56,790 nt of DNA. Source: Promethearchaeota archaeon. GTDB lineage: Archaea > Asgardarchaeota > Lokiarchaeia > Sigyniarchaeales > SOKP01. Below the pieces are notes generated by a model. The model was not told where the DNA came from. It saw nothing but the letters and a program-made list of their open reading frames with translations, and searched no databases. Positions 1 through 56,790 of this stretch are shown here, piece by piece. Made by a program: the position numbers and the translations under genes. The stretch is from the NCBI GenBank assembly GCA_019057865.1, contig JAHLWP010000027.1, positions 1 through 56,790 of the forward strand, in the 5' to 3' direction. The stretch's first letter is position 1. Every line of letters starts with the position of its first letter.

Positions 1-232
1 TTGGATTGCGAGGGTCAGAAACATCAATAATTTGTAACCCTTCTTCAGTTCCCCCGATATATGCTATATCATCAATTACAACAACATCCCAGGCAAATAA
101 AGTGTCGAATTGCCCGATCTTTTGTGGATTTATATTTGCATCAGCATATACTTTATCATCGTTTGATAAAACCATAAAAAATACTATAATAATAAAGAGA
201 AATTTCTTTGATAGAAGTTTCTTTGAATTCAT
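1..232 (-). CDS. Secreted LVIVD-repeat protein, N-terminal part (runs off the window)
   Basis: Not in the ORF track. My translation from ATG at 232: MNSKKLLSKKFLFIIIVFFMVLSNDDKVYADANINPQKIGQFDTLFAWDVVVIDDIAYIGGTEEGLQIIDVSDPRNP. This is a signal peptide followed by an LVIVD-type repeat (AYI...GLQIIDVSDP). Confidence 0.8.
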   Translation of the reverse strand, partial: MNSKKLLSKKFLFIIIVFFMVLSNDDKVYADANINPQKIGQFDTLFAWDVVVIDDIAYIGGTEEGLQIIDVSDPRNP

Positions 233-369
233 TTTTCATCAATTATCTTTGAATGTTTAATTTAATTTTTGACTACATAATTATAAAGATTTGAGGTGCA
301 CTTTTCGAACATTTAAAAAATTCTAACATTGTATCAATATTAACTAAATAGTTATTGAGTAATAGTACC

Positions 370-540
370 ATGCCAAAAGAGAAGGTTAAAGATATTGAGA
401 TATATTATGAAATCACTGGAGAGGGAGAAAATTTACTTTTTATTCATGGGTTAGGATCAAGCACACGTGATTGGGACAAACAAGTTCCATTTTATTCTCA
501 AAATGATGAATTTGATGAGGATACTGGAAATGCCGAGTAA
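370..540 (+). pseudogene. Alpha/beta hydrolase, 5' fragment
   Basis: MPKEKVKDIEIYYEITGEGENLLFIHGLGSSTRDWDKQV is the typical hydrolase N-terminus with the HG motif. Similarity ends near 503 and a stop follows; there is no nucleophile motif. Confidence 0.75.
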
Positions 541-559
541 AATGAGATAATTTTACTTA

Positions 560-616
560 TCGAACCCGCGACCTTTCGCATGCCAAGCAAACGATCTTCC
601 ACTAATCCACGTCCCC
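560..616 (-). tRNA. tRNA-Ala(GGC), 3'-truncated (ends in the T-loop)
   Basis: Minus strand reads GGGGACG TG GATT AGTGGAA GATC G TTTGC TTGGCAT GCGAA AGGTC GCGGG TTCGA. The D stem and anticodon stem pair and the anticodon is GGC. The 3' strands of the T-stem and acceptor stem are absent. Confidence 0.8.
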
Positions 617-645
617 AGCATTATATAGATTAAAACACTCCCAAA

Positions 646-659
646 TAATTAAATTTTTG
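646..659 (-). promoter_or_regulatory. Possible BRE/TATA promoter of the tRNA fragment
   Basis: Minus-strand CAAAAA-TTTAATTA about 30-43 nt upstream of the tRNA 5' end. Weak evidence because the background is AT-rich. Confidence 0.3.
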
Positions 660-738
660 TATTTTAAGACTAGAAACATGGATTAACCTAAATATTATGT
701 ATAGAATTAATTGAAAAAATAGGATAATCCTAGAGTTT

Positions 739-1056
739 TTATAAAGGAAACTTTCTCTCATAAATTTCTTTAAAATCAATAATTTCTAACTCATTGAAAT
801 AACTTTCTTTACAATCTTTACATATCGTTCCTTGACTTAAATCAATGTCAATCATCAATAAATAAAAAGACTCATCGTTTATCATATTTTTATTACAACC
901 GTAATTGCATAAAATACAATCATCTGGTATAGACATTATTTCACTTTCAATGCTTCCATCAAGGTTTATAGTGGTAATAGTATTCTCTCTTATAGGAAAT
1001 AGAATTTGAAATTGTTCTTTATTTAATTTCATTAGAAATTTATTATTATTTATCAT
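739..1056 (-). CDS. Small hypothetical protein with CxxC pairs (possible Zn-binding)
   Basis: CILC and CKDC motifs; AGGAGG just upstream of the ATG. Confidence 0.6.
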   Translation of the reverse strand: MINNNKFLMKLNKEQFQILFPIRENTITTINLDGSIESEIMSIPDDCILCNYGCNKNMINDESFYLLMIDIDLSQGTICKDCKESYFNELEIIDFKEIYERKFPL

Positions 1057-1755
1057 TCATATCCTCCTTCTTTCCTATTATTACATTACTATACTCATCA
1101 AATTCCTCTCCTAGTCTTGGCATTTTTTCTAAACTCATTCTTTTTATTTTTTAAATTCTTAATATTTTCTTTGTAAACATCTAAATTTGATTCTTTAAAC
1201 AAAAAAACATTATAAATAATTTGATTATTAAGAATTTTAATGATTTCATGTACCATATATTATAATTTCATGATTTATATTTAAGAAATCAAGTATAATT
1301 TTACCCCATTCACTTTCAATTTCATTTACATTTTATAAATAGATTATATCAAATTTTATTTTTAGAATAATACCACCATATATATCTTAATATTTTAGAG
1401 ATATATAGAAATGATCGGGAAACGATGATTATTCTTTAAATATTCATATCAAATTTATGATTCGAAATTTTGTTAAAGGATAATTATTCAACATCAATTC
1501 ATTAATAATTTAGAAATTAAACATTCTTGAAGAATGAATATTGAATTAAGAAATGATATGATAAAATACATAAATTCTCAAGTAATAAAAGAAGAAAATA
1601 ATATTTCTTTTTCATTCTTTATCTCATATCTTAAAATTTAGCTTCAATTTGAAGTTAAAATTTTTTTAGTTCAACTCTAAGCTTTTTTCCAAGGCTATAT
1701 CTTTAAAGATGATTTTTAACGAAAGTGTTAATAAATATAATAAGATATATAACAT

Positions 1756-2262
1756 ATGTCAAATATCAATAGCCTATTTTCAGGGATGTATGAATATATA
1801 GAGACAAAAAAAGAATATTTTGACTTATTTATTGATCTAGATACTAGATATGAGGGATGGCTAGAAGCCGAAATAATGAAATATATCTCAAATAAACCTG
1901 ATGAATTTCACATAGAAAAAACTAAAAAAAACCATGAGGTCTATGGTCGCCCTGATCTCATATTAAAAGCTAATGGTGAAACATGGATTATTGAATTAAA
2001 AGCATTCTTAATAAATCGGAGATCACTAAGGTTTTATCTTAAAGGAAGAGGTGGAGCTCGAAAGGATTTTGCAAGATTAAAAAGATTCAATAAAAATTTT
2101 TGGATAATAATCTGTCTTGCCTGTTGCGAAGAGTTGAATAGTGAGAATTTTGAAAATAATGTTGAGGAAGTATCTAAGAAGTATAATATTAAAATACTAA
2201 ATACTCTTACATTTTATACTCCAAAAAATAAACAAGTAACATTAATGTTATGGGGAAAATAA
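1756..2262 (+). CDS. PD-(D/E)XK superfamily nuclease-like protein
   Basis: EGWLEAE...GRPDLILKANGETWIIELK has the E...PD...ExK spacing of the restriction-endonuclease fold. Confidence 0.65.
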   Translation: MSNINSLFSGMYEYIETKKEYFDLFIDLDTRYEGWLEAEIMKYISNKPDEFHIEKTKKNHEVYGRPDLILKANGETWIIELKAFLINRRSLRFYLKGRGGARKDFARLKRFNKNFWIIICLACCEELNSENFENNVEEVSKKYNIKILNTLTFYTPKNKQVTLMLWGK

Positions 2263-2395
2263 CCATGTTTCGTTCAAATAATGAATTGATTACTAAATTT
2301 TTTAATATCCAATAATTTCATATATAAAAAAAATTTTTTAATTTTGTGCATTCTACCTGTTAATTTTAGAGATCTTTTTCTTTTCTGTTATTTTA

Positions 2396-2656
2396 TCATT
2401 CCTCCCATAATGTTAATTTTTCACTAATTATTTTATTTTCATCATTATCAATTAATCCATAATCATAATTTCCAACAAATTCTAAATCTGACACTTGAAA
2501 AACCATTTCTACCCTCCAACATTCCGAACACGCTAACACAGCAACGTCTTTTACTAATTTCCCCATTAATAAAAGATCTGCATTACAACACACTGATTTT
2601 ATTAATTCAAATTTTTTTGGATATTTTTTTAATTGCTTTTCTATTTTTTCATCCAT
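2396..2656 (-). CDS. Small hypothetical Cys-rich protein
   Basis: SVCC and CSEC motifs; GGAG upstream of the ATG. Confidence 0.55.
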   Translation of the reverse strand: MDEKIEKQLKKYPKKFELIKSVCCNADLLLMGKLVKDVAVLACSECWRVEMVFQVSDLEFVGNYDYGLIDNDENKIISEKLTLWEE

Positions 2657-2768
2657 TTTTTTATTTTCTCCATTATTACTTTTTTAATTTTTTTTTCAAC
2701 TTTTCTTGAAGTGCTTGTTGCCAGTGATGTGAAGGATAATTTAAAAATTCTGTATTAAGAACATTAAG

Positions 2769-3134
2769 TCATTCTGCTCTAATTTTATCAGATAATAAAC
2801 TATAAACATTCTTTTTGATCAAAATTATGTTAGTATCTTTGTTGATTAAAGATTTTATTTTTTTTATTAATTTTTGAGTATTATTTTTAATTATTACATT
2901 TCTTACTTTTAACTTTACTGAGCTTGGAGTAGATTCAATAAATTTGATATATAATTTTCCCTTTTCTCTAACTCTATTATTCTTCAAAAAGTCATATTCA
3001 TATGTAATTTGTTTATTAAGTTTTTTTTCGAGAAATTTGAAATATCCTAGTCCAAACGAACCTTCAATATAATATTCCTCATCACTAATATCGAATTTTT
3101 GTATTTTGAAATTTCGAATTGAAATAATAATTAT
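2769..3134 (-). CDS. Hypothetical protein (~121 aa), probably coupled to the DUF2075 gene
   Basis: The track ORF (TTG at 2987) stays open for 49 more codons up to an ATA at 3134 that overlaps the upstream gene's TAA (ATAA). Confidence 0.5.
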   Translation of the reverse strand: MIIISIRNFKIQKFDISDEEYYIEGSFGLGYFKFLEKKLNKQITYEYDFLKNNRVREKGKLYIKFIESTPSSVKLKVRNVIIKNNTQKLIKKIKSLINKDTNIILIKKNVYSLLSDKIRAE

Positions 3135-5092
3135 ATTTCAATTATTCCAATAGACTTGAAGAATTTGTATATTCCATCATAGAAATTACAACATCTCGTA
3201 TAATCATTATTATCTCCCCTTGGAATAAAAATAGCCATTCCTTGACGAGCTCTAGTTAAAAGAACTCGATAAGCATTTATTAAATATATAATATTGTTTT
3301 CATCGTTAATATTTTGCCAAGATGTACCACGGAAACGTTTATATATCCACTTTTCATCTTCAATTCTTAAATCGGCATCCCAACAAACACAAGTCCAATC
3401 TAATTCAAGACCTTGAATATCAAATTCAGTAGCAACATCTTCAAGGTAATATGAAGAGCGTACATCATCTTTAGGATTCAAAAACCAATGTGTTGCCTTG
3501 ATTTTATTTTGTACATAAATTCCAAAAGATTTTAATCTAATAGCTCCCGAACTTGCTAATAATCCAATACGCTCAGTTCCGCGACTTTTTTTTCTTAACC
3601 AAGTTTTTGCTTTATCGATATCTCTTGTTATAACTAATGGATATTTCTCTCGAAGACTAGTATATAATTTCTTAGCGGATTCTATATCATTATTCAAGAT
3701 ACTTTTAATTAAATCTGAGACTCTTTCACTACGAAAAGATCGTATTGACGTATTAAGATGTAGGTATTTAGCATAGGTATATGAATTCTGATTTAGTAAA
3801 ACATCAACATTTTTTCCCCTAGTATATTCAAATTCATTAATTTTCTCAGATAAAAATATTTTCCAATGTTTAAATTTATTTTTTAAAGCAGAAAACCATC
3901 CAATTAATCCTGCTTCCCCTACGTTTATCTCTTGACCTCCCCCAACGAGACATATAATAACAGCCCAATCTTTATGACGATCCATTATATTGATTAAGAA
4001 TTCTGGTTCTGACATATTAAAATCCGTAATCCTTTTTTTCTGTTTCATAAAGTGCGTAGTTTGCTTCAATGTCCATGCTCTCTGCGCTTCATCAAAAATA
4101 ACAACTTTTTCAATAGGAGCACTCTCCTTTCTTAGAGCATCATCTCTAAAATGATGTATATTTTGTATAAAAGCTTTTACTCTCTGTTTAGCAACTCTTT
4201 TTGATATAGTTCCATTAGAATTTTCAACCTGGTTTCTTGTAAGAGCTTCTTGCAGAACTTTTACTAAAGGTCCATTTCCAGAAAGAAAAACTGCATGTTC
4301 TTCTTCTTCAAATATGTGTCTTTCATTTGCTAAATTAAGGCCAGCTAAAGTTTTTCCAGAACCAGGAACACCCGTTAGAAAACAAATGGACTTAAAATTA
4401 GACTTCTTTGATATTGTTATTATTTTATTTATACATTCAGTAGTCTTACTAAGATTCTCAGCTCCAGCATCAGAACGAGATATTTCTTTAACACTATGAC
4501 CTTGATATAAAGCCTGTGCTGCTTCAATTATTGTTGGAGTAGGTTTATATTGAGAATTATTCCATTCTATTGGATCTAATTCCTGTGGTTCTATTAATTT
4601 GATTAGATTTTCTAATATGCTCCGTAAATTTTCTTTATTAGATCGAATAGCTTTGTAAATATTATCTTCATAAGGTTCGAGTTTATCAAATATTGAATTA
4701 GCTTCCGTTGCTACTAAAATCGGAATTAAAGTTGCTTCATGACTTTTTTCATGAAAATTTTTTAAATCGAGAGCATAATCAATCACTTGATCTATCGAAT
4801 GATTATGATATTGATTTTCTCCTACTTTAAATTCGATTATAAAAACAATTCCATTTATTATGAGTACATTATCAACTTTTTTACCCATTCTTGGAATAAC
4901 AAATTCGAAAAAGATGAATCCATCTGAAAATTTTTTTAAGGATTCTTTTAAAATTTCAATTTGAGAGATCCATGCATTTCGCTGTTGTTCTTCTAATTTT
5001 AATTCATGATTTGAGGATAAGATTCCCAAAATAGTATCCAAATCAGCGTTCAGAAATCTTTTTATTGGTTCAGAATAATATGCTCTCTTTAT
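3131..5092 (-). CDS. DUF2075 / Schlafen-group-3-type helicase-like P-loop protein with an N-terminal nuclease-like domain
   Basis: Walker A GVPGSGKT, Walker B VVIFDEAQR, QGLELD and YRVLLTRAR; N-terminal VD...IIEFK. The frame is open past the track's TTG (5041) through IKRAYYSEPIKRFL, so the likely start is ATA 5092 or ATT 5098. Confidence 0.85.
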   Translation of the reverse strand: MKRAYYSEPIKRFLNADLDTILGILSSNHELKLEEQQRNAWISQIEILKESLKKFSDGFIFFEFVIPRMGKKVDNVLIINGIVFIIEFKVGENQYHNHSIDQVIDYALDLKNFHEKSHEATLIPILVATEANSIFDKLEPYEDNIYKAIRSNKENLRSILENLIKLIEPQELDPIEWNNSQYKPTPTIIEAAQALYQGHSVKEISRSDAGAENLSKTTECINKIITISKKSNFKSICFLTGVPGSGKTLAGLNLANERHIFEEEEHAVFLSGNGPLVKVLQEALTRNQVENSNGTISKRVAKQRVKAFIQNIHHFRDDALRKESAPIEKVVIFDEAQRAWTLKQTTHFMKQKKRITDFNMSEPEFLINIMDRHKDWAVIICLVGGGQEINVGEAGLIGWFSALKNKFKHWKIFLSEKINEFEYTRGKNVDVLLNQNSYTYAKYLHLNTSIRSFRSERVSDLIKSILNNDIESAKKLYTSLREKYPLVITRDIDKAKTWLRKKSRGTERIGLLASSGAIRLKSFGIYVQNKIKATHWFLNPKDDVRSSYYLEDVATEFDIQGLELDWTCVCWDADLRIEDEKWIYKRFRGTSWQNINDENNIIYLINAYRVLLTRARQGMAIFIPRGDNNDYTRCCNFYDGIYKFFKSIGIIEI

Positions 5093-5164
5093 CGTAATAT
5101 ATCATCAGATAATTTATTTGTTATTATTTGAATAGTTTTGTTCTTAATTAGATATAATAATAAT

Positions 5165-6022
5165 TCAACATTTATCACAATAAGTTTTATTTTTATACTT
5201 CTTATATCTCAATTCTATTGGTAATTTTACATTTGATTTTGATTTTAAATATGTTATAAATTCATCAGCCGAATTATCCTCTACTTTCAAATATCTGCCG
5301 GTTAGTCCGTTTACGCTATTATTAGACCTTCTTCCAAAAATTGCATATCTGTCAATATTACTTTTACTCGATTGCCAATTTTTAAATTTTTTAAGAATAT
5401 AATCATCAATATCTATTCCTTTCCCTTCAGCATAGAATAGATTTTTACACAGAAAACAGCAATCTCTGTTAAAAACATGAAATCTTTTTAGCGGATTTTT
5501 TAGTAAAAGTTGATTATTTTGAACCAAAATTTCAGGATGGTTTTTATTACTAATAATATCCATAACCCATTCATGATTTATTTTGTGATAGGTATTGCGA
5601 GAAGTATAACCATCAAATAAATTCCTTTTATTATTAGAATAATGAGGGTAAACATGCAAAGGAGAATTTTTGCTCTTAAGTAAAGGAAAAAAAATTTCAT
5701 TTTTCTTCATCTCCTTATAAATTTCCTCAAAAGTAAAAAGTTCTTCAATTTTACCCATCCAAATGATTTTTCGAATTTTTTTGGAATTCGAACCATTCAG
5801 ACCGATTATATAGATCTTTTGTTTGGGTTTAATTCTGCCTAATTTATTTGGTTTAATATAAGTCTTATATAATTCTTCTCTTAAACGTTTTTTACAAGGT
5901 CCGAAAAAAATATTGCTAGAATTAACTTTATAAGGTACTCCACTGTCATCAACTCGGTCTGCATCTTTCGATAATTTAACAATATAAAAATAAAGAATTG
6001 AATCGTTTTGGGATTTCGTCAT
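5165..6022 (-). CDS. Divergent Nmad2-like (nucleotide modification associated domain 2) protein
   Basis: Collinear similarity to the Nmad2 at 16954-17613: YFYIV/YSYVV, GPCKKRLR/ATCKPRIR, IYIIG/DWVVG, KIIWMGKIEELFTFEE/KLIYAMKVEEKISFDQ, and a C-terminal CxKC in both. Confidence 0.55.
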   Translation of the reverse strand: MTKSQNDSILYFYIVKLSKDADRVDDSGVPYKVNSSNIFFGPCKKRLREELYKTYIKPNKLGRIKPKQKIYIIGLNGSNSKKIRKIIWMGKIEELFTFEEIYKEMKKNEIFFPLLKSKNSPLHVYPHYSNNKRNLFDGYTSRNTYHKINHEWVMDIISNKNHPEILVQNNQLLLKNPLKRFHVFNRDCCFLCKNLFYAEGKGIDIDDYILKKFKNWQSSKSNIDRYAIFGRRSNNSVNGLTGRYLKVEDNSADEFITYLKSKSNVKLPIELRYKKYKNKTYCDKC

Positions 6023-6317
6023 AACATTATAGTAAAATTAGGATTATTTAAAGATAGTCCTTTTGAGAAGTAAACTGTTCTGTGTTCAAGAAAATTATAT
6101 CTATAAAATAAAAAATGGAGAATTGAATTATGTTCTCTTCCTTCATTTTAACCCTATTTTATTTTATTTATAATAATTACATAAAAATTTTTGTATTTAA
6201 TATTATTTTATTAATTACAAAAAAGTCTATAATTATATGCCATCTCAATTTTTTGCTATTATAGTTGAGAAAAATCCTACTATTTATAATTAGTATTTAT
6301 ATGAGGGAAGCTGGATA

Positions 6318-6611
6318 TCAAAAATTTTCTGTAATTAACCTTATTCGTATTAAATCAATCTGGGATAAATTTTTTCCAAAAAAATCAGTTATATCAAAGT
6401 ATATTTCTAAATTTTCGCCATTTTTAAGTTTGAGTTCTAATTTGTCATACATTTTACCATCAATATTCAATAGGGATTGAAGTATTAATCTATATTCTCC
6501 AAACCTTTTTCTTACCTCTATGTATTCTTGTTCAACTCCTTCTTCATTAGTACAATCGGAAATAATTATCGCATTAGTTAAGGAGGAACCATCTCCACCA
6601 GATACTTTCAT
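6318..6611 (-). CDS. Conserved small hypothetical protein
   Basis: GGDGSS.TNAIII...YDKL...IYFDITDFFGK resembles a widespread uncharacterised family. Confidence 0.7.
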   Translation of the reverse strand: MKVSGGDGSSLTNAIIISDCTNEEGVEQEYIEVRKRFGEYRLILQSLLNIDGKMYDKLELKLKNGENLEIYFDITDFFGKNLSQIDLIRIRLITENF

Positions 6612-6887
6612 AAATCATATACTCTTGAATGTTTTTTTCATTTTTTTTGTATTTTTTTTTGCTTATCCTCAACCTAAATATTAATATTGCCTAAAAAATG
6701 AATAAAAAAACATAAATATAAATATTACAGAAATGTCAATGGTTAGCGCACACTTTCTTTTAATAAAGGAAAAAAGATAATTATTTAGAATTTAGAATTA
6801 ATCCTCATTTTAGGTACAATTACTAAGATAAATTAAAAAATAGTTTAAATCTACAAGAAAGAACGATAGTTACGATTTTTGATTAAA

Positions 6888-7130
6888 TTATTCACTTTTC
6901 TTGTTATTCACAAAAATTTCATATAAATTTCTGCAAACTTTCTTAGCATTTTTTCTTGATATTTCGTTTACAGGCCAAGGGGTCTTTTCAGTTCGCTTAT
7001 AACTTGTCCCATCTTTTTTATTAACAGTAAAAATTTTAATTGATTTTCCCATTATGAATTGTTTTGCTTTCTCAGTATATTTTAACTCGCATTGTTTTAG
7101 AAATTCCTTTTTGATTATTCTTTCCATCAT
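6888..7130 (-). CDS. Hypothetical protein or gene fragment
   Basis: 80-aa ATG ORF directly downstream of the PIWI fragment; no motif recognised. Confidence 0.45.
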   Translation of the reverse strand: MMERIIKKEFLKQCELKYTEKAKQFIMGKSIKIFTVNKKDGTSYKRTEKTPWPVNEISRKNAKKVCRNLYEIFVNNKKSE

Positions 7131-7194
7131 TAAATGAATTCTACTTTTAAGTATTTAAATTTCTAGGAGTATGTAATTAGTAAAAAAAAGATCT

Positions 7195-8022
7195 TCACAT
7201 AAAAAATCGATATTGTTTAGGTAAATTTTGAATTTTTCTTGCTCTTGCTTCTTCTAGGATTATTCCGACTCTGTGTGATACTTTCAATGTTATATGATAT
7301 TTACTACAAAATTCAGCATTATTCCAATCTAATTTGGAGAAAGCCATAATTTCAATCAATAATTGCTCATAAGTAGAATCGCACTCATATAATTTGACAT
7401 AGAGAGGTGTAGGCACTTGGGAGCCAGGATAAGTGTTTAAAGCAGGAATAAAGCCAGACGTATAAAGAAAATGTTCATTGTTCGAAATGGATATTACCGT
7501 TCCTCTTACAACAGGATACTGATCATCAGTGTAGAATCTAACATCTTTTCTTGATATACAAAGAAAATTCTTATCTGGAATAGTTTTTGCTCCTTCATTA
7601 AATCCCTTTAATTTTTCTTCATTAAATTCAGTAGATTTATGTATCACTATTCTCTGAGGTTCTTGTTCCATATGATTCTTATATTCCTTTACGATTTCCA
7701 TCATCAATGCTGAAGCATGATCTTCATTGAGATGTGGATTTCGATCTTGATTAAAATCCCATGGAAATGGTTGTCCGCGTAAAACATAACTTTGCCCCGT
7801 ATGTAAAAATATCTGCGCCATACTTACACCCATTTGTCCACCTTGTGCGATATTATCTGGATAAAATCCTACTCCAGCATAGCAAGTTCCGGGATATAAA
7901 TCAATTACTTTCCAAGGGATTCCCGTAGCTTTATAATAGAGCCCGACTGAAAAGATCATTTCGCTTAAGATATGAAATTTAATTGTGTTTAACGATTTTA
8001 TAATATATTTTTTAAATTCCAA
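7195..8022 (-). pseudogene. Prokaryotic Argonaute, PIWI domain only (short/long-B, catalytically inactive type), 5'-truncated
   Basis: FSVGLYYKATGIPW, TCYAGVGFY, PQRIVIHKST, YPVVRGT, LYTSG...YPG...PTPL and SKLDWN are pAgo motifs. The DEDX aspartates are replaced. The first ~23 aa are unrelated and most of MID is missing. Confidence 0.85.
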
Positions 8023-8167
8023 GCTTTCTATTTGAAAGTATTTTTATTGTAGTGCGTTGGTATGTGAGGGATTATATAACTATATTTGTTATAACTTCCC
8101 ATTGTGTCCAACCATTCAGGATTTAATTAGACATCTTTTAAAAGAGAGTATTTATTTAAAGACAAAT

Positions 8168-9550
8168 TTAATCTTTTATTTCAAAATCAATATATGCGCT
8201 TGTAAATTTCAACTCTAAATTTTCTTTTCTATATTTTGGATATATAGTCCCAAAGGGGATTACTCTCAAGATATTATATGATGTATAAAACTCATAAATT
8301 TCTCCAAAACTGTATGATTCTTTTTCAGAATTAATTTTAAATATGAGAAATTTTATCTCATAATCTCTAAGTGATTTAATTTTAGCACTTTTTTCAATAG
8401 AACCTTTTTTTAATTTGATCGGAATTGAATCGGAGAAAAACTTTAATACTTTCTTCTCGAGCGTCTCATATTCAATGAATCTTATTAACTCATAATATTG
8501 AGGATTTCTCTTTAGTATATTTATTCTTTTTTCTATACCTGAAGATGTCGAGAAGTCTTCTCTTTTATTTTTAGGGATGATTCTAAAATATAAATTATTA
8601 ATTTTTTTGAATTCTATTATATCAGGATAGAATTTAAAAAGCGCAGCAAATAACCTCTCGAAAGGATATATTACTTGAGTTAATCTAATGGAAAGATCAT
8701 GTAAATCAATCTTAGTTAAATCAGCTGTCTCATGTTTTTTCACATTATAAAATTTTGTATAGATGTATTTTATATCAACTTCTTCATCTTTTTCGATATT
8801 ACAAGAGAGATCTGTAAACATATGTAGAATTTTATTTACTTTATTGTTTGCTTTTGAGTCGATTTTTTGAATTTCTTGAAATTTACTACTGTTTTGTTTC
8901 CAGTATGTATTAGATATATGTTCAACAGATTCCCAGATATCTGATAAATTATCAAATGCATACCTCCTACCTTTTCTAAGATTATAAAGACTTGGCTCAA
9001 TATAGAATTTTCCTCGTAAGAATAATACGAAATCATCAAGATATTCCTCTTTCGAATCAAAACACTTGAGGAAAATCGATAAAAATTGTCCTAAATCTTT
9101 AACGAGATTAAAATTTAAATGAGTAGATCTACGTATCCAAAAATCAGCATTATCAAGTTTTATTCCTCGTATAAATTTACCTTTATCATTAAATATATAA
9201 ATTTCATCAAAATTGTGAAAATTTGATAAGATATAGTCTATTGTAAGAAGGAGACTCTTTATTTTATCCCAAATAATTTTTATTAGATCATCTAATATAG
9301 GTGATTCCTCTAATTCTAATTTAAATCCTATATAACAATAAATTGACCTATCTTTCTCAAGAAATTCTTTATCCTTGTAATGCTGATATTCCTCAATTTT
9401 TTTCTCATTGAATAAGATTTGGTCTTCTAGATCTTGGATTTCTTCTAAAAGATCACCTGGATAAAGCAAATAATTATTTTTTGAAGTCAACTTTAAAGGG
9501 AAGGGAACTGAGAAATTAGAAACTTTTATAATAATTTGGTAAAGAGACAT
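8168..9550 (-). CDS. Hypothetical protein, possibly ApeA-like/degenerate HEPN
   Basis: 460-aa ORF. FDNLSDIWESVEHI followed later by YNVKKH loosely resembles HEPN helices, but the Arg of RxxxxH is absent. Confidence 0.5.
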   Translation of the reverse strand: MSLYQIIIKVSNFSVPFPLKLTSKNNYLLYPGDLLEEIQDLEDQILFNEKKIEEYQHYKDKEFLEKDRSIYCYIGFKLELEESPILDDLIKIIWDKIKSLLLTIDYILSNFHNFDEIYIFNDKGKFIRGIKLDNADFWIRRSTHLNFNLVKDLGQFLSIFLKCFDSKEEYLDDFVLFLRGKFYIEPSLYNLRKGRRYAFDNLSDIWESVEHISNTYWKQNSSKFQEIQKIDSKANNKVNKILHMFTDLSCNIEKDEEVDIKYIYTKFYNVKKHETADLTKIDLHDLSIRLTQVIYPFERLFAALFKFYPDIIEFKKINNLYFRIIPKNKREDFSTSSGIEKRINILKRNPQYYELIRFIEYETLEKKVLKFFSDSIPIKLKKGSIEKSAKIKSLRDYEIKFLIFKINSEKESYSFGEIYEFYTSYNILRVIPFGTIYPKYRKENLELKFTSAYIDFEIKD

Positions 9551-9811
9551 TTCTAATAATAATATTTTAATTTAAAGATTTAAAGCAGATTTGAATATAT
9601 AAAATTTAGGGTTGTTGTATTATATTTTATTAATATTAAAAGATTAATTAAACTTGAAAGAGATATAGGAACGATTTCACAAAAACGAGAGATGATACGA
9701 GTAGAACGCCTAACGAAATTTGTCAAGAGACTAAAGAACTTATAGAACGTTTAAGAAATCAAGAATTTAGAAAAAAACCTATCAAATCTTTTTGAAGATA
9801 AGTGTTTAAAA

Positions 9812-10057
9812 TTATAGCTTATAGATGACTATGGCAAATAAATTTCCATTTATCGAATGATGACTTGAATTTTTTACCTTTTCATAAAAGACAACCCTTA
9901 GATGTTCCTCTTTTAACACTTCGTGCAAATCTGATCGTCTATAATTGTCAGTATCAAAAATTTCAAATTCATGAAAGTGAAGTTTAATTTGGTTAACAAA
10001 ATCAAGAAGAATATCTAATACTATCCTAGAAATTTTTTCAAACATATTATTTATCAA
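9812..10057 (-). CDS. Hypothetical protein or fragment
   Basis: 81-aa ORF with GGAGTGA upstream; no motif. Confidence 0.35.
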   Translation of the reverse strand: MINNMFEKISRIVLDILLDFVNQIKLHFHEFEIFDTDNYRRSDLHEVLKEEHLRVVFYEKVKNSSHHSINGNLFAIVIYKL

Positions 10058-10113
10058 CTTTCACTCCTGTTTCTTTCATTAATAATTAATTTATAAAATT
10101 TCAGATAAAAAAG

Positions 10114-10486
10114 CTATATTATTTTTAATTTTTTTATTAGGGTAAAAACAATTTCAATAATGCCTACGATTATGTGCCATTGTACATCTTTATATTTAAT
10201 TAACCCATGGAGCAACTTTATTTCTTAAATTTAGACCTGTTTTATCTGCTAAAAACCATAATAAGTATGTGTTTAAGTCATCTCCAATGATATTTTTGAA
10301 ATTCTTATCTAATAAGAAATCCCCTAATGTTTTGCCTTGTATTCCTTCAGGTACTTTCTTTATAACTGGTATTCCCATCTTTTCTGCTATGTTTTTCGTG
10401 AATGTTTCTAATTGAGGAATTAATATAAAAAAAGCAGCATGATACTCATTTGAGATGAAATATTTAAATCCATCTGTTAAAAACAA
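10114..10486 (-). pseudogene. DUF4209 / HEPN-type domain fragment with a frameshift
   Basis: ILIPQLE...TLGDFL...GLNLRNKVA. Removing one C at about 10210 restores RNKVAHGL and a frame running to TAG at 10114. Confidence 0.75.
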
Positions 10487-10660
10487 AGAGAGATCTCTTT
10501 CAAGATTATTTTTATCAAAAAATTCTTTTAATTTCTCTTATGATAGGTTATACTAAAAGTTTGCATCAAATACTCGGATACTAAGGCTTTTAGCTTTAAA
10601 TAATTTAAATACTCGATAATTTCAAATAAAAGTCTAATATTAGTCTATATAATGAGATTT

Positions 10661-11383
10661 TTATTCATTATACTCATAGATATTGTGATCCGTTCTTGCG
10701 AGAGTTATCATATCTATATTATTGCAACCCTTTTCATTCAATCTGAAAAATATTTTCTCTTTAGTTTCTCCATCAGTAATAATATCATCTATTAATAATA
10801 TTCTTCTCTGATTTAAATTATCATTTTCACATATTATCGAGTATTCCTTTGTATAATCATCTATTCGTGCTATCCTACTTATATTCATTGGAATATTAAA
10901 AAGATTGCCAAATTCCATACTAATTATTTCAACTGAATTATAGGAATACTCTAATTTAGCAGGTACAGGAATTATTTCATTATAATTTAATGATCCAATT
11001 ACATTTTTCAAATAATTAGCATAAAAATTTGAAATTATTCTTAATTGCTGCTTTCTGGACTCTATTATATAATCGCTCCGAGCTCTATGCAATGGTCCTG
11101 ACTTAGAATTGAACAAAATATCTGAAAATGCAGGATATCTTAGATTAGGAGTGTCTTCTAAATCACTATAAAAATTCCTCTGGGGATAATATGCACCCAA
11201 AGAAATAACCTCATCAATTTTTAACCTTTTTGTTAAATCATAAAACCAGAAAGGTCTCTTAAATTCTTTTGAAAAATTGGGATTGATATTTAGCGAGAAT
11301 CTCCCTTTAATAAGCGGAATTGAATTCAATGTAATTTCGCTGCATTTAAATATTCCAAAATCAAACTTTATTTTCTTAGTCAT
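10661..11383 (-). CDS. ComF-like type I phosphoribosyltransferase (ShosT-like)
   Basis: IIPVP motif and PRPP-binding loop RILLIDDIITDGET; overlaps the DprA gene by 8 nt. Confidence 0.8.
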   Translation of the reverse strand: MTKKIKFDFGIFKCSEITLNSIPLIKGRFSLNINPNFSKEFKRPFWFYDLTKRLKIDEVISLGAYYPQRNFYSDLEDTPNLRYPAFSDILFNSKSGPLHRARSDYIIESRKQQLRIISNFYANYLKNVIGSLNYNEIIPVPAKLEYSYNSVEIISMEFGNLFNIPMNISRIARIDDYTKEYSIICENDNLNQRRILLIDDIITDGETKEKIFFRLNEKGCNNIDMITLARTDHNIYEYNE

Positions 11384-12353
11384 TAAAGCTCTCCATTCTC
11401 TTAGAATACTCCTTTTCTAAAATCTCAATTATATTTTTGATATTACTAAGATCATTTTTTATTTCAATTCCGCCCCCATCCCTAACAATCTTTAAAATAT
11501 GTGTGTTATCGTGATTCCAATTCTCTGGCTCCAGATAAAATACAGGGCGCATAATTTCTTTCGCAAATTTATATTGCCATATCGTTCCTGATCTATAATT
11601 ACCTTCAATGAAGATGCTACCTAATGATAATTGTGCAGAAAATCGGTTTCTCATTTGTAGTGCGAACTTATTAATACGATTCCATAAAAGATTTTGCGAT
11701 ATTAAGGCACCATTTTTAATAACTGACTGTACATATTGTTTATTCTCATTAGGATAAACATTTTCAACTCCGGATGCTAAAACACCTATATATCTCCCAT
11801 TTTGCGCATTAGCTCCGATAAAAGCCTCAATATCTATACCTTTTGCAAAACCATTTATAAGCGTGAATTTATATTTAGCTAGCAATTCCGCGATTTGCCG
11901 AGTCTTAGCAATTGCTTCTTTTGTTGGCGTTCGAGATCCACATATAGAGTAAGATTTTAAATCTTTATCTATAATCTGACCTTTGATAAATACTAAATCA
12001 CGCTTTCCGGGCTGCAAAATTTGAAGCAATTTAGGAATGTTTTTATCGAAAGGTGTTGCAATTGTAATATTTTTCTGGATGCAATATTTAACTAATTTCT
12101 CCAATTCAGAGTATTCCTCTTCGTTAGGATTAAAATCATATAATTTTGAAATTTTGTTGAAATATTCTAGGTTTGATTTCTTTTTAGTAAGCAGAATCTT
12201 AGTTAAAAATTCTTTATTTAAGGATTTTAATCGAGATATCTCCATTGTAGGAATTTGAAATAATTTAATAAGCCCTGATTTTGAGAACTTCATAATCCGT
12301 AATAGAAATATATAATCAATTATATTTCGATGTGAATTTACTTCTTCTAGCAT
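11376..12353 (-). CDS. dprA: DprA/Smf family SLOG protein (ShosA-like)
   Basis: SICGSRTPT, INGFAKGID, GVLASGV..VYP.EN, MRNRFSAQLS, IEG...SGT. Confidence 0.9.
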   Translation of the reverse strand: MLEEVNSHRNIIDYIFLLRIMKFSKSGLIKLFQIPTMEISRLKSLNKEFLTKILLTKKKSNLEYFNKISKLYDFNPNEEEYSELEKLVKYCIQKNITIATPFDKNIPKLLQILQPGKRDLVFIKGQIIDKDLKSYSICGSRTPTKEAIAKTRQIAELLAKYKFTLINGFAKGIDIEAFIGANAQNGRYIGVLASGVENVYPNENKQYVQSVIKNGALISQNLLWNRINKFALQMRNRFSAQLSLGSIFIEGNYRSGTIWQYKFAKEIMRPVFYLEPENWNHDNTHILKIVRDGGGIEIKNDLSNIKNIIEILEKEYSKRMESFND

Positions 12354-12837
12354 TATTCATTCTATATTTGGTTTTATTATTTTTAAAAACATTGTCACTT
12401 TTAAATTTATAATCCATAATTTTTTAGGATTTTAAAAAATTATAATTTATCCTAATTTAAATAAAAAATAGAAATAATATAAAAAAAAGGCAAAACGAAA
12501 AAAAAAAGAAATCGTTAATCCTTAAATTATTTCACAGTACTAATTGAAAACCATCCGATCGTATAATCTCCTCTGTAGATTTCAACTATATAAGTTGCGG
12601 GAGTCTTAGTTATCATTTGAAATTAGTAATCTATTTTTTTGGGAAAATAAATAATTAAAAGTAAAAAATTCTAAAAATTCAAAAATTTAGAATTAGGTGA
12701 AAATATGAATTTTTTTCTTTTTTAACATTCAATTTCGTAATTTCCCTCTAAAGAAAGTACAATCTTAATTTATAGATATCTTTTCTAATAATTAGATATA
12801 TTAGTTGATCGTTTCAATTTCAAATCTTTTTGAATAT

Positions 12838-13097
12838 CAATACTTATTTATAAGTATCAATACTTATTTTGGAGATTTTTAAATTTAAGTAATCATATAA
12901 TAAGAGAAAAATAGGGAAATAACAATACTTATTTATAAGTATCAATACTTATTTGCCAATTTTTTAATTTTAAAAAGTCATATGATATCAGAAAAATAGA
13001 GAATAACAATACTTATTTATGAGTCTCAATACTTATTGGTGGGTTTTTTTAATTTTATATAATCATATGATATCAGAAAAATAGAAGTATCAATACT
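12838..13097. repeat. Three tandem 84-85 bp units plus a partial fourth, each with two CAATACTTATT boxes
   Basis: CAATACTTATT starts at 12838, 12858, 12923, 12943, 13007 and 13027; CAATACT at 13091. Units 1 and 2 contain the perfect inverted repeat ATACTTAT-TT-ATAAGTAT. Confidence 0.9.
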
Positions 13098-13492
13098 GGA
13101 CTCTTGCTGTAAGAACAGTCTACATAACAGTTGACGGAGTAACTCTCGATCTTTTATTTGCGGAAGATGTTGCATTGAATCCTGCGACAGGCAAAATTGA
13201 GGTAAAAATTTTAGTTCATCTTGTTACAACGTCACTAGTACAGCTAATTATAACTACACAAGTTCATCAACAAGGTTCTATTTCCGTCGCATTAGGATTT
13301 AGTACTGAGCTTTTAAGAATTGATAGAGATCCTGGGGATTATAGCTTTCCATATCAATTTAATATCAGTACAACCGATGCTAATAATAATATCGCGCAAC
13401 CCGGTTTTTATGACTTTATAATATCTGCAACAGTTTCTCCTACTGGTTTGCAAAAAGAAATTAAATTTAATGATTTTGAATATTCACCATAA
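13085..13492 (+). pseudogene. C-terminal fragment of a beta-rich, possibly surface protein
   Basis: The frame is open from 13085 (KYQYWTLAVRTVYITVDG...) with no ATG and begins inside the last repeat unit. It is rich in Thr/Val/Ile beta-strand patterns. Confidence 0.5.
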
Positions 13493-13683
13493 ATTCCTAA
13501 TTTTTTTCATTATTTAATTGGATTCTAAAGAATTATAACCTTTAAGAGATTTTTTTAATTAGAGCAATTATTTTTTATCTAAAAAGAAATCTTAAAGAAA
13601 ATCCGTTAATCTTAAATATAACACAGATTCTCACTATTGCAACCAATACAATTGAATAATGTTTAAATAATTAGAGGTTTAAG

Positions 13684-14535
13684 TTGAAAGAAAACAATAA
13701 AAAGATAATTAAAGCATTTAAGGCAGAAGATCTTGAGGAGGTTAAGAAATTTCTGAAGGAATTTCCAGATGGAACCTATAAAAATAATCCATATTTAAGA
13801 CACATTGAAGTTCTCATAGACTATGGAAAACCACCAGGACAATATCACACTATCCAACTGAAAAAAGATGGACAAAACTATTTAATTGGAACAATTGTTT
13901 TCTCACATGGTGAAAGAATCATTTTTTTCCCAGGAATTCAAAAAATGTTTGTTCCTTCGCCAATTACAAAAAAAAGTTATAATATTCACCATATCACTTG
14001 TGATAAATCACTGAAAGAAGGACATCTGAAATTTCGAGATAGAAATATTAGATTTCCAGATTTTATACTCCAAAAGGTTAATAACATACATTTTTGGTTT
14101 GGATTAGCCATAGATAAGCCAGAAGTTTTATTTTCTAGAGCAAAACACAAAGAATTACTCAAAATTCCTAAAAAGATAGGTGTTGATGTTCAAAGAAGGT
14201 TATCCTTGATTAATCAATATTGTCAAAAAGGATTTGGATTTAATATAAAATCGAGAACTATTAATTCTCAAGAATTCTTAAATTTCGAATTTTTCATAAA
14301 AAAAAATGGAAATTTCGATTTAAGTGAAAACTTAAACATCCCCATTGGTAGTTACAATGCAGATTTCAAGGGCGGAAGGCAATATCCTACTACGATATCC
14401 CATGCTAAAGATAGCGAGTCAAGTCAAATGGTCATAATCAGATTCTCAATTTTACGAAAAAATAAAGAAAATAGCTTAAGTTTAAGGAAATCATCATTAT
14501 TTTTTCATTACCTAAAATCCTTTAATAAGTATTGA
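13684..14535 (+). CDS. Hypothetical protein
   Basis: 283-aa ORF, TTG start preceded by AGAGGT; no family recognised. Confidence 0.7.
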   Translation: MKENNKKIIKAFKAEDLEEVKKFLKEFPDGTYKNNPYLRHIEVLIDYGKPPGQYHTIQLKKDGQNYLIGTIVFSHGERIIFFPGIQKMFVPSPITKKSYNIHHITCDKSLKEGHLKFRDRNIRFPDFILQKVNNIHFWFGLAIDKPEVLFSRAKHKELLKIPKKIGVDVQRRLSLINQYCQKGFGFNIKSRTINSQEFLNFEFFIKKNGNFDLSENLNIPIGSYNADFKGGRQYPTTISHAKDSESSQMVIIRFSILRKNKENSLSLRKSSLFFHYLKSFNKY

Positions 14536-14553
14536 GTAAAAAATACATCAATA

Positions 14554-14678
14554 GTGCCACTGCACCGGTTCTCGGTGCCTTGAGCAAGTGAGAGCACTTC
14601 AAGCGGTGGGTGGACCGAAAGTACTGACCGAGCATGTCCCATTCTGCATTACACACCCGATCCATTGTATCATTGCGG
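14554..14678. ncRNA. Candidate structured non-coding RNA, family unassigned
   Basis: About 55% GC by hand count (69/125) in very AT-rich flanks. Hairpins GCACCG/CGGTGC and CTTG-AAGTG/CACTT-CAAG, closed by CCAC/GTGG pairing. Confidence 0.55.
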
Positions 14679-14899
14679 AAAAATTACACTACTTTAGATA
14701 ATAATTAAAAAAAAAGATTTCTACTTTATATCTTGGAAAAAAAGGACTAAAAACGAATAATTCTATAGTTAAATTAGTCCAATTAATTACTAAACTAAAA
14801 GATCTTAAAGAAAAATAAAAAAGCATAAAAGATAAAAATAAGTTTTTTCTATCTTTATTCAACTGTATTAGGTTTCTTTTTATTACTTTTCTCACATAA

Positions 14900-15240
14900 T
14901 ATTTGAATATTCTTTTCAGTATTTGAACCCCTTTTACTATAAAATATTATGTAATCGAATAACTCATCTCCATCCCAGAATTCAATTCTGATAGAATGTG
15001 AACGCTGCTCATCTGCAACTGTAGATGTAAAACATCCGATTATGACAAATATACCTTTTTTTACTCTATCCATTGTATTAATCGTTATAATCACACTCTG
15101 ATTTTTTAATTAGTTCTAACAGTCTTATGTCCTTGTTCCCGCTTTACAATTAATTTTTTTCTTTTTTTTTATCGTGCATAAATATTTTAAAGTTAATGAG
15201 CATACCGCCAATTGTCAACACTTCTTTAAAGATCTCTTCT
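14900..15240 (-). pseudogene. Mrr-like (type IV) restriction endonuclease remnant
   Basis: KGIFVIIGCFTSTVADE...IEFWDGDELFDYI matches the Mrr catalytic-domain C-terminus. An upstream piece VLTIGGMLINFKIFMHDKK is separated by stops/frameshifts. Confidence 0.6.
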
Positions 15241-15282
15241 TCATCATAAAATATATTAGCACTGGATGTACTACTTTTTTGT

Positions 15283-16113
15283 ATGACAAAGATCGATAAT
15301 AATACCAGAATTCAAACCTTAAAACGAATGTTATCAGTTGCTAAAAAATTAGTAGAAAATGAATCAAATGAAATTTTTGAGTTAGCTCATCACATAGCAG
15401 ATAATGTCTTAAGTAAAATTTGTATGCTTGTTGGTCAAGAACAAAATAGGGATGACTTAGTTTATGAAAACGGTCAACGGCGAAGAACAAAAGCATTTAA
15501 TGTCTTGTATGAGGGTATTCTGGAAAAATTTTTTCCAAATGTCCCAAAATATGATGAAATAATCAAAAATTATCATAGAGAAAGAAATACATATCATCAT
15601 GATTTAATTTCGCTGGATTTTTCTATAAGAAAGCCTTCAGCAATAAATTACATTAAATGTGTAGAAGATATTATGCAAAAAGTTGGCTATTTAGGAGAGA
15701 ATGAGGCGATAGAACCATATACTTTTAATACCCTAATTCAAGATAGAGATGTACCTCAAAAGAAACAAATAGCCCAAAAATTCAAAAAATTGTATAATAG
15801 GTTAGCTTCTAGAGATCCTAAACATGTTATTATAGATGTGAGAACCTTACTTGATGATATCGGTAAGATCGATTTAGGGAGAGTTCTGAAAATGGATTAT
15901 ATTCCAGATAGTAAAGAAAGAATGATGTTAATAGAACATAGCAAGTGGAATTTATCAATTAAGACAGGCTCATCTCAACATTTAAGACTTATAAAATATG
16001 TAAATGGGGACTCTCAGGCCTATGATTTTGAAATTCCAAATCAAAATGAAGATATTTTAAATGAATTTTTAGATTTGATAAGAGATCGATGTAAAGAACA
16101 CGGAATATTCTAA
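15283..16113 (+). CDS. HEPN-motif protein (putative RNase) with a C-terminal extension
   Basis: Helical N-terminal half with an intact RNTYHH (R-N-x3-H) motif. Confidence 0.6.
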   Translation: MTKIDNNTRIQTLKRMLSVAKKLVENESNEIFELAHHIADNVLSKICMLVGQEQNRDDLVYENGQRRRTKAFNVLYEGILEKFFPNVPKYDEIIKNYHRERNTYHHDLISLDFSIRKPSAINYIKCVEDIMQKVGYLGENEAIEPYTFNTLIQDRDVPQKKQIAQKFKKLYNRLASRDPKHVIIDVRTLLDDIGKIDLGRVLKMDYIPDSKERMMLIEHSKWNLSIKTGSSQHLRLIKYVNGDSQAYDFEIPNQNEDILNEFLDLIRDRCKEHGIF

Positions 16114-16168
16114 TGATAAAAGAAAAGAGAGATTTTTTCATTAATAATTAGAAATCCTTTAGAAATGA

Positions 16169-16954
16169 TTAATCATCATAAGAAAGAACAAATTCACAGA
16201 ATTTTTTTGCATAGTTTCTTTCCAGTTTTTTTAAGCCCATATGAACTATGGTTGTTTTATGGGGCCAACCGATTTGCTTAAAAATATCTGGTAAAATGTT
16301 CCACTTTTTATTATCCGTAAACTGAATTGCTTTTTTAAATAATCTACTCTCATTAGGGTTGCCAGCTGCGATAACTGGTCTTTCATCTTTTCGAATTATG
16401 TGCATATTATTACCTATTCTTTTATCAATTTTTGAATAGTTGAGATTTTGCCCACTAAAGCGAAAGTCGAAAATTTTTTCAATTGTAATGTATCCTACTA
16501 GATATTTACCTTTTGCTCTTCTCCGAAAAGCAGGAATTAGACTCATATAGAACACAAGCATATCTCCTCTGTCTAGATTTGATAAGGCTTTGGCTTTTGC
16601 TTCTGATCCTTCACCATACGTGAAGGTATTAAATTCAGGGTCGTAATGTGGAATATATGAGGTTAAAGGATAACCTTTATACTTTCCATCTCCCAAATAG
16701 TCTCCCATATATATTCTATTAGGAAATTCTGGCCAAGGGTCAATTTTAATCTCGTTATATGTCTTGAGATCATAGGAGCTCTTATATACATTTTTATGAA
16801 ATAATCTTAGCTCTGCTACTTTTTCATTATGTATTGGATTCTCAATTGAGAATTCTGGAATAGGAATAAACAAGAATCTACCATCATCTAATATTGGAGC
16901 ATATTGTCCTCCAGTACTAGATTCAATTCCTATTGGTACAATAAGTATTTTCAT
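16169..16954 (-). CDS. Nmad3 (nucleotide modification associated domain 3) protein
   Basis: GIESSTGGQYAPILDDGRFLFIPIPE, HYDPEF.TFTYGE, LDRGDMLVFY, YLVGY; 1-nt overlap with Nmad2. Confidence 0.8.
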   Translation of the reverse strand: MKILIVPIGIESSTGGQYAPILDDGRFLFIPIPEFSIENPIHNEKVAELRLFHKNVYKSSYDLKTYNEIKIDPWPEFPNRIYMGDYLGDGKYKGYPLTSYIPHYDPEFNTFTYGEGSEAKAKALSNLDRGDMLVFYMSLIPAFRRRAKGKYLVGYITIEKIFDFRFSGQNLNYSKIDKRIGNNMHIIRKDERPVIAAGNPNESRLFKKAIQFTDNKKWNILPDIFKQIGWPHKTTIVHMGLKKLERNYAKKFCEFVLSYDD

Positions 16955-17613
16955 TATTCTTCATCATCCTTAGGTGTTCCATCATATTCTATACATTTAT
17001 GGCATATGTCAAGATTTACGGAAAGTAAATACGGTGAACCTTGACATCCATTAAGACCATATTTAGTTTTCAACCAATTTAAGAAATTTGTAATAAGATT
17101 TTCTGGAAAAGTACACTTATGCCCTGGACCTTTTTTAATAATATCTTGAATTTTTTTAGGAATTTCCACAGCCTTTTTACCAAAGTAACAGAAAAGTTTT
17201 GAAATTAGCACAAATTCACCACTAAGGTCGTGTTGCTTTAATTCTTCATTTTCACTACCATCTCTATTGCTATGATTTGAAGGCCTCTGGTAATATACAC
17301 CCTTTGGATCTTTAAAGTAAATATTATCACCAACTTTCTTAATTTTATCACTACTAAACCAAGTCGGAATCTTATAACTGAATCTTTTATCTCTATCGTA
17401 TTGATCAAAAGATATCTTCTCTTCGACCTTCATTGCATAGATTAATTTTATGTTACCCACATATTCAACTGAACCTGTGCCAACTACCCAATCTCCTATT
17501 TTGATCTTTTTTCTAATCCGGGGTTTACAGGTGGCTAATGTGCAATACTCTCCAAATGGATTAGGTGCAAATCCAGAATCATACCTAACTACATATGAAT
17601 AGATCCTTGTCAT
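16954..17613 (-). CDS. Nmad2 (nucleotide modification associated domain 2) protein
   Basis: IYSYVVRYDSGFAPNPFGEYCTLATCKPRIRK, GDWVVGTG, LIYAMKV, GDNIY, VLIS..F.YFG..A. Confidence 0.88.
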   Translation of the reverse strand: MTRIYSYVVRYDSGFAPNPFGEYCTLATCKPRIRKKIKIGDWVVGTGSVEYVGNIKLIYAMKVEEKISFDQYDRDKRFSYKIPTWFSSDKIKKVGDNIYFKDPKGVYYQRPSNHSNRDGSENEELKQHDLSGEFVLISKLFCYFGKKAVEIPKKIQDIIKKGPGHKCTFPENLITNFLNWLKTKYGLNGCQGSPYLLSVNLDICHKCIEYDGTPKDDEE

Positions 17614-17647
17614 ATACTCAGATAGTTGTATTATTTTTTTTTTAAGA

Positions 17648-18274
17648 TCATATTCGACCTTTTGCCCAAAAGATAAAGTCTAAGACTTTAACAGGATTAT
17701 CCCTTAGTTTTGAGATATCTCTTTTTTCTTTCAATTCTTCAATAATCATCTCTAAGGAATTATTTTTTATGATATATTCATAGCTCTGTTTAATTTCATT
17801 GTAAACAGAAAAAAACGATTCTATTTTCTCTTCAGGTGTGGTACCATACGGTTCTTTTAGCCCTAACGCTTTTCGGACTTGAGAATCATAGATAGGATAC
17901 TTATTATTTACTGTATGAAGCAACTTCGAACCATAGGAATATTCCATCTTAAATTCTCCACTTTTATCTTTCCTTAATTTTAACTTATGTAATATTTCTC
18001 TAACCTTTTCCTCAAATTTATCACTATCCGTTAGAGTAAAATCAGCAAGCACTGTAAAAAAGGGCTCTGATACCTGTGCCGAGATACGTATCATATAATA
18101 TTTTCTAAATACAAATTTAAATAAAGAATCATCTACAATCTTTTCTCCCAAGATCATGTATTGTTCGTGAATGAAGCAATAGACATCAATATATTCTTGG
18201 GGGATATTCTCAATGATAGTATCTTTTTCTTTATCTACTGATTTAATTATTTTTAGAATTCTTAATCGTTCCAT
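17648..18274 (-). CDS. All-helical protein with a motif resembling the HhH DNA-glycosylase superfamily
   Basis: FRKYY...SYGSKLLHTVNNKYPIYDSQVRKALG...VKVLDFIFW; 34 nt upstream of Nmad2. Confidence 0.55.
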   Translation of the reverse strand: MERLRILKIIKSVDKEKDTIIENIPQEYIDVYCFIHEQYMILGEKIVDDSLFKFVFRKYYMIRISAQVSEPFFTVLADFTLTDSDKFEEKVREILHKLKLRKDKSGEFKMEYSYGSKLLHTVNNKYPIYDSQVRKALGLKEPYGTTPEEKIESFFSVYNEIKQSYEYIIKNNSLEMIIEELKEKRDISKLRDNPVKVLDFIFWAKGRI

Positions 18275-18342
18275 CTTATTAGGAGGTTCCTTCTTTTTTA
18301 TTTAATAATAGTTATGTTTGACATTGAATGAATTACCTTTTT

Positions 18343-18669
18343 TTAGTTATAATTTTTATTTATAGTGTATTCTAATTTGGTGGATTTTTTAACTAAAATT
18401 TTTAAAATCTTTGCGTGGAAATCCATATTATTTACAAACCACTTGGGAATATTCGTCTTATTCATCCTTAAATAAGGATTTGATATATTGTGAATTTTAG
18501 GGTATTCAATACCAAATAGGATTAAAACAGCTTTTAATGATTGCTCTACAGCCATTTCATAAGAAAATACAACGTCATTCCATCGTTCATCTTCAAATGC
18601 GCGAATCGCATTCTGCTGCCATTGTTTTCCTCTTTTTAATCCTTCCTGAGCGACTTCTATATTATTCAT
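18343..18669 (-). CDS. HEPN domain protein of an MNT-HEPN pair, probably 3'-truncated
   Basis: FSYEMAVEQSLKAVL...YPKIHNI. The ORF ends in a low-complexity tail without the expected C-terminal Arg motif and helix. Confidence 0.75.
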   Translation of the reverse strand: MNNIEVAQEGLKRGKQWQQNAIRAFEDERWNDVVFSYEMAVEQSLKAVLILFGIEYPKIHNISNPYLRMNKTNIPKWFVNNMDFHAKILKILVKKSTKLEYTINKNYN

Positions 18670-19421
18670 AATTCGATTACTTCACCAAATTGAACATCAT
18701 TTCGTTTCCAATAAAATTTTTTATCGGAAATAAAAATACGCTGTATTTTTTTAGATATTATTCTTTGGTTAATTCTTTTTATAAAATTAAATCCAATGTT
18801 AGATCTATCGAATAATATAATTCCATCCATAGCTATATCATAAAATAAAGTCCTAAAATTGTTTAATTCTTTTAATAGTATTGGATATTCTTGTAAAGAG
18901 CAATAAATTGGTCTATTATTTCCATCTTTCAACACAAGTCTCTTTTCAAGATCTACTAAAATGTTTGTTAAAGTTTTGTTTAAGTCTGATTTATTTGAAA
19001 TTTCATTTGAAAATATTAATAATAAATCAATATCGCTCTCATAAGTCCATTTTCCCCGGGTTACAGAACCATACAATATAACTGATATAATTTTGTTATT
19101 AAATTTTTCTTTTAAGAGAGAGATGTAAGTATATAAGTAATTTTTGAATATATATGGAACTCGATCATAATTCTCAAAGAAATTTTCTTCTTGGATAATT
19201 GCTTTCGCTTTTACAAGTATTCTCAATATTTTTTTTCCTCTTTCGGTTATCTGATATAATCCACTTTTTTGGATAAGTAACTTTTTTTCTAATAAGAACT
19301 TTAACCTTTCTGAGCGTGTTTTTTTGTTTTTAATAGATATATCAAGCGCCGTGAAGCTGGATTCCTCGTATACTTCTAATTGTTCTAATATTTTCAAACA
19401 ATAATCATCAATCAATTTCAT
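18666..19421 (-). CDS. Winged-HTH + minimal nucleotidyltransferase (MNT)
   Basis: N-terminal wHTH (YQITERGKKI) and ILYGSVTRG.....SDIDLL; ATGA overlap with the HEPN gene. Confidence 0.88.
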   Translation of the reverse strand: MKLIDDYCLKILEQLEVYEESSFTALDISIKNKKTRSERLKFLLEKKLLIQKSGLYQITERGKKILRILVKAKAIIQEENFFENYDRVPYIFKNYLYTYISLLKEKFNNKIISVILYGSVTRGKWTYESDIDLLLIFSNEISNKSDLNKTLTNILVDLEKRLVLKDGNNRPIYCSLQEYPILLKELNNFRTLFYDIAMDGIILFDRSNIGFNFIKRINQRIISKKIQRIFISDKKFYWKRNDVQFGEVIEL

Positions 19422-19580
19422 TAATATAATAATTGAAGTATAACTATTTATACCTTTGGTTCATATTTATATACTACCTGAAATTTAAATTTAAGAATTG
19501 GTAGAATAATTTGTTTATAACTACAATTAAATTTATTATAAATCACCAACATAAAGTTTTATTGATTATGGTGAAAAGGC

Positions 19581-20138
19581 ATGGAATATCGATTTTATAC
19601 TACTTTTTCTTCTCCATTTGGTACTTTTACTATAGTATGGAAAGAAACTGGCTCTGATTTACAAGTAATACGAATATTTCTAAGTAATCCTGAACTCAAA
19701 TCCGAAGTTAAAGCTCTGGAATCTTTCAAACAAATTAAATTAGGGTCCTCTTCATCAATTGAATTTCTTGGGGAGAAAATCCAACGGGTTTTTAAAGGTG
19801 AAAAGGTAGATTTTGATCTAGGGCTAATTGATTTTAATCAATGTTTTGACATTCAAAAGAAGGTACTTTTAGCTGAATATGCGATTCCAAGAGGATGGGT
19901 TAGCACCTATAAGCGAATTGCGGGTAAAATTGGTATACCTACAGGAGCCAGAGTCGTTGGAAACGCTCTTGCTAGAAATCCTTTCCCTATCATTATTCCT
20001 TGTCATAGAGCAATTAAAACAAATGGTGATCTTGGAGGATTTCAAGGCGGTATTAATATGAAACGTAGACTGTTAGAGTTAGAAGGAATAAAGTTTTCAG
20101 AGAGAGGAAAAGTCATTACTGATAGAATTTATTATTAA
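19581..20138 (+). CDS. ogt: Methylated-DNA-[protein]-cysteine S-methyltransferase
   Basis: ARVVGNALARNP.PIIIPCHR active-site motif. Confidence 0.95.
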   Translation: MEYRFYTTFSSPFGTFTIVWKETGSDLQVIRIFLSNPELKSEVKALESFKQIKLGSSSSIEFLGEKIQRVFKGEKVDFDLGLIDFNQCFDIQKKVLLAEYAIPRGWVSTYKRIAGKIGIPTGARVVGNALARNPFPIIIPCHRAIKTNGDLGGFQGGINMKRRLLELEGIKFSERGKVITDRIYY

Positions 20139-20242
20139 AAAAACAAAAAGATGAAAAAATTAAACAAAAAAATTGATTGGTCAATTTTAAAAGGTTTGAA
20201 TTAACTCTATTTATTATAAAAATTATTTAAAGAGTTATTAAA

Positions 20243-21274
20243 ATGATTGAAACAAATATCACCAAGATGTTTGGATTAAAACATCCAATTTTTAGTGCAC
20301 CAATGGGACCATTTTTCACACGTGAATTAGCACTTGCTGTCAGTGAAGCTGGTGGATTGGGTGTTATATCAAATGTTAATATAGTTGGAACGGATCCTGT
20401 AGAAGAACATAAAGCAAGCTTAGAATATATGATTGAGCATACAGATAAACCCTTTGGTCTTAACATTCTTACTTCTCGTAATAATAGGGGTGTTAGACAT
20501 ATGGTTAGGGAATTACCGAGGATAGTTATGAATAATCCAAAAATGAGAGATCAATGTAAATATTGGCTTACTTCTGCTGGTTCATCAAAAATATTACCTG
20601 CTTCAAAATATTTTCAAGAATTGCGGGAAAATTCGGAAGTAAAACACTTCCATGTAGCACCTGCCGTATGGTTAGCACAGAAATGTATGGATTCTGGAGT
20701 AGACGGAATAGTAGTTACTGGTACTGAAGGAGGTGGTCACCAATCTTATGAAAGAGTCACAACTCTCGTTTTACTACAGCAAATTAATAACACCTTTCCT
20801 GATTTACCCAAGATCGCATGTGGAGGATTCGCCACAGGAGAGGCTTTAGCAGCAGCTCTATCACTAGGCGCTGGGGCAATTGCCATGGGTTCACGATTTA
20901 TTGCTTCAAAACAAAGTGAGTTTCATGAAAAGTATAAAGCTTTAATACCACCAGGAACACCTCAAGATACAGGACTTTTTACTGGTGCATTTGGACCAAT
21001 TCGTCTATACAAGAATAAATATGCATTAGGACATCCTGCTCCTTCTTCTAAAGAAGAAATGATAGCATATGAAGAATCTATAACCCCAGAGCAACGGGTT
21101 CATGATTTAGGAGCATATGATAGGGTTTATAAAGGAGACATTGATACTGGTGCAGTTTTACTTGGACAATCAATTGGAATTATTAATAGTATTGAGGATG
21201 TCAACGATATTATTGAAAAAATAATTAAAGAAGCCGAAGTCGTAATAAAAAATAACTATTCAATGATAAGATAA
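20243..21274 (+). CDS. Nitronate monooxygenase / FabK-like flavoprotein
   Basis: PIFSAPM, AVSEAGGLG, GTEGGGH, ALSLGAGAIAMGSRF. Confidence 0.9.
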   Translation: MIETNITKMFGLKHPIFSAPMGPFFTRELALAVSEAGGLGVISNVNIVGTDPVEEHKASLEYMIEHTDKPFGLNILTSRNNRGVRHMVRELPRIVMNNPKMRDQCKYWLTSAGSSKILPASKYFQELRENSEVKHFHVAPAVWLAQKCMDSGVDGIVVTGTEGGGHQSYERVTTLVLLQQINNTFPDLPKIACGGFATGEALAAALSLGAGAIAMGSRFIASKQSEFHEKYKALIPPGTPQDTGLFTGAFGPIRLYKNKYALGHPAPSSKEEMIAYEESITPEQRVHDLGAYDRVYKGDIDTGAVLLGQSIGIINSIEDVNDIIEKIIKEAEVVIKNNYSMIR

Positions 21275-21293
21275 TAAAAAATAATAATACGAA

Positions 21294-22016
21294 ATGAATG
21301 GGAAAAGTGATTCAAGAAAATTGGAAAAGTCAAACAAGATTGGGATTTTAGGTGGAATGTCCTATGAATCCACTATTAAATATTATGATTTAATTCTTCA
21401 GAAATATTATGAGAAATATAATGATTACAATTATCCTGAAGTAATTATTTTCAGTTTGAATTTCCAGAAATTAATTGATTATGAACTAGGTGTTGAGAGA
21501 ATTAAATACGTAGACTATCTTATGACTGGGATTAAATCATTAGAAAATGCTGGATCAAGTTTTATAATCATGGCAGCAAATTCGCCACATGCTGTATATA
21601 AAGATTTGGAGAAATTATCAAAAATTCCCATTTTAAGTATTGTAGAAGCTACTATGGGTAAGGCAAAACAACTAAACATGAAGAAATTACTACTTTTAGG
21701 TATAAAATTTACAATGCAATCCACATTCTATCAAAATTATGGCAAAAATTTAGGCTTGAAAGTGATAACCCCTTCAAATGAAGAACAAGATGAAATTGAT
21801 AAGATTATTTTTGATGAGTTAGTGATTGGTTTTTTTAAACAGGAATCCAAGAGGGAATTACTTCGTATTATTAATAATTACAAAGTAGACGGAGTAATAT
21901 TAGGTTGTACTGAATTACCTCTTATCTTAAATCAAAGAGACACAAAAGCAAAGTTGCTTGATACTGTAGAACTTCATACGGAAGCAGCCTTAAAATATTA
22001 TTTATCATTGAAATAG
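21294..22016 (+). CDS. Aspartate/glutamate racemase family protein
   Basis: IGILGGMSYESTIKYY and VILGCTELP. Confidence 0.9.
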   Translation: MNGKSDSRKLEKSNKIGILGGMSYESTIKYYDLILQKYYEKYNDYNYPEVIIFSLNFQKLIDYELGVERIKYVDYLMTGIKSLENAGSSFIIMAANSPHAVYKDLEKLSKIPILSIVEATMGKAKQLNMKKLLLLGIKFTMQSTFYQNYGKNLGLKVITPSNEEQDEIDKIIFDELVIGFFKQESKRELLRIINNYKVDGVILGCTELPLILNQRDTKAKLLDTVELHTEAALKYYLSLK

Positions 22017-22076
22017 TTGTTTGTAAATTTTTTTAACTTTCAAATGCTATTTATAATAATTAAGATTAAGTGGTAA

Positions 22077-24359
22077 TTGCTTATCGGACGATTTAAACTT
22101 ACAACAGTAAAATTCAAAGATCTTGCTCCAATTGTATTAGTAATGTTATTGTTATTCGTCTCAATAGCATGTGCTAATATGCTTATTCCTAGTTATGCTG
22201 CGATTAGACAAGAGTTTAATATTCCAGAAGCATTAATTGCAATTCCAGATGCTTTCTTTGTATTAATTAGTGCTTTTTTTGCATTACTTTGGGGGTATTG
22301 GGCAGATAAAATTGATAGAGGGAAAGTACTATTGGCAGGAGCATTTTCATGGACTCTCGGAATGCTTCTAACAGCGTTTTCTACTTCATATTTAATGTTA
22401 ATAATTTCAAGAGTATCAAGTGGAGCAGGATTAGGATGTGTTTTGCCGGTTGGTTATTCAATTATTTCAGATGCAATTCCTGCTGAAGAAAGATCTGGTT
22501 GGTTTGGAACTCTTGCAATTTTAAGTTCCATTTCTAATGGTGCTGGTCAAGGACTATCTTCCTTTCTAGGACCAATGTTAACTTGGAGATTTCCATTTCT
22601 TTTACTTTCAGGAATAAGTGTAATTGTAATTATTTTACTTTTTTTTGTAAAAATCCCTCAAAGAGGAGCAGGTGAAGATGAACTTCTAGATTTAGTTGAG
22701 CTGGATTTAGAATATAGTTATCGAATTTCTAAAGAGGATTTAGGTGCTATTGTAAAAAAGAAAACAAATCTCTATTTAATAATTCAAGGTTTTTTCTCTA
22801 TTATCCCTGGTACTGTTCTTGTGTATTTTATAACTTCGATGTTAGTAACTGATTTTTTTAATGATATACCAAATGAAATACAACTGCAAACAGCTACGAT
22901 CTTTGCAGGAATGATTGGTGTTGGGTATATTCTTGGTAATGCGGTGTTTGCTCGTTTAGGAGACATCCTATTTCGGAAAAATAAAAAAAATAGAGCTAGG
23001 TTAGCTACTTTATGTTTAATACTTTCAATTCCTTTTGCAATAATTTTGCTTCTTTCGTTACAACCTATTAGTACAAATAAATTGAATATTGCTTATCCTA
23101 TACCTCCTGATTCAATCCCCACAGATCAGTTATGGGCCTATATCTTTCGAACTATTGGAGCGATATTTGTTGCATATCCAACTTATATTATCTTCTTTAT
23201 ATTTGCCTTAATAGCTTCAATGTTAGGGGCAGGGCCTGTTGCAAATCGGAATGCTGTTATGATTGATGTTAATATGCCAGAACATAAAGGTACTGCGGCT
23301 TCTTTCTTTAAGCTTTCTGAACAAATAAGTAAAGGTGTAACACTTTTAATATCATTTACTCTTATCTCATTACTAGGAAGTATTTTCAATATGATCTTTA
23401 TTACTATATTTTTTTGGTTTCCGGCAGCAATATTATGGTTTTTTGCTAGTAGAAACGTAGAAAAAGATATGAATCAAAAAGCTATGATCCTTTCTGAAAG
23501 AAAGCAAATCAGTTTAATTGATCATATCTTTGAATTAGAAATTCAAATAGACAGAGCAATTCAGAAAGTACAAGATTCAAAATATTATATATTAATTGAT
23601 AATGAGAAATTTAGTCGACTATTAAGAGATGCAATTATTATTTTTAAGTTCTGTGAGCGAGAAGGAGAATCCCGAAGTATTACCAATATTGAAGAAAAAG
23701 CTCATATTATGAAATTAAGAACCTTATTATTCTTACAAGAGACAAATAAAATATACAGACAATTAAATGAAGAGGATTTATCTCCTTCTGAAAAAGAACA
23801 ATTACAAGAAGGTTTAAAGCAGATATCTCTAAGAATTAGTGAGGGCGAAAAAAGTACTTATGGAATGATTCAAACTTATTATGAAGATGCCTACCTTAAA
23901 ATTCTTGAGGCAAGACTTAATCGCAAGAACCATATAATAAGAGGATTAGGTAAGATTTTAGAAGCAATAAGTATCTATGAAAGAGTTAAATACTTACTAA
24001 ACGAAAGGATTGAAACAGTAAAAGAAAAAAATGATTTATCAGAAGAGGATTCCTTAGTTTTACAAAAAGAACAGGAATTATTAGATAAATGTTTAAAATC
24101 ACTAAGAGCAACTATCAAATTAAAGGAAGAAATTGAAAATGCATTTGAGCAGTTAAGAGTCAAAGGCGTTGATAAGATAGATTTATTAAAGATTTCTGAA
24201 CTGACTCAGGAATTTAATGTGGATCTCTATGATGTGATTGTTGATACGTTTAGAAGTGATAATAAAACTAAAAATGTCTTAATTGAAGTTCTAAACAATA
24301 TAGATAACATATTTATTGAATACGATAAGTGGAGAGAAGTTGATCTTAAGGTTTTCTAA
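22077..24359 (+). CDS. MFS transporter with a long soluble C-terminal helical extension
   Basis: Motif A WGYWADKIDRGK and about 12 TM segments, followed by roughly 300 hydrophilic residues. Confidence 0.88.
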   Translation: MLIGRFKLTTVKFKDLAPIVLVMLLLFVSIACANMLIPSYAAIRQEFNIPEALIAIPDAFFVLISAFFALLWGYWADKIDRGKVLLAGAFSWTLGMLLTAFSTSYLMLIISRVSSGAGLGCVLPVGYSIISDAIPAEERSGWFGTLAILSSISNGAGQGLSSFLGPMLTWRFPFLLLSGISVIVIILLFFVKIPQRGAGEDELLDLVELDLEYSYRISKEDLGAIVKKKTNLYLIIQGFFSIIPGTVLVYFITSMLVTDFFNDIPNEIQLQTATIFAGMIGVGYILGNAVFARLGDILFRKNKKNRARLATLCLILSIPFAIILLLSLQPISTNKLNIAYPIPPDSIPTDQLWAYIFRTIGAIFVAYPTYIIFFIFALIASMLGAGPVANRNAVMIDVNMPEHKGTAASFFKLSEQISKGVTLLISFTLISLLGSIFNMIFITIFFWFPAAILWFFASRNVEKDMNQKAMILSERKQISLIDHIFELEIQIDRAIQKVQDSKYYILIDNEKFSRLLRDAIIIFKFCEREGESRSITNIEEKAHIMKLRTLLFLQETNKIYRQLNEEDLSPSEKEQLQEGLKQISLRISEGEKSTYGMIQTYYEDAYLKILEARLNRKNHIIRGLGKILEAISIYERVKYLLNERIETVKEKNDLSEEDSLVLQKEQELLDKCLKSLRATIKLKEEIENAFEQLRVKGVDKIDLLKISELTQEFNVDLYDVIVDTFRSDNKTKNVLIEVLNNIDNIFIEYDKWREVDLKVF

Positions 24360-24380
24360 TATTATTAACTTCTTCTATTA

Positions 24381-24647
24381 TTAGTTATTAAACTCACTTT
24401 TTAATAAATTACACATATAATTTTTTTCTTCCCTTGAAAGCTGATGGACTATTTTACCTTTTTTATTAAAATTATCTGGACAACCAAGATCAAAGCTTAA
24501 GTTAATTAATAATAAGAGACAATCTCTAATTTTTAAAATATTTGACGAATTTTCCTTGAGATCCCTCATTAACTTAATTAAAATAAAATATTTTGTATCT
24601 TCGCTATTATCATAGATTTCCAAAATCTTTTTGATACAGTCTGCCAT
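24381..24647 (-). CDS. Hypothetical protein
   Basis: 88-aa ATG ORF. Confidence 0.6.
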   Translation of the reverse strand: MADCIKKILEIYDNSEDTKYFILIKLMRDLKENSSNILKIRDCLLLLINLSFDLGCPDNFNKKGKIVHQLSREEKNYMCNLLKSEFNN

Positions 24648-24880
24648 TTTTAACTGTAGTTAATCCTATAATTAATATCACTTATAGAGAGATCTCAATG
24701 ACTTACATAAAGAAATACATTTATATAAGTATCTATTTTCTTTTTTTTCCTATGAGAAATGGAGGTTTTCTCTTTTTTCCTATGAAAAAGAGAATTAAAA
24801 TTTGAATTAGTAAACTTATAATTAGTTGATCATCAATTTAACTAAAAAATGTATTTTTTTCCCTTTTATGAAAGTACAGA

Positions 24881-25429
24881 TTAAACTTCTATGCTTTGGA
24901 CAAATTGTTCTATTTCTTGTTCCAAATCTATAAGATCTTTAATTGAGATAATATCAGAACTAGCAAGTTTATTTAAAAATTCTTTGAAGAGTTTTTCTTT
25001 AGCTTTATCTGTCGGAAATAACAAACTGGACTTGTAATGCTCCCAATCGAGGATATTGGTAAACACCAAGAATAAAATCTCGATGTGGCTATACTCAACT
25101 AACCCTTTTAATTTTTCTTTAGTTATTAAAATTTTAGTATGATCCTTATAAAAATCAGATAAATCGTCATAATAATTTGTAAGTCGGGCAATATTATCGA
25201 GCTGAGCACGTAATGCTGCTTGATTTATGGGACTTTCTTCGTCCCTATACATTATTTCAAAGTACTTCATAATGAAATCTTTTAATTTTTGTAGTTTAGT
25301 TTGGAAGACTCGGGTTTTAACGATTCGCTCAAACATCGGACTCTCTTTATCTTTATAGAAATTCAATTCAAACTTCAATATTGATAATATATCAAAGAAT
25401 AACTCACGGATATTAATATCTTCAGCCAA
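24881..25429 (-). CDS. Hypothetical helical protein
   Basis: 182-aa ORF, TTG start with GGGTG upstream. Confidence 0.7.
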   Translation of the reverse strand: MAEDINIRELFFDILSILKFELNFYKDKESPMFERIVKTRVFQTKLQKLKDFIMKYFEIMYRDEESPINQAALRAQLDNIARLTNYYDDLSDFYKDHTKILITKEKLKGLVEYSHIEILFLVFTNILDWEHYKSSLLFPTDKAKEKLFKEFLNKLASSDIISIKDLIDLEQEIEQFVQSIEV

Positions 25430-25567
25430 TTATGAAGCACCCTATTTTTCTATTATGCCTTGTTAAATTAAAATATGAATTATAAATATAAAAATCTACT
25501 ATTTATAGAATTCTATATTAATTAAAATATTTTTTTTTTTTCTCTCATGAAGTCTTATCATGTATTT

Positions 25568-26572
25568 TTAAAAATTTAACGGAAAAGTACGTTCATCTAC
25601 TATAGGTCTAAAATGCTTAGGAGCAGTTCGGAATTGTTCTTTTCTTCTTACTGTCTTTTTGAATAAAATTGCTTTAGTATGAATTTTCACAATCCTAATA
25701 GGGCATTTAATCATAAACTTTAGTGCCTTACGAGGAGACCTCCTCAATAGAAGAAATTCAGAAAAAAATCTTTTTGCTCTTTTTTGGTGCCTTGGTTTTT
25801 CAAAAGAGATAAAACGTTCAGTAATTTTATCTAGACTTTTTGAATCTCTAAAACAATAAAAGTTTGAAGCTCTTAATGACCATTTAATTGCTTCTAATTG
25901 ATATTTTGTAGGATCAAGATTTTTAAAGAGTGATATTCCCATAGAAAAAATAGATATCATTAAATTCATAATTGTACTTCTAATCATTTCTAAAAAAGTA
26001 ATATGGATTTTTGGTCTAATCTTATTTCGTAAATCTTCTCCATATAAAATAGTACTATTTAAAAGTACATTACCTAAAACAATGTTGCGAGGAGCAATAA
26101 TGCTTGAAAATACTTTATTAACCCGAAAGATTTTATGAAAAGTTGCCTGTTCCCAATATCTTCTTTTAGTTAAAAAGTGACTCATGAACATTCCTGTTGT
26201 TTGCTGAATTACTCCCAAAATTTTATTTATGAGCTTTGAATCATATTCTCTAAAATTATGTTTAATTTCTAAGAACATAAAATATCTTTCAATTTCTTTA
26301 ATATGTCTATTAGAAACTCTATCTTTAAAAATAAGGAGTAAATCGCAATCTGAAATTTTTGTATTATCTTTCTCTTTTGATCTTTGGCTTCCAAATAATA
26401 CAATTGACAGAATTTTATTAATTCCAATTTCCTTGTTAACTAGAGTTATGATATCCTTAATATAATTACGGGATTGTAAGTTTACTTCCTTTAAATTATC
26501 AGAAATTTTGTCTTTTATCTTATTATTAATTTCTATTATGCTATGGTCCTCAGAGAAAACGTCATTCGCCAT
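25568..26572 (-). CDS. Nucleotidyltransferase-domain protein (Pol-beta superfamily)
   Basis: IVLFGSQ...SDCDLLLI followed by a helical C-terminal domain. Confidence 0.75.
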   Translation of the reverse strand: MANDVFSEDHSIIEINNKIKDKISDNLKEVNLQSRNYIKDIITLVNKEIGINKILSIVLFGSQRSKEKDNTKISDCDLLLIFKDRVSNRHIKEIERYFMFLEIKHNFREYDSKLINKILGVIQQTTGMFMSHFLTKRRYWEQATFHKIFRVNKVFSSIIAPRNIVLGNVLLNSTILYGEDLRNKIRPKIHITFLEMIRSTIMNLMISIFSMGISLFKNLDPTKYQLEAIKWSLRASNFYCFRDSKSLDKITERFISFEKPRHQKRAKRFFSEFLLLRRSPRKALKFMIKCPIRIVKIHTKAILFKKTVRRKEQFRTAPKHFRPIVDERTFPLNF

Positions 26573-26703
26573 TTTGAAAGGGTTTAATAAACAGATTTGT
26601 ATTATTTTGATTTAATTTTATAATAAATTTATTTTATTAAAAACTTGTTTAAAAAAAATTAGCATCTAATTTTTCAAAACTGGTAGCAGTGTTTATAGAA
26701 TAT

Positions 26704-27498
26704 CTAACGAAAATAAGAATCTGGGCCTCTATCTTCTCGCATTCCCTTCATAAAATGATCTGCTTGTTTTTTGAATGAATCTAAGATACTCTCCATTTCT
26801 TTTATCTTTTCATTAAGTTTACTAAAATCCATATCTATTGAAAAGTAATCCTTTATTAAAGTTACTAAAGCTTTAGAAGAACGAGGGTCTAGAGTCATCA
26901 TTGGTAATGGTAATGTTTCAGCTAATAAACAGACTCCTGGAGCAAAACCTTTATTACCTGCATATGCAGGTAAGATTCCATTAGCACCAGCAATTATTCC
27001 ACCTTCCATCAATTTAGTATTTTCAAACTTTAAGAATGATTGTACAAGATCTTGATCAGTACCACATATATGTATTTTTGGTATATCCTTAACTATATCA
27101 GAGATCATTGCTCCTGTACTCACATACATCTGGATTTTCCCATTAGTAATTCCATGCATTTCTTCACAAAATCTTTTGGAAAATTCATAAACTCCTTGTG
27201 GATCCTGAGGCTGATAATTTGCTGTTAAAATAAAAATATCATTACCTTTATCTTTATCAGTTGATTTATAATATAACTTAGCAGTAGGAATTTCTAAGTT
27301 TCCTTTTTCAACATTAGCTTTGGCAGGAAAGTTGAAACATTCAATACTCAAAAATTCTTTAGCTTTGATAGAATCAACTATAGATGTAATTGCCAGTTTT
27401 CCGACAAGAGCAATACCAGGGAATCCTATCAATACTACTGGGCTATTTAAATCTTCTACTTTTAAATCAAATTTTTTTTCAATATTTATTATGAACAT
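26704..27498 (-). CDS. PAC2 family proteasome assembly chaperone
   Basis: IGFPGIALVGKLA, GIIAGANG, CLLAET, DPRSS. Confidence 0.9.
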   Translation of the reverse strand: MFIINIEKKFDLKVEDLNSPVVLIGFPGIALVGKLAITSIVDSIKAKEFLSIECFNFPAKANVEKGNLEIPTAKLYYKSTDKDKGNDIFILTANYQPQDPQGVYEFSKRFCEEMHGITNGKIQMYVSTGAMISDIVKDIPKIHICGTDQDLVQSFLKFENTKLMEGGIIAGANGILPAYAGNKGFAPGVCLLAETLPLPMMTLDPRSSKALVTLIKDYFSIDMDFSKLNEKIKEMESILDSFKKQADHFMKGMREDRGPDSYFR

Positions 27499-27611
27499 AT
27501 AAATTTCTTCAAGCTATAATTATAATACGAAGAAAAAAGAGAAATTCTAAAAACATCTCACTTTACTTCAATATTAGGATTCTTATTAATTATCGTTCAA
27601 TAAATCACAAA

Positions 27612-28703
27612 TCATTGTTCATTAATAAATGAAATGTCTTCTCCACACTTTGGACAAAATTTTTTAGGTCGTTCTATATGATACCCACAAAATGGACAAT
27701 ATAACCCCTCTTTTAATGGTATTCCATATGAGGGCACTTCTTCATAAGATTCAGGTGAATCAACTTTAAGCGGTCTGTAAGGTTCTTGATAACCTATACT
27801 TACTGGACGAGCTTCTCTCCTATAATCATATCCCAAGTCTTTCTGTGCTTTTAACGTAGCGAATAGTGAGGTTAATAAACAAATAAATAATGGAGCAAAT
27901 ATAATATCAACAAAACTATAGAGAATTTTATAAAGAATTATCATCCCAAAATTTCTCGTTGCAGGATCGTACCAAGAATTATAATTATATGAAAATGTTG
28001 CTGAATCAACATTAATGATAAAATCGATAATTGAAGTATATATGACATTTATACTTGCTAAAATAATGAAATTAATTACAAAAACTCCAATTAATTTCCA
28101 AAATGCTCCTTTAGAAATAAAGCGTGCCTTTGAAATTGGATTATTATTATCTTTCATATTATAAGTATATATTAAAAAAATATAGAAAGCATATATGATA
28201 ACGGCAGGGATAAAAAATAAAAAAGTTCCAATAGGTATAAATATCCCTATTATAAGAATAACTAATAGTATCTTTTTATTAAATGAACTCTTAAAAGAAG
28301 ATGCAAAATCTACTTCTCCTTGTACGTATTTTTTATAAAGAAAAGTACTAACAGAACACATAGCGATTGTTGTAATTATTCCTCCAACACCCATTCCTGA
28401 AATTAAGTTATTTAGAAATATCAAAGCAAAGTACATTAGTAGATATTTTACTAAAAGGTTCCATTCAGATTCAGTCAGATCAGGTTTCTCCATTATTTCA
28501 CTAACAGATATGTCTAATGTGTTAACATTCCACTCAAGATCAGTTAATAAAAAGACTTGTAAGAGAATAGAAATAATCGAAAACATCATAAGAGGTAAAA
28601 ATATATATCCGTAACTGTTAACGAACAATTTAAAGCCCTCTCTAAGAACTTCACTAAACCTTTTATTTGCTAAAATTGCTAATCTTTGCTGATCCACTTC
28701 CAT
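27612..28703 (-). CDS. Membrane protein with a C-terminal zinc ribbon
   Basis: Several TM segments, then YCPFCG...KFCPKCG. Confidence 0.85.
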   Translation of the reverse strand: MEVDQQRLAILANKRFSEVLREGFKLFVNSYGYIFLPLMMFSIISILLQVFLLTDLEWNVNTLDISVSEIMEKPDLTESEWNLLVKYLLMYFALIFLNNLISGMGVGGIITTIAMCSVSTFLYKKYVQGEVDFASSFKSSFNKKILLVILIIGIFIPIGTFLFFIPAVIIYAFYIFLIYTYNMKDNNNPISKARFISKGAFWKLIGVFVINFIILASINVIYTSIIDFIINVDSATFSYNYNSWYDPATRNFGMIILYKILYSFVDIIFAPLFICLLTSLFATLKAQKDLGYDYRREARPVSIGYQEPYRPLKVDSPESYEEVPSYGIPLKEGLYCPFCGYHIERPKKFCPKCGEDISFINEQ

Positions 28704-28844
28704 ATTTAACTAAAGAACTCTTGGATTAAAAAATTATTTATAATTTATTAAAAAAAGTTATAATTGTTTGATTCAATTATTAAAATTGAGGTATTGATGT
28801 CTATTAAAATATCTTCTTAAAATAAAGTTTCGATTTAAATTTCA

Positions 28845-30734
28845 ATGTATAGATTAAAACGCCCTTCTCGACAAATTCCTGGAATTATTTCTTATCTAGA
28901 GTTCTTCTCTTCTAAAAGGTTAGCTTATTCTATATTCTTTGGTATGCCAATCCTTTTAGGGCTAATCTCAATGATACTAAACAATATATTTATTGAAGAA
29001 ATAGATCTTTTGTATTTTATTATTTTTGTAAGTCTTTTTTTAATGATTTCCGGAACTGGGGTTCTTTTTACTCTTATATTTTATTCTAGAAAAGCTCCCA
29101 TATTGCAAGCACCACCTAATGGTTGGTCGGTTCAAATGAACACATTCTTTAATACAATAATAGGACTTACTTATCTTTTAGGCCAATTATTAGCTATTAT
29201 TTTAGAAAATGGTAAATTTCGCTATGTCTTTTTTATGTTGGGTACTATCATTTCTTATATAATCGCTTTTGTTATATATTTTTCATTTACAACTGTTGGA
29301 CGTCCTGGTAATATAATATTAGCACTTTTACAACCTATTTCAGCAATCCTTTTTTATAGTGTTTACACTTTTCAATTATCCTTTGACTTTTTCATCAGGT
29401 CGATAATCTTTTTTATATCATGTGCACTTCTATTTGCTATTCCTTATAGAAGAGGTTTATTTCAAGTAAGCAATATATATAAAGAAGCAACAGGAATGAA
29501 TGGTTACCCATTCATCAGAGCTTTCATATTATCTATGATGACAGATGGGAATGATGACTTGCTTGAGAAATATTTCGATAAAGTAGGAGTAGAATCACAT
29601 GTAAAATTACAATATCTACTCATTAGAAGTGTAAAGACAGAAAGAATTAAAGGATTATTTATAATTCCACATGTCCATTTTGGTCCATTTAAAACATGTG
29701 GGTCTTCTGATTTACCTGAACATATCTATAGGGAATTTAATGATATCCCTGGGACTACAGTTTATCACACCGCAAATGATCATACTCAAAACCTTACTTC
29801 ACAAAATTATGTGGATAAAATAATAGATAGAATAAAGCTAGATATTAATGAAATAAAATTGAATTCAGAATTAGAATGGATAAAAGAAGTTAGTGATTTT
29901 TCAAGGAAATTTTCAAATAGCGCGAAACTTCTTGGAATAAAAATAGGAAATATTCCATTAATATTTATTACAAGGCACCCTCTCCCTTCCGATGATATTG
30001 AAGCTGATGTTGGTGAGCGAATTAGAGATAATGCAAAAAAATGTGATTATCGTGATATCATTATTATTGATGCTCATAATGCTATTATTGGGGATGAAAT
30101 TTTAATTAAAAAGAAATCAATTGAAGCAAATGATCTAATTAATGTCTCAAAAAAATTCTTAAAGAGTAAAACAGTAAAAAATATGCCAGTATCACAGATG
30201 TTTTATGGTGTTGCTAAAGATCCATTGAAGGAATTTACGGAAAAAGAAGGAATTGGGTATGGAGGTATTGTGGTTCATTTATTTAAGAATTCAAATACGA
30301 ATCAAAAAACAGTATTGATCCATTTCGATGGAAACAATGCTTACATAGATATCCGTTCCTATATCTTGAATTTACTTCAAAACAAGGGAGTAGAGAGAGG
30401 AGAAATAACTACTTCTGACAGCCACACCGTTGCAAGGCAACTAACAAGCAGAGGATATTCACCTATAGGTGATAAAATAAAAATTGATTTCATTCTAGAT
30501 AAAATAGATTTCTTACTCCAAGAAGCAGAAAGTGATTTAGAACCAGTTGAATTTTATTACAATGATTCAATAGAAGATAATATTAAGATTTGGGGAGATT
30601 CCAATTATTTTAATGCTATTATGGATACTCTAAAGGAATGTATTAAAGTATCTCAAAATCTATTAACATTTAGCCTCATTGTTCCCGCATTTTTTTCACT
30701 TGTATTGCTATTGTTTTTTAATATAATATTATGA
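28845..30734 (+). CDS. DUF2070 family membrane protein
   Basis: N-terminal TMs; PHVHFGPF..CGSSDLP, IDAHN, FDGNN, TSDSH. Confidence 0.88.
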   Translation: MYRLKRPSRQIPGIISYLEFFSSKRLAYSIFFGMPILLGLISMILNNIFIEEIDLLYFIIFVSLFLMISGTGVLFTLIFYSRKAPILQAPPNGWSVQMNTFFNTIIGLTYLLGQLLAIILENGKFRYVFFMLGTIISYIIAFVIYFSFTTVGRPGNIILALLQPISAILFYSVYTFQLSFDFFIRSIIFFISCALLFAIPYRRGLFQVSNIYKEATGMNGYPFIRAFILSMMTDGNDDLLEKYFDKVGVESHVKLQYLLIRSVKTERIKGLFIIPHVHFGPFKTCGSSDLPEHIYREFNDIPGTTVYHTANDHTQNLTSQNYVDKIIDRIKLDINEIKLNSELEWIKEVSDFSRKFSNSAKLLGIKIGNIPLIFITRHPLPSDDIEADVGERIRDNAKKCDYRDIIIIDAHNAIIGDEILIKKKSIEANDLINVSKKFLKSKTVKNMPVSQMFYGVAKDPLKEFTEKEGIGYGGIVVHLFKNSNTNQKTVLIHFDGNNAYIDIRSYILNLLQNKGVERGEITTSDSHTVARQLTSRGYSPIGDKIKIDFILDKIDFLLQEAESDLEPVEFYYNDSIEDNIKIWGDSNYFNAIMDTLKECIKVSQNLLTFSLIVPAFFSLVLLLFFNIIL

Positions 30735-30831
30735 TAAATTAATAACAAGTCAATCGATTTAGTTTCAACATTTATATAATTTATCTACATATTCTTTATT
30801 TATACATAATTATTCTTAACAAGAATTAGTA

Positions 30832-31557
30832 ATGGCGTTAGAAGCTCTAGATATTGTCAATGGAATTTTTAGTCTTATTTTTGTAGCAATCTCATTATTA
30901 GTTGGTCTTATTATCCTTTCGAAATATTTTCAATATAAAGAAAGAATATATTTTTTAGTTGGGTGTACATGGATCCTCATATCCGAACCTTGGTGGCCAA
31001 GTTCTCTATCTTTTCTTATAGCAATAATTAATGGTGTAGGACTTTCATCTCAAATATATTTTTTAATCGGTAACCTATTTGTCCCTGTTGCTATAATAGT
31101 TTGGTTGATTGCTTTTACAGAATTTTTATATAAAGAAAAGCGTAAACTTATTCTAATGATATTTGGAATTTATGGAATACTATTCGAAATTGTTTTTTTC
31201 ATCCTTCTATTTTTAAATCCTGACTTAATAGGAAAATTAAATCCTCCTGTAGATGTAAATTATAAGTTCTTCATTATGGTATCTTTAATTATCTTTTTAT
31301 TAATTGTTGTGATTAGTGGTTTCTTATTTGCTAATCTGTCTCTAAAATCAGATGACCCTGAGGTTAAATTAAAGGGAAAATTACTTGTTATGGCTTATAT
31401 ATCGTTTTCTATCGGAGCCTTGTTAGATTCAGCAATTCCTTTGAACGAAATTACAATAATTATAACAAGAATAATTTTAATATCAAGTGCTATTGAATGG
31501 TATGGGGGTTTTATCTTACCAAAATGGATGAGAAAACTCTTATTGAAGAAAAAATAG
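30832..31557 (+). CDS. Polytopic membrane protein (about 7 TM)
   Basis: Repeated hydrophobic segments with short loops. Confidence 0.8.
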   Translation: MALEALDIVNGIFSLIFVAISLLVGLIILSKYFQYKERIYFLVGCTWILISEPWWPSSLSFLIAIINGVGLSSQIYFLIGNLFVPVAIIVWLIAFTEFLYKEKRKLILMIFGIYGILFEIVFFILLFLNPDLIGKLNPPVDVNYKFFIMVSLIIFLLIVVISGFLFANLSLKSDDPEVKLKGKLLVMAYISFSIGALLDSAIPLNEITIIITRIILISSAIEWYGGFILPKWMRKLLLKKK

Positions 31558-31693
31558 AATCCTATATACTTTTCTTTTTTATTTTTTGAGTTTAGTCTAA
31601 TATAATATTAACATAATATATCGATATTACCGAGATTCATATTCTAAGTTTCTTCATTTTTTCTTAATAAATTAATCTATAAAAGATATAGAA

Positions 31694-32221
31694 ATGTTAC
31701 GTTCTGAATTAAATTCTATGATTAAGATAACCTTAATCGGAAGCCCGGCCGTTGGGAAGACTACAATGTTAAGACTTTTAGCGAGAGAGACTATTGATAA
31801 ATTATACCTCCCCACTCATGGGCTAGACCTCAAAACTGTTAAATTTGATGATTATATTCTAAGGGTGTGGGATTTAGCTGGTCAAGAAAGTTATTTTAAG
31901 ACATATTCAAAGGATTATCTCCTTGGCACCGACATTATTTTTATTGTAACTGATTCAAGTCCTCGTAATGTATTAAACTCAAGAGAATTAATTAATTATG
32001 CATGTCACTTCGTAGGTAAAGAATGCCCAATTATCGCAATTGCAAACAAACAAGATTTAGTAAAAACTGATGGTCGAATGGATGCTAAAAGGGTTGAAGA
32101 TATACTTCATGTAAAAACATATGGACTTACAGCTATAAATCCTTCAGAACGCATAAGATTAATGAATATTATTAAAAAAGAATTAGATCAAATTGTAATA
32201 AGAAGGGGGTTAAAAGAATGA
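31694..32221 (+). CDS. Small Ras-superfamily (Arf/Rab-like) GTPase
   Basis: G1 GSPAVGKT, G2 YLPT, G3 WDLAGQ, G4 NKQD. Confidence 0.92.
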   Translation: MLRSELNSMIKITLIGSPAVGKTTMLRLLARETIDKLYLPTHGLDLKTVKFDDYILRVWDLAGQESYFKTYSKDYLLGTDIIFIVTDSSPRNVLNSRELINYACHFVGKECPIIAIANKQDLVKTDGRMDAKRVEDILHVKTYGLTAINPSERIRLMNIIKKELDQIVIRRGLKE

Positions 32222-32781
32222 ATTTTGAAGAAAAAGAACTTTTTGGGGTCGCATTAATCGGATTTGATATGATTGATGGACCATTTCTCAAATGGAAAAA
32301 GGAATACAATACTAACAATAATCTAGTGAAATTAGATGATTTTGCTATGAATTTTTATTTAGCATTTCGAGGTGGAAATCGAGGTAAAGATAAGAAAACT
32401 CCAAGGGCAATATTATATGACAATTTCTATATAGTTGCCTTCCCTAAAGATTTAGAACTATGCTGCCTATTCATGAAACCCAAAGGAATTGATAATAATA
32501 TTAAACAATTAAATAAAATTGCAACTCGAATCATAACCGAAATGGAATTAGATGAAGAAGAAGATTCTCAATCTGAACTTTCAGATGAAGATACCGTTGA
32601 AGAAGTTAAAAGATTAATTTCAAATTTACTAAATGGAACAGAAATGTCAACTCCAGAATTGAGAAGATATTTCAAGCTAAGTAATTCACAGATTTGGAAA
32701 GTAATGTCGGATTTAGAGAGCTCTAAAAAAATCAAGCGAACACGAAAAAAAGGAAGATCCATCTTATGGACAGCTGTTTAA
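32218..32781 (+). CDS. Putative longin/uDENN-like domain fused to a C-terminal winged HTH
   Basis: GVALIGFDMIDGPFLKW start, acidic linker, then MSTPELRRYFKLSNSQIWKVMSDLE (HTH); ATGA overlap with the GTPase. Confidence 0.55.
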   Translation: MNFEEKELFGVALIGFDMIDGPFLKWKKEYNTNNNLVKLDDFAMNFYLAFRGGNRGKDKKTPRAILYDNFYIVAFPKDLELCCLFMKPKGIDNNIKQLNKIATRIITEMELDEEEDSQSELSDEDTVEEVKRLISNLLNGTEMSTPELRRYFKLSNSQIWKVMSDLESSKKIKRTRKKGRSILWTAV

Positions 32782-32810
32782 TATTTCCTTTTTTTGCTTT
32801 TTTATTTATA

Positions 32811-33623
32811 TTATCTTGTCCTATGTTCCCAATTTTTTAATTTGGTATAGTATCTTGAAAACATGATATGGCAAATATCAGGTAAATCTTTATCTAGGTT
32901 ATTAACAGTTATGTATCTAAGGATATGGTTAATAGTGAAAATCCCTAAAAATTCAATATGATAACTACCAACTCTCTCTAAATTATCACCTGAATAAGAG
33001 ATATCCAATCCTTTTTGATCATGGTACTTAATTTCAGTTAAAATTTTTGGAAACATTTCTCTTTTAATTCTCCAACCTTCAGAAGTTTTCCAGACTTTTG
33101 CACCTAGAAAAGATTCCAGTTTGTTTTTATCTTCTTCCTTCAATAATTTGAACGGTTCGCTTCTTTGAATCAGGACTTTTTCCATCATTTCAGTTTTTTT
33201 ACTATATGTTTTTTCAAAAGGTATTTTACCCTTAATTTGTCTTTCTATAAAATCCATGACAACGTCAATAAAAGTAGCACTATCTTCCCCTGGAACCCAA
33301 GTAGCATGTTCCCCTGAAAAATAAAACTTAAATTCTGCTTCAATCTCATCACCAAATTCATCACCAAAATAGGAGTAAGCCATATGGATATTCACTTCAG
33401 GAAACATTTCAATTGTTATGGTCCAATCTTCACTCAAACCGATATTTTCAATTTGCCCTCCCAAATCTTCATAGATAATTCTTTCTAATTTATCTTTATC
33501 TATTCCTATAAATAAATGATGCTTTGCTGTACTAATATCTGCCAATTCTTTTTCATGTGGTCCTCTTACACCTGTAGCATCAATTTGTCCTACTGTCCAA
33601 AATTTTCTTTTATCTGCTGTCAT
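32811..33623 (-). CDS. DUF3786-like protein with an internal duplication
   Basis: LGG...W.ITIEMFPEV...GDEF...PGEDSA and a second copy LGA...W.IKREMFPKI. Confidence 0.5.
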   Translation of the reverse strand: MTADKRKFWTVGQIDATGVRGPHEKELADISTAKHHLFIGIDKDKLERIIYEDLGGQIENIGLSEDWTITIEMFPEVNIHMAYSYFGDEFGDEIEAEFKFYFSGEHATWVPGEDSATFIDVVMDFIERQIKGKIPFEKTYSKKTEMMEKVLIQRSEPFKLLKEEDKNKLESFLGAKVWKTSEGWRIKREMFPKILTEIKYHDQKGLDISYSGDNLERVGSYHIEFLGIFTINHILRYITVNNLDKDLPDICHIMFSRYYTKLKNWEHRTR

Positions 33624-33628
33624 GTTAG

Positions 33629-34912
33629 TTATCTTTTTGATTGATTATATATTTCTTTTTTTTTGAATTTTGCGATAAAGAAACCTTGAGTATGATGCTG
33701 AGCAGGAAATAATCGTACTGTTCCCGGAATAACACTCCCATCGATTTTATAACTTGGGGAGAACCATTTTGGCAACTCTAAAGGTTCTAAATATTTTAAG
33801 AATTTTAAGATCTGTAATTCTCCTTCTTCTGGATAAAGACTACAAGTGGAGTAAACAAGAATACCACAAGGTTTTAATAAATTCAATGCATTTTTAAGAA
33901 GTTTTTTTTGAAGAACAACATTTTGATGTAAGAAATTTTCATTCTGACGCCATTTAAGTTCTGGATTTGATAGAAATGTCCCACTACCAGTACAAGGAGC
34001 ATCTAATAGAACTTTATCAAAATATCCTTTAAACCTAATAGGAAATTGAATACTGTCAGTATTCAGTAGGAATGTTCTCTTGACACCTAATTTATGTAAT
34101 ATTTTTTTCATTTCATTTATTCGGCTAAGTAAAAAATCACTAGCGAAAATTTTTGCTTCATTTCTTGTATATTGGGCAATAAGACTAGTTTTCATTCCTG
34201 GTGCTGCACACATATCACAAATAAGGTCATTAGGATGTGGAGATAAAACATTAACAACCGCCACAGAACCTTTATCCTGAATAGTTAAATTTCCTTTTCT
34301 GATAGATTTGGATATAATCTCTCTCTTATCAATAGGAATGTGTATAATTTCAGGGATTTCTTGATCAATATGAAAATTAACATTATCTCTTTTTAAGCTA
34401 TTTTGAATTTCTTCAATTGTGCTGTTTAAAGTATTAATTCTGACAGAGAATTCTGTGTAATTTTTTATATTATTCATATATTCTATGTTTTTTCTTATAT
34501 CTTTAAAAGACATTACTGATCCTAAATGATTAATAAAGAATGTAGATATTGCTTCTTTTATGCTTAAAATTTCGATTTTAGATTTTCCTTTAATCGCCTG
34601 CTCCCATTTAAAGGTACGTAGCTTCTTTAAAAATTGGTGAATCTTTAGGTCTTCTTTTGAAACATTAAGTTCATTATATAATGAATTATTAGAAGCATTT
34701 TCCCAGAGAATACGATATGTCATATAAAGATATAGAGCTTTACTTAATTGATCATATTCACTTTGTATATTTAGCGATCTAAGAGTTTTCTTAATGATGA
34801 AATTTAATTTACTCCAGTATCTTACAATCTCATTATAATAATGAAGAATTTTAGGATATTTATAGTGTTTTTCAGAAATAAATCCCGTTTCTCTAGAAAT
34901 AAATTTATCCAA
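33629..34912 (-). CDS. RsmB/NOP2 family RNA m5C methyltransferase
   Basis: DMCAAPGMKT, FDKVLLDAPCTGSG, LVYSTCS. The frame is open upstream to an ATA at 34972. Confidence 0.93.
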   Translation of the reverse strand: MDKFISRETGFISEKHYKYPKILHYYNEIVRYWSKLNFIIKKTLRSLNIQSEYDQLSKALYLYMTYRILWENASNNSLYNELNVSKEDLKIHQFLKKLRTFKWEQAIKGKSKIEILSIKEAISTFFINHLGSVMSFKDIRKNIEYMNNIKNYTEFSVRINTLNSTIEEIQNSLKRDNVNFHIDQEIPEIIHIPIDKREIISKSIRKGNLTIQDKGSVAVVNVLSPHPNDLICDMCAAPGMKTSLIAQYTRNEAKIFASDFLLSRINEMKKILHKLGVKRTFLLNTDSIQFPIRFKGYFDKVLLDAPCTGSGTFLSNPELKWRQNENFLHQNVVLQKKLLKNALNLLKPCGILVYSTCSLYPEEGELQILKFLKYLEPLELPKWFSPSYKIDGSVIPGTVRLFPAQHHTQGFFIAKFKKKEIYNQSKR

Positions 34913-34994
34913 AAGACTTAAAATGGTATCTAAATAACCTTCTTTGATTTTATATAGCCTCTTCTTATTTATCCTCTAATTAAATAAAAATAAG

Positions 34995-36242
34995 TTACTC
35001 TACAAATTGTTTAATAACAAGTTCTAATTCCTTTTCCTTAATAAATTTCTTTTTAGTGATGGTAGAATGGACCTCTTTCATAATTTGAGGTAGAAACTTC
35101 TCGCAATTTTTAATTCCCATCTTTCGGCATTTCATTTTAACAGCATCTCCATGTAGGGTTGTTGGACCAAAAATGATATTCTCTTCTTGACCAACAATTT
35201 CTGGCCTATAAGGTGTAAAGCACATCCAATACTTATCTTTCTCTAAAGCACTCATTACGTGTAATTCACTTTCATGTAAAAAAGTATTTCTCCCTACTAT
35301 TGGCTTATTATATGGCAACGGTACACCTGATACCTTTTCTATAAACTTACAGAAATCATAAAGCTTAGATAGTTCGATTCCCGTATCAATTCCATAGAGC
35401 ATTTCTAAAGTTACAATAACTTCTTCAAAAGAAGTGTTTCCTGCACGATCTCCTAGTTTATTTGCTATTAAATCCATATAAATTGCTCCTTGCTCGATAG
35501 CTGCAATTGTAGAAGCCGTACCTAACCCAAAATCATCATGGACATGTATTCCAATAGGGATATCTTTTACTAAAGGCTTAATTTCCTTAATCAAATAAGA
35601 AATAGCCGGAATATTACAAGCACCAACTGTATCATACAACATTACCATGTTTGCACCAAACTTTACACCTTTTTCGATTGCCTTCTTTAGAATATTAATA
35701 TCCGAACGTGTAGCATCCACACAATCTAATATTGCTTTACCTCCTAATCGCTTTATTCTCTTTAAAACAGATGGAATTAGACTAATCATAACATCGGGAG
35801 AGATATTTTCATCACCTGTAAATAATTGAAGTTGCCACTTAGTCAAAACAATTCCAAATCCAATATAATCTAATTTTGCTTCTAATGATTTCTTAATTTC
35901 ATCAGTCCAACGTGTAGGATTTGAGCTTAAATGAGAATATGTTTTTAATTTTAACCCTAATTCTTTAATTTGATTAGCAAGATCCCATTGATCTTGAACT
36001 TGACCAATGTAGCCACAATCAATATGCTCTACACCTAGTTCTTCTAATTTTTCCACAATTTTAATTTTCTGATCTAGTGTATAGTACACACCTGGTGTTT
36101 CCTCTCCTTCTCTAATGGTAGAGTCTCGAACATAAACTCTTTTAGGGAGATTAAAAGATTCTCTTACATCATTTGAATAATTTAAAGGTGATATCCACCA
36201 TTTTTGGTTAAACCATTTAGATTCTTCTTCCATTTTATTCAC
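34995..36242 (-). CDS. Homocitrate/2-isopropylmalate synthase-like DRE-TIM enzyme, no regulatory domain
   Basis: DSTIREGEE, HVHDDFGLG, LGDRAGN, FLHES. Confidence 0.88.
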   Translation of the reverse strand: MNKMEEESKWFNQKWWISPLNYSNDVRESFNLPKRVYVRDSTIREGEETPGVYYTLDQKIKIVEKLEELGVEHIDCGYIGQVQDQWDLANQIKELGLKLKTYSHLSSNPTRWTDEIKKSLEAKLDYIGFGIVLTKWQLQLFTGDENISPDVMISLIPSVLKRIKRLGGKAILDCVDATRSDINILKKAIEKGVKFGANMVMLYDTVGACNIPAISYLIKEIKPLVKDIPIGIHVHDDFGLGTASTIAAIEQGAIYMDLIANKLGDRAGNTSFEEVIVTLEMLYGIDTGIELSKLYDFCKFIEKVSGVPLPYNKPIVGRNTFLHESELHVMSALEKDKYWMCFTPYRPEIVGQEENIIFGPTTLHGDAVKMKCRKMGIKNCEKFLPQIMKEVHSTITKKKFIKEKELELVIKQFVE

Positions 36243-36314
36243 TTTTATTAGGATTATATTTTATTTTTTTATTATTTTTAATATTTAATTTTCATTAATT
36301 TCATAGAACTCAAT

Positions 36315-37526
36315 CTACCTTACAATCTCTTTCGCTATATCTTCAAGTTCTTTTTCAGAAATGAAATTCTTATTTTTAATTCTATCTTTGATTTTTTCAC
36401 GAATGATATTAATATGACTATTAGTAGGATTTAGGTCCATTTTTTTCAATTTTGCTTTTATTGCCCTATCTTGAAGTGTAGTTGCTCCAAATATCAGCTT
36501 TCGTGTCTGTCCAACCACATAAGGTTGAAATAATTCCCAAGTAACCCAATTACCGAGTAAAATCTGCTCAACGTGTAAATCAGATTCATGTATAAAACAA
36601 TTTTTTCCTACAATAGCTTTATGAGATTGCAAAGGGGTTTTGCTATACTTTTCGATAAGTTGAGAAACCTCCATAATTTTTCCTAATTTTAAATTTAGAT
36701 TAAACCCATACAAAATCTCAAGAGCCATTATAACTTCTTCAGTTGCCGCATTTCCTGCTCTATCTCCTAAACCATTAAATACCACATCAACAACTTCAGC
36801 TCCTCCTTCTACTCCTGCAAGGGTAGTTGCCACGGCTAATCCAAGATCATTATGCGTATGGACTTCTATAGGTATATCTTTAACTATATTTTTAGTAAAA
36901 ACGACTGTTTCTTTAAATGCTAATGGTAACGCACATCCGTTTCCATCATAAACCACTACCCGATCTACTCCAGCATCAACAGCAATTTGCAAAAATCTTT
37001 CCCAAAATCTTGGAATAACACGACCAGATCCAAAAGCTACATATGCTCCCTGAGATTTTGCATATTCTATACCTTCGGTTATTCTTTCAAACACTTCTTT
37101 CTTAGTTTTTAAAGTGGGGCTGGGGACGAGTAAGAAATTAATATAATCTGCTTCTGAAGCCAAGATATCATCAACTTCTTTTTTTACATCTTCCACATAC
37201 ATTCTCGCGTGTGATGATAATTTCATTTTTATGCCTTCTTTTTTAAGAGCTTTAAAAGTCTCACTATGTTCTTTAATTCCTGCAGCATATCCTACTTCAA
37301 TTTCTTTTATTCCCATTTCTTCCAATAATTTAGCAATTTCAACCTTTTGGTCAATTGTAAAATAGGTTCCTGGTGTCTCTTCACCCTCTCTTAATGTGTC
37401 ATCTTTAACAATTATTTTCTCTGGCAATTTCATTTGATTTCTTACTGATTCTGCAAAATTCCATTCATAACTCCACCAACGTTGTTCTTTATCCATTCTC
37501 ATTGATGCCCAAGCATTTAACCACAT
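36315..37526 (-). CDS. Homocitrate/2-isopropylmalate synthase-like DRE-TIM enzyme, paralogue
   Basis: DDTLREGEE, HTHNDLGLA, GLGDRAGN, FIHES. Confidence 0.88.
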   Translation of the reverse strand: MWLNAWASMRMDKEQRWWSYEWNFAESVRNQMKLPEKIIVKDDTLREGEETPGTYFTIDQKVEIAKLLEEMGIKEIEVGYAAGIKEHSETFKALKKEGIKMKLSSHARMYVEDVKKEVDDILASEADYINFLLVPSPTLKTKKEVFERITEGIEYAKSQGAYVAFGSGRVIPRFWERFLQIAVDAGVDRVVVYDGNGCALPLAFKETVVFTKNIVKDIPIEVHTHNDLGLAVATTLAGVEGGAEVVDVVFNGLGDRAGNAATEEVIMALEILYGFNLNLKLGKIMEVSQLIEKYSKTPLQSHKAIVGKNCFIHESDLHVEQILLGNWVTWELFQPYVVGQTRKLIFGATTLQDRAIKAKLKKMDLNPTNSHINIIREKIKDRIKNKNFISEKELEDIAKEIVR

Positions 37527-37660
37527 AAATTCAAGCCTTAAATTTTTTAATAAGGTTAATTCAATTAATAAATTTGTTCTATCTTATAAACTATAAATGC
37601 TTTTGAAGTATAAAAATTAAATCTTGGAAGTATTAAATAATAAAACCAAATTAATTTAGA

Positions 37661-38182
37661 CTAAACTTCAATATTTAATCCTTTTTTAATTCCTTCAAAA
37701 AGGATTATTCCAAGGGTAGCTAAAATAACCTCAGCGATTAAGACTTGAATAAACATTAGCCACAGTGGTAATAAGAGAACAATATATAAAATTACAGCAA
37801 CATAAAAAGAAATAATTATAGCATACAAAATTCCTCCTAAATATTTCAAAATTCTCTTATCCTTAAAATAGACTATGCAAAGCAACGCTGGAACATTTAC
37901 CCAACAACTATTTAAATCAATTAAACCTAATGGAGAAGTTAAATTTAAAAAAAATACACCTAAGACATTCCCAATTAAACCTTCAAATGGAAAAATAATA
38001 CACATTCCAACTATTAGTTCAGCAACTCGAAACTGGATCCCTAGAAAACTAATAGGCTGAAAAATATAACCTAAGGCAATATATAAAGCAGCAGTTATAG
38101 CTATTAAAGCAACTGTCAAACTAATGCTCCTTTGCTTAAAAATAAATGTTTTTTCTTCGCTAAGTTTGTTTTCAATAGTCAT
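37661..38182 (-). CDS. queT: QueT family transporter
   Basis: AALYIAL...PISF.GIQFRVAE...SPLGLID. Confidence 0.85.
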   Translation of the reverse strand: MTIENKLSEEKTFIFKQRSISLTVALIAITAALYIALGYIFQPISFLGIQFRVAELIVGMCIIFPFEGLIGNVLGVFFLNLTSPLGLIDLNSCWVNVPALLCIVYFKDKRILKYLGGILYAIIISFYVAVILYIVLLLPLWLMFIQVLIAEVILATLGIILFEGIKKGLNIEV

Positions 38183-38356
38183 GATTATCCATAGAATAAT
38201 TAGAATTTCAATAAATGGTCATATTGATTTATAAATTAAAACTTTATGAATAATTAAGTTTAATAAATAAATCAGTTTTTAATACTTTTAAAGTTTTAAA
38301 AAACAATCTCATTGAACTTATCCTAAAAAAATAAGTAAAGTGATTAAAAAGAGAAT

Positions 38357-39688
38357 TTATGTAAAAGTATCGATTGTTTTTTGAGTCTTAATAAAATTTA
38401 TTAATTTACTACTTTTTTTCCAATATTTTAAATCAACCATGAAACCTTGAGCCATTTTTTTTATGGCATCATCAAAATTGTCAAGTGTAATCGACGATCC
38501 TAAAGCCATTGCATTTTTTACGGTTTCTCTGATGACCCAAACCCCTAAAGGAACAAGATAACCTCCACGAACCTCACGAAAAATTAAAACTCTTGCTTGT
38601 CTCCCAATATTATATAGGTATTCACAGACCTCTTTTCTCGCAGCATAATAAGCACCAGTAATATTGCTTGCGTAATTTTTTCTTCCTTGATAGAATTCAT
38701 AATCAGTCATTATCTGAGGTTTCAGATTTCGATTCCGACCATCGAGAGAGATATTCCATAAAGTATTTGGTGCCCAAACTTCGTTCATTTCATAAGTAAA
38801 CTTCCCTGGAAAAAGGAGAATTTTAAAATGATTATCAAGATAATTACTTTCAAAAATTTGGTAATCGTTAATCTCTGGAAATCTTTTAATCTCTTTAATT
38901 ACTGCTTTTGAAATTATATCATCCACAGCTGTAATAGTCCAGCGAGTGGGTACTAATCTACGATTTTTTTTTTGACCAAGCAATCCAGCAGAGAATATTC
39001 TTTTGATTGTTGATTGAGGTACATGCCCTTTAAAATAAAGATGCTCTGATACAGCATCTACTGCTTTTAAATCTGTATCTGATACACAATATTCTACTTT
39101 AGGATGAACTTTTACATTTTCAGTAATTCTAATTTTTTCAGTCATCCCAGTTGGACCGATTGGTGGGGCATGATTATCCATTAGCATTCTAAGATTCATT
39201 TTCTCTAATTTAGTTTCAGTATCAACAGGACGAGCAGCCATGGCTAACTCTTGAGATGCGTCTAATAGTTTTTGTACTTTTATAGGACGTGTATTTTTCC
39301 TACTTGTTTGACCTATGAAGACATTAGTTTTAAAATTATTTCTAACTAAGCTACTTCTATAGCTTACAATTTCGGCCATTTGTTTACCAAACCAGAGCTC
39401 TGGAGCATCAAGGATATAATTATCGGGAACATTTAAATTCAACTTAAACTCCTGAAAAGGAACAAGAGGTCCTAAATATACGTTAGGATAACTAAAATTT
39501 CCTACAAAGAAACCAGGAGGACTTGCACCAAAAATATCTACATCTCTAATAGTTTTATCTAATTTATAGGGGACTAGAGATTTCAATACGGATTTTTTTA
39601 ATAAGATTGGACAAGACTTTTTACCACAAAGAAATCTCGCTCCTTTACATCGGAGACATATATTTTTTTCTGTCGGAGGCCTGACCAC
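38357..39688 (-). CDS. nreA: Archaeal DNA repair protein Nre
   Basis: CLRCKG...CG...CP N-terminus, LVPTRWTITAVD, GAYYAAR, PLGVWVIRE and a C-terminal PIP-like QKTIDTF. Confidence 0.92.
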   Translation of the reverse strand: MVRPPTEKNICLRCKGARFLCGKKSCPILLKKSVLKSLVPYKLDKTIRDVDIFGASPPGFFVGNFSYPNVYLGPLVPFQEFKLNLNVPDNYILDAPELWFGKQMAEIVSYRSSLVRNNFKTNVFIGQTSRKNTRPIKVQKLLDASQELAMAARPVDTETKLEKMNLRMLMDNHAPPIGPTGMTEKIRITENVKVHPKVEYCVSDTDLKAVDAVSEHLYFKGHVPQSTIKRIFSAGLLGQKKNRRLVPTRWTITAVDDIISKAVIKEIKRFPEINDYQIFESNYLDNHFKILLFPGKFTYEMNEVWAPNTLWNISLDGRNRNLKPQIMTDYEFYQGRKNYASNITGAYYAARKEVCEYLYNIGRQARVLIFREVRGGYLVPLGVWVIRETVKNAMALGSSITLDNFDDAIKKMAQGFMVDLKYWKKSSKLINFIKTQKTIDTFT

Positions 39689-39907
39689 TATTTTCTCTCT
39701 AAAACTTTATTCTTGTTTAATAATAAAAAACGTTTCTTATTATTAAAAAGGTAAAGGAGTTTAAATTTTTAATATTTATATTAAAGAACCAACATTCTAT
39801 TTTTATTAATTATAAAATATTTGATAAGTAATAATTTATTACAAAAACTTATAATTTATAATAAATTGTAATATTTTGTAATATGTAAAAATAAATATAT
39901 TTTTTTT

Positions 39908-40171
39908 GTGATCTTAATGGAAAAAGAAAAACCAAAAATATTACATACTGAGTTAAAAGGCAATCTCTCAACGCGTTTTAACATTATTAAATCCGCTTTG
40001 GGGATACAAAATGATGCAGAAGTTGTTCGTTATTTAATTCAGAATTATTTTAAGGAATATTTGGAAGGGCAAAAAATGGTAGCTAGGGAAGAATTAGAGG
40101 AAGACCGAGAAATTATTAAGAAATTTATGGAAAAATATGGAGATGAATGGAGAAAACTCGGTGAAGATTAG
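39908..40171 (+). CDS. Putative antitoxin / small DNA-binding protein
   Basis: Small ORF with a 1-nt overlap with the Doc gene; RHH-like N-terminus and acidic C-terminus. Confidence 0.6.
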   Translation: MILMEKEKPKILHTELKGNLSTRFNIIKSALGIQNDAEVVRYLIQNYFKEYLEGQKMVAREELEEDREIIKKFMEKYGDEWRKLGED

Positions 40172-40545
40172 TGGCATGGATTCCTTCAGTTGAATATATT
40201 GAAACCTTATTTGAAGGTCAGATTAAAGCAGGACACTTAATGAATCGTCAGGGATTGATATCTACTCTTGATAAAGTTAAATGGGGTGTTCCTTTCCAAG
40301 ATGCTCCAACTATCTGGGATAAAGTCACTATTTTGTATAAGGAAATTATAGAGAATCATTATTTTTCTGACGGAAATAAAAGAATAGGTGCTTTGTTAGC
40401 ATATATATTCCTATTTAAAAATGGATATGAATTTTCACCAATTGAAGGCGAGATTTATAGTGTAACTATGAATGTTGCGCAAGGATTAATAGAATTTGAA
40501 AAGCTTAAAGAATGGTTTAATAAGAATTCTAGGAAAGTAAAGTAA
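40171..40545 (+). CDS. Fic/Doc family toxin
   Basis: HYFSDGNKRIG Doc-type motif. Confidence 0.9.
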   Translation: MAWIPSVEYIETLFEGQIKAGHLMNRQGLISTLDKVKWGVPFQDAPTIWDKVTILYKEIIENHYFSDGNKRIGALLAYIFLFKNGYEFSPIEGEIYSVTMNVAQGLIEFEKLKEWFNKNSRKVK

Positions 40546-40701
40546 TAGAAATGGAAAAGACTTAACCAAAATTTAAAAACCTAATGTTAAGTTGATATTT
40601 TATATCTTTTTAATTTCTTAACATGAACTATGTGAACTAGTGCAATTAAACTGAATATTAAATTCAAATTTGCCAATTTGAAATAGGAAAAATAAGATTA
40701 A

Positions 40702-41277
40702 TCAAAGAATTTTGTCATAATCTAATTCATGAGAATCCATTATTCTTTTGGTCATTTCTTTAAAACTATGGAGGATATTTGTATTTTCCTTTGAAGAAGT
40801 CTTCAAAAAATCCTTTTCATCATGTTTATCAAGGAAATTCTCAATAGTTAATTCATCTACTTTATGCTTTTTATTTTTTTGAACCAAATCAAGTTTAGTT
40901 CCAATTAAAACTTTTGGACGATCATGAAGGTTACGCTCAATTAAATTATCATACCACCAATCTAATTTAATAAGGGTATCCATTTTCAATAAATCAAAAA
41001 CCAAAAAAATGCCATTCGCCCCATTAATATAATACTTAAATAACTTCTTAAATTGCTCTTGCCCCCCAAAATCCCATAGTGAAAGCCTTACTTTATTTTT
41101 CTTGCCTCTTACTATTATAGGGATGTCATAGGTATAAAAATCTATTCCAATAGTCAATTGAGTGTTTGTGTCAAATGTATCAAAACATAGTCTTCTTGCA
41201 ATACAGGTTTTTCCTACTCCACCATCCCCTATAAGACAAATTTTAAACACGTAAAGAGGACCTTCTCTTTCAAACAT
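40702..41277 (-). CDS. Rab-like small GTPase
   Basis: GDGGVGKT, TIGIDF, WDFGGQE, TKLD, TSSK; no C-terminal prenylation cysteine. Confidence 0.93.
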   Translation of the reverse strand: MFEREGPLYVFKICLIGDGGVGKTCIARRLCFDTFDTNTQLTIGIDFYTYDIPIIVRGKKNKVRLSLWDFGGQEQFKKLFKYYINGANGIFLVFDLLKMDTLIKLDWWYDNLIERNLHDRPKVLIGTKLDLVQKNKKHKVDELTIENFLDKHDEKDFLKTSSKENTNILHSFKEMTKRIMDSHELDYDKIL

Positions 41278-41412
41278 TGATTACTCACTTTTCTAATAGA
41301 TGAACTTTTATTTAAAAATTTAGATTAATTTCGTACTTTTATCTATATCAATATTATCTTTATGTCCAAATCAATAAAAATAAATTCATTATATTTTAAA
41401 AATGAATGAGAA

Positions 41413-42003
41413 TCATAATTTTCTACACAATAATTCTCCTTTACCTATAGGTACAATTAATGCATCCACGCGTTTATCAGCTAAAACCTTTTCCAACATA
41501 GGTTTTAAAGTTTCATAATGATTTATTGCATTATCTGCAACAAAAATCCCCCCCCTAACCATATTTGGAATCACTAAATCATAGCATTCTTCATAAATCT
41601 CTTTTTCAGCATCTAAAAAGCAAAATGATATTTTCTTAAAGTTTTTTATAAACTTACGGGCATCACCTTCAATTAATTCAATATAATGTTCCATTTCTGT
41701 TATTTTGAATGTTTCTTTTGCTAATTCTATTTTTTCCTTTAAAATTTCGAAGGTTATTACTTTATTCTCGGTCAAATTACAAGCAATAGCAATCCATAGA
41801 GTGGAATATCCAGCACTAGTTCCTATTTCTAAAAATTCTCCTTTAGGTGCACTTGCAGCTAAAATCGAAAGGAATCTACCTGTATCAGGTGTTATTTGCC
41901 GCAATCTTCTTAATCTTGGAGTTCCATCACTTCGATCTCTTGAATCAATATCTTCTAAATATTCCATCCTTTTTTTTATATTTTCAGGTATATTATGAAA
42001 CAT
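41413..42003 (-). CDS. SAM-dependent O-methyltransferase
   Basis: [27 protein letters not shown]. Confidence 0.92.
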
Positions 42004-42028
42004 TTTCCATCATTGAATTTTATTCTAA

Positions 42029-42493
42029 TTAAAAATATTTAATCCAAATTGTAGCATCATCATCAGGATAAAATGCAGGTATAGTTGAGGCTTCCCGGAA
42101 ACCCACATTCTTATAGAAAAGTTTGCTAATTTTGTTTTCCCTTTCCATAAAGAGATAAATAACACGTAGTTTACATCCATCCACGGAAAAGTATTTTTTT
42201 GCTTCATCAATTAACGTTATTATCAATAGTTTTGCAATACCTTGACGTCTAAAACTAGAATTAACCCCTAATCCAACTAATTCCACAACACCATCATTTA
42301 AACCACCCCGTCTATCCCATGAAATAGTTCCAATTACTTTTTCATCAGTTATACATAAAAGTGTTTTTAATTTATAAACTAAATCCTTAGCAAACTGCTC
42401 TGCTCGCTGGTGATGATTTTCAACTTCCGTAAGATACATAGTTATAAGGAGTTCAATATCTTTCTCTGAAGCATATCTAATTACTTTTTCCAT
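42029..42493 (-). CDS. GNAT family acetyltransferase
   Basis: V...FRRQGIAK and N....LFY..VGF. Confidence 0.9.
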   Translation of the reverse strand: MEKVIRYASEKDIELLITMYLTEVENHHQRAEQFAKDLVYKLKTLLCITDEKVIGTISWDRRGGLNDGVVELVGLGVNSSFRRQGIAKLLIITLIDEAKKYFSVDGCKLRVIYLFMERENKISKLFYKNVGFREASTIPAFYPDDDATIWIKYF

Positions 42494-42933
42494 TAACTTT
42501 ATCTCTTTTAAATAAATTTCTCTTTGTAATCTATAACATAATTTTAATGAAAAAATTTTACTTTTAGTGACCCCCCTTATTATTTTTAAATAACTTTAGA
42601 CTTCAACTTACAATTCAAATGATAAATAATATTTAAAAATGATAAATAAAATAATTCCAATTACTGGTGGTTAATTCTGGGTTATATTAAAGAAACTGCT
42701 GAAGTAATTAAGGACTCATTAAAAGGAATTTCAAATAAAAAGAAGTTTAAGAAACTTATCGATAATATGATTTTTGCTATAGAGACAAAAACAGTTAGTG
42801 AATATTTTTTTTATAAATATAAAGTCTTAGAAGAATTAGCGCCACTTATTAATTTGAAAAAAGAAAAAGATAAAGAATATTTAGAGAAGTATAAAAAAAT
42901 AAAACGTTATTATAATAAACATTATAAAAGTAA

Positions 42934-44571
42934 TTAAAAGCTAAAAGCTTTAATGAATTTTTTTCCAATTATTTCCATTCCACGTTTTATAAATTCCCCT
43001 TTTCCAATATGTCCTTCATTATATTCTTTGTGCGTATCCTTGAATTTCTCCCACTTAAGTCCAAGGTGTATCATTAAATGTTCTTTAAGATTATCTATTT
43101 TATCAATATTTTTTTCTATTCGATTATAAATTATCGCTTTTCGTTTCACTTTTGTTTTACTATAAGTTACTTTGATAACAATACCTGCAATTGCGCTCAC
43201 AACGCCACCAACAATAGCTTGGAGCCAAAAAGGAATATCACTTAACCAATTAAAAGGATTAACTCCAGGTTCAGCACATGATCTTTGATCTGGATTTTTA
43301 ATTAAGACTATATCATAATTGCCTCCTCCATAACTTTTTGTAATACCAATAATAAACATATTATCTTCTCCGTCAAAATCTATTCCGTATCCTTGTTCAT
43401 CATAATTACCACCCCAAACACTACAATATTCTCTGTTACCTAAACTATCATATTTTAACCAACAGATTTCACCATCATCATCACCATTACCAAAAAATTT
43501 ACTGCCCACTACATAGATATATCCGAAAGAATCAAAAGCTAATCCATCAGCAAAATCTGTATATGAACCTCCATAAGTTCTGGCCCATAAAAGTGCTCCA
43601 CTATTATGATATTTCAATAGGCAAATATCTCCATTTGCCCCATTTGCATCCGCATCGGTTATACCACCAATATAAACATAATCATCAGGTCCTACTTCAA
43701 TACAAGTTCCCATATCATTGCCAGAACTTTCCCAAAGTTTATCAAATTGAAAATCACCATTACTATTATATTTGAGTAAAAAGATTTCGCTCATTCCATA
43801 TTGAACTGAACAACAACGATATCCTGTTACATAAATCATATCTAACGAATCAATAGCAATTGCAATACCATATGCAATATCAAAATATCCAACTCCGGCT
43901 TTCCAAGTTCTTTCCCATTCAAATCCGCCTGTGCTATTAAATTTAAATAGATCCATTTCATAATCATAGACCATAGACCCTGGATCCAAGTCGTTATTAC
44001 TACAAATATACACATTTCCTAATGAATCTACATCTAACCCTACACCGAATGGAGCATAAGGAAGACAATTACCAAATGTTTGATTCCATAATTGTTCTCC
44101 ATCGCTGTCATATTTTATTAATACCATCTTAAGTTGATTACTACCATAAAATATTTGCCCTCCTACATATACGCTTCCATTAGGACCTAAAGCAATAGCT
44201 GTTCCATAATTATCATCAAATCCCTCATACCATTCTCTTTGCCATATTTTATTGCCTGAATTGTTAAATCTACTTAATATAATTTTTTTATGTCCTAAGT
44301 TAATATCTGTTTCATATCCCACAATGTAAATATCACCTGTAATCTTGTCTACTTCTATATCATATCCCCAGTCTTCGGATGTATTACCTAGTGTTAGGTA
44401 CCACTCTTCCGCCGCTATTAATGGAAATTTCATATTATCCCTATAATTTTTATTTTCAACATAAATAGGCATTAGAGACAAATTAATAAAAGTGCATAGA
44501 AATCCGCTGAAAAAAAGTAAATAAAGCAATTTGAATCCTATTAACTTAAATCTTGTATTTAATTTAGCCAT
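42934..44571 (-). CDS. Membrane-anchored beta-propeller (SBBP-like repeats) surface protein
   Basis: N-terminal signal/TM, about 7 repeats of D..G.IY.VG...L.KY...G...W, and a C-terminal TM with a cytoplasmic tail. Confidence 0.85.
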   Translation of the reverse strand: MAKLNTRFKLIGFKLLYLLFFSGFLCTFINLSLMPIYVENKNYRDNMKFPLIAAEEWYLTLGNTSEDWGYDIEVDKITGDIYIVGYETDINLGHKKIILSRFNNSGNKIWQREWYEGFDDNYGTAIALGPNGSVYVGGQIFYGSNQLKMVLIKYDSDGEQLWNQTFGNCLPYAPFGVGLDVDSLGNVYICSNNDLDPGSMVYDYEMDLFKFNSTGGFEWERTWKAGVGYFDIAYGIAIAIDSLDMIYVTGYRCCSVQYGMSEIFLLKYNSNGDFQFDKLWESSGNDMGTCIEVGPDDYVYIGGITDADANGANGDICLLKYHNSGALLWARTYGGSYTDFADGLAFDSFGYIYVVGSKFFGNGDDDGEICWLKYDSLGNREYCSVWGGNYDEQGYGIDFDGEDNMFIIGITKSYGGGNYDIVLIKNPDQRSCAEPGVNPFNWLSDIPFWLQAIVGGVVSAIAGIVIKVTYSKTKVKRKAIIYNRIEKNIDKIDNLKEHLMIHLGLKWEKFKDTHKEYNEGHIGKGEFIKRGMEIIGKKFIKAFSF

Positions 44572-44733
44572 CTTTCAACTAACTTTACAACTTGATAATT
44601 TTGTTTGAATTGAATTGGATAAGAATTTAAAAGAGATTAAATCTAAATCTTAATTTATATTGTTCAGTTGAGATTTAAAAGTTTTTACTATTCATTAAAA
44701 ACAAAAATTAGACTTTTATAAAATTATAATAGT

Positions 44734-45846
44734 TTAAGATTGGGACAATAATTCAATTAAAGCTCTTGGAATTTCTTTAAAATTTTTCACAGCATAAAAT
44801 TTTCCCCTTCCTGCTCGAGCTATTTCCCTGCAAGTTTCAATTCCTCTATCAGCATCATTCTCTGCTGGCATTCCAATAACATGCAATTTTGGATATCTTT
44901 TTGCTAAGTCAATAGGATCCCCACCTCTATTAGTTATGCCATCGCTTATAAGTATTCCAAAACGGCTTTTCCTGTTTTCTTTTACTTTATTTAACTCTTT
45001 TAATCCCTTTTCTAATCCAATTGATATATTTGTAAATCCTACAGCTTCAGAATCTAAGATATCATCAATTATAGAAATAATAGGCTTTTTCTGATCAATT
45101 TTTTTCATAATCATAGCTGTTGAATTAAATAAAACAATGGCATAATCTTCCTTTTCCATATTGTAAGCTAATACTGAGGTTGTAAGTGCTGCATTTAGTA
45201 GTAAACGCCCATACATACTTCCACTAGTATCTAGAATCAATACAACTTTTCTTTTTTGTCTTTTTCTTTCAATTCCATAAATATCTCGATAACTTAAACT
45301 TTTGTTATAAATTTTTAATGGATTATGCTGAATGGTTTCATCCATATTGAATTCAGGCATTCCAATTTGGTAATATGGAACAGTCTTTTTGTATTGTCCT
45401 CTTATTCCTTTGCTTGTTATTTTTAATGATAATTTTATAATACTTTGGCGTGCTAATCGTCTAAAAATCTTTTTATATTTTTCAGAAACTGGACGCCTAA
45501 TAAAAAAGTAAATTTCTGGCATAAATTCTCCTGACTCTTTAGCTTTTTCCGAGAAAAATCTAACGCCTTCATCAGTATCTATGGCATCCGTTGCTGCATA
45601 CACATTTGATTTTAAAAGTCCGATTATAGCTTCAAGGTTTTTGTATTGAATTGCTATATATGTTAATTCTTTTATCTGCTTATAATCTAGAGAACTAGCT
45701 AAATGTTTATAATAATCTGGTTTTTTCTTTTTCTTTCTAATTATTTCATATTTTAAAATTTCTTTATCAGGTGGTCTCTCAGTAAGTCTAACATGCAGTC
45801 TCTTCTCAATCTCTTCGGAACTTGCCTCTGAGAAATCATCGATTAT
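44734..45846 (-). CDS. vWA domain protein (MoxR partner)
   Basis: MIDAS DTSGSM and ISDG. The frame is open 81 codons beyond the track's GTG (45603) to an ATA at 45846 that overlaps the MoxR stop. Confidence 0.88.
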   Translation of the reverse strand: MIDDFSEASSEEIEKRLHVRLTERPPDKEILKYEIIRKKKKKPDYYKHLASSLDYKQIKELTYIAIQYKNLEAIIGLLKSNVYAATDAIDTDEGVRFFSEKAKESGEFMPEIYFFIRRPVSEKYKKIFRRLARQSIIKLSLKITSKGIRGQYKKTVPYYQIGMPEFNMDETIQHNPLKIYNKSLSYRDIYGIERKRQKRKVVLILDTSGSMYGRLLLNAALTTSVLAYNMEKEDYAIVLFNSTAMIMKKIDQKKPIISIIDDILDSEAVGFTNISIGLEKGLKELNKVKENRKSRFGILISDGITNRGGDPIDLAKRYPKLHVIGMPAENDADRGIETCREIARAGRGKFYAVKNFKEIPRALIELLSQS

Positions 45847-46715
45847 TGAAAATCCGATTCATTTAACACAGCAAGAACAATATTAGTAATTATTTCTTTT
45901 TTGGATTGAGTCAAACCATCTTCTAATTCGATTTTATTATATAAAGACATTACAGCTGATTCAATCCAGTTCTTCGAACTTTTATCATTTCCATATTGAC
46001 TTATTAAAGCAGCCATATCGATTGCTCCTCTAATAGAGCTCCCCCGACGTATTGATGTACTTTGTCTTGTTTTTTGGATTATATTTTGAGATATTGTAGC
46101 GATTTTATCAACATTACCGTCACTTAAATTCACTTCTTGTTTAATAATTAAAATTTCTTCTTCTGGACTTTGGTAATCTAGATTGATCCAAACAAATCGA
46201 TCAATTAAAGCTTCTCCTAATACCGTTACGCCCACATGCGCAGAAGGATTTTGTGTAGCAATTACAAAGAAATTTGTATTTGCCCGAATCGTCTTTAATT
46301 TAGGTATTTCTAAAATTCCTTCATCAAGAGTAGTTAATAATTCATTTTGAGTACTTTCAGGCATTCTATTTATTTCGTTTATAAATAAACATCCTCCCTT
46401 TAACATAGCAGAAACAAGTGGACCTAGTATATAGGAATCTTCAACATATCCCTTTGCTATTACTAAAGGAGGATCAAAATAACCTACAAGATTATGTGTA
46501 AGAGTTTCTTCTGAACAGTCAATACGATAAAAATCTGAATCAAAATAAGCGACTACAGCTTTCGCGAGAGTTGTTTTTCCTACTCCAACTTCTCCTTCTA
46601 TTAAAATATTCTTTCCTACTGAGTGAGCTAAAACAATTTGTTTTAACTCTTCTTTTCTACCAATTACCTTATATTTTTCTTGTATTTCTTTTACTATTTC
46701 GGTTGTATCAACCAT
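45843..46715 (-). CDS. MoxR family AAA+ ATPase
   Basis: GEVGVGKT, LFINEINR, IATQNP, EALIDRF. Confidence 0.92.
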   Translation of the reverse strand: MVDTTEIVKEIQEKYKVIGRKEELKQIVLAHSVGKNILIEGEVGVGKTTLAKAVVAYFDSDFYRIDCSEETLTHNLVGYFDPPLVIAKGYVEDSYILGPLVSAMLKGGCLFINEINRMPESTQNELLTTLDEGILEIPKLKTIRANTNFFVIATQNPSAHVGVTVLGEALIDRFVWINLDYQSPEEEILIIKQEVNLSDGNVDKIATISQNIIQKTRQSTSIRRGSSIRGAIDMAALISQYGNDKSSKNWIESAVMSLYNKIELEDGLTQSKKEIITNIVLAVLNESDFQ

Positions 46716-46999
46716 AAATGTAACAAATTATTTATTTCTAAAAAATTTTTTTAATTGAAGCTTTTACACTCTCACACATCCCACTTGAATGAAATTCAAT
46801 TTTTGGGGAAATTAATACGAATTTTTTTAGATCTCCCTGAAGAAAGATACTAATTTTGTTAAATAAATTTTTAATAAACTTAAAAGAAAGTTATTTTCAA
46901 ATTTAAACTTCAAATAGAGTAAAGAAAAGTTTATATTAACTTTTGTAAATTCTTCTTATAAATTTTAATTTATTTATATTTTAGTGTTGATAAATTATC

Positions 47000-47968
47000 A
47001 TGGAATTAGCAATTGAAGCTATTGGAATTACAAAAATATTTGGTGGGCATGGAAAAGGACCTTTTAAGAAACCTATTGTAGAAGCACTAAAGAATGTTGA
47101 TTTCAAAATAAAATCTGGGGAAAATTATTGTCTCTTAGGACCAAATGGTTCCGGAAAAACTACATTAATACGTTGTGTTTTAGGATTATTAGAGAGTGAA
47201 GGTTCTATTAAACTTTTAGGATATGACATACCAAAACAACGGAATAAAATAATACAAAAAATAGGTTATATGCCTCAGGAAACCAGTCTTTATCCTGACT
47301 TATCAGTAAAAGAAACCCTTCAATTTTTTGCACGAATGTTTGGTTTAAAGAATCGTGAACATCGAAATAAAGCTATAGAAACAATATTAGATGTTTTAAA
47401 ATTAAAAGAATGGCAAAATATGATTGTAGAAAATCTTTCAGGAGGTATGAAACGTAGACTTTCTTTAGCATGTTCATTAGTACATGAACCCACGCTTATT
47501 ATGCTTGATGAGCCAACTGTGGGGGTGGATCCAAAACTTAGACTTACTTTCTGGGACTATTTTAATGAATTGAACAAAGATGGAGCTACAATTCTTACAA
47601 CTACTCACGTGATGGACGAAGCTGAAAAAAGTCATATAATTGGTTTTATGAGAGATGGGCGTCTTATTGCTGAAGGGTCTATAGATGAGCTAAAGAAAAG
47701 AATCCCTAAATATAGGAAACTAACTGTTAAAACAACAATTGAAAATACAGAATCAATTGGAAAACTAATTTCGAAAGAATATGATTTAGAAGTACTTCCA
47801 TCTCAATTTAAAATAGAAGTATTTTATGATGATAATTCAATGTTAGAACCAATATTAGAATTGATTAAAAATGAAACTAAAATACGAGAAATGGTTACAA
47901 CTGAACCTAATCTAGAAGATATTTTTATACATTTTTCAAGTAAAAAGGAGGGCTCTACAGACAAATGA
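47000..47968 (+). CDS. ABC transporter ATP-binding protein
   Basis: GPNGSGKT, LSGGMKRR, LDEPT, TTH. Confidence 0.95.
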   Translation: MELAIEAIGITKIFGGHGKGPFKKPIVEALKNVDFKIKSGENYCLLGPNGSGKTTLIRCVLGLLESEGSIKLLGYDIPKQRNKIIQKIGYMPQETSLYPDLSVKETLQFFARMFGLKNREHRNKAIETILDVLKLKEWQNMIVENLSGGMKRRLSLACSLVHEPTLIMLDEPTVGVDPKLRLTFWDYFNELNKDGATILTTTHVMDEAEKSHIIGFMRDGRLIAEGSIDELKKRIPKYRKLTVKTTIENTESIGKLISKEYDLEVLPSQFKIEVFYDDNSMLEPILELIKNETKIREMVTTEPNLEDIFIHFSSKKEGSTDK

Positions 47969-49473
47969 AGTTATTTAATATTTGGACTGTTACTAAGAAA
48001 AATTTGAATCAAATGAAACGTGATGTCCGAATGATTGGGTTATCAATTTTTGCTCCAATTTTGGTTACAGCTCTATTTGGTTCTGTTTTTGGTGGGGATA
48101 TAACTAATATTAAAGTAATAGTAATAAATAATGATAATAATTTTGAAGATAATATTTCTACACAAATTTCAGACGTACTAGCGTTAGATCCTAAAATTCA
48201 ATTCAATATTACATTTGATCCAAATACTGCTCGTGCTGCCGTAAATAATAATTATTCCCAAGCAGCAATTATTTTTCCAAGCTTATTCACAGAAAATTTA
48301 TTACTTGGGAAAGATACACAAATTGACTTGTATGTAAGTTATGAAAATCCAGAACTTGCTGAATATTTAATTTCTATCTTTCAAATAAGTTATACTCAAG
48401 TATTAGAAACTTATACTGGAGGATTTAATTTTTCAGTTTTAATATTTCCTGTTCATGAAGGAACTCCTGGGCCACTTCCAGAGTTTATTAATGTTTCTCT
48501 TTGTAACAATGATATCGGTTGGACTAAAGGGAAGTTATCAGATGAAATCCTTAAGGTTTTAGATGAGAATGGAAAATTAAAGCTAATACATTCCAATGAC
48601 CTAAACCATTCAGAAACTTTAGTGGAAAAAGGGGAAATTCGTGCTATTTTAATATTTTCTGAGAATTTTACATACGAGATGCTAACAAAAAAGGAAATTA
48701 ATCTTCAAGTTAAATTAGATGGTGCTGAACCACAATCGTGCTTGGTAATTATGAGTGTATTAAGGTCTTCTCTTGTTGAAGCTTTTTCAGATGAATTTGA
48801 TAAATCTATGTTTAATATAAATGAATATTATTTCAATAATCCTGACAGCACTGAAAAACCCATAAAATCAATAACCTATTTTACTCCAGCTATTTTATGC
48901 TTTATTGTATTCTTTTTCTCGTTTCTATTAACAATGTTAGCTTTTTTAAGGGAAAGAAATCAAGGAACCATGGAACGTATACTTACTTCACCATTAACAA
49001 GAGGGGAAATTATTCTAGGATATATTTTATCTCATAGTATTCTTTCAATTGTTCAAGCAACATCAGTTATTCTCACAACATTCTTAATTTTTGGAGCACA
49101 AATCGAATATACAGTTCTTTCTCTTATTCAAGCTTATTTAATCATTTATTTAGTAGTTATAGGGGCACTAGGAATAGGGATATTTCTTTCAACTTTAGCT
49201 AAAACGGAGTTTCAAATAATACAATTTATTCCTCTGGTTATCATCCCTTTTATGTTACTTTCAGGAGTTTGGGCACCAATTGAAACCTTGCCCGATTGGC
49301 TACAGCCAATCTCTCAGTTTATTCCTTTAACATATGCTAATCAAGCAATGAGAGATATTCTCTTAAGAAAAAAAAGTTTTTTAGATGTGCCAGTTGCACT
49401 AATCATTTTATTAACATTCGCAGTGATGATGATTGCATTAGGAATAATAAAACTCAATAAAAAACTCAAATAA
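47965..49473 (+). CDS. ABC-2 type permease with a duplicated extracellular domain
   Basis: RERNQGTMERILTSP and LSGVWAPIETLPDWLQ; two similar extracellular segments. Confidence 0.92.
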   Translation: MKLFNIWTVTKKNLNQMKRDVRMIGLSIFAPILVTALFGSVFGGDITNIKVIVINNDNNFEDNISTQISDVLALDPKIQFNITFDPNTARAAVNNNYSQAAIIFPSLFTENLLLGKDTQIDLYVSYENPELAEYLISIFQISYTQVLETYTGGFNFSVLIFPVHEGTPGPLPEFINVSLCNNDIGWTKGKLSDEILKVLDENGKLKLIHSNDLNHSETLVEKGEIRAILIFSENFTYEMLTKKEINLQVKLDGAEPQSCLVIMSVLRSSLVEAFSDEFDKSMFNINEYYFNNPDSTEKPIKSITYFTPAILCFIVFFFSFLLTMLAFLRERNQGTMERILTSPLTRGEIILGYILSHSILSIVQATSVILTTFLIFGAQIEYTVLSLIQAYLIIYLVVIGALGIGIFLSTLAKTEFQIIQFIPLVIIPFMLLSGVWAPIETLPDWLQPISQFIPLTYANQAMRDILLRKKSFLDVPVALIILLTFAVMMIALGIIKLNKKLK

Positions 49474-49724
49474 ATTAAAGAATTTTTTTTAATTTTTTAA
49501 TTATTATTAATCAACTAAATATTTAGATTAAGAAAAATAATAATCTCATAGAACTAAGTATAATTTAAATAATAAAATAACTTTTATCATAAGACTTATG
49601 AGATTCTAGCTGAGAGAGATTTTAGATATAGCTTTTCTGAAATATTGAATCTCTTACAAAAGTATGCTTTTAAAATGAATAAAGAACTTATAAGACCAAA
49701 AAAAATTAAAAGGATGTTCTAAAT

Positions 49725-50981
49725 TTATTTGGGAAATAATTTCACCAAGACTTTTACTCCTTCCTTTAAACCTTCTTGATAAGGAGGAATCTCTACTATT
49801 CCATCTGATTTAGTTAAAGAACTTAAAACTCCTGATCCCTTCAGCTTTATAGGAAAAGCAATATATTCATTTTTTATTTTTTCTATCTTCACTCTGAGAT
49901 GATGAATATATCCCATACTTGAAACTGGGACGTCTTTTTTAAGAGTTGCAAAAATTTCTGTTCTAGGATCAATTTTCAAACACCCTAACATTTTTCTAAT
50001 AGTAATTCCAACAAATTTTAAGAAACCTATATAAGCGGCAACCGGAGTACCAGGTAAACAAAAAATTACTGTTTTATCTTTATATCCTATTAAAATTGGA
50101 GAACCTGGTCGCATTGCAACTCCATGTATTAGTATTGTGGCGCTTTCTTGCACAATTTCAGGTAATAAATCTTTACTTCCAACAGAAGTACCCCCAGTAA
50201 AAACAACTATGTCTGAATCCTTGACAGAATTAAGTAAAAATTCTTTAATTTTTTCTTTATCATCTTTTAAAGTTGATTCTCTAATTACAGTGCCACCATA
50301 CATCTTAACCAAATTTGAAATCATAGGAGTGTTAGAATTATAAATTTTATTAGGTTCTAATGGATTTCCAAGTTCTATCAATTCATCTCCCGTAGCATAA
50401 ACACTCACTTTAGGACGCCCTCTTACTTTTATTTTAGTAAGTCCTGAGGAGCTTAATATAGCAATATGTTCTGGCTTTAATTGAATTCCTTTATCAAGTA
50501 TTTTTTTACCTTTGAGAATATCTTCTCCTTTTTTTGAAATGTTTTTACCTGGGACAAGTGATGTGAAAAGTGTTATAGTATCCTCTTTTATATCAGTATC
50601 TTCAATTTTAATTACTGTATCTGCACCTTTGGGAATCGCAGCTCCAGTAGAAATTCGTATTGCTTCTCCCTCATCCATTTCTAAGTCAGAAGAACTTCCC
50701 ACTCCAACTTTTCCGACTAATTTAACTTTTTTAGGATTTTTAAGTGAAGCGTCAAAAGTATCTGTTGCTTTTAATGCATATCCATCCATCGCAGCTCTGT
50801 TAAATGGGGGAATATCAACATTACTTACAATATCTTCAGCTAATATTCTATTTAAAGCAGTTGAGGTTTGAATTTCTTCAAAAGAAGTAAATTTAATGTG
50901 AGAATCTAATTTCTTAATTGCATCCTCTAACGAGGTTAATTTTGAAAAACCGATCTTTTTCAATCTCTCCAATTGAATCAC
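49725..50981 (-). CDS. moeA: Molybdopterin molybdotransferase
   Basis: PPFNRAAMDGYA, TGDEL, TGGTSVG, LPGTP. Confidence 0.95.
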   Translation of the reverse strand: MIQLERLKKIGFSKLTSLEDAIKKLDSHIKFTSFEEIQTSTALNRILAEDIVSNVDIPPFNRAAMDGYALKATDTFDASLKNPKKVKLVGKVGVGSSSDLEMDEGEAIRISTGAAIPKGADTVIKIEDTDIKEDTITLFTSLVPGKNISKKGEDILKGKKILDKGIQLKPEHIAILSSSGLTKIKVRGRPKVSVYATGDELIELGNPLEPNKIYNSNTPMISNLVKMYGGTVIRESTLKDDKEKIKEFLLNSVKDSDIVVFTGGTSVGSKDLLPEIVQESATILIHGVAMRPGSPILIGYKDKTVIFCLPGTPVAAYIGFLKFVGITIRKMLGCLKIDPRTEIFATLKKDVPVSSMGYIHHLRVKIEKIKNEYIAFPIKLKGSGVLSSLTKSDGIVEIPPYQEGLKEGVKVLVKLFPK

Positions 50982-51514
50982 TCTTCTTTCTTGATAAGAT
51001 AAGTTATATGACCTAACTCTGGAAGAATCAATTTATTTATAGCTAACTTCACAGCATTTGGAGAACCAGGTAAAAGAAATATTGTTTTACCCAATAAAGT
51101 ACCGGCAATAGCTCTTGATAACATTGCAGAAGATCCTATTTCCTTAAATGATAAATACCTGAATAGCTCTCCAAAACCATCAATTTCTTTTTCTAATAAA
51201 GGTGTAATCGTCTCATAGGTAATATCTTTAGATGTTAAGCCAGTACCTCCGCTAAATATTACAGAATCAATTGAAGGATCTTTTACTAATTTATTTAAAA
51301 TTCCTTTGATATGATCTTTGGAATCAGGTATTATTTCAGAAAAAGTTAGAGAAACTGACGTATTTTCTTCTATAATTTGCTTTACTAAAGGAAATGTTTT
51401 ATCAGAACTGGTCTTATTCTTTTGAATTTCATTAAATCGACTTGTACTTACCACAATTAGAGCAATATTAATTTTTTTAGGAGCTTCTTTTTTATGCTCT
51501 TCATGAACTTTCAT
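50978..51514 (-). CDS. moaB: MoaB/Mog molybdopterin adenylyltransferase
   Basis: SGGTGLTSKDIT, GFGELFR, AMLSRA, LPGSP. Confidence 0.92.
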   Translation of the reverse strand: MKVHEEHKKEAPKKINIALIVVSTSRFNEIQKNKTSSDKTFPLVKQIIEENTSVSLTFSEIIPDSKDHIKGILNKLVKDPSIDSVIFSGGTGLTSKDITYETITPLLEKEIDGFGELFRYLSFKEIGSSAMLSRAIAGTLLGKTIFLLPGSPNAVKLAINKLILPELGHITYLIKKEE

Positions 51515-51537
51515 AGTCTTGTACTCATTATTTTTAA

Positions 51538-52764
51538 TTAAAAGAAATATACCCTTCTTTTATCTCCTTCTTCTATAATTGATTCTAATTCTTCAATTTC
51601 AATATACCCATCAGCATTAAATATAGTGCTTATTGCCTCTGAACCTGTTTTAATCGGAAAAATCTTTTTAATTCCATTAATATCTTTTATCTTGACAGTC
51701 TTAAATTCATGCCTTCCAACTGTACTATATACCCTCTCTCCAACTTCCAATTCTTTTGATTCTTTTTCCTTTAATGGATATCCTGACATCCTTCTAAGAA
51801 AATTTTCTATTAAAACATAAAAACAACTTAAAGCTGATGTTGGATAACCAGGTAATATAAATAATATCTTCTGACCTAATTTTGCAAATATTAAAGGTTT
51901 TCCAGGCTTAATCCTAACTCCATGTACAAGAATATCAACATTTTGGTAAGTCTCAAGGACTTGTGGACCTAGGTCGCCTTCTCCCTTAGAAGTCCCTCCT
52001 GAAAGAATTACTATATCACTCTCTTTTAATGCTTTATTAATAATATTATTAAGGGCTTCAAAATCATCATTAATAATTCCTAAGAATTTTACTTTAGCTC
52101 CTGTATTTTCGATTGCCTTCTTTAATACAATTGAATTTACATCATATATCTTTCCAATTTCAAGTTTTTGTGTCTCATGAGTTAAGAGTTCATTTCCGGT
52201 ACTGATTAGACTTATAATAGGTTTTCTATACACTGATACTTGACTTATTCCACATGAGGATAGCAATCCCAATGTAGGTAGATCGATTAAACTACTTTCT
52301 TTACAAATGATATCTCCTTTTTTCACATCATGCCCTATATTAATTATATGAGTTCCTGGAGTAATTGCTTTTGAGATAGTAACCTTATCTCCCTCTTTTT
52401 CTGTAAATTCAACCATGACTACACCATTAGCATTATCAGGAATGGCTGCGCCTGTTGCTACGTACGAACATTGTCCTTTTTCAATTTTTTTTAGAGGTCT
52501 ATCACCGGCACTAATTGTCTCAATAAGTTTAAGAGTTAGTAAATTATCTTCTTCAGCACCAAAAGAATCTTCAGCAATTACAGCATATCCATCCATTCTA
52601 GACTTTCTAAAATGGGGAACATCAATATCACTTATTATGTCTCTAGAGACGACTCTATTGAAGCCTTCTTCAAGAGGTATAATTTCTTCTTCAGAAACTA
52701 TTTTTGGAATTGAATTAAGTAATTTTTTTAATTCCTCAACTTGAATTGCCTTTAAGAATTTCAT
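51538..52764 (-). CDS. moeA: Molybdopterin molybdotransferase, second copy
   Basis: PHFRKSRMDGYA, STGNEL, SGGTSKG, KPGKP, LPGYP. Confidence 0.95.
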   Translation of the reverse strand: MKFLKAIQVEELKKLLNSIPKIVSEEEIIPLEEGFNRVVSRDIISDIDVPHFRKSRMDGYAVIAEDSFGAEEDNLLTLKLIETISAGDRPLKKIEKGQCSYVATGAAIPDNANGVVMVEFTEKEGDKVTISKAITPGTHIINIGHDVKKGDIICKESSLIDLPTLGLLSSCGISQVSVYRKPIISLISTGNELLTHETQKLEIGKIYDVNSIVLKKAIENTGAKVKFLGIINDDFEALNNIINKALKESDIVILSGGTSKGEGDLGPQVLETYQNVDILVHGVRIKPGKPLIFAKLGQKILFILPGYPTSALSCFYVLIENFLRRMSGYPLKEKESKELEVGERVYSTVGRHEFKTVKIKDINGIKKIFPIKTGSEAISTIFNADGYIEIEELESIIEEGDKRRVYFF

Positions 52765-52800
52765 ATTCAGTCCAAAATTTTATCATATGTCTTAAAATTG

Positions 52801-53244
52801 TTAATGGATCCATTTGGAGGTTCCATCAATAAAATCTTCTCGTTTCCACACTGCTATTTCTTTTTTATACAAATCAACAGCTTTTTTTATAGCATCAAAA
52901 CCTTCCTCTCTATGAGCTGATGCTACAACAACGTAAACTAAGTCATCAGAAAGGCTGAAATCTCCTTTAAAATGAACAATTTTTACATCTATAATTCCAT
53001 TTTTTTTCTTTAGACTTTCACAAATATCTTCTATAGTTTTATTTGCTAAATCATCAAAAGAATCAATTTTCATGCTTTTAACTTGTTTACTTTCCTTAGA
53101 GCTCTCTCTCACAATTCCAGTAAAAACATGAATAGACCCTACTTTTTTTATTTTAGGATTATTTTTTACAGATTTAATAATTTCGTCTAAAGTAATTTCT
53201 CCTTTATTATAAATACCAGATCGTAATTCTTTAGTCTCATTCAT
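52801..53244 (-). CDS. moaE: Molybdopterin synthase catalytic subunit
   Basis: FTGIVR, VASAHREEGF, VWKRE. Confidence 0.93.
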   Translation of the reverse strand: MNETKELRSGIYNKGEITLDEIIKSVKNNPKIKKVGSIHVFTGIVRESSKESKQVKSMKIDSFDDLANKTIEDICESLKKKNGIIDVKIVHFKGDFSLSDDLVYVVVASAHREEGFDAIKKAVDLYKKEIAVWKREDFIDGTSKWIH

Positions 53245-53250
53245 AATATA

Positions 53251-53541
53251 TCACCCCCCTGATACTGGTAATAAAAGAGCAATTTTATCTCCCTCATTTA
53301 AAGATGTGGATAAAACATCTTGACCATGGATAGACTTATTATTTACAATCACTGATATATTATTACTTAAAGATTCATTCTTTTTATCCAATAATAACTC
53401 TTGCATAGGATCATATTTTTTAATGAGTAAATCAATTAATTCCTTCAAATTTTTACTTGATAAATCGAACTTTTCAGTATCTTTTTTTGTAATATCCTTA
53501 AATTCTGCAAAATATAGTACTTCTACTAACAAATTATACAC
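53251..53541 (-). CDS. moaD: MoaD/ThiS family sulfur carrier
   Basis: Ubiquitin-like size with C-terminal LPVSGG, inside the Moco cluster. Confidence 0.92.
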   Translation of the reverse strand: MYNLLVEVLYFAEFKDITKKDTEKFDLSSKNLKELIDLLIKKYDPMQELLLDKKNESLSNNISVIVNNKSIHGQDVLSTSLNEGDKIALLLPVSGG

Positions 53542-53568
53542 TTTATTTTAAATCAATAAAAATCTTTT

Positions 53569-54489
53569 TTAATAATAAGGTTCTCTTGAATCAACTACCT
53601 CTTTTACAATTGATTCATATTTTGATAATGAATAGTGATTTCGTAAAACTTCTTTAACATTTTTCCCGAGATCTGAACGATATAAACAACCAAAAAGGTT
53701 TCCATCACATCCAACTCGTAGTTTAGTACATCCCATACAAAAATCGTGGCTAGGAGAAATAGTCTCAACAACAGCAGAATTCGGCATAATGAATACTTTT
53801 CTGTTTTGCATATTTCCTCTCACTATTGTTCTTTCTGCTTTAGATTCAAACTCTTCTATAAGAGGTTTAACATCATAATGATACTTTTCATAGAACTCAC
53901 CATTCCCTCCTAATGCATCAGAAACTTTATGCAATTCAATTAATTGTAAAACAAATCCATTTATTGCACAGAATTCAATTATACTTTCTAGTTCATTATC
54001 ATTAATCCCTTTTAAAATAACAAAGTTTAATTTTATGGGATTAAATCCAATTTCTTTAGCTTTTTTTAATGCTTTAAGAACCTTCCCTAAAGAATCCAAT
54101 CCATATATTCTCTTATATACTTCAGGTTTAAGTGAACCCAATGAAACATTAATTCTATTTAAACCAGCATTAAATAGTTCCTCAGCCATTTCATACAAAT
54201 AATATCCATTTGTAGTTAAAGAAATATCTTTATAGAGGTTCAAATCCGCTACATTTTTTATAATTTGTACTATCTCTTCTCGACATAAAGGTTCTCCCCC
54301 TGTGAATTTAATTCTTGTTACCTTTAAGATTTCGGCTAATATTTTACATAATTTAGTAATTTCTTCTACAGCTAATTCTGATGTTTTTGGAGTAAATCCT
54401 TCTTGATCACAATAAATACAATTAAAATTACATTTGGAAGTAATTGAAAATCTAATATGCTTTATTTCTCTATTATTCTTATCTTTCAT
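53569..54489 (-). CDS. moaA: GTP 3',8-cyclase
   Basis: CNFNCIYC radical-SAM motif, TGGEPL, and the second cluster FCMGC...C. Confidence 0.95.
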   Translation of the reverse strand: MKDKNNREIKHIRFSITSKCNFNCIYCDQEGFTPKTSELAVEEITKLCKILAEILKVTRIKFTGGEPLCREEIVQIIKNVADLNLYKDISLTTNGYYLYEMAEELFNAGLNRINVSLGSLKPEVYKRIYGLDSLGKVLKALKKAKEIGFNPIKLNFVILKGINDNELESIIEFCAINGFVLQLIELHKVSDALGGNGEFYEKYHYDVKPLIEEFESKAERTIVRGNMQNRKVFIMPNSAVVETISPSHDFCMGCTKLRVGCDGNLFGCLYRSDLGKNVKEVLRNHYSLSKYESIVKEVVDSREPYY

Positions 54490-54500
54490 TTTAAGTAGAT

Positions 54501-54932
54501 CTACATCTGTTTAATCTTTTTTTCAACTTTTATTTCAGTAATTAGGGTGGATGGATATTGTCCCTTCTCATCTTTTTCGTACATTTTAACAACATCCCAG
54601 ATATTTAGTAAAGCAGCGCTTACTCCTGTTAGAGCTTCCATCTCAACACCTGTTTTGGATAAACTCTTTACTACACACGTAACTTTAATGAATGTATTTT
54701 CTTCAAAGTCAAAATCTATGCTAACATTGTTTATCGGAATTGGATGGCAATAGGGAATCAAATCCGGTACTTTTTTAACAGCATTAATAGCAGAGACTTT
54801 TGCAATTGTAAGAACATCTCCTTTTTCGATTTTATTAGTCTTAATTCGATCTATGGTTTCTTTTTTAAGCTTAATTTTTCCAGATGCCCTAGCAATCCTA
54901 GGAATTGTATCTTTTTCAGATATATCGATCAT
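54501..54932 (-). CDS. moaC: Cyclic pyranopterin monophosphate synthase
   Basis: MIDISEK, LIPYCHPI, TGVEMEAL, WDVVK. Confidence 0.95.
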   Translation of the reverse strand: MIDISEKDTIPRIARASGKIKLKKETIDRIKTNKIEKGDVLTIAKVSAINAVKKVPDLIPYCHPIPINNVSIDFDFEENTFIKVTCVVKSLSKTGVEMEALTGVSAALLNIWDVVKMYEKDEKGQYPSTLITEIKVEKKIKQM

Positions 54933-55060
54933 TCTAGTTAAAACTCTATAAAGCTTCGATATGTATTATGAAACATATTGTTACTTAAAAATTTTATTAT
55001 GCGATCGGTTCTGAAGACTCTTTGTTTGAATACATTAAAAAAAAGAATTAAAAAAAAGAA

Positions 55061-55303
55061 TTAATATTCTTCTGGAAATAAAACCGTTGTTCTTGATCGA
55101 TCTGCTTCTGTGATAATCCAAATTTTATTATCTTTAAAGGAATAAGATGAAATAATTCTTAAACTGTGTTTTAATGAATAAAGATTTTCTTTAAAATCTT
55201 CTTCTGGAATATTTCCAAAGTCTCCCAGTAAATGCCTTTTAAGACAATCAATTACAAATTGACAAAAAGGGGAATCTTTTCTTAAAAGATAATGAAATTC
55301 AAA
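55061..55303 (-). pseudogene. Start-less fragment of a small conserved protein family common on mobile elements
   Basis: Not in the ORF track. My translation: ...CLKRHLLGDFGNIPEEDFKENLYSLKHSLRIISSYSFKDNKIWIITEADRSRTTVLFPEEY*, bounded upstream by an in-frame TAA. Confidence 0.7.
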
Positions 55304-55323
55304 TTAAGTTATCTAATGATTAC

Positions 55324-55905
55324 ATGGTGATTTTTGTTCTGTATGTGGAGCAAGAGTTAATATTAATAACAAAACATCTAATAAAAAAAATGGATAGAAA
55401 AAAAGATTCAGTAATCGGAATATTAAAAGAAAAGAAGAAATTAATCTTAGTTTCTGTTATAGGCTTCATAGTTTTTATAGCGATTTTTATACCTTCATTA
55501 ATGTATATTAGTAATCAGGATGGGATCGATATTGATAAGCTATACCAAAGGTCAAAAGATGGGATATTTGTAGAAGATAGATTTCTTGAACATGGAGAGG
55601 TTGTACCTTGTGGAGACGATAACTGTCAAGAATGGGGAGATGGTTTTTATTTTGATTTTTATGGAAAAGATGGAGATTGGTTTCATTTTATAACTTGGGA
55701 TAATTCTTTTACAGTCAGTACTGAAATAAGTAGAACATTAAATCTAATGACTGGATGGGGTTATTATTCAATGTCTACTGAGCTTATGTGGACAGGTATA
55801 TATACAGTAAGAATCCATAATTATGATATGGAAAATAGTGGACATATAAAGGTTTTTGTAATAGTCTATAATGAATATTATCCACCAGATTGTCCTTTAT
55901 GTTAA
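55324..55905 (+). CDS. Membrane-anchored hypothetical protein
   Basis: One TM followed by a beta-rich domain; the true start may be the ATG at 55390. Confidence 0.7.
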   Translation: MVIFVLYVEQELILITKHLIKKMDRKKDSVIGILKEKKKLILVSVIGFIVFIAIFIPSLMYISNQDGIDIDKLYQRSKDGIFVEDRFLEHGEVVPCGDDNCQEWGDGFYFDFYGKDGDWFHFITWDNSFTVSTEISRTLNLMTGWGYYSMSTELMWTGIYTVRIHNYDMENSGHIKVFVIVYNEYYPPDCPLC

Positions 55906-56578
55906 ATCTTAAATCCTTTTTTTTATTTTATTCACGTTTCGTGAAGATAGTCGAGTAGATAATAGGTGTTGTACTACTTCTAATAATCTGGAATATGGTC
56001 GATTATGGTATGAAGTATTGGTCTTCTGAAAGAGGATCTGCTTTTCTTGGTTATATGGCACTATTTGAAACAATTGCACTCTTCATAGTAATACCTATTC
56101 TATATCTAAGAACTTTAAAGAAACAAGATACCAAATTCTAACTAAGGTCTTCATCACTAATGAACTAATTAACTATATTCCGATTTATTGTTGTTTCTTT
56201 ATATATATTTAATAATAAAATAATGAGTGGGTACAAAATTCAGTGCTGGTGAGACGATCGGATCATAATTTGCATCTTGGTCTCTTAGTTTGGCAGTTTT
56301 CCAGTCGAAATAAATAAATGCACCTTGATTTCTGGCGAAAAGAGGTTTTAATAAAAAAACTCTTAGAAGAGTTTTTTGAAAAAGTGAATGATCGTAATTA
56401 TATATCCCAAAAGAAAATTAAATATAATGAAAATTTTCGTGATAGTGCTAAAAAAAGTAAGTTAGTACTTCAATCTTTCGAAGAAAATCTGAAATATCAA
56501 AACTTCTATGAGGAGAGAATATAGTAAGTTAAAGAAACGAAAAAGAAATATGAAAAGTAAAAAATAAAAAAAAATGTT

Positions 56579-56790
56579 TTAATTTAAATGATTTAGTCTT
56601 CTTTTAACGATAATTACGGCAATAGTTGATATAATTCCTAAAAGTAATAATATATCGTATCCAGGAATCCCAGGAGGAGTTGGTTGAGAAATCGCCTCAA
56701 ATTTGAATTTCACCAAGAACGCGTCGTCATTACCGGCTCCGAAACTATCTGTAACTCCCGCTAAGTACGCGTTGCCCGAGCCGTCCACGG
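56579..56790 (-). CDS. C-terminus of an SBBP-repeat surface protein with a Loki-CTERM-like sorting signal (runs off the window)
   Basis: DGSGNAYLAG...DAFLVKF repeat, then PGIPGYDILLLLGII + TM + KRR. Confidence 0.85.
   Translation of the reverse strand, partial: VDGSGNAYLAGVTDSFGAGNDDAFLVKFKFEAISQPTPPGIPGYDILLLLGIISTIAVIIVKRRLNHLN

Follow-up and report, generated by a model that had tools for sequence, protein, structure and literature searches.

Glycosylase-based immunity against modified phage DNA has been described in bacteria only, in the literature on Brig1 (2024) and on Dag and Brig3 (preprints of 2025-26). Dag1, Dag2 and their relatives are defence glycosylases of Vibrio integrons, encoded as single genes, with an HhH-superfamily fold and with sequence similarity to repair glycosylases below detection (bioRxiv 10.1101/2025.10.29.685425). 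The substrates of Dag1 are 7-deazaguanines, and its residues K118, D132, D184 and W188 were tested by mutation (bioRxiv 10.1101/2025.10.29.685425). Brig1 is a UDG-family enzyme and not an HhH protein (bioRxiv 10.1101/2025.10.29.685425; Brig1: PMC11078745). Brig3 works together with BapA, a glucose-removing hydrolase that extends or gates the substrate range of Brig3 (bioRxiv 10.64898/2026.02.25.707755). An Nmad2-containing system, DS-4 ('NTTI') of DefensePredictor, is experimentally anti-phage in E. coli (PMC13092281). Here we describe a compact 2.2-kb unit from an Asgard archaeon in which an Nmad pair stands directly behind a recognisable catalytic architecture, providing a handle on the role of Nmad2 and Nmad3.

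The window, i.e. the whole stretch of 56,790 nucleotides that was analysed, carries the cassette on its minus strand. The first gene, ORF-A (208 aa, 17648-18274), is an intact ORF for a Dag-like putative DNA glycosylase of the HhH-GPD superfamily with a predicted Ogg2-like fold, followed by the genes for Nmad2 (219 aa, 16954-17613) and Nmad3 (261 aa, 16169-16954). The first-pass annotation had described three co-oriented, lesion-free genes, the first two 34 nt apart and the last two overlapping by 1 nt, which is borne out by the ORF coordinates and by the ORF list of the window with 0 internal stops in ORF-A, Nmad2 and Nmad3. The overlap joins the Nmad2 stop to the Nmad3 start at 16954. The ORF-A/Nmad2 spacer (17614-17647, minus strand) is A-rich on the sense strand, and since no oligo-T terminator was found on reading it, it is compatible with co-transcription. 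The region upstream of ORF-A (18275-18325, minus strand) includes a TATA-like A/T-rich stretch, TTATTAAATAAAAAA, about 25-40 nt ahead of the ORF-A ATG, which is a putative archaeal promoter and lies inside the block shared with contig L158. We read the three genes as a composite, self-contained mobile defence cassette against modified viral DNA in an Asgard defence island, a reading for which the case is about evenly balanced.

The conserved mobile block (16141-18325, about 2.17 kb) consists of the three genes with ~10-30 bp downstream and ~27-50 bp upstream, as delimited by blastn, and recurs in two other contigs at 92-95% nucleotide identity with unrelated flanks. By blastn, L156 corresponds to window positions 16141-18301 at 91.8% identity and L158 to 16158-18325 at 94.8%, and the block is the only sequence that L156 and L158 have in common. 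ORF-A, Nmad2 and Nmad3 are intact in both contigs with pN/pS values of 0.25-0.64. The cassette genes are therefore more than chance ORFs and are under purifying selection, and the recurrence of the intact genes between unrelated flanks shows that the block is horizontally mobile as one unit. At the cassette ends a search for terminal direct or inverted repeats delivered just weak AT-rich chance matches. Upstream of the cassette lies a conserved junction segment of ~56 bp (18338-18392, minus strand; blastn, BLASTP), with a match of 84% in L156 and of 99%, up to 18392, in L159 (blastn). It encodes the last 16 codons of the HEPN ORF of the window (blastn, BLASTP) and, in other contigs, the 3' ends, again of 16 codons, of two upstream ORFs that share nothing else.

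Outside this block the combination is rare. The first-pass annotation had pointed to co-occurrence of the triad across genomes as a check. The triad recurs in the two other contigs, but the combination of ORF-A and Nmad was found in 0 of 80 Nmad2 loci examined (bacterial and archaeal) and at 0 of ~35 loci that encode distant ORF-A homologues. Two things on which that annotation had staked its proposal came out differently: an HhH fold is present in the structure model, whereas a link of the distant homologues to Nmad2/Nmad3 was not seen. Nmad2-Nmad3 pairs at 65% identity are found without an ORF-A gene, distant ORF-A relatives occur as loners, as Dag genes do, and bacterial Nmad2 is instead partnered by TIR, MazG-C, UDG and 5-hmdU kinase, DS-4 of E. 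coli being an example. The linkage of ORF-A with Nmad2-Nmad3 is young and narrow, and the new element here is the glycosylase-like partner of the pair.

The narrow distribution bears on the best surviving alternative, according to which a single-gene Dag-like ORF-A and an Nmad2-Nmad3 module are independent, do not cooperate and came together when a defence island happened to recombine. ORF-A relatives and Nmad2-Nmad3 pairs are indeed far commoner apart than together, Dag glycosylases function as single genes, and the identities inside the block are mosaic, with ORF-A 98% identical between the window and L158 and Nmad3 nearest to L156. We nevertheless regard mere juxtaposition as unlikely, given block boundaries that are sharp and identical across the three contexts (window, L156, L158), a spacer of just 34 nt in which no T-run terminator was seen, and the order and spacing of the triad kept in four contigs. 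The habitual association of bacterial Nmad2 with N-glycosidase-type partners (TIR, UDG) also argues against it and suggests a recurring functional theme.

Both Nmad proteins, named as such by the first-pass annotation, are recovered by Pfam. Nmad2 matches PF18753 with 234.2 bits (threshold 26.1; E 1.3e-69) over profile positions 1-196 of 200, and Nmad3 matches PF18754 with 74 bits (threshold 27; E 1.9e-20) over positions 1-212 of 247. The Nmad domains were reportedly first defined by Iyer et al. in 2013. Both are widespread, mobile families that were repeatedly flagged as defence-linked. Nmad2 of the cassette is the only copy in the genome and has 3,387 homologues at E<=1e-5; the Nmad3 homologues are 52-87% identical and originate from Promethearchaeia and sediment metagenomes, and the Promethearchaeia label of the close ones fits an Asgard origin of the window. 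A relationship between Nmad2 and Nmad3 was not detected by hhalign, ESM-Atlas feature searches with both proteins delivered unnamed clusters only, and no PUA-clan families appeared in relaxed Pfam tallies of their members.

ORF-A belongs to a large, unnamed family of ~1,676 representative clusters related to DUF6308. ORF-A has no Pfam family above cut-off and no NCBIfam match, with PF00730 (HhH-GPD) and NF002305 (Ogg2) unmatched, and it is not among the matches of an NF002305 search of the window's genome. Alignment of the ORF-A family with an EndoIII/MutY profile and with an Ogg2 profile by hhalign gave a probability of 0.2% each, and PDB-sequence profile searches with the ORF-A, Nmad2 and Nmad3 alignments yielded noise only. 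DUF6308 (PF19827) is weakly matched by 21 of 105 family members (best E 7.5e-8) and is an Atlas structural neighbour of ORF-A (TM 0.64), with the window protein itself below the Pfam cut-off (14.6 vs 27.3 bits). A related-locus search was made with a 7-row alignment of ORF-A as query. All relatives are named 'hypothetical', no extra domains were recognisable in fused, longer family members, and 103 neighbouring genes of distant relatives, tallied by Pfam family, were heterogeneous, with no clear defence enrichment. The near-invariant positions of the family are S113, K117, P127, D130, D199, F200 and W203, and the resulting S-K-P-D...D-F-W signature is kept in 119 of 156 family sequences. The SKLLH, PIYDS and LDFIFW motifs singled out earlier in the 208-aa protein were found and fall on such positions.

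The structure model of ORF-A (pLDDT 96.8) matches the two-lobed all-alpha fold of EndoIII, MutY, Ogg2 and AlkA, and ranks 1-14 of its VIA-align search are all HhH-GPD glycosylases; Foldseek against the PDB gave zero matches at E<=0.001. The best structural match, over the whole length and with a protein of the same size, is Ogg2 (Tm1821, MjOgg; NF002305). Judged from the model, ORF-A has the HhH-GPD-superfamily fold in a highly diverged form. The Gly-hydrophobic-Gly hairpin is absent: a loop of 14 residues, LKLRKDKSGEFKME, connects helix 87-97 to helix 112-122 in place of an LPGVG-type hairpin, and in this loop G106 alone is conserved among close relatives. Of the earlier description as an HhH-type glycosylase or base-transfer enzyme, the fold thus stands, whereas a family-model match and the hairpin are missing.

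In a MAFFT merge, D130, D199, W203 and G206 of ORF-A align with the invariant D151, D198, W202 and G207 of Ogg2, so that ORF-A has in common with Ogg2 the column of the catalytic Asp as well as an LD-x2-W-x2-G motif at the C-terminus. D130 is near-invariant and in the model directly precedes helix 131-136, after P127; its placement as the catalytic Asp was made by alignment and not by 3D superposition. It also aligns with the EndoIII-type VDTH in the sole hhalign segment (probability 0.2%). K117 is near-invariant too, but in the merge it is S113 that occupies the canonical Lys column, with K117 4 residues further on, opposite H137 of Ogg2. The K-to-D spacing is 13 in ORF-A vs 18 in Ogg2. ORF-A differs from Ogg2 in the Ser at the canonical Lys in this best alignment, in the missing hairpin and in lacking significant sequence similarity.

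Like the Dag proteins, ORF-A is ~200 aa long and has an HhH-superfamily fold beyond detection by sequence searches, and its gene lies on mobile, defence-associated DNA apart from the housekeeping glycosylases. Compared by residue numbers and unaligned, K117/D130/D199/W203 of ORF-A show near-identical spacing to K118/D132/D184/W188 of Dag1. The K-to-D and D-to-W spacings match Dag1, with Dag1's exact numbering in zero ORF-A family members and a D-to-D distance of 61-73 in the ORF-A family compared with 52 in Dag1. Unlike Dag genes, which are bacterial single-gene integron cassettes, ORF-A is archaeal and the first gene of a three-gene operon. We take ORF-A to be a probable DNA base-excising enzyme with glycosylase activity. 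ORF-A might instead be a nucleotide/nucleoside hydrolase (cf. the HhH-like queuosine-salvage DUF2419), or a non-catalytic protein resembling HhH-GPD through a common helical arrangement, in a cassette serving nucleotide-pool metabolism or something unrelated. This is improbable in view of the 14 consecutive top ranks from one superfamily with end-to-end coverage and a same-sized protein, and of the conserved Asp and C-terminal D-x3-W, which fall on invariant Ogg2 columns and parallel the mutation-tested residues of Dag1.

As a defence cassette, the locus would operate as follows. ORF-A would flip a non-canonical (hypermodified) base out of invading viral DNA and excise it by means of the Lys/Asp pair K117 and D130, in and just past the second HhH helix, while its C-terminal Asp-x3-Trp (D199, W203) might contact the base or stack on it. 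Through the resulting abasic sites or nicks, the viral genome would be destroyed. Nmad2-Nmad3, a translationally coupled, widespread mobile module that may recognise or process modified nucleotides, would have been recruited behind the glycosylase in this lineage, and could extend or gate the substrate range of ORF-A, as BapA does for Brig3, or form a second defence layer. Brig3 with BapA, a defence glycosylase operon with a helper, is a model for such aid by functional analogy only. The more specific proposal of a three-component archaeal antiviral system, in which Nmad2-Nmad3 recognise or trim hypermodified viral bases and pass them to the Dag-like HhH glycosylase for excision, is doubtful. 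The cassette as a whole is a plausible antiviral system, for which we infer the glycosylase activity, the substrate, the antiviral role and the functional or physical coupling of ORF-A with the Nmad proteins.

Among known Nmad2 systems, DS-4 shares Nmad2 with the cassette and couples it to an N-glycosidase-fold protein (TIR). DS-4 lacks Nmad3 and includes genes for a TS-like protein, a kinase, a 5-hmdU DNA kinase and a TIR protein, none of which the cassette has; no ThsB-like TIR, 5-hmdU DNA kinase, TS-like, kinase, MazG-C or UDG domain was found in or beside the cassette (Pfam, neighbours). Partner domains of the DS-4/TIR-Nmad2 type, in which a ThsB-like TIR precedes Nmad2, occur in 61, 39 and 29 of 80 other Nmad2 loci. 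The first-pass annotation had proposed that the three proteins either write a modified base or recognise and excise one, of which the second part is in keeping with the glycosylase-like fold, and the lack of recognisable writer domains tells against the first. A DNA/RNA base-modification 'writer', with the HhH-fold protein swapping or removing a base and Nmad2/Nmad3 installing a new one for protection of the host's or a virus's own nucleic acid, would suit the Pfam name 'nucleotide modification associated' and the co-occurrence of Nmad2 with thymidine-hypermodification homologues (5-hmdU DNA kinase, TS-like, dNMP kinase), but is very improbable, since precursor-synthesis, transferase, SAM-, ATP- and PLP-using domains were not recognised in the cassette (Pfam, NCBIfam), the cassette is missing from 250 of 251 related genomes, a bacterial cassette with thymidine-hypermodification homologues acts anti-phage in E. 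coli, and merely 2 of the ~37 ORF-A relatives found are on viral contigs.

If the three-component proposal is true, Asgard archaea would have their first glycosylase-based immunity, and Nmad2 and Nmad3 a first biochemical role; these families are likewise unexplained components of systems in bacteria, DS-4 among them. The defence reading would extend Dag-type defence to archaea and implies Asgard viruses with modified DNA. With ~1,700 representative clusters, none of them named, the ORF-A family may be an extensive source of defence glycosylases that have so far gone unannotated.

The cassette is flanked by MNT-HEPN, DprA+PRTase and Schlafen-type helicase genes. The HEPN gene adjoining the cassette upstream is partial, with a match to positions 3-69 only of its 117-position Pfam profile, which agrees with the earlier remark that many neighbours are decayed, for an island that was checked in part only. 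The canonical HhH-GPD genes of the genome are located on other contigs, and its Ogg2 locus lies elsewhere, separate from ORF-A. A 285-aa ORF at 5165-6022 was considered as a second Nmad2 but was not confirmed as such (no Pfam match, hhalign probability 2.6%). EVE and ASCH genes are rare in the order.

The cassette comprises three genes on the minus strand. The 208-aa ORF-A (17648-18274), for which Pfam, NCBIfam and PADLOC give no above-threshold family, is followed by Nmad2 (PF18753; 16954-17613; 219 aa, Pfam E 1.3e-69 over nearly the full length) and Nmad3 (PF18754; 16169-16954; 261 aa, Pfam E 1.9e-20). ORF-A and Nmad2 are separated by 34 nt, and the Nmad2 stop and Nmad3 start overlap by 1 nt; the ORF coordinates and the Pfam matches to Nmad2 and Nmad3 agree with the three co-oriented genes and spacing claimed in the first-pass annotation. 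Directly upstream are a HEPN ORF (18343-18669, minus) and a wHTH-nucleotidyltransferase (MNT) ORF (18666-19421, minus). DprA with a PRTase-like gene and a Schlafen-group-3 helicase lie farther away, and the other side holds the housekeeping genes MGMT, NMO and racemase. The genome carries one Nmad2 gene, and its canonical HhH-GPD genes are on other contigs. With about even confidence, the genes are read as a composite defence cassette, in which ORF-A would excise a non-canonical base from invading DNA and Nmad2-Nmad3 would recognize or process modified nucleotides, aiding the glycosylase or acting beside it. The cassette is compact and open to direct testing.

Two other contigs match the window over 16141-18301 (L156, from ENA; 91.8% nucleotide identity) and 16158-18325 (L158; 94.8%). 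The DNA common to L156 and L158 is the same block alone, and the flanks are unrelated in all. A fourth contig has the identical gene order (208/219/263 aa), and a further one, L159, holds ORF-A and the beginning of Nmad2. The cassette genes are all intact (pN/pS 0.25-0.64), and near-identical copies originate from sediment and cold-seep metagenomes of several studies. Ahead of ORF-A the block contains an A/T-rich, TATA-like stretch, and the ORF-A/Nmad2 spacer lacks a T-run terminator. Between window and L158, ORF-A is 98% identical with zero synonymous changes and Nmad2 89%, while the window Nmad3 is 92% identical to that of L156 and 86% to that of L158; these mosaic identities imply recombination among cassette variants.

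Of the 251 phylum genomes, 24 have Nmad3, 8 have Nmad2 and 3 have a member of the ORF-A family; the window's genome alone has all three. The 17 other sampled genomes of the genus hold no intact ORF-A, Nmad2 or Nmad3, only an 86-aa ORF-A piece (G201) and a 37-aa Nmad3 piece (G231). The triad occurs in the same order in several contigs, but not at distant loci: no ORF-A relative lies within 6 kb of Nmad2 at any of 80 Nmad2 loci, and neither Nmad gene nor any recurrent neighbour lies beside ORF-A relatives of 23-32% identity, at about 35 loci from metagenomes and 2 from viruses. Nmad2 and Nmad3 are also absent beside 50-60% homologues and a 30% homologue of ORF-A, as is ORF-A beside Nmad2-Nmad3 pairs of 63-65% identity. 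Because relatives of each occur apart and the block is mosaic, the association is recent and lineage-restricted, now spread as one cassette. Chance co-mobilization of ORF-A and Nmad2-Nmad3 as independent modules accords with these separate occurrences; set against the constant gene order of the contigs, it is considered rather unlikely.

Just upstream of the cassette lies a conserved segment, about 56 bp long (window 18338-18392; L156:5030-5085; L159:1033-1082). Three otherwise unrelated upstream ORFs, namely the window HEPN (108 aa) and ORFs of 122 aa in L156 and 110 aa in L159, take their final 16 codons (..KSTKLEYTINKNYN) and their stop from this segment, which resembles a junction of the cassette or a site of recombination that captures the 3' end of any gene upstream. 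The HEPN ORF, whose tail derives from this segment, covers just positions 3-69 of the 117-position Pfam profile and is probably truncated at its 3' end, possibly by the arrival of the cassette. Its MNT/wHTH partner appears intact.

A word-indexed search delivered six relatives of ORF-A. An exhaustive profile search raised this to about 1,676 representative clusters, 625 of them at E<=1e-10 and most about 200 aa long; all members sampled are hypotheticals without a name. DUF6308 is matched weakly by 21 of 105 aligned members (best E 7.5e-8), the window ORF-A scoring under the family cut-off. An AlphaFold model from 7 sequences was poor (pLDDT 64), one from 105 sequences excellent (pLDDT 96.8, pTM 0.92) and all-alpha. 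Foldseek against the PDB gave no significant match to this model. In VIA-align, a Foldseek-independent scan of 48,161 representatives, the 14 best ranks all went to HhH-GPD DNA glycosylases, with Mig, AGOG, NTHL1, AlkA and Mag1 further down. The ESM Atlas shape search found unnamed bacterial clusters (TM 0.83-0.85) and DUF6308 (TM 0.64). Comparison by hhalign with EndoIII/MutY and Ogg2 (8-oxoguanine DNA glycosylase) profiles built from related genomes gave a probability of 0.2%.

In the family (mean identity 27%) S113, K117, P127, D130, D199, F200 and W203 are near-invariant. Of 156 sequences, 119 keep the signature S-K-P-D...D-F-W, and the spacing is 13 from K to D and 4 from D to W with almost no exceptions. 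When the family is merged globally with the Ogg2 alignment by MAFFT, D130 falls on the catalytic Asp column of Ogg2 and D199/W203/G206 on its invariant C-terminal D198/W202/G207; the canonical Schiff-base Lys column holds Ser113, K117 follows one helical turn later, and a longer loop replaces the GhG hairpin. The first-pass term HhH-like thus holds for fold and active-site architecture (VIA-align, residue pattern), but ORF-A stands outside every sequence-defined glycosylase family.

The first-pass annotation knew of no biochemical characterization; relevant experiments now exist in a 2025 preprint on HhH-superfamily glycosylases, which covers Dag1 and Dag2 together with 22 other structural clusters (10.1101/2025.10.29.685425). 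Dag1 activity requires K118, D184 and W188, and partly D132 (10.1101/2025.10.29.685425). This tetrad appears to be mirrored by K117/D130/D199/W203 of ORF-A, compared by residue numbering. K-to-D is 13 in ORF-A versus 14 in Dag1, nearer than the canonical 18 of Ogg2, and D-to-W is 4 in both. D-to-D is 61-73 in the ORF-A family versus 52, so no retrieved member has Dag1's exact numbering. By residue spacing, the best-supported reading is that ORF-A would work like a Dag. A role other than glycosylase is improbable beside the fold and residue pattern of ORF-A. In G000, the window's genome, a canonical Ogg2-type glycosylase (NF002305; C54:41328-41944, outside the window) is apparently split, with profile positions 68-210 in a 143-aa frame and 3-90 in an overlapping stretch with TAG and TAA stops, which suggests that the housekeeping Ogg2 is frameshifted or broken.

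The Nmad2 family is very large (3,387 matches) and chiefly bacterial. At the 80 loci, taken from species-representative genomes with same-strand neighbours clustered and then named, a ThsB-like TIR lies directly upstream in 61, a MazG-C protein downstream in 39 and a UDG-superfamily protein nearby in 29; other loci hold a 5-hmdU DNA kinase, a thymidylate-synthase-like gene or a dNMP kinase. The TIR, 5-hmdU DNA kinase and thymidylate-synthase-like neighbours correspond to the architecture of DS-4 ('NTTI') of DefensePredictor (TS-like, kinase, 5-hmdU kinase, TIR, Nmad2), which is anti-phage in E. coli (PMC13092281). Our main argument for a possible shared theme is the repeated pairing of Nmad2 with N-glycosidase-type proteins (bacterial TIR and UDG, here HhH-fold). 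Defence glycosylases are also known in other folds, namely Brig1 (PMC11078745) and Brig3+BapA, where the operon partner widens the range (10.64898/2026.02.25.707755). A base-writing system, which the thymidylate-synthase-like and kinase neighbours might recall, is very improbable. Each component is of a known or recently described kind; new are the recognition of the 208-aa partner as a predicted Dag-like HhH-fold protein of a large unnamed family, its joining with the Nmad pair in one mobile cassette, and the archaeal (Asgard) setting.

Only a minority of the 80 loci show the Nmad2+Nmad3 pair (L005, L006, L007, L009 and the archaeal contigs L085 and L088). PDB profile searches, Atlas searches, relaxed Pfam tallies and hhalign between the two gave no information on the Nmad2 and Nmad3 folds. 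In L085-L087, Nmad2 (6001-6657, plus; 65% identical to the window's) and Nmad3 (6654-7388, minus; only about 25%) are convergent with a 4-nt overlap, a different pairing geometry. A pair at L088:8412-11645 (65% identity) lacks ORF-A; a MwoI-like restriction enzyme gene and one for an N6/N4 methyltransferase lie 1.6 kb away, in keeping with a defence island. The ENA metagenome protein P0279 (453 aa) joins an Nmad3 relative of 62% identity to PF04326 (AlbA_2, Schlafen-type DNA-binding), a hint that nucleic acid is what Nmad3 acts on. A 285-aa ORF adjoining the Schlafen-type helicase (5165-6022, minus) gains no support as a divergent Nmad2: Pfam gives no match, and the hhalign probability is 2.6% (E 0.017), confined to one 34-residue motif. 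In some bacterial genomes two Nmad2 genes lie within a few kb of each other, as in L015 (897-1934 and 5896-6648) and on one Pseudomonadales chromosome (L031 and L049, 8 kb apart).
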